From Basidioascus undulatus (lineage: Eukaryota): DNA of 35,082 nt. The stretch is taken from contig JTLS01000069.1 of NCBI GenBank assembly GCA_000826855.1, forward strand, positions 1 to 35,082, written 5' to 3'. This document shows positions 1 through 35,082 of the stretch, in pieces. Each line of letters begins with the position of its first letter. Position 1 is the stretch's first letter. Under the pieces are notes generated by a model. That model did no database searches and was not told where the DNA came from. It saw only the letters and a list, made by a program, of their open reading frames with translations. The translations under genes were made by a program, and so were the position numbers.

Positions 1-2133
1 CCCCGCCGCCCCCATCCAATGCTCACCCTGACGCCCTCGCCCGCCGTGCCTTCCCCAACGACCGCCCTGCCCATCCCGGGCCGCCACGCGATGCCGACGC
101 GGAGCAGCACGTCCTCGAGCAGCATCGTCTCGAGCGTGACGAGCACCGCGAGCACCGTCCTCCTCAACGACCCCACCATCTGGGGCGGCGAGGACGACGG
201 CCATGTCGACCGCCAGCGCGGGCTGCGGCACGCCGATGGGATCCAGCTTGACGCTAGGTGAGCATCGTTCTTTTCGTTGGTGTGGGTGACAGAGAAGAGG
301 CAGGCATCGGTGGTTGGCAGTGTGGGGCATGATAAGCACATCCACTCGCCCTCCCTTCGTCTTGATCCCCCGCTTTTGCCCTGGCGAAAGAGTGACCGCT
401 TGCGTGGACGATGCCAGATCTCGCTTGTCGTGAAGGACCCTTTTTGTTGATGCTCCCGGTTCGCTGTCGTTGTCGCCGTGTGGCCCCCTTATCTCCCCAG
501 CCGTGTGAGCTGACCAGTGCCCCTTTCGAACCGTCCCCTACAGGAAGCACGCACGGCCTTCTTTCCAGCGCAAGCTACTCACCCTCCTGCGTGATGAGCT
601 CGCTGTCGACGGGTGGACCGACCCCGATCTCGACCCGAACATGATCCGCGTCAAGCCCATCGTGCGTCGTCTTTTTTTCCTCCTCACCCTCCTTCTGCAT
701 TACTCAACATTCAATCTCTTCCACAGACCGGCGCAATGACCAACTCGATCTTCTTTGTCTCCTCGCCCACGTCGCCCCAAGTGCTCCTGCGCATCTATGG
801 GCCTTCCTCGACCCTCCTCATCTCCCGCCCCAAAGAGCTCCACATCCTCCACACCCTCTCTCGACACTACTCCATCGGCCCGCGCATCTACGGGACGTTC
901 GCGAACGGCCGCGTCGAGCAGTGGTTTGCCTCCCGCCCGCTCACAAAGGAGGAGCTCCGCGTCGGGGAGCTCAAGGACGGGATAGCGAAGCGCATGCGCG
1001 AGCTGCACGGCGTCGACTTGCGGCGGATCCTCCTCCCCGGCGACTCGGCGCTTGACGGTGGGATTGAGGACGAGCTCAAGTCCCCGCTCCTCGAGCCGCA
1101 GCGCCCAGACAGCCCCGCACCGACCGACTTCTCCCTCTCCTCCGTCGAGACGCCCGCGAGCGCTTCGACGCCCTCCCTCGCTCCCCCCATGCCCGCTGTC
1201 TCGCCCACCATCACCCCCGGCGTGTGGGCAAACCTTGCGAGCTGGATGGCCCCCGCCGCGGCCGTCCTCGCCATGCTCAAGCGCGTCAACTTGCCCGCCG
1301 ACCACCCGTACGCGTCCATCGTCAAGGACGTCGACTTGTCGAGGTTCAAGCGCGAGCTGGCGCGGTATGTCACGTTTGTGGAGGAATGGGAGGAGCGCGA
1401 GGGCGAGAGCCCAATCGTCTTCTGCCAGTGCGTCTTCCTAACTCTGATGTTCTTGGCGTGGAGATGGTAAGGTGATTCTGATGCGGGATTTATGTTGTGA
1501 CGGTAGCAACGACACCCAGTACGGCAACCTCCTCCTCCTTGACCACCGTCCGCCCGCCCCCGCCCCGCCCCACCACCAGCTCTGCGTGATCGACTTCGAG
1601 TATGCAGCAGCCAACCCGCGCGCATACGACATCGGGAACCACTTTAACGAGGTTCGTCCCCTTCTCTTTCCTTCTTTTCCCTCCCTTTCCTCACCCCGAT
1701 TTTCCCCTCGTAGTGGCGCTACGACTATCACCACCCTACGCACTCCTGGGCGCCTCTGCTCTCCTACCCGTCCCCCGCCGAGCGCCGCTCCTTCTACGCC
1801 TCCTACCTCTCCCTTCACCCGACCTCCCCCCACGCCGCGCCCGCGCCCGACCGGCTCGAAGCCGAGGTGCGCGTCTGGGCGCCGGCGAGCATGGCGATGT
1901 GGGGCGTGTGGGGGCTGGTCCAGGCGCGAGACCAGGTGCTCAAGCTCGCGCGCGAGTTCGGCGCGGATCTGCCTGTCGCCACTGAGGAGGCCGAACGCGA
2001 GCGCGAGGGCAGCGATGGGGAGGCGGAGGGCGAGCCGGGCAGCGCGGGCGGCGTGGAGGAGTTCGAGTACCTCAAGTATGCGAGGGCAAAGTTCGAGGCG
2101 TTTAGGGAGGCGACGGGCGAGCTGGGGCTCTGA
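1..2133 (+). CDS. Choline/ethanolamine kinase (possibly 5'-truncated by the window; first in-window ATG at 19)
   Basis: Hand-spliced exons <=19-257, 544-661, 727-1427, 1507-1651, 1714-2133 (GT..AG introns) give one frame. It contains TGAMTNSIF, LLRIYG, IGPRIYGTFANGRVEQWF, the Brenner motif FCHNDTQYGNLL (split by intron 1428-1506) and the choline-kinase motif VIDFEYAAANPRAYDIGNHFNEW. Stop TGA 2131-2133. Confidence 0.93.
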
Positions 2134-3108
2134 GTGGAGATGAGTCGCTCGCTTTCCTTACTTCCTTTCGGTTTCGTGGCTGGTTGCTGTTGCCGTATAC
2201 CCACCCTGTTCTCATCCACTTTACCTTACCCTCACACACTTCCTCACTCCGGCTGTCTCTCTGCCTTCACGAATGCTATCACGACCCCCGTCTGTAGACT
2301 CTGCACTCACTCGCTCGTTCATGCACGCTCGATACCCCCGCAAATGACCCAATTGTGCCAGTGGGCCGGTTCAATACCGGTAGCGCTCAGTCGTTCGTCC
2401 CCCACCAATATTTACGCGCACGAAGCTCCGTGTCGTGAAGATCGGGACTATCGTCGTGAAGGACGGACCTCCTCCAACGAACGCCGACTGAAAATGACTT
2501 TTTGAAGGAGTCGCAGAGAATGCTTCTCGAGGTGTATCAAGATGGCGGGCACAAGAGTGCGCGATCTTGCTGCAAATTTGCCTTCCCGGTCTGGCAGGCC
2601 AAAGAATGGGCTTGCTGCTTTACTGGAACTTGTATCATGGTTAACATGTACATGACTAAAGTAAACGTCTACATTCAGTTGCTTAAAAAAAACTGTTTTC
2701 AACTTGGACGAACAACAGTCCTCGTGTACGCAACGTACGAGCCACATCAGACTGTGCGGCCGAACAGCCGTCGACTTGTCTATCCACACTGCAGAGGGGT
2801 TTGAATTTACACAGTGGAAAGTACACAAACTTATCTATGCATCCCTACTCAACCTCGTGCGACATTTACGAAAGTGTTGAATCTGAGCCGGGCGGCGGCA
2901 GAACGCCCTGGTTTCCCTGATTTGCGTTGCGCCGCGACGAAGCCCGCTTCTTGCCTCTTGCCTCTTGCCCTTCGCTCCTTCTCCCTGCAGCGCTACTCAT
3001 ACACGCATCAATGACCAGAATGCCTCCCACAAATTTATCTGTTGGCCGAAGATGGTAAGTCTCCCCACTACAGTTGTGATCTGCAAGGCTGCACTCCTGC
3101 CGTCGCAG

Positions 3109-3464
3109 CACCTCCTCCCGACTGGTTGGATCGGTATCCGCTGGATCGAGGTTCACATTGACGGCGTCGAGACCCTCGGTGGCTGGTATCCGAGGGCCCA
3201 TGCCTCTGGTCGACACCTCCATCGATTCGGGCGAGCATAGATGGCACGCCACCGTGCAATTCAAGTACGACAATGCTGGCGTTCAGGCACCGGTCCAGCG
3301 CCTGTGCCCGGTGCATCCGGCGGAGGAATTACCTGGCGAGGTGGTTATACTCGACGGGCCACACAAGGGTCAGGTGCCTCGTGCCGGGTCGTATGATGGG
3401 GAGGTCTGGAAGTGTTGATGAGGGACAAGCGCCCGCTTGGAACGAGTTGGATCACTACCCGTAA
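3109..3464 (+). pseudogene. Frameshifted relic encoding KOW-like motif(s), resembling the Spt5 C-terminal or G-patch/KOW type
   Basis: Three adjacent frames read LLPTGWIGIRWIEVHIDGVETLGGWY / ...WHATVQFKYDNAGVQAPVQRLCPVHPAEELPGEVVILDGPHKGQV... / VDEGQAPAW. LxPVxP followed by EVVILDGPHKGQV fits the KOW pattern (VxVxxGxxxG). No coherent start or continuous frame. Confidence 0.35.
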
Positions 3465-4774
3465 TAATCTAGCTCGCTTCACTCCTACCAGCACTTACAT
3501 GTTTGAAGCATGATATTTCTTCACCTGTCCACAATGTAGACTGTTCTTGCGCTCATTATGTTGGCTGTCACTGTTTCCATTAGCCCCGAGCTCGACAGCA
3601 GGCATGTCCTCTTCATGGACCTTGCCTGAGTCCTCGATCTGCCTGTTAACACAGCACTAGGGTCAAGAATACGCCCAAATTTTTTATCTTTGATGGTGTT
3701 GAAACTCTCATATCTGGACAGGCTCGGCCATCCCCTCGATGAGGTTGAAGAATCAATGGATTCGAGTTTTGCGCCGCTGCGCCCAGACTGCGGTGCATCT
3801 TTTGCAGGGTCACCCGGAATTGGCCCAACAGAAAAAAAAAACATTGGGATCTGGTCTCCTGAGTTGCAAAGTATTTCGGCACGAACAGGGTCGCGGGGCG
3901 GTGAAAACTAGCGGCCCGCAAGGCATGACGGTCATAGTCTTCAAAAAATCCTGACGCACGTCTCACAGCAAAGGGAATGGTACCACAGCCTCTAGGATTC
4001 AGAGATTCATTTGTATTCCAAGCTGCTTTCCGGTCATTTGATTATTCATTGAACGAGCACTCGAGGAGCATGGGGACCGCGTGAGGTGCGCATCCCTATC
4101 CATCACAACATGTGAGGGCAGACTGAGGCACCAAATTTTTATGATGGAATCGAATTTAGATTTTATTTCAAATAACAGCAGTCCAATCGCAGCTCCCGGA
4201 ACGCATTCGCAATGTAGCTCAGTCGGCCAGGGCATGAGCCTCGCACCACTTCACATGTCGTCCATGCGTCAGGCAAAAGGATTCAGCACAGTTCAGGAAT
4301 AGTCAAGTCACGGGTGCCAAGATTTTGAGACGCATGAAAGCGCAACGATTCTCAGCAGATAGAGCCACGACTACATCGCTTTCCTGAATTTGATCGACAC
4401 TCAGCCCTGAGGTCGGAGAAGTCGAAGGCGTCGCGTCGATGATCGCGATGCAGGATGGCCAAACCGCCTGATAGCCGCGTAACGACTAACCCGCACTCTC
4501 GATCGAGAATGTGTCTCCCCGGTTCGCAGGGAGGAAGCGGCACGGCTTGGAACTCGGTAGCGAGCGATATAGTCATGATGACGATCATTACGAGGTGCAA
4601 ATACTAGCAAGAATAAAGCAAACCCCGCTCAGCCAGGTTCAATGGGAACAAAGAAGTGGTTCATCCCTTGCAATTTCGCCTTCAAGGTTAGAATCGGCAC
4701 GGTCTTCAGAGGTTCATAACTTTGCGTGCAATTTCCATTCATGCAAACCATGCAGCCGCACCACACTGCGTCTT

Positions 4775-6741
4775 CTAGGCAACTTTCCATCCCTCGACCT
4801 CCTTTGCTCCGGCTGGGCTGGAGTCTACGCTCAGCGGGTGCTCGCCGAACTGGCTCAGGTCCCCCATCCGCTTTCCACTCTCCGCCAGCTCCCGCGCATA
4901 GTCGAGCACGTGCAACTCCCAGCCCTCAGAAAGGTTGTCGAGGTCAAAATCAGGCTGACGCTGTTGGAGATAGTCGTGTAGAAGGAGCGCGTGGAGGGCG
5001 GCTTGGTTTGTGCTGGAAGAAAGAGGGTTGAGCTGTGGAGCTCTCGACAAAGAAGCTGAGGTGGACTTGGATAGGGTGGACCGTACCTGCGGGCAGTGTG
5101 AGGTCGTGCCCCGCACACTGCGTCGCCGACGAGCAAGGCCTTTCCGGAATCGAACATAGCTTGCGGTGATCGGACGTCGGTGACCACCTAAACAACATAA
5201 TTTACGCTCAGCTTGTCGGTTTCAGTCTTGAAGGAAGTCAAAAAATACAACTCACCTGCAAGAATGGATCCCTCGTCTTCCTCACTACTTCCTTAAGGAC
5301 GTCGGGGAGTACTCTCTCGGCGCGCTGTCGGATGTCCGTGTCGACGACCTCCGGCTTGAGGAGACCCAGTGGGACTGAGACAGTTCGTTTGGTCCCCTGA
5401 ATAAAGGCGTACGCCAAGACTTATCAGCAAAGCTACCAGAGTTAGTGAGCCACAGGTGGAATGTGATCTCACATGCTTGTCGGTCATCACCCTGTCCAGC
5501 TCGGGCGAGCCCTCGGCGTAGTTGTTGTACCAGACCCAGTTCAAATTTCGCTTTCCAGATTCGATAGCCCCATTCTGAGAGGGAATGTTTAGTCAGCTCA
5601 ACGAGCCGTAGGGAAGGGTCAAGTGCTACTCGTCAATGCGCACCGGTCCGGGAATTAGCTGTTGCAGATGGTGCGTAAAGTTGTCAACACACTAAAATCC
5701 AAACACAAAGCTCGAATGACTGAATACTTACGTAGCAAAGGAATTGGGTATGTGCCGCATGGAAGAAGGTAAACTTCTCCGACAGCGTCTCCGCTGCACA
5801 AGGCGACAGTTCGCGCTCGGGGACAAGCCCGCGGAAAGCAAGGTAGCCGACGTTCGTGCTGTGTCATCATGATATGCACGTAAGGATAGATACCGTCGAG
5901 TGAAGTAGCCGATACTGACCGCTTAGCCTCCGGCACTAACTTCTTGCGGATGCTAGACGACGCGCCGTCGGCAGCGATGAGCAGGTCTGCCTCGAAGGTC
6001 TCGGGTTTATCGGAAGATGAAGAGGGAGTATAGGTCACAGAGACCTTCCCCGTGGAAGGCGAGAAAGAAAAGTCGGTTCTGCAGATAGTTGTATACGCTC
6101 AGCAGCGATCAAGACGGTCTGTGGAGGTCAGCAACGGACACATTCGCTCCCAAGCGATAGGCAGCCGTGGGCGATGGCCGAGGACGGGGGCCTAAACCAT
6201 ACGCGAATCCCTAAAAGAGGACAGTTTGTTTTCAGCTTTACGTCCGAGTGCTCGAAAGAGGTCTCACCTCCTTCTCCTTTCCATCAAAGTTTGCCCGCAA
6301 GATCCAGTAGAGCTGGCTGCCCAACCGTTTCAGCAAGTCTGCGTCGCAATGGGAGACTATTATATTACGACGTCAGAGACGAACCTTGGCCCAGCTTGTC
6401 ATCTCCTGCACCCACGCTTTCTCCGCCTTGATCACCTCCGACTCCCTTCCGAGGTACTGACGCCCCCCGTTCGCGGGCACCGCGAGGTCTGTCTTCGTCG
6501 CATCAAAGCGCTGGAAGAAAGCGCGCATGTTTTCGCCCAAGACGATTCCCGCGCCTTGGTCGGAAAGCGACGAGGAACGCTCAAAGATCGTCACGGAATG
6601 GCCGAGAGAGGAGAGGGCGACGCCCTGAAGGAGCCCGCCGAGCGATCCGCCTGCGTACACCCTGGGTTGAGAAGTTGACGATGAGGAATCGAGCGGCAGG
6701 GACTCACCGACGATGGCTAGAGTTCTCGGCTGGGTCGACAT
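4775..6741 (-). CDS. FAD-dependent aromatic-ring monooxygenase, 2,6-dihydroxypyridine 3-hydroxylase-like family
   Basis: Spliced protein has the Rossmann motif LAIVGGSLGGL (intron 6651-6707), FERS...QGAGIV, LYWILRANFDG, the DG motif ADLLIAADGASSSIR, GYLAFRGLVPE, LIPGP(15-nt exon 5644-5658)NG...NWVWY, and the GD motif LLVGDAVCGARPHTARSTNQAA. All junctions checked keep the frame. Stop at 4775-4777. Confidence 0.9.
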
Positions 6742-7548
6742 TCTGGTAGTTCTTTTTGTGATGGCTGGGAGTCAAGAGGCATGATGAGGCATTTAGTCTA
6801 CACCACCGAGCGCTCGCTCATGAGGTGGAGGATTAAGGAGCAGTCTACTGACGTCACCTGCGGTTTCTTTGGACTGCGAACTTGGCAACGCAACAACCAA
6901 ATATCGACGTTCTGAAAGAAGACTGTACGCCGAAGATAGTCTGTACTTTATTCCCGTGTTGGTCATGAGTTCTGAGTCGGTAGGACTACCGGTTGCCGCT
7001 ATGGACCGGGACTTGTTTGCACATACAGACCGCACTCACTTGGGTGTATGGTCCGAACGCGAGGATTACTTCTATAACATCCAAAAGAATCTTCAGATCT
7101 TGAGTATATGATATAGCACACTTACAATGGCCAGATAGTCACCCCGTACCAGACGATGGAGCGACAGGACACCGCGACGCCGAGCTGAATGTGATTCTAC
7201 AGCTGGCACATCTCCTCAAATGTATGCTGTTGAGCCGACCTAGGACGTGCATTATATATGAAAGGCGTGGCATGCCTATTTCATTCGGCACAGTCGATTC
7301 TTTCAGCCACATCTTCACAGCGCAGTCGGCACTGTGTGTTCTCCAACGAAACATCACTGTCCCCTCACGAACCAAAGCTCTTCCTTGATTTGAACACATG
7401 AAAGCCTCAATTTAGCGCAAAAATATCATGCAAGAGTGCATGGAAGACCGCTACGCATTGTCTGCCCACCGCAGCCCTTCGACGGATGCGGCTTCACCAC
7501 TGTGACCGCCGCCACGGTTCGTTCAGAATGTTGTGTTGGAGGGGTTCG

Positions 7549-8527
7549 TTAACAGATGCGCGCCTCCTTGTGTTTCGGCCAGTCCTGCTTCTGATGCTCA
7601 CCTCCACAGTACTATGCGCCCCTGCAGCGGCAGACATTTTTGCGTCGCAGGCCGCAAACCTCGCAGAAGAATATAGCCGCCTTCGCAGCAAGCTCGGCAG
7701 AGAAACAGATACAGTCGAGCACCACCTCGCTGAGCGGCATTCCAGCGGCTTGCACAGCGACCCTTTCTAGATGCGCGCGCGAATTGTTGCGCAGAGCTTC
7801 GCGGAAGAGGAGTCTCGAGGCAGCGTCAAGCGGCGGTGGGGGGAATGGTGGCCCAGGGCGTACTGGAGGCGTACATGAGTCATTCTCTGCTGATGGATGA
7901 GAATCTTCACCTGCAGAGGAAGGTTGAAGATTCTCCCGGGCTGGCGCAAGCGAGTTTCGAGGGTCGTGTATAGCCCGAGCTTCTCGAGCTCAACGTGTGG
8001 GCTGGGGAACGGTAAAATCTTTGCCCGGACGTCAAGCCACATCACATCCAGGGGAGATCGTGAATCGTGTCGGCCATCGCTCCGCGTACGAGGTGACCCT
8101 CGAAAGCGATTGGGAAGCTTGCGAGGTCAGCGATAGTCAAGCAGATCATGCGGAGCTTAGGGTGATGCGGATCGTAAAAGGTCGGATCGGACGTCGGCCG
8201 GAAGACGGTGATTTCCAAGAGGACGTCCTGCTGTTCTACAGAAGGGTGTACGCGAGAGGGACCGTCCAGCAGCTCCGCAGTCACGAATGGGCCGTTGGTG
8301 TGGTTGACCCGGATCAGAGCGAGGCGGTCGCTAGCGGACGAAGCGACGACGAGGACAAGCTCGCCTGGCCCTCGACGCACGGGCCCACATAGAGCTACGC
8401 CGGGTCTGCTATCCCCATATGAGACGGCCAGATTGAGATAAAGTTGCTGATCGGGAGCTCGAAAAGGTCGAGGGTGCCGAGCGGCCAACTCGAGGTTGTG
8501 CGAGGCGGTACGAACGTCGAGCGTCAT
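7549..8527 (-). pseudogene. Disrupted gene for a C-terminal MYND-type zinc-finger protein
   Basis: ATG at 8527 (gccATG after a pyrimidine-rich leader). The frame breaks at ~8050 (HDLP-LDVMWLD needs one more C) and again at ~7950. The final frame reads FFCEVCGLRRKNVCRCRGA*YCGGEHQKQDWPKHKEARIC*, matching the zf-MYND pattern CxxC..C.xC..YC..HQ..DW..HK..C, with an in-frame TAG at 7612-7614 and TAA at 7549-7551. Confidence 0.75.
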
Positions 8528-8894
8528 GGCAGCAGAGGATTTGAAGAAGTGTGCTCAAGCGGTAGTAGAGGAGCGAGCGAAAAGTGTAGATGGGAGAAGG
8601 TGGACGTCGAGGGCAAGCAGGCCATGCGTGGCCGATTCAGGTTAAGATGTCCCGGGTCCGCGTCCTGCAAAGCACCTGCGGTTCTTTTTCCTTGATGAAC
8701 GCAATTCCTCGCGACCATTCAGTAGAGAGTTGATCAAGAAACCGCGAAAACGGTATGTCATTCATTTTCTCAGGAAGGAAACCGTCCCCTCCCGGGTCTC
8801 CCTTGACCCCTCACCAAGCCCCTGGTTCTCTCCCCGCCGTCATCTCGTCGGCGTTCAAGAACCAAATGCTGCCCTGTATCGCCGCAGGCCGTCC

Positions 8895-10160
8895 ATGGCG
8901 GTGCTTCTTCCGGAGCTTCTTGTGCAGTCTTTGCTTTCGCGAGGCCTACGGCCACCCAGACTATGATGCAGAGCGTACCGCAGTTGCGCACACAAAGCTT
9001 TCCCTCCTGCTGGTCTGCAAACAATGGAAGTGCGTCGTTAGCAGTTCCAGGCCTGCGCACTCCGAGTGCTGATACGCGAGTGAGTCCCCTTTGGGGACGC
9101 TCACCACGCCCTGCCTTTACCGCGAGATCGAGCTCTGCTCGGCCTCTCAGCTCGAAGCGCTACTTGCTCATCACCTTTCTCTTGCGCGTGTCTGAGGCCA
9201 TGACCTCGCTTCATACATCCGCACACTCGAAACGGCCCCGCTTGCCTTGCACCGTCAAAGTGGAAGCGACGGGGCCTCATCGAACCTCTCGACGCTCATT
9301 GGGCTGTGTACCAGGGTCGAACAGCTCGAGCTCAATCGCGAGCCGTGCTACCGCTGCTCTTCAATTGTCCGTCTGTCAAGTCTTGCAGTAAACGCTCATT
9401 CGACCCTCACCACGCTCGTCGATATCGAAATCTCGCTCCCGCCCGAGCCGCTCTTGGAACTTCTCTCTCGCTTCCCGCACCTCGAAAGCGTCAGCTTGGC
9501 CATCAAGTGGCTGGCCGCCGCACCGGGGCATTCAGACGCCAAGGCCTTTCCCCTCGCTCTCCCTCGCATCAGGACCTGGAGCTCGACGTCCAAGGCGATG
9601 CCGGCCCGTTGCGCCGCACCCTTGCCCGCGCCGATCTGCGCACGCTGTGGTACCTGGATCTCGCATACGAAGAGGCTACCTGGAGCCCGACCGTCCGCGA
9701 TGTTCTCACGTCCGTCGGCAAATCGATCCTCTTCCTCAATCGTATCGGCGCGTCGATCGATGCGGACGACTTCTTCCCTCACCTCGCGCACGCCTGTCCT
9801 CGTCTTTCGCAGCTCAGCATCCCCTGGATCTACCAGCATGCCCCGAGCGTACTGGAGCTGAGCCACCCGCGTCTCAAAACACTTCGCTTTGCTGGGCTCT
9901 CGTTCGGGCAGGACGCCGAGGAGGCTGATCGGATTCTTTCGTCGCTCGCGCGGTCGCGGGAGAGACTGCCTGCGCTCGACACGGTCGCACTGTCGCAGTA
10001 TGACTTCGAAGAGGAACGGCACACGCTGGGGGCAGACGAGCAACGTCGGCTGCTGGTGAAGGCGGTGGTGCTGCAGAAGGCGGCATCACTCTTCAGGATC
10101 ACGAACGTGTACGCCTGCAGGACGCTGTTTCATGATACATATCTCAGGATGCCGCCGTGA
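8895..10160 (+). pseudogene. Disrupted F-box / RNI-like LRR protein gene
   Basis: ATG 8895 gives MAVLLPELLVQ (F-box start), a frameshift at ~8925-8940, then TKLSLLLVCKQWK. An intron donor GTGCGT at 9030 has no AG at the expected position (TTGGG). It continues TPCLYREIEL...RV*GHDLASYIRTL (in-frame TGA 9193-9195), LRR-like LLSRFPHLESVSL, a frameshift at ~9575 (LPRIRT-LELDV), then CPRLSQLSI, HPRLKTLRF, LPALDTVAL to the stop at 10160. Confidence 0.8.
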
Positions 10161-10445
10161 ATTTGAACGCTTCTTGAAAGCTGTGATTAACGTGTGCGCC
10201 GTGGTAGAGGTATGACTGGGAAGTTCATTGCATCTGCAGGGATGTAATGCCCTCGGAGATGGTTGCGCAGCGCTCTCGAGACGTCCACGCTTTCCAGGAC
10301 CGTGATTGTCAAGTTTCGCGCGATGCACAGCCATTCCGCCAGCGACCGAGGTAGACGGCACAAACTTGCCGGCCACATTGCAGCAAGTCCTCGACGATTG
10401 AAGCCCGCACCAACGGCACGCTGAGGGCACTCAACACACACATAC

Positions 10446-11190
10446 TTTCAAAGTGAAGTGAGGGACATATGAATTGAATGCTGAAGAGGCACGGAGGGTA
10501 GCAATGTTGTATGGGCAACCACGCAGCAAGGGGAGCGCCGGCAGATCTGTGCAACGAACACATCCAAGCATCGGCGTCAGCGACTCTGATCTCTCCACAC
10601 ATCACGTGCACTATGTGGGAAATGGCGGATGAAGACAAGTGGGCACAGGTGAAAGGACTCGGATGAGAAAAGGTGTAGCATAATCGGCAGCGCCCTCGCG
10701 CTGACTCGTTAGAGGGCGCGGAAGAGCCTGAGAGTGGTGCATGCAAGGTGTCGTCGTTGTCCACGCGCCGCGTTCTCTCCCAGAGACAGCTCAGAACGGA
10801 ATCTCACCTAGTCGGAAGACGCTGAGATGCAAGTGAGGCGAAGGGCGAGGACCTGAGCGCGAAGGGATGGAGGATGTCAGTCCCCTGCATTTGCGGACGA
10901 AGGTGCATGGCGGCGAGAGTGTTCAGAGAGCAAAAGTAAATAAGTTGTCCGTCATTAGACGTCGGAGAGATTCCCACTTTGCTATAGTTGGTCTCATCAT
11001 GCGAAGGGGTGCGGGGCCATAGACGTGGATGGGAGAATGTGACTCACGGCCAGTGGTTGGAGGCGCGATGGCAAGGGATTGAGAAGTCAGTAAATGGTCA
11101 GTAGGGCTGGTATGCGTAAAGCTACGAGCCGTGTAGAGAGATTGCAGAGAAGGGAGAAGGGAGGGAGAAGAAGAGATGGTGAGAAGACGA
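10446..11190 (-). ncRNA. Putative spliced non-coding snoRNA host transcript, divergent from BLM10 (ends approximate)
   Basis: Pyrimidine-rich start region ~11140-11190. Intron 1 is 11047-10853 (GTGAGT...ACTGAC...CTCAG), exon 2 is 10852-10808 (45 nt), intron 2 is 10807-10547 (GTGAGA...GCTGAC...ACAG), with a possible third donor GTATGT at 10445. Exons 1-2 have no ATG; exon 3 has only a 6-codon ORF. Confidence 0.6.
10921..11003 (-). ncRNA. Box C/D snoRNA, U79/SNORD79-like, predicted guide for 2'-O-methylation of LSU rRNA
   Basis: On the minus strand: box C ATGATGA (10994-11000), guide AGTGGGAATCTC-T followed by D' box CCGA (10962-10965), C'-like TAATGAC (10951-10957), box D CTGA (10923-10926). 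Plus strand 10967-10978 reads GAGATTCCCACT, identical to the conserved LSU rRNA segment AACGAGAUUCCCACUGUCCC. It lies inside a GT-AG intron (10853-11047). Confidence 0.85.
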
Positions 11191-11532
11191 GCAGCACTTT
11201 CGCAGCTTACGGTTACCCGCGAGGAGCCTTGTAACGAATAATACTGCCCAATAGAACTGATGCTATGCGCTGGCCAAACAAGCTTTCATGTGTCGCACGA
11301 GACGTCATCTTGTCGCTCTGAAAGGCAGTTGCCGTCGAAGCCGACGCGTCGTTCGTCTTCCCAACCGCCATTCACTCGACGGCCCGCTGTGCTTTCCACG
11401 CGCTTACGTATACACACGCGAGGCCTTTACAGAGCAGATCTACAGAACATACGCAAGCCCTGACACATTTCCAACTTAAAGCGAGAAGAAGAGCAAGACC
11501 GGGCCTTGATCCGGATCTAACCATCTACCATC

Positions 11533-14500
11533 ATGTCCGCCTCTGATCCCCTGCTCACACGACCGCCCTCGCCCGCGATGCTGACTCGCGTGATGGGTGC
11601 CACACTCGGAATGGGCGACACAAGGTCTGACGCTGAGGACGACTGGTCCGACGAGTCCACCGACGACGAGCTCGACGACGAGTTTGTCGCCGCGTGCGAG
11701 AACGGGCAGGGCGCGAGGGGAAGGGCGTTGACGTATCCGCAAGTGCGTTCGTTTGCCTCCCGAGATAGAGAACGATACAGGCTTGGGGAATGCTGAAAAT
11801 GGGGTGGAAACGGCGAGCAGAGCCTCCCGTATGGCGCGGAGAGTCTGGAGGAAATGGACGACAGGCTGGACTTTATCATCCGCCGGCTGGTCGACTGCGT
11901 CCGAACGAAGGACTGGGACGTCGGCTGTGGGTTCTCCGTTTCCCTCTTTATTCCCAAACTCCCTCCGGCCCGGCGGTACAGCGCTTTTGCTAACCCCGCG
12001 CGGCGAGGCACACAGTCGTGCAGTGGAACCACCGCCTGCAGTGCTGGCTGTCGCTCAAGTACCCCATGTCCAAAGACCGTCGCGTGCGGCTCGTGAAGCT
12101 CTACTACGAGCTGACGAGTACGCGCTCTCTCCTACTCCCCTCCCTTATCCTTGTCTCATCGCTGACACCTTCCCTGCACGTCGGCCAGTCACGCCCGGGA
12201 TGGACGGCCGCTTCGTCAACATGTTCGCCAACCAGCTGATGACGCTCATCGCGTCCAAGAAGCGCATCTCGATCAAGGACGTCGTCCTTCCCTGGCGCCC
12301 GCTGTACGACATCCTTGAGAAGGAGCTCTTCCCCAAGCAGCGCGAGACGGCGAGGAAGTGCGTCGGTGGCCCTTGTCCCTGTTCCGCTTGTTTTCCTCCT
12401 AGTGCAGGTTCCGAAGGCTCACCTGTGCGCACGGGATGATCGCAGGAACATTGCGACGACCCTCCTTAGTCTGACCGAGTACTGCCAGCGCTTCTTCCAC
12501 CCCGCCGAGGCACCCGCGATGCTCCAGGTGATCCTGCCGAGGATGGACGGGTCCTCGATCGACGTCCGTCTTCTCCCCATCTTCCCTGAAACTGCACCGC
12601 CCTTTTTCCCCGCCCACTCACTCTTCTCTTTATCCCTCATATCCGCAGTCATTCATCGCGACCCAGTCCTTCCTCGTCCACTTCCTCCCACTCTCGCACC
12701 CACAGTCCTGGCTTCCGATGAGTACGTCCTCAGTCTGCCCCCCTTTCCTTTGCCTTCTTTCCTCTCGTCCTGTACCTCCTACACACCGCTTATCCACCGC
12801 CCTTGTACCCAGCTTTCAAGATGTGGGACGCCTTCAACTCGGCGCACTACGACGACCAGCAGATCGACCTCCTGGGCCGCTTGGCCGAGCGGCACCTCGA
12901 CCCCTCGCTCTCGGACCCGAAGTCCATAGCCTCCCTCCCCCCGCCGCCCACGTCCTCCGCTCTCCCCTCTTCCACCCCCGCCTCCAGCACGCCGCAGATC
13001 ACCGTCGGCGACGGGAGTGGGGGAGCGGGCGAGTGGCGCGGACTCAAGAAGGACGTGGGCATCATGAGCAAGGAAGAGTTCGACATGGTCATGCAGAAGG
13101 CGCTCGCCAGCTTTGGGATTTCTGTGGGACACCACCGGGTACGTTGTTGGAGGCAGGCCGAGAAAAAGCGCTGGCGCTGATTCTGGCGATGGATGGACAG
13201 GGTGGAATCAAGGTCGGCGCGGACGCGGGGGTGAGCCAGACGATCATGAACCTGAAGAAGCCGTGCAACCGGACGTGTATGTCATTCCCCACGTCCCCTC
13301 ACTGCTGCACAAGCGCTGACGCCCCCCCTCCCCAATGCACAGTCTCCCTCGCCCAAATCCTCGTCTACAGCATGATGCCCGACGCGCTCGCCGCGCCGAC
13401 CTCCGCGGCGCCCTCCGGGTACGCGACGCCCCAACCGGGCGCCACGCCGATGCCGTTCTCCCCCGCGGGCGGGACGTCCACGCCCATGTCCCGCACGGGC
13501 AGCGGCGCCGGGTACTTCCTCCAGCCGCACAGCGGCGGCGCGGCACACGTCAAGCAGCAGCACCTCTTCCCCGGCGCGGGCATCGGCGGCGCGGGCCCGC
13601 AGGCGACGTTCGTCGGCGGAAGCAGAGCGCTCGACGCGCTCTGCAAGCTTGTCCTGAGCTGCGAGACGTACTTCCACCCGAGCAACTGGGGGCAGCACAC
13701 GATGCTGGTGCGTTGGCGGAGCGACGAGCTAGACAGGGAAGGGCAAGGGCTGATCTATATGTGGGGCGATGCGGGCAGCTCACGTACTTCCTTTCGGACG
13801 TGTCGAGCTTGTTCCTCGAGCGGTGGAAGGACGAGGAGAAGGAGGACTGCAAGACTCCGAAGGTGCGTCTGTCGCCCGCCCCTGCCGGGTGTTCCCCGCC
13901 TCTGAGATCGAATGGCTGATGAGAGGGTGCGCTGAACCGAACAGGAATGGCGTCTGACGAAGACAATCAAACGCGAGTTCGTCCTCGCGCTCCGGACCGT
14001 CTCGCTCCTCGCGATGTTCTCGAAGGACGCCGTCTCGATCGCCGCTACGCAAGGGTGCCTGAAGAACATGGCCATGCTGTGAGTCTCCCCCGCTCCCCTT
14101 CTCATCGGAACTTGGCTGATGCAAGCTGTGGGCGGTGAATCAACAGCGAGCCGAGCCTCATCGTCCCCGCGATCCTCGAGCGCGCGTACCCCTCGCTCGA
14201 GACGCTCACGGAGACGCACCGCACGACGGCGTGCATCACCGCGCTCAGCACGCTCGCGCCTGCGCTCGTGTCGCGGTGGAACTACTACCCCGGCGCGAAG
14301 CACTTGCTCCCGCTGCTGGAGCTCTGCTTGCCCGGCATCGACCTCAACGACCCGACGAAGACGCTGTCGACCGGTGCGTTCCCGATTCCATTTCTGTCCT
14401 GCTTCCTTTGGGAAAGGGTGCTGAGACGCCCACCCAAACCAGCCATGTTCGTCATCACTGCGCTGCAGAACGTGCGGATCGGAGACACGACGGTCGAGCC

Positions 14501-17500
14501 GCAGGCGGACGGCGTCGTCCCCAAGACGCGCAACCCGATCATGGACATCGACGGCGTCGCGCCGGCCGACCTCATCGAGGTGCAGGACATTGAGCTCGAC
14601 CTGCCTGAGGGGCGCGAGGGCGGGGACCCCCCGCTCAGCAGGGAGGAGGAGGACAAGCTGCTGAGGTCTGCGACGGCTGGGTTCGGGGACTGGGGTGAGT
14701 CCGTTTGGGGAGGGTGGGGATGGGAAGATGATGGCTGATTGGGCGCACGGGACGGCCGCGGGCAGTCGTCGAGTTCTTCAGGAGAGTCCTGGCGCTGTTT
14801 GAGAACTTGCCGGAGGAGGGCGGAAAGGGAAACAAGATCGGAGGCAAGACGGAGGAGAGCGGTGCGTTTGCTATTTGCAGTTTGGATTACGGGCACGAGG
14901 CACTGAACATGCTCGGACAAAATAGTCATCCGCACGCTCATCGCCGCGTGCGAAGTCATCTGCGCGCAGCTTTCGCCTCAGATCTTCGACCTCGCGCTCA
15001 AGCAAGTATACGAGTACGCGACAACCACAACGCGCGCCAACGGCGTCCGCGTCATCGGCCAGCTGGTCAGCTGCTTTGCCCGCGCGGACGCGAAGAAGAC
15101 GCTCGGCCGCTTTTGGGGGTTTGCGAGCGAGGGCGTCAAGGTCGAGCTTAAGCACGGAGCGAGCAGCATCAGGACGAGTGGGTGGTTGGCGAGATGACGA
15201 GTTGAAAGGAAGCCAGACACTGATGTGCTTGTGGCCTGGGCGGGTAGCTTCGACGAGCACGCCGTTCGGGAGCGACATGGCCTTGCACTGGAGTGAGTTG
15301 TTACTTGCAAATTGGGTTGGTAAAACGTGATACTGAATGGAGGGCTCGTCGGCCTTGGCAGACCTCGCGATCCTCACCGGCGCCATGTCGAACGCCGGCC
15401 CCGAGCTCTTGCGCTACAAGGCGGAGCTGATCGACCTGCTTAAGCTGGCGGTGGAGCGGTGCAAGTCAGAGAGGGGTTACTCGTGGGCGGCCAATGTAAG
15501 CCGTTCTTTTCGACAGCAATTTGGTAGAGAAAATGGAAGCTCACAACGATACGCCCGACTACAGCTCGTCCAACGCACGCTCCAAACCCTCACCGCCATC
15601 TACGCCGTGCACCCGCGGTTCGTTAACTCGGATGAATGGGAGTCCCCGCAGTTCGCGCGCGACCACATCTACCACTGGGGCAAGCTCTACGACGTCAAGG
15701 ACGTCAAGGTCGACTGGCACGTGCCGAGCAGCGACGAGATGGACCTCGCGCTCCAGATCGTGCGCGAGGTGCTCGTTCCTGTGCTTGAGAAGGTCGAGGG
15801 CCTTGTCGGGGTCGGCGAGGACGGCGCGCCGTCGGGCATGGCCGTGGATAGGGACGAGGCGTGGACGAACGACTTCTGCCGGTGCGTGTTCGCGGCAAAG
15901 AGTGCGAGCAGCGAGACGCAGGTGCTGATGCGGGAGCAATGGGATCCGTCCGCAGATACCTCCAAACGCTGCGGCTCGCGTTTGGCGGCATCGCGACCCT
16001 CATTCAGCTGGGCCCGAAAGAGGGCGGGGCCAAGGTCAGCGACGCCGGGTAAGTCTTGCTGTCGTGCCTCCGTCTCCATCCTCAATCCTGACGATCGTCC
16101 CTTTCCTGGCGCCAGCGACGAGGTACCCGAGTTCATCACCCTCCAACCGCCGTTCAAGTGCGGCTGGCCGCTCGAGGGGGAGCAGGACGACCGCCGCGAC
16201 TTCATCTACGCGTTCCGCGACCGCTTCGGCCGTGTTCTGCACAACGCAGCGGAGGAGCTCAAGCGCGTGGGAGCGGACACGGTCGAGAGGGGCGACTCGA
16301 TTGACGTCGTTAAGGCGCTGGTACGTTTTTTCAGACAATTGGTCGTGAGATTGCGGACAGGAACGAAGTGCTGATGCACGGCCAATGCGGCTTTGGTCGT
16401 GGTAGCTCCGCGCCATTCGCGCGCACATGCTCGAGACAGGCCTGGACAACGCGCACTACGAGAGCACGCGGAAAGCGTACGCTTTCGCGCGCAGCATGTC
16501 CAAGATCGCTCCCAAGCAGCGACTCTGGCCACGCATTGCGTGGGTGCGCAGGGCCGCATTCTACCGTACGTTGGTTGCGCATGTCCGTTGCGGGATGAGA
16601 ATCAAGAAACGAAAGTTGATGTATTTGGTGTCACCGGATTGCAGACGCGACGAGGCTGCACTTGAACACGTTCTACAAGAAGCGGAACGCGCTCGACGAC
16701 ACGCTGCTGCTGGACGTACTGGAGCTGAGCTTGTCGCCTTAGTACGTTCGTTTTGCTCTCGGACGCTGCAACGACAGGATCGGACTGACCCGATTTTCCT
16801 TCGTAACAGCACTGCCGGTGAGTTGTGGCGACTATGCGCGTGCGGTTGGTGTACGTCGACTGACCCTTGTACTTGCACTCTGCAGTCCGGAAGTAAGTCA
16901 AGCAATTGGGCGCGGGGCCTGCGTATGATTGCTGACGCACCTTGAAAACTGCAGGACTGCACAGAACACGCTCCACTCCCTCACCAGGTTCGTGTGTGTA
17001 TGACATGCTGAAGCTCGGGACCGCGTCGCTGATGCTGGATGCTGTGCATCAGCTTTTACGACGGCGCCAAGTCGTTGTCGCTGCCGAAGATCTTCGGAGC
17101 TCTTCAGCGTGCGTTCTGCAGGATGCGAATCTCGCGACAGTGTACTGAAAGTCTTGTACTATTGGAATGCAGCTGGCACCGACGTCGACCGCATGAAGGG
17201 CGCGCTCTACATCGTCGGCGACAAGACGTGGAGTGTGTCGTCGTCGCTTCGTTCCTATTTGTTCCAGCGAGCTGACGCCCGCCCGTAGTCAACTTCTGCA
17301 TCCTTGATTTCCGCTTCTTCCGCTCGCTCGTGCTCGGCTTGCTGGGCGCGCAGCAACAGGAGAAGGTACAATGGGCTCTGCCCAAAGCTTCGTCCGGACG
17401 ACGACGCTGACGCTTATTTCCTCGCTGCCAGCCTTCGATCCAAGCTCTAATCCAGAACACCGCACAAGATGGTGAGCATCCCCAGATTCCCGAAACACTC

Positions 17501-20500
17501 CTCCAGGCTCAAACTGACCTTTTCTGCAGTCATCTCCCGCATGCCCGAGATCGCCAGCTTGACGTCGCGCGTCGATTTCCCCAACGTGCAGGCCGCCGCC
17601 GATGAGGCGGAATCGGCCATCTCAGCTCGCTTCCCTCCCGACGCGGACTTGCAGAAGCGGGTGGCTCAAGTCGCCCTCGGGCGTGTGCAGATCAAGGATG
17701 CCGAGTACCTCAAGCTTGTGCGGTCTCATTGCGCCGTCCTACGTAGAAGTCTCGGCTGACGGTCGTGGAGTCACAGGTTGGAGACTTGCTGAACGTCGCG
17801 GAGGACCCGAAGAGTACCTCGGGCTGAGTCTGAGCTTTCGCAAGTAATTGAATGCTCACGTCATGTTGTCAACAGCGCATTGGCGGTACTTGTTGATCAC
17901 CGCGAGGATGAGCAAGAACCTGATTCGGCGCGATCGGGTATGTTCGATATTCTCCGAAGTACTGGATGCCCCGGCTGACTGGCACGGCGAACGTTCACAG
18001 CCAATATCGCCTCGGATCGCGCGATTCTTTGTTTCTCAAACGCTTTCCGACCAGTACGCTACGGATTGCTTGGGCGACGCCTACCGATTGCTTGGGCGTC
18101 AGTACTCTGCTTATCAAGTGGATTCGATATTCGTACAGTCCGAAGATCCGACTGCAAGCGCAAGGCTCGATCACCAAGATCCTACACTTCATCAAGCTGC
18201 GAACCTTCGCCGGTCAAGGACCCGAGGCGGAGCGAAAGCTGCTTTTGCGCGAGGCCAAGAATCCCCTACGCCGCCGCGTCAAGATCACAGACATCCCTGG
18301 CTTCTCGACCGAGAACTATCTCGCCGCGTTCCGGAAACCACTCGGCGACTGGGAAGGGCAAATGTGCGCTTTTTTCCCTCAGCGCAATTCAGGGGGCATG
18401 CGACGCTAACATTGGATGCACTGTCGCAGTTACCTGCAAGACAAGGCGCAGACGGGTTGTGAGTGCTGATCGTTTCAAGCCGTGTGATCGGCAGTCCTAA
18501 AATGCACTGCAGGGTTGGTCTGGGGCTCGGAACTCGACGTCTACGTGCTGCCGCCGAAGGACCACTTCCCGTTCGATTGGGATCCTTCAAGCGCGGAAGC
18601 CCTTGCCGTCGTCCGCCAGACGATCGGCACGGCGGAGTGGTGGTCCAAGCTCGCTGCTCAATACAGCCTCGAGAGTACGCGCAATGTAGCCTTGGGCGAC
18701 ACGATCAACTTCCTCAAGAGCCTCGTCGCGCTCGGCGACCAGCCGTTCGACCACCTGCGCGCTGCGGTCGAGCCGCTCCTAGCCGACTCGGATCGGCACA
18801 AGCAGCGCGCGGCATCGGAGCTGCTTTCCGGCTTGTTGAGAGGTGCGGAACGTCTTGAGTGCCTTCCGTCGCCATGCCCTGATCTTTTTCGATTCCGTAG
18901 GCTCCAAGCACTGGCCGAAACCCGCGATCGACCGGTTGTGGAACTGGTTTACTCCGCGGATCCCGACCATCCTGCAAAACGTCAAGCCCGATACGGCGCC
19001 GACCTGGGAGTCGTTCCTTGAGGTGCGTCCTGCAACGTATGACTTCCGCCCACGGACACCGCCTCATCCATACCCGCGCAGTCCAACCTCTATCGTCGAG
19101 ACCCACGCCGGTCACTTCCGCTCGTGGAGTGGGTGGTCGACCAGGGCAAGGCGATCGACGCGCACACGACGTCGGCCTTCGCGCGTATGTCTTTGCCTCC
19201 ATTCTAGCTTTCAAATGCCCGGTTGCCTGACCACGCAATTCTTGTGCTTCAGAGGCCTTCTCGGTGAGCATGGTCCGAAACGTCATCCGCGCTCTGTCGT
19301 GGCGCTTCGAAGCGTGGACGAGCGACCTGGAGCCCTCGTACTGGGACCTGGGCACGCTCAGCAGCGACTACGCGGAAGTCCGCGTGGCAGTGGCGAAGAG
19401 CATCCAGCTTCTCAACCGGACTCAGGTAAGCGTGCTTTCCCTAGATGATGCTAGCAAGTAGCGCTAACCTCCGGTGCAATCCTCGCAAGCTTCACCCGAG
19501 CCTCAAGTCTATCGATGAGTTCATGGAGCTGTGTCGCACACGGCGCGCGATGGAATTCTTGCGGCATCGCTCGCAGGAGAAGATCGAGGCGCGGGTCGAG
19601 AGTGTGCGATTGCACTTGGAGAAGACGCGGGACGAGCGCTTGCCCGCGCCGAAGGCTCCGTCCTCGACTTACGATAAGGTAGCATTGACAGGTACGCGCG
19701 TATCCCTCGAGCGACCGACTTGTAGTAAGGTGCTGACCTTCCGTGCCGGCAGTCTTGCGGTTCTTCTGGGATGCGCTGCACGACTCGGCCCGGTCTTCAG
19801 TGTACCCGCACGTCTTGCACCTTCTGTGCGTCTTGCTCGCAATTTGCTGGTCGGTACGTGAGCTGACGTTCGGTATAGCCCCGAATTCTTCCGCATGCGC
19901 GAGCTCTCGGACTCGACGGACTTGCAGAACACCGCCAAGGCGGTGCTCAACCTCCTCTCGGCTACGCCGCCGCCGCATGAGCTCGTCGACAAGTTTGTGG
20001 AGGTCTGCCTCGACCTCATCCGGTCTTCACAGGTGATTGCTTCGAAGCCTTGTCGCTTTGAAATGAGACTGACGCTTCCTCACAGAGCTGGCGCATTCGG
20101 CTCCATGTGTTGCCCATCCTCGCCGTCTTCTACTTCTTCGAGCTGCCGCACTTCAGCTCCGGCGCCGTTTCAGCTGTCATGGAGGTGTGTCTGCGTCCCA
20201 ACGCTGGCCCTTAACCGGCCAATCTGATCCATCTTTCCTCCGGTACAGGAGCTATACGACCTCTTGAGGGACCCGAACATCGAGGTTCGCGAGGCCGCTG
20301 CTACAACGCTGTCCGGCATCGTCCGCTGCAGCCAACGCAAATTGATCATCGATCTTAAGGTCTGCCCCTCTTCCTTCCGTTTTTTATTCCGCGAAGCTGA
20401 TCTTGGCATGGTCGTCTCCAGGCCCGGTTCGTCGCCATCGTCAAGGCGCATTCGAAACTGCCGCGCCGACGTCTGCCCGACGGCTCGCCCAATCCAAACT

Positions 20501-20968
20501 ACCCGCCGGCGCTGCTGAACCTGCACTCGGGCATCCTCGGAGTTTGCGCGCTCATCAATGCGTTCCCATACGAAGTCCCATCATGGATGGTGCGTCTTCC
20601 CAAATTCCTCATTGTCGTTCAAAGGAGCTTCAGGTTCACATTCGGCTGCTGTTCCAGCCCGAGCTGCTCGTCGATGTCCTTGCGGAGCACGCCACGGTGC
20701 CAGATCATGTCATCTCTTCGTAAGCACGGTCACATGCCTTGTTAGTTGTTGTGTTCGCTGATCGACCCCAAACGCGATGTAGAACGATCCGCAAGTGCGC
20801 GCAGGACTTCCGCCGAACCCATCAAGACTCCTGGGCGGAGGACCAGAAGAAGTTCACGGAGGACCAGCTCAGTGCACTTGGCACACTTTTCTTGGGTACG
20901 CGTCGACGCATTCTGATACACAGAACAGCGCTGACTTGTGGTCCTTAGGCGAGAGCTACTACGCCTGA
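11533..20968 (+). CDS. BLM10: Proteasome activator Blm10/PA200 (PSME4 family), many introns
   Basis: Very large HEAT-type gene. Segments include SLPYGAES, WNHRLQCWLSLKYPM, LPWRPLY, ETYFHPSNWG, LPGIDLNDPTKT, LFENLPEEGGK, YHWGKLY...VDWHVPS, SPYTAVRKTAQ, RMKGALY, DRHKQRAASELLSGLLRGSKHW, LRDPNIEVREAAATTLSGIVRCS, FPYEVPSW, FRRTHQDSW. The last exon 20949-20968 gives the C-terminal GESYYA*, the HbYX/YYA motif of Blm10/PA200. Not every internal junction was verified. Confidence 0.95.
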
Positions 20969-21658
20969 AGGCTTTTCTCTTTCTGCTCGCACAGCGCTTT
21001 TGTTTCTTATCGCAGTCTCGTCCACGCAGCCGTCCTTCTACGTTGCATTTCTTGTATTCGATCGTGTACCGCATTTTCATTCATCGCCATTCTCTGCTGT
21101 CCGCGAGCTTGCGGGACAGCCTCGGCATTCGATAGCATCACAACATATCTATCCGACGCATTGCCTTGCGGGAGTCTTCCAACACCTTCTTCCTTGCCAT
21201 GGCGGTGGAGGCAACATTGAAGCGCTCGAGAAATGTGGGTTCCTGCAGCGGACAGTGTTTGCGCTGTAAGGTGACCTTGCGAACGCAGTCGTGTCCATGT
21301 CCTGTCTCTGTCCCTCCCAGCCCCTCACTCCATCACAATTGAGCAGAGAAAGTTCCAGTCGAGAATAGCTTTTGCTCTGATGGCCAGAGCTTGCTGTTCT
21401 GCTGGACCCAGACCAGCGTCAAAGTACTCGCTCAGGCCGCCGCGGGAACCTTAGCCCGTCCTGGGCAATGCTCGAGCGGGGCACCTTGCCATGACCTCCT
21501 GGGCAACGACTTCTTTTGTCTCCTTCATCATTCTTCACATTCCTCCTTGCAATACTAACCCCTTACTTGCAAGGACACGCTCACGCTCCTTACTTTAATA
21601 CCCTTCCGGACCGACGCTCCTTGCATCCTCCGCTTCAGGACCACATTCGCTCATCCTA

Positions 21659-22377
21659 ATGATTCGCCGCGTCCGCCGCCAGGTACACGCGTCCCCTTCC
21701 ATGAAGACTATCGATACTGTTGAAGAATACTGATATTCACCCAACAGGGACACTGGGATCAATTCGGCAGCTTCTTGCCGCACCTGCAAGGCTTCGGGGC
21801 AGAGAACGACGACGAGCAGGGCCAGCACGACGCATCTTCCTCGTCAACCGCTGCGAGTCCCTCTGCAGTTACTAGCTCCTCTTCCGTATCTCGTAAGTCT
21901 TCGGTATGCTTGCTTGGGTCAAGGCGGTTGAAAGTGTCGGACAGATTCCGCATCGGCCTCTCTACCCCCCTTGTCGACTTCCTCCGCCGCCGCCGCATCC
22001 TCGACGGCCTCGTCTGCAAGCAGCTCGAACGCTACGAACGCTCTAGTCCCGACTTTGATCATCATTGCCGTGGTGCTCGTTGGCGGGCTTGTCGCTATGC
22101 TACTGTACAGGCGTTATCGGAATCGACAGATCCATGCGGCGAAGCCGCGTGCCATTGAACATCTTGATGGAGGGTTTTTCGAGAAGGAATCAGTGAGTCA
22201 TCCCTCTTTGCAGGTGGATTGCTTCCTATTAAGCTCGCTTTATTTCCGATCATCCTAAAGACTGCGAGGGTGCAAGCGAATGCGAGCTCCAGCACAGTGC
22301 GCCTGCTCGACGCAACGTCTCCAACGACCCCCGTTACGCCGGGGTCTTCTCCAGGCGGGCGACCAGGCTATGTTTGA
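21659..22377 (+). CDS. Small single-pass membrane protein (~177 aa) with Ser/Thr/Ala-rich N-terminal region; unknown function
   Basis: Exons 21659-21682, 21748-21892, 21945-22192, 22261-22377 join in frame with canonical GT..AG introns. A Ser-rich stretch is followed by the hydrophobic LVPTLIIIAVVLVGGLVAMLLY and basic RRYRNR. Confidence 0.7.
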
Positions 22378-22566
22378 CAGCAGCTCTTCTCAAGTTGTCC
22401 ATGTAGTCTTTCCCCTTCCGGTCTTCGGTCCTATCACCCCGTCTATTGAGCTGCATAGAGCATTTCTGAACGGCATCAGCGTCAGATGCGAGGTAGAGCA
22501 GGAATACATGTGGAGAAAGAACGTCCAAAAGCACAGGACAGAAGTACAAAAATGTGGTAAACAGTA

Positions 22567-25500
22567 TCAGAAAGCGAAAATGCTTTTGCCCGTTTCGAAG
22601 CCCATGCTCTTCAAAGCGGGCGTCGCGACGAGGTCGAGCAAACCTGGCGGACCGCAAAGGAAAGTCGCCGTTTCGTTGGCGATCGGGAAGAAGTGTTCAC
22701 GCCTTTGAGGAGAGCCTCAGCTCTGGTAAATATCCCGTGAAGCAAGTGTGAAAGACGTACAGCTTTGTCTCGTCCACGCGGCCAACGGGACCGGTCCAGT
22801 TGTCTTGCGGCAGCGGCTGCGAGAGTGTGCTCCACATCTTGAAGCGCTCCGGGTGAGCGGCCGCCAGTGCGTTCAGCTCGTCGTGGAGAAGGATGTCATC
22901 CGCCGAGCGGTTGGCGTTGACAAGCGAGATGCGAGTTTTGTCAGACGGGTCGGACAGGATGGCGTGGATGAGCTGGTAGTGCGGGGTGATGCCACTACCG
23001 CCTGAGACGAGGTTGACCTGCAGCGTAGATGTACCGGTTCAGCGAAGGTTTCGGCAAAAGTCCTGAACAGCGCTTACCTGGCTGAATTGCCGCTTCCGCC
23101 CAAGAATCTCGAATGTACCACGGCCGAGATAGGTGATGTGACCAGAAGGACCCTTGATGTCGATCTCTTCGCCTGCCCAACCGCTCACCAAGTTAGCCTT
23201 GCACAACTTGAGGTCCAGGTGGTCCCGTCTTACCTATCTTCACGCAATCGAGATAGTTAGAGATGGTACCACCAGCGGGAGTCAACTGCGCCATCTCCGG
23301 GTAGTAGACCTTGACGAGAAGGTCGAACGTGCCATCCTCGTCCTGCGGCAATACTGGCCGCGTCGGCGTGTAAGAGCGGAGGAGGGCGCCGTTCCGGAGG
23401 TGAACAGCCTGGACGATACAAGTCCTTCAAAACCCTTCTGTGCACAGCTGAAAGGGGACAACAACGTACGACAGAAAAGTGACGGCAGATGGGCAGATCG
23501 AGCGTACCCGGCTCGCCATTTGCCTTCTTCGGCAACTCGAACGTAAGGACGCTGCGTTCGCCACAACTTTTTTTCAGCGGCCCCACACCGGCGTTTCTGG
23601 TCTCAAGCAATGTCTCTCACCGAGTGTCATGGCTGACCTCTTTCCTCCGCACGAGCTTAGCCTGGGTGAAGACATCGGGCTGTAACGCCATGCCGACGCG
23701 GCTCTCCTTGAGCGCCTGAAGATCGGACGCGGCGCGGAGAGCATCGAGCTGCATCGTCTTCTTGGCTTCCTCGGACAGCACACCGATCAAGCACTCGTCG
23801 CGCTTGTCGTGCGCGTACTGGTCGTGGATAGCGAAATACTGTAAACGACGTTAGAGGTCAGCGCTGCAGTCATGTTCATGGCATTCTTTCGGCGCTGACG
23901 TACCTCGGTCGTAACATCAACTGTCGCCTTTCCGCCGTACATTAGGATAGACTCGGCACCGCCTGTGTTGCAAGTCAGTCTACGTGAGCTGCGACAGCGA
24001 GATACGTCGGCACGCTTACCGGGGTGCCAGGTCAACGTCGATGTTACGTCGTAGACCTTGTTGTCCAAGATCATCCAGCAATCGTCCTAGCCAAACCAGA
24101 CAGCCCTGTAAGTTCAGACTACGACCCGGTAACCGAAAAGACATACCATCTTGTCATGTTTTGCGATCTCCTCCAACGAGAACTCTTTGTGCTTGACATT
24201 CGACACGGAAGGCGCAGCCTCCTCGACGACATCTGCTGGGTTCGGCTGCATCCAGCCGGTCTCGTCGGCGAGGGGCCCGACGGGGTGTCGGAAGAGGATT
24301 GCCTCAGTGCCAGTCGCGACGTCGACTGTCATCTCCGGGCGGACGCGATACAGCGCGTTGTTCATCATGCCCTGTGAATACGCTTTCGGTGTAAGCGCGA
24401 TTCCCACCACCCTTTGTTGAGGAGCGCGCGTCGTACGGTGATGTTCCTGCAGGATAGCATAATGTCAGTGTTGGAAGCAGATAACGGTTGTGAGAGAGAC
24501 TCACCAGGTGATCTCATTTGGCTGAGTGTTCTTCTTGCTGTCCCACGCACGACAGACGATCTCTGGTGCAGTAATGAACTCGCGGACAGGAACTTCGCAA
24601 GACCTAGAAAGCAGCCAACAGTTGGCGTAAGCAGTCCGTCAGCTGTGCGGTAGTAGTTGGATCATACCAGAAGATCCACGCCCAATGCTTCTCGTTGTGC
24701 CTGTAGATTGCGCCGGTGTGATCATCAGTACGGGCTGAATCAAGTCTGGTCAACGCAGAACGTACCTGAGCGGCTTGTCGACGAACTTTCGGGAGCAGTA
24801 CTTCCACGTCTTGCATCCATTCACTGAAAGCTCCATGCGCTGAATGGCCTGCCCCGCGCCGCTGACAGCCCAGCCCTCGACCGAATACATGTCGTCCAGG
24901 TGCTCGGTACCGTCCGAGTCTTTAAGCTGATCCAGGCAGCCTCGTATCAGCCATGAAAGAGTGCAGGAGAGTGGCAGGAAAGACGCACGCGAAGAAGCTC
25001 GAGGTGGTCGGGCTTGCAGATGACGCTCTGGAGCGCAGCTTCGTTGCAGGAGGTGTTTTCTGGAGCACAAACAGCGTCAGGATGTCCATTGTCCCAAACT
25101 GATTGTAAAATGTTCATACCATGGCGGAAGAACGCCTTGGCAAGCGCGGACGACTTTTCGGTGACGAAAGACGGTAAGACGCGGTTGTCGTAGATGCTAC
25201 AGACAAGACGGATTCAGTCTCCCTTGTGTATATGCCCTGATTGGGACAAATAGAAACGCACTGGTAGAAGTTGTTCGAGGGCTTCTTCGACACCCACATC
25301 TGCCACAACGCCGTTCCTCCGTCAGTTTCGCCAGCGAAACATCACAACCCGCATTGACCGGCCGCACCTTGGACAACCACTTTACCATGCGCCCACCGAC
25401 AAGACCGGGGAGGATCGATCGGATGGGGAAGCCATGGTCGGGCTGGAGAACGCGCCCGTTCTGTCCGAAGGCCAGCATCACGTCATTCTTGGGGTCAAGG

Positions 25501-27205
25501 ACGTCTGTCACAGTGCAGGTCAGTCTAGTATGCTCGATCGTTCCGGCTCGGAAGGAGTGGAAGAGGAAGTACAGGAAAGGGGGACGGAAGTGCCGTACAG
25601 CCCCTCCGAGGGAATGTCAGCGCCCTCGTAGTGAAGATGCCTGTATTGAAGTGATGGAAGATACGTCAGGTCCCCTTGCGTTTCGAGTCTATAAAAGGGA
25701 TGGACGGACCATTGCTCCCCCTCGGGCATGTCTGCCAGTCCAGACGCCTTGAGCAGGTCGCGCACGAAGATGCCACGCCAGACGGCAGTGGAGAGGCCTG
25801 GGAATACGTTTTCAACGCGCAGTCTACAAGAAGCCCTTTGCTCTTGAGCCACGCACCAGACGCAGTCCAGTTGAAACCTGCGCTACGCTTGACCATATTG
25901 ACCTCCTTCCGGCGATTTCCATCGCCTAATCCATTCCCACCAGCGTCCGTGAGCCAATCTCGCTCGGGACGACTTGACAGGCGGGCAGTTCCAAACTCAC
26001 AGGCAAGCGTAACGGGCATCTCCACAATCTCGAACTTGCCCTCTTCAGCGAGCTCGGGCATCGACCAATCCTGCGCGTTGGACAGAAGCTCGGGCGGGTC
26101 GGCAAACAGGCGCAGCTTGTGCGTCTGCCAGGCCAGGCGCGGAACGGCAGCGTGGTTGCGGACGTCTGGGGGGACAGATGGAGAACGTCAGCGGGTATAG
26201 AGTGCTGCTAAGATATGTTAGTGGAAAACAAAGCGCACAGTGAAGCCTATCCGGAAAGGAGGAGGAGATCGTTAGCCATCTGATTTGTTACAGTCTGAAA
26301 TGACAACTAACTTCGTAGGGGTGATCATCCCAGCTCGGTGCAGGTTCGCTAAGTCAGGCTCCGCGTTGAACGGGTGTTTGCCGGTGTTGCGCCTGAGCTC
26401 GGCGCTCCGCGGGATCCAGCTGTCAGGCGTGTTTCTACAACCATTGTTCTTGATGTTAGCAACCCCGTCATTTCAGCGGCGCGGCACAACGCAACGCAAC
26501 GCACTGGTCCTCCAAGCTCAGCACGCTCTCGAGCTGGTCGTGCCCGGGCAGCATGAACGGGCCCGCCACCTTGCCGTCGTTGTTCTTGAGCGTGCGAATC
26601 ATATCGAGGTCCTCGAGGACGCGACGGAGGAACTTGTCGTCCGGACCCTCGCTCTCGCCCTGGCCGCTAGCCTCGCCCTCGTCGTCGGAGGGGACGGACG
26701 TCGCGGGCGTGGAGCTCGACTCGGAGGGGGAGGCGGTCAAATTGGTGGGGGATACGAGCAACTCGGGCTCGAGCTCAGGGGAGAGCGTCTGGGAAATGGC
26801 GGACTGGACGTGCTTGCACGGGAAGAGCTGGTTCTTGATCTGAGCCTCGCTGATGGGAAGGTTGAAGCGCGCGTAGGTGTTGTGCTGCGACACCGTAGAA
26901 ACACAGCTTTATCAGCTCACTTTTCATTTCTATACAGAGGAGAAAACAAGAAAGGCTTACAACTGGGTCGATCGCCTTCCAGCTGAAAGCGAAAAATAAG
27001 ATGCGCAGCGCACGCAGTCAACGATCCTCACTCTCCTTTTTCCTCTACCTTCCCGAACTCTCGCGCCATGGACGTACTCGACATGCGCATCCTTCACATC
27101 CCTCATGCTCAGCACCTTTGTCTTGTCCGCGAGCAGGGCCTCGAAGTCGGGCTTGCTTGCTTCGCGCGTGCGCGCAGCGTCCAGGACGGCGGGGCCGAGG
27201 GACAT
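22567..27205 (-). CDS. Nitrate-reductase-like molybdopterin / cytochrome b5 / FAD-NAD(P)H oxidoreductase (non-canonical type)
   Basis: ATG 27205. The spliced frame gives TPDSWIPR...TGKHPFNAEP, ITPTKLHYVRNHAAVP, the Mo-ligand Cys in VTLACDGNRRKE, GFNW, PDHGFPIR...GGRMVKWL, YHIYDNRVLP and the dimer domain NTQPNEITWNITGMMNN. The cytochrome b5 domain reads DCWMILDNKVYDVT...HPGG...IHD. The reductase part reads RSYTPTRP, GGTISNYL, KGPSG, SGGSGITP, NANRSADDIL, FLCGPP. Stop 22567-22569. Confidence 0.92.
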
Positions 27206-27321
27206 TTTGGCTGGCTGATGTTGCGTGTTGTGTCTAGCCGATTCGCGAGTGTCTAGAGTGATATATCGTGGTCGTCGTAGAGTGGAAGGAACATCAGAGC
27301 CGGGGAAGGAAAGCAAGGGGG

Positions 27322-27395
27322 GGATAAAGCCTTGAGGCTGCGCCTAGAAACACTCGCTATCTCTGTTGACAGCCTCTCATGCGGGGTAGAGATAA
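27322..27395. promoter_or_regulatory. Three GATA(A/G) sites upstream of the nitrate-reductase-like gene
   Basis: GGATAA 27322-27327, CTATCT (AGATAG on minus) 27357-27362 and AGATAA 27390-27395 lie ~120-190 bp upstream of the ATG. These match the fungal AreA/NIT2 GATA core; function is inferred only. Confidence 0.3.
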
Positions 27396-28093
27396 GGCCC
27401 TCTTCGACGACTCCGACTGACCAATGAATGCGCGTCGCTCGTGACTCTTGTCTGGACCTTCTCTTCGGCTGTCTGGCATGATCATGAGTGATCGACGTTC
27501 GGTGCGAAGCACATCTGTGGGACGAAGTGGATGGGAGCGAGCGAGCACCGAGTCTTGCCGAGTGAAGTCGGCGGGCGTCACGGTCGACACAGAGCCCGAA
27601 CTGAAACTCCAGCAGCTGCAAACCTACCAACCTGTGGTGTACCTTTCCTAATGCTTCATAACGTTCAGAAAACCTCATAAAACAACTGCGAGGCAGCCAC
27701 CATAGGCGCTCGCACACGAACTGTCGAACTGCACATCCGCCCCTCGCCTTCGCGTCCCTCACTGCAGTGTTGAACAGTTCCACCCCAACACATCTGCCAG
27801 TCGATCCCATTATCCCTCGCCTGACCAACGTCCTTTATCCCGAGTCCTCTAAAAAGCTCGTTCATTCAGAAGTACGGTATTCCGCCCACCACCACCGCGG
27901 CGATGACAGATTGACTAAAAAGCTAATGCGAGTTTAGAAAAGTCCTCCCCCTTCACGTCACCCTACCTGGCCTCCGTCCCAACAACACCCGAGCCTCCAG
28001 GCTATCTCGTCTGGCTCCCCCTTCTCCTACTCTTTATCCTGCCCTCCGACCAACCCACCTCCCACCCACCGATCCGTCCGCGCACAAAGCCGC

Positions 28094-30009
28094 TTAGGCC
28101 TTGCCAGCCTTCTGCATCGCCTGTTTTCCGTGTGGCATCCACCCAATCAGTAAAGTTCAAACCCATGCAGATGGCTGGAGTGTGAGGGTAGAAGGGCGAA
28201 GCGAGCAAGCACGGACCTTGAGGATCTGCTCCCCAATCTGCGCCGGGCTCTGGACGACGATCGCGCCCGCCTTCTCGAGCGCGGCGACCTTGTCCGAAGC
28301 CTTGCCCTTGCCGCCAGAGATAACTGGCACATTTGCAAGCCCAGGTCAGATTCAGGACGGCCAGCGGAAAGGCAAGGTACGGGGGAAAGAGCGCACCGGC
28401 ACCGGCGTGGCCCATGCGACGGCCGGGCGGGGCAGACGCGCCCGCGATGAAGGAGACGACGGGGAGGTTGCGCGTGTTGTTCGCGGCGAGGTACCTGTGC
28501 GTGCGCGATGCAGAGCGTCAACAGCCAGGTAGAGCAAAAGTGCTTGGGGGAAAATGAAAGGGGAAACAAAGACGTACTCGGCAGCCTCCTCCTCAGACGA
28601 CCCGCCAATCTCACCGATCAAGACAATACCTGTTGCCGACCTCCGCACGTATCAGCGCCCACCCCACCGCCGCCCTCCGCCTCCGGCTCCCCTTCCCTCC
28701 ACAGGCGGGAAGACAGACGGGGGATGAGAGACAGCAGAAACAGCGCGCACTCACCCTCCGTCTTGGGGTCCGCAAGCAGGAGCTTCAGCGCGTCGGTGTG
28801 CGTGGTGCCGGGGAAGGGGTCACCACCGATACCGAGGCAGAGCGACTGGCCGAGGCCGACGTGCGTCGTCTGCGCGACGGCCTCGTACGTGAGCGTGCCG
28901 GAGCGGGAGACAATGCCGATCTTGCCGGGCTTGTGGATGTAGCCGGGCTGGTAAGCGGGGGAGGAGAGGAGGAGAGAGGGATCAGTATGGTTCGCTTTTT
29001 GGTTTGGAACCGTAGATCCGAAAGAAGGGGAACGGAAGAGGAACGGAGGACACACCATGATGCCGATCTTGCAGCCCTCGGGGTTGATCACACCCGGGCA
29101 GTTGGGCCCGATAAGGCGCGACTTGGACTGCTGGCGGAGGACATGGGCGACCTGTTTGTGCGCGCCAAGTTCCATGTCAAATCAGCCTCTTCTGCGTGCG
29201 ACATGCAAGGAAAGAGAGAGTGGAAGATGAGGGAACGGGAAGGCTAAAGGGAAGACCGGACCTTGATCTCGTCCGCCTGGGGCATGCCCTCGGTGATGGC
29301 GACGATGAGGCCGATCTCGTTCTCGATGGCCTCGATGATCGCGTCCGCGGCGAAGGGCGGGGGCACGTAGATGACGGTCGCGTCGGGCTGGGCCTCGCGG
29401 ACGGCCTGTGATGCATCCACCCTCGCTCAGTCTCAAAGATTCCAGCGAAGTGGGAAATGGGAATTAGGAAATGGGAAGTAGGGGAATATGCACCTCCTTG
29501 ACGGAAGCAAAGACGGGGAGGCCAAGATGGGTGGTGCCCGCCTTGGAGGGGGAGACACCGCCTATGAGCTTGGTGCCGTACGCGAGCGCCTCCTGCGAGT
29601 GGAACGTGGCCTGTTGTCGCATTCCAGGCGTAAATCACAGATCCAATTCAGTTGTGTCAGTAAAAAAAAAATAAGCGAGGGAGAGGAAGGAAGGCGGGGT
29701 GAAGCATGGAGGGAAGGGAGAGGACAGGGAAGGTGGAAGGGGAGGTTGACGACGCACGGTCTTGCCGGTGAAACCCTGGGTGAGGACCTTGGTGTCCTTG
29801 TGTACGCGGAGGTTGGGGATCGTCAGGTCATACGCGCTGCTACTCGTCGCGGGCGAGCTGGAGAACGCGCGGCGACCTGATCCATGCATCACCCAAGCAT
29901 CGCCCGTCACCCCATACCGCAATCAGCCCACGGCCCTCCCACTTGATTTTGGAGGGGAATGCGCACCGGCGTAACGCGCCAGGCGTAGGGAGCGAGCAGC
30001 GGTGAACAT
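28094..30009 (-). CDS. LSC1: Succinyl-CoA ligase alpha subunit, mitochondrial
   Basis: Presequence-like [22 protein letters not shown], then [66 protein letters not shown] and the phospho-His motif [11 protein letters not shown]. Stop TAA 28094-28096. Confidence 0.97.
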
Positions 30010-30293
30010 GGCGAGGGCGAGGTGTGCGATGGTGAGGGTGAGGGCGAAGAGAGAAGACGGTGGAGGAGTGATGAGATGGGCGACGATGAGGAGAGCGGTT
30101 GCCGCCGCCGGCTCGCCAGCGCGGAAGGGCCCGGTCCCCGCCTGTCGACAGCCTCCGAGGCGAGGCGGCAATGCAATCTTTTTTCCCACCTCGCCTGGTT
30201 TGCGACTGTTGCCTGGTGAATATATAAAACAATGTTTTTGTCGTTACCTGGAAGTCGTAAAGAAACCTAAGAGTTGAGCGGCGTGAGCACTCC

Positions 30294-31428
30294 TCAGGCT
30301 GCGTCTCGTTGTGCGCTCATCGATGCACATTGTCCCTCATGTCGAACCGAGCGATAGCCGTGAAAGTCACGCACGTGTGGACCATGCATGCAAAATACCA
30401 GCTTTGTAACACGCATGGAACTCTGATACAGCCGAGCGAGAAGTCCAGCTTCGTGGGCGAGTTTGTTGACGACAACGACTTGACGGACATCCTGCACGGC
30501 GAATGGTTTGAGTCTCATAAGGCTGCGAATTCTGATCTCAAGATAGTTAAATCAGGGCATATCACTAAGTCTTTGCGGTCGTGGAAGGCCACAAGCTCTG
30601 CAGGGACCAGATCATTAAGTCGCTGTCTTTCCCCGGCCGTCGCTGCAAGACTGCACAGAGATCTCCCTCTGACGCCTCATACTGCTCCTCGCAATATATG
30701 ATGGGGATATAATCCGAATTCTGTGACGCTTCGCCGTGCAAGTGGTTCGACACACAGGCAGCCCTAGAGGTTGCAGACGAGCTACACGGCCATCTGCCCT
30801 GACCCCATTGATTGTGCTCGTGCCTCAAAGAGAGTCTATACAGAGCTTCTTTACCCAGATTAGAGCAGTCTATATACCTCATGTTCAAGCAGGCCCCCCG
30901 AAGGGCCTCATGCGTTCTCGTTCGCAGGCATGGATTGCCTCTCGACCCCTGGAGGCCAAGCAACAACTCCCCTATCGGTCTTAGGACCAAGAGCCTTTGG
31001 ACAAGAACTCTGGGAAAGAACACTCGAGATTTTTCAATGCTACTGTAGATGTGTAGCGGTTCCGGCTCCGATCCCCGCACAGCGGGTCCAAGTCCACGCT
31101 TGAGACACACGTCGGTCAGTGTCAGCCTGGTGGCCTTAACGATCGTGAGCGTCATGCGTGAGCGGCGAGCTGGTAACAATGTCATGACTAGCACCTATAG
31201 AGACAAAGATACTGGTGCTCGTTGAATTCTGGCGCTGTCCCTGGTCCTGCGGTAGAGAGTCGTGCTGCGGGCCGGTAAGCTGGATCCAGCAGGCGCAGCC
31301 GGACGGTGTTCACTGGCATCAGTCATCACTGACCCGATCTCAAGTCCGCCAGCCTGAGCTGGAGGCGCTGTACGTCCGGGAGGCAGCGGTTGCATCGAAA
31401 CTTCGCCGCTTGAGCTACCATGAGGCAA
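30294..31428 (-). pseudogene. Possible degenerate LRR (RNI-like) gene remnant
   Basis: ORFs 31195-31428 and 30565-31194 are in one frame, separated by a single TAG (which could instead be a splice acceptor). LRR-like snippets include GACLNMRYIDCSNL and, after a frameshift, LSDMP*FNYLEIRIRSL. No intact gene model. Confidence 0.25.
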
Positions 31429-32363
31429 GCAGACTAGAAAACTCTTAGACAGATCTGGATCCCCACTCTCTTCTGAGAGCCGAACGTCTTGCCTTGAAGC
31501 TCTCGATGTGTAGTCGTTCGGACAAAGCGAGCGCAGCCGGCTAGGTTGCGAACCACGATTTTGCCCGGCTCACGGCTTGGAAAGCTTCATTGTTAATGCC
31601 TCTTCACTAGGAGCTACAGAAGGCAATACGAAACTAGCCATTGCAAACCAAGTTGCGCATGGACTAGGAACATCGATATGTGAGAAGCGACCTTGCGCAA
31701 GGCTGCGCGTCGTACTACGTCCATACCGCCATGTCCTAAAGCACTTGCTGCGATTCCACTGCAGCGGCTTGACCTAAGCAACACACACGCACCAGCTTCA
31801 AAAAGCACGTACCTACCGTCCGCTAGCCAACTCGCGAGCCCGCCACCGAGGCCCCATCGCCCGGCGCCGCGCTCGAGCTCATCGCTAGCGCACGCGAGCT
31901 AGTCCGCCATAGCCTCGGCGCTGTCCGCCATGCCGAATCCATTAAAAGTCCAGTCCAGCCACCACCGTCGCTCTTTTCTTGCTCATCAATCGCTCATTCT
32001 CTTCTTCGTACCCGTCCGTGGAGTTGAGCGGCACACACACTCCTTCGCACCATCAGTCCAGAACCGCCGGGCGCCCTGCAACCGACACTCACTGCCATGC
32101 CTGTCCTCCGAAGCCGCCAGGTACATACGCTTTAGGTTCCTGTAGCTGCGTAGGATATTGAAGAAGGATTAACGGGACAGGACTGGTTCGGCCTCAACAA
32201 CGTCTGGGGCGGGGCAGGGCGGATCCCCATCCCCTCGCCTGGTCCGGACGCTTCGACATCCGAGGGCTCGACTGCGCCCGCCCCTGAAAGCAGCAGCAGT
32301 GCTTCGCCCACATCCTCCTCCTCTCAAGGATCCGCCTACAATTCCATCCCATTCCCTCACTCT

Positions 32364-32890
32364 ATGTCCTCTACCTCTCCCTCGCCCACAGCTGTACCAA
32401 GCAGTGCGCCCCTCTCCCTTTCCACCTCCGTTCCCGACACTGAATCCAGGCCCCGCAGCTCCGGAGCCATCCAAAGCGGACAAGATCGTCCTCGCCCTCA
32501 CTCTGTCCCTCGCCGGCGTCTTCCTCCTCCTTCTTCTCCTGGCCATCTTCTACCGGCTCCGCCGCCGCGCCCGACAGCGCCAGCAGTCGCAGCAACAGCA
32601 GTGTGACACGCCGCCGGACAGCGATGCGCTGTCCGACAGGTCGAGCGTGTGCGATGAAACGGGGGCGAAGACGAAGGTGAGCGAGAAAGGAGAAAACCTT
32701 ATCGGGAACGGGTCAGAAGGCTGTTTCTGATGTCGAGGGAGCGATGCAGGTCAGGGAAGAGTGGTTGGAGCGTCCGCTGGCCGAGGCACCAAAGGTGTAT
32801 GTCGTGCCCTTGCCGATTAGCGAGGAGAGGTTGTACGGGAGAGTTGCAGGGGAACGGCGAGGCAGTGAGGGCGGCATGTCGACAGTATGA
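32364..32890 (+). CDS. Small single-pass membrane protein (~132 aa); unknown function
   Basis: Exons 32364-32403, 32459-32676, 32750-32890 (introns GTGCGC..CAG and GTGAGC..CAG) join in frame: MSSTSPSPTAVPSTPEPSKADKIVLALTLSLAGVFLLLLLLAIFYRLRRRARQRQQSQQQQC...GGMSTV*. Confidence 0.75.
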
Positions 32891-33491
32891 ATTTTACGAT
32901 GAAGCAATGTTCCGGTGAAGCTGTAGCAGGCTGAGCAGTCCGGTCACCAGGCAGGGCGGCTTGTCACCTGGACGGTAATTAGAGGATTGAACGCCCCAGG
33001 ATTGTGTGCTCTTTATATATGACGATCGGTAAAGCGCAATTGAGCCGCATCACTCGGCGGTGGGCGACTGCGGTTCTCAACCGTGACAGCCGCCTTCAGT
33101 AGCTCGCAGATATTGAGTAGTCGTTTGACTTGATGTGTCCCGACTCCCTATATCCACCATAATAATGGAGTCCGAACTTCCTTGCTTGGGTCGCTTTCGG
33201 TACAGAAACAACGAACGCTTTCCCGTGACTAGCCAGCACTACCCGCCATCGCCCAGCCAAGCCATCGACAACAAGTTCAACAGATCCATTCTCAGCGCCA
33301 TCCCCCCATCCAACTTCAACGCCATTGTAGATGCCCGATATAGACTCCCCTCCAGTAAAAAAAGCAGCACCATGCCGCGGAGGGTCCCTCTGGATGGTCA
33401 TGCCGATTCCAGTACCTGCTCAAGTCACGCTCCCCGCCGTCTCGCCCCCTCCCACATCCGTCCCGGAGATTTCCTAGCATAAAACCACCCA

Positions 33492-33818
33492 TCAGGACAC
33501 CCTCAAAGAGCGATAGGGCGTCGACCTGCTGCACATTCAGAACACCCTTTTGAGACCAGCCCTTGAAGATCCGATGGAAGCACAGATACTCACTGTCCGG
33601 TCTTCGAGGAGGCGGGCGTGGTCGGGGACGTGAGACCGAGTGAGACGAGGAGTGCGCCGGCGCCCAGGATCTGGAGCGGCAAGAATATGGTCAGCACTGC
33701 ACGACTCTTAAAGTAAATGGAAACGTGGATCCACCTTTGGGCAGGCCTTGCGCATGCGCTGCGGGACGGTGCCTTTGGGAGCCGCGGTAGCGAAGAGGAG
33801 GATGGGCGAGGGCAGCAT
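33492..33818 (-). CDS. Three-exon small protein (~65 aa); unknown function
   Basis: gccATG at 33818 follows a C/T-rich leader. Exons are 33818-33735, 33670-33594 and 33528(or 33525)-33492, with introns GTGGAT..GCTGAC..CCAG and GTGAGT..CAGCAG. Protein: MLPSPILLFATAAPKGTVPQRMRKACPKILGAGALLVSLGLTSPTTPASSKTG(HR/Q)STPYRSLRVS*. Confidence 0.55.
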
Positions 33819-33903
33819 GGCGGGTGATGGAACGATGGAGAGGGATGCAGTGGCGGTGGTGGTGGTGGTAGGGAAAGGAAAAGGGGCTGAACTGAAGGGG
33901 GAG

Positions 33904-33912
33904 ATATATAAA
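33904..33912. promoter_or_regulatory. TATA-like element upstream of the small minus-strand gene
   Basis: ATATATAAA at 33904-33912 in otherwise GC-rich DNA, ~85 bp upstream of ATG 33818 and just before its pyrimidine-rich leader. The orientation is ambiguous. Confidence 0.4.
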
Positions 33913-35082
33913 CGTGGCGTGACTGTTCTGATCTTTGATTGCGATAGACGCGACCCGTGGACGCGTCCTATGATGAAACCACGCTGCGCCCCTCGCGCGT
34001 GTTCCCGTCAGCAGCTGCTTCCCGGTCCTTCTTCTGACACTTTTCCCTCTCGAACCTTGGGGAAGACTGCCCAAGGTGCAAGATGCCCGTGACGGCTCGG
34101 GATTCTCAATTAAAGGGATACTGATTGGTTGGCAGCATCGAGCTAATTTGGCTGAAAACAGTCAGTCAAGCAGTCGTGTGCGAGTTGTTGAATGGGGCGG
34201 GACCTTCGGAATGTTTCCACCGGTGGACATTGCTCGACTGTTTGACAAAGCCCAACCGAAGTTGAAGTAGTCTGATGGCTCTGGGTACTCTCATCAGTTG
34301 GATTGGAATGCCAAAAGACTATTGAAATGAGACCCTGTGTGCTGTACCGGCAGCAAAAGCAGCGACACCAGGCCCGCTGGAGTCGTCGAGTGCTGACGAG
34401 GCTGGCATAACTCCGGGACGCAACTCGAACTATTCCCACTTGATATGGTCATAACCTACGCATACTTATCAAATGGAAGTGTTCGCTTTAAATCGGCTTT
34501 CTGTGCGGCGAATGTTTCCCGGCGAACCTGCAGGACAGGCGTCACCCGGCCCCCTTAGGCTTCGGCCCCCTTGCTTGCATGTCAATTCCGACGAGCGACC
34601 CAGTGAGCTTGAGAGACGTACTACCCCACCTTCAATGGGTCTACGGGTGATAGTATGATTCGCAAGGAAATTGCTCGAGTGTGGACAGCTGCTCGGCTGC
34701 GACATCATGCTCTACAACCGCGGAGCACGCTGGGGAGTCGTACCGGTGAGCCCGTGTCCACAGCGCGTAGAGCACAAGGTAACGACAGTGAGACTATTGG
34801 ACACTATATGCATCATGAGATAGTGCTTGTGCTGGTGAAAACGGGTCAGCACGGCGGCTGGTTCTGCGGTGGTTTCTGTGAAACTTCGCGCTTTTACCCT
34901 GTGCTTTAGGAAAGCCACGCGAGTGCGCATGAAGGCGGCCCTCACACATAGAGAATACAGCACAAAATGGGCACCACACCACAAACACATTGAAGACTAC
35001 TCTGCTTTCATGGCACTCTGGCGTCAGATTGGCAGCACTTGGGCGGGAGGGGGGGGGGGGTAAGTTTTGCAGCCGCGAACAA

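Follow-up and report, generated by a model that had tools for sequence, protein, structure and literature searches.

Two predicted intronic box C/D snoRNAs in a putative non-coding host of Basidioascus undulatus, a pair probably separated from GID8

Contig JTLS01000069.1 of Basidioascus undulatus was analyzed over 35,082 nucleotides, the whole of which we call the window. We consider it quite probable that the window carries two intronic box C/D guides in a non-coding host, and that this pair was separated from the gene of a short LisH-CTLH protein, which we take to be GID8. One of the two RNAs had been flagged in a preliminary description; that call is correct but ordinary, as it adds one more U79 ortholog to a known family. 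The second snoRNA and the history of the host gene, both missed at that point, are the more interesting parts: the partner RNA would give a published orphan snoRNA its target and range, and the pair appears to have moved out of GID8.

Our model suggests that a short minus-strand non-coding transcript, divergent from the BLM10/PSME4 gene, is spliced, and that each of its two introns would release one box C/D snoRNA by debranching and trimming, as known from intronic snoRNA biology. Both RNAs would assemble into snoRNPs. The D' guide of snoRNA 1 would pair with LSU rRNA and direct Nop1 to 2'-O-methylate A2333, while that of snoRNA 2 would target 18S G1272 (yeast Gm1271), a U32A/snoR21b-type site. 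The common ancestor of ascomycetes and basidiomycetes would have carried both snoRNAs in consecutive GID8 introns. In the Basidioascus lineage, GID8 would have kept both intron positions and lost the snoRNAs, which would still lie in the original order, within a host that has no coding capacity. The predicted features are as follows.

10400..11200, minus strand: putative non-coding host transcript with approximate ends, running divergently from the plus-strand BLM10/PSME4 gene
10853..11047, minus strand: predicted host intron 1, 195 nt, GTGAGT, branch ACTGAC at 10881-10876, CAG (splice signals)
10923..11000, minus strand: snoRNA 1 from box C to box D, assigned as U79/SNORD79/Nc CD14 ortholog (boxes and homolog-built model)
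10994..11000, minus strand: snoRNA 1 box C ATGATGA (read from the sequence)
10967..10978, minus strand: snoRNA 1 D' guide AGTGGGAATCTC, 12/12 Watson-Crick to the genome's own LSU rRNA 2330-2341
10962..10965, minus strand: snoRNA 1 box D' CCGA
10957-10951, minus strand: snoRNA 1 TAATGAC, the C' register of the preliminary description
10949..10955, minus strand: snoRNA 1 box C' ATGACGG, preferred register (homolog alignment and model)
10927..10946, minus strand: snoRNA 1 D-side region without a credible target (target scan; not conserved among homologs)
10923..10926, minus strand: snoRNA 1 box D CTGA
10808..10852, minus strand: predicted host exon 2, 45 nt, without an ATG or any detectable trace of GID8
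10547..10807, minus strand: predicted host intron 2, 261 nt, GTGAGA, branch GCTGAC at 10581-10576, CAG (splice signals)
10655..10762, minus strand: snoRNA 2, 108 nt, assigned as Nc CD55 ortholog (guide, position, homologs)
ends of 10655..10762, minus strand: snoRNA 2 terminal stem GGAC/GTCC
10757-10751, minus strand: snoRNA 2 box C ACGACGA
10734..10743, minus strand: snoRNA 2 D' guide CATGCACCAC, 10/10 to the genome's own 18S 1269-1278, target G1272
10732-10729, minus strand: snoRNA 2 box D' CTCA, after one T
10662-10659, minus strand: snoRNA 2 box D CCGA

snoRNA 1 is assigned to the U79 family

The minus-strand C box ATGATGA, D' box CCGA and D box CTGA of the preliminary description all lie where it had put them, within about 80 nt at 10923-11000, and the GT-AG intron that it saw around them is supported by GTGAGT at 11047, the branch ACTGAC at 10881 and a CAG ending at 10853. 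The arrangement is that of a box C/D RNA, with RUGAUGA and CUGA close to the 5' and 3' ends, respectively, and an antisense element within the 10-21 nt range beside D/D' that is Watson-Crick paired at position 5. Targets were scored against the Basidioascus genome's own rDNA, taken from the same assembly. The proposed 12-nt LSU guide, separated from box D' by one T on the minus strand, pairs with this rRNA over its full length. The D'+5 rule leads to LSU A2333 in the genome's own numbering, which equals human Am3830 and, as previously counted, yeast A2326. The pairing is computed and the modification follows from the rule; thus, we infer that A2333 would be 2'-O-methylated via snoRNA 1.

The human modification table pairs Am3830 with SNORD79 and places it 11 nt before Cm3841, and the Neurospora methylated sites 2288 and 2299 given in the accessible text of PMC2780460 are also 11 nt apart. 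This common offset from the following methylated C identifies the site as yeast A2326, and the yeast rRNA and the genome's own share the spacing seen in human and Neurospora. The yeast 25S table passes from Gm2288 to Cm2337 with no Am2326 between them, in line with the earlier statement that S. cerevisiae leaves this adenosine unmodified. In the literature searched, including fungal modification maps, we found no fungal measurement of methylation at the equivalent of Am2326.

Table 1 of PMC2780460 lists N. crassa CD14 as a cloned, intronic snoRNA with a D' guide to 26S-Am2288, and gives U79 in plants and humans as its homologs and none in S. cerevisiae or S. pombe. The published CD14 sequence has a 10-nt guide core identical to that of snoRNA 1. 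The U79-like identity first proposed is thereby borne out, as are the human SNORD79/Am3830 site and the missing S. cerevisiae counterpart; the implied novelty of a fungal U79 was overstated, since the family was cloned in 2009 as CD14.

A pattern scan of metagenomes gave at least 120 homolog loci, with 102 unique cores among the matches listed, and a prokaryote scan gave 23 chance matches, which were used as control. Several features that the pattern had left free recurred in the cores among the matches listed: T before D' (85/102, vs 3/23 prokaryote chance matches), a purine before box C (90/102 vs 8/23) and C' TGnnGA (79/102 vs 5/23). A CYGA D' box is less telling (96/102 among the matches listed vs 16/23); it reads CTGA in 74 and CCGA in 22 of these 102 unique cores. 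From the at least 120 loci, 35 entered alignment A1 (U79) and 26 entered alignment A2 (CD55-like). In A1 the C' T-G-x-x-G is invariant in 35/35 homologs and the D side is unconserved. The C'-like TAATGAC of the preliminary description is present in the sequence, but its register is weaker: ATGACGG (10955-10949) is the better choice for box C', because the invariant T-G-x-x-G falls there and the model aligns there. The resulting C'/D' pair, CCGA and ATGACGG, is in register with the invariant columns and one position off the homolog consensus.

The homolog-built model R1 matched the window with 28.5 bits (E=3.4e-8; next match 3.6 bits), a score that is partly circular because the homologs were chosen with a pattern derived from the window. 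The Rfam search suggested in the preliminary description yielded 0 matches at gathering score over the whole window, and between 9500 and 12500 at E<=10 it returned four weak matches in all, with SNORD79 not among them; snoRNA 1 does not reach the RF00152 gathering score of 47 bits. The Rfam SNORD79 model scored 30-33 bits, also below gathering, on 4/17 homolog loci. By guide and target, snoRNA 1 is thus assigned as a U79/CD14 ortholog and not as an Rfam family member. A pattern search for U79 paralogs in the assembly gave four matches, of which the other three score at most 6.3 bits; diverged paralogs beyond the pattern matches are possible.

The stretch before box D, in which no target had been recognised at first, also gave none that was credible when scanned against the genome's own 18S, 5.8S, LSU, U1, U2, U4, U5 and U6. 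The best D-side candidate reached -14.3 kcal/mol, compared with -23.3 for pairing of the D' guide. Among anchored runs, the best, 10 bp including 2 G-U with one G-U at position 5, was rejected.

Some further observations concern this RNA and its relatives. Complementary stretches at 11008-10998 and 10890-10882 (minus strand) flank snoRNA 1, which has no terminal stem, and could form an external intronic stem; the predicted intron fold did not form it. Just behind snoRNA 1, GCCATGCACC at 10912-10903 (minus strand) is a second 10-nt match to the 18S region targeted by snoRNA 2; it has no boxes around it and may be chance or a duplication scar. Among the matches listed, 10/120 U79 loci (L014, L034, L045, L050, L074, L091, L092, L106, L122 and L125) have an 11-nt D guide to 18S near 166-176. 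U79 would thus be a double guide in one basidiomycete-like group, and the window copy lacks the 18S 166-176 guide. In L025, L044, L063 and similar loci, U79 lies in another multi-intron cluster with further snoRNA-like elements, one of which, in one locus of this type, combines ATGATTA as box C and ATGA as box D with a different guide.

A CD55-like partner lies one intron downstream of U79 in GID8

In the homolog loci, the host protein of U79 and its partner carries LisH and CTLH domains. Among the matches listed, a CD55-like element lies 310-471 nt behind U79 in 33/120 loci, and in 0/23 prokaryote controls. When the 71 listed loci with at least 450 nt downstream are taken, the partner is present in 31/31 with a LisH exon next to U79 and in 1/40 without it, namely L081; these counts are not independent events, as many metagenome loci are near-identical. 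Within GID8 the partner sits one intron downstream of U79, in ascomycete-like as well as basidiomycete-like loci.

Published CD55 and the GID8-intron partner are identical in C box (AUGAUUA), guide, D' box (CAUA) and D box (AUGA). Judged by these shared elements, the partner RNA is a member of the Neurospora CD55 family. CD55 (EU780979) was cloned and seen by northern, maps to chromosome IV like CD14, and is called an orphan in the accessible text of PMC2780460; that of PMC5824354 (Canzler 2018) gives CD_55 only in Neurospora. In the latter survey, sequences whose C or D box was non-canonical had been filtered out, which would explain why CD55 homologs were missed. The literature searched, as far as its text was accessible, gives neither a target for CD55 nor a homolog outside Neurospora. 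No paper linking these snoRNAs to GID8 was found in a search made mostly outside subscription journals, and the Canzler 2018 supplement may list CD_14 members and hosts.

The terminal boxes of the 26 aligned copies are RKGAUUM/AUGA in 24 and canonical in 2, the close relatives L073 and L078. The corresponding C/D pair is U-A in 24/26 and G-C in 2/26, a two-sided change of one pair. Across these related sequences, six tested pairs were 79.5% paired, a value that none of the 500 shuffles or of the slid controls reached. The family guide CAUGCACCAC, followed by one base and a C-x-x-A D' box, is invariant in 26/26 aligned homologs, partly by selection, and is present in the window copy. The nearest Rfam model to the family is plant snoZ221/R21b (RF00300), with L078 at 37.8 bits vs a cut-off of 44.

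On the D side, CD55-like RNAs of L012, L036, L045, L050, L066 and L081 have a second guide, of 13-16 bp, to LSU A1496 (own numbering), which makes 6/21 distinct D sides among the matches listed; L043 and L069 have a 12-bp guide to LSU U2729 instead. The family would be a double guide with a target switch in some lineages, and the window copy has neither LSU guide.

How the pair may have left GID8

The assembly contains a single GID8 candidate, on contig C269 (locus L153). Its introns at 1168-1227 and 1427-1500, of 60 and 74 nt, lie at the same codon positions as those of L019 and gave no match to the snoRNA models R1 or R2; they are empty. The best named match of this GID8 is a protein of Phenoliferia psychrophenolica (Microbotryomycetes), at 46%. 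We built a midpoint-rooted GID8 tree of 27 rows (23 of the 47 GID8-bearing loci, the Basidioascus GID8 and 3 named proteins). The Basidioascus GID8 groups with the P. psychrophenolica protein and three snoRNA-bearing basidiomycete loci (support 100/99), on a long branch, and other snoRNA-bearing loci group with named ascomycete proteins; deep support is weak. By parsimony, the pair-in-GID8 state would be ancestral to Dikarya and the Basidioascus genome derived.

Duplication of a gene segment followed by reciprocal loss is, on balance, the most likely route. GID8 gave no tblastn match on the minus strand of the window, and no significant GID8 remnant was detectable in the predicted host exons, where 33-145 of 200 shuffles score as high. 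This lack of a remnant favors a different route, in which the two introns moved as units, by excision-insertion or retroposition, into an unrelated transcript divergent from the BLM10 promoter. The same holds for the tblastx comparison of window 6001-17000 with the flanks of the at least 120 homolog loci, which found neither similarity nor synteny, and an excision-insertion model has been proposed for fungal snoRNA introns in the accessible text of PMC5033589. The mobility of snoRNAs in general is established in the literature as far as it was accessible. Nevertheless, we regard such a transfer as rather unlikely: two introns would need to arrive in their ancestral order, and a same-order pair outside GID8 also occurs in L081, for which a single step, the loss of coding exons from a duplicate, accounts. 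Excision from GID8 itself does not fit, because GID8 kept both intron positions.

In L081 (2420-2900) the U79 and CD55-like pair occupies two introns of a short host without GID8. By reading, this locus is AT-rich with yeast-like branch sites and splice signals; it may be an independent relocation, and would place U79 in a yeast-like genome.

snoRNA 2 is probably functional

snoRNA 2 sits in the intron directly after the U79 intron, as in the CD55 family, and has a long internal hairpin as in CD55. Its target, 18S G1272, equals yeast Gm1271 and human Gm1328; an anchored scan of the guide returned only this site (10 bp) and a 7-bp LSU run. A dual guide of the snR40/CD43 type, serving 18S G562 and G1271 from one D' guide, was not found in snoRNA 2. 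Scanned against the genome's own rRNAs and U snRNAs, its D side gave at best -15.3 kcal/mol, with no anchored run above 9 bp, and was rejected. An H/ACA reading of intron 2 was dropped once the C/D guide and the homologs were found. By position and guide, snoRNA 2 is assigned as a CD55 ortholog with variant boxes, since ACGACGA/CCGA is neither canonical nor the family consensus RKGAUUM/AUGA.

We expect that snoRNA 2 is functional. With its degenerate boxes, the window copy could instead be a relic, which is unlikely; in its full form, this alternative holds that snoRNA 1 works, that snoRNA 2 is decaying, and that Gm1271 comes from an snR40-type RNA or has been lost, which we find quite doubtful. 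What speaks for decay is that both terminal boxes are degenerate, that the match to model R2 is confined to the guide and D' (model positions 26-48 of 106, E=0.0012), and that the D side is without a target. Moreover, according to the accessible literature, Gm1271 and Gm562 are both served by snR40 alone in yeast, and cells lacking it show no growth phenotype. This literature also assigns the first U of box C to the Snu13 binding site, but the family tolerates G at this position in 5/26 homologs of alignment A2. The guide, spacer and D' box are identical to those of distant homologs over 18 nt (L050, for example), whereas the exons have diverged beyond recognition and share nothing detectable with those of L050.

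The K-turn geometry is likewise intact, with a 4-bp stem I, a 3-nt bulge, two GA steps and a stem II pair that is G-C. It arose in 5/20000 shuffles (18 with G-U allowed) in a test designed post hoc, and its strict form is passed by only 15/31 snoRNA 2 homologs. No better copy of snoRNA 2 was present among six pattern matches in the assembly, and of five matches to an snR40/CD43-type pattern, the three examined lacked a C box. Folding stability was not informative (z of -0.36, 0.09, -0.67 and 1.23), and Rfam RF00533 reached 21.7 bits on the window, below gathering.

The predicted host transcript appears to be non-coding

The splice signals listed above suggest that both host introns are spliced. 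In intron 1, 47 nt separate the 5' splice site from the C box and 70 nt separate the D box from the 3' splice site; the former distance lies within the 41-60 nt that the accessible text reports for Neurospora. In the 365 nt of exons of the predicted spliced product, ATG ORFs reach only 6 and 21 aa; these short, unconserved predicted exons without an ORF fit a non-coding snoRNA host of the UHG/GAS5 kind. Divergent from it on the plus strand lies the multi-exon BLM10/PSME4 proteasome activator gene (first ATG near 11533; Pfam HEAT_PSME4_mid).

It is improbable that the host is the 5' part of a protein gene, or that the assembly is mixed and the GID8 of C269 stems from a second fungus. Minus-strand stop-to-stop frames of 114 and 164 aa exist and the transcript ends are approximate, which would leave room for a coding host, but neither frame has a Pfam match and the convergent plus-strand frame ends at 10160. 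With 2992 contigs the assembly is fragmented, and it includes bacterial rRNA, so a second GID8 may have been missed or a second fungus may be present. Against a mixture, there is one eukaryotic LSU among 3 scored matches in a strict first look, the U1 and U6 copies are near-identical, and there is one GID8 candidate; the window is without GID8 exons in any case. The Basidioascus GID8 and the window likely come from one organism, and we continue to favor a non-coding host.

Bacterial-type LSU rRNA was seen on C952 (L003, 2881 bits) and C2989 (L004, 1491 bits); C952 also carries 16S and two tRNAs and is bacterial DNA, and C2989 may be organellar. The plus-strand frame at 9204-10160, convergent on the other side of the host, has no Pfam match. 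Upstream of intron 1, 11210-11086 (minus strand) contains GTAAGC, which resembles a 5' splice site, and two copies of ACTGAC that resemble branch sites (11102 and 11091), with no YAG between these and 11047; nested splicing or an upstream intron is possible.

That snoRNA 1 is a chance arrangement of motifs is hardly credible: antisense 12-nt matches to rRNA alone are indeed common (22 in the window vs a mean of 19.8 in approximately dinucleotide-preserving shuffles) and Rfam gave no match, but the full pattern of C box, 12-nt guide, D' and D occurs once in the window and in 0/100 shuffles (3/100 with a 10-nt guide), the guide is shared with cloned CD14, and a conserved partner lies in the next intron.

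Discussion

CD55 gains a proposed target and a wide distribution, after its orphan label (Liu 2009) and its Neurospora-only range (Canzler 2018) in the accessible texts. Its terminal C/D motifs, with G-C, U-A and a C-for-U variant, form a natural series that would test the tolerance of Snu13/Nop58. A snoRNA pair that left a protein gene together, with the gene keeping its empty introns, is in addition a candidate for a non-coding host born from a coding gene.

Taking these lines together, we lean towards a joint reading. Most filamentous ascomycetes and many basidiomycetes would carry an unrecognised dedicated 18S Gm1271 guide, CD55, in which the terminal G-C pair contacted by Nop58 is swapped for U-A. 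With U79, it would have occupied consecutive GID8 introns since the Dikarya ancestor. A non-coding host carrying both would have been born from GID8 at least twice, in Basidioascus and in the yeast-like L081, and Basidioascus snoRNA 2 would work with a third box variant, ACGACGA/CCGA. If this is true, budding-yeast snR40 took over Gm1271 after a CD55-type guide was lost.

The closest known counterpart of snoRNA 1 is CD14 (EU780938; Liu et al. 2009, PMC2780460). According to the accessible text, both are intronic C/D RNAs with the same guide core and one spacer base, directed at the same LSU site (Am2288 in Neurospora numbering), in a family without a budding- or fission-yeast homolog. They differ in the D' box (CCGA in snoRNA 1, CUGA in CD14), in the length of the pairing (12 vs 10 nt) and in their unrelated D sides; the predicted host of snoRNA 1 is without coding exons, and the accessible part of the paper does not name the host gene of CD14. 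Human SNORD79/U79 (RF00152; Am3830) shares the guide core, target and D' position, whereas snoRNA 1 stays below the RF00152 model even at E<=10, and fungal homologs score 30-33 bits vs 47.

snoRNA 2 resembles CD55 in its identical 10-nt guide, spacer, C-x-x-A D' box, long D'-C' hairpin and intronic position, and differs in its boxes and length (ACGACGA/CCGA and 108 nt vs AUGAUUA/AUGA and 137 nt). Plant snoZ221/snoR21b (RF00300), Drosophila Me18S-Gm1358 (RF00533), human U32A and yeast snR40 also guide the 18S Gm1271-equivalent, and CD55-like RNAs all score below gathering on RF00300 and RF00533. According to the accessible literature, Gm562 and Gm1271 share a single compromise guide in yeast snR40. 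Members of the CD55 family, in contrast, carry a perfect guide dedicated to the 18S Gm1271-equivalent, and their terminal boxes are mostly non-canonical.

For the relocation, the nearest precedent is snR191, which left NOG2 in Candida parapsilosis/orthopsilosis. In the accessible text of PMC5033589, the intron left in the protein gene is too short to hold the snoRNA, as are those of the Basidioascus GID8. Literature on snoRNA hosts losing coding capacity was also searched, and nothing relevant was found. snR191 is a single H/ACA RNA that became intronless and is expressed from its own transcript (PMC5033589, accessible text). In contrast, two C/D RNAs would have moved together in Basidioascus, with their order kept, and both are predicted to be still intronic.
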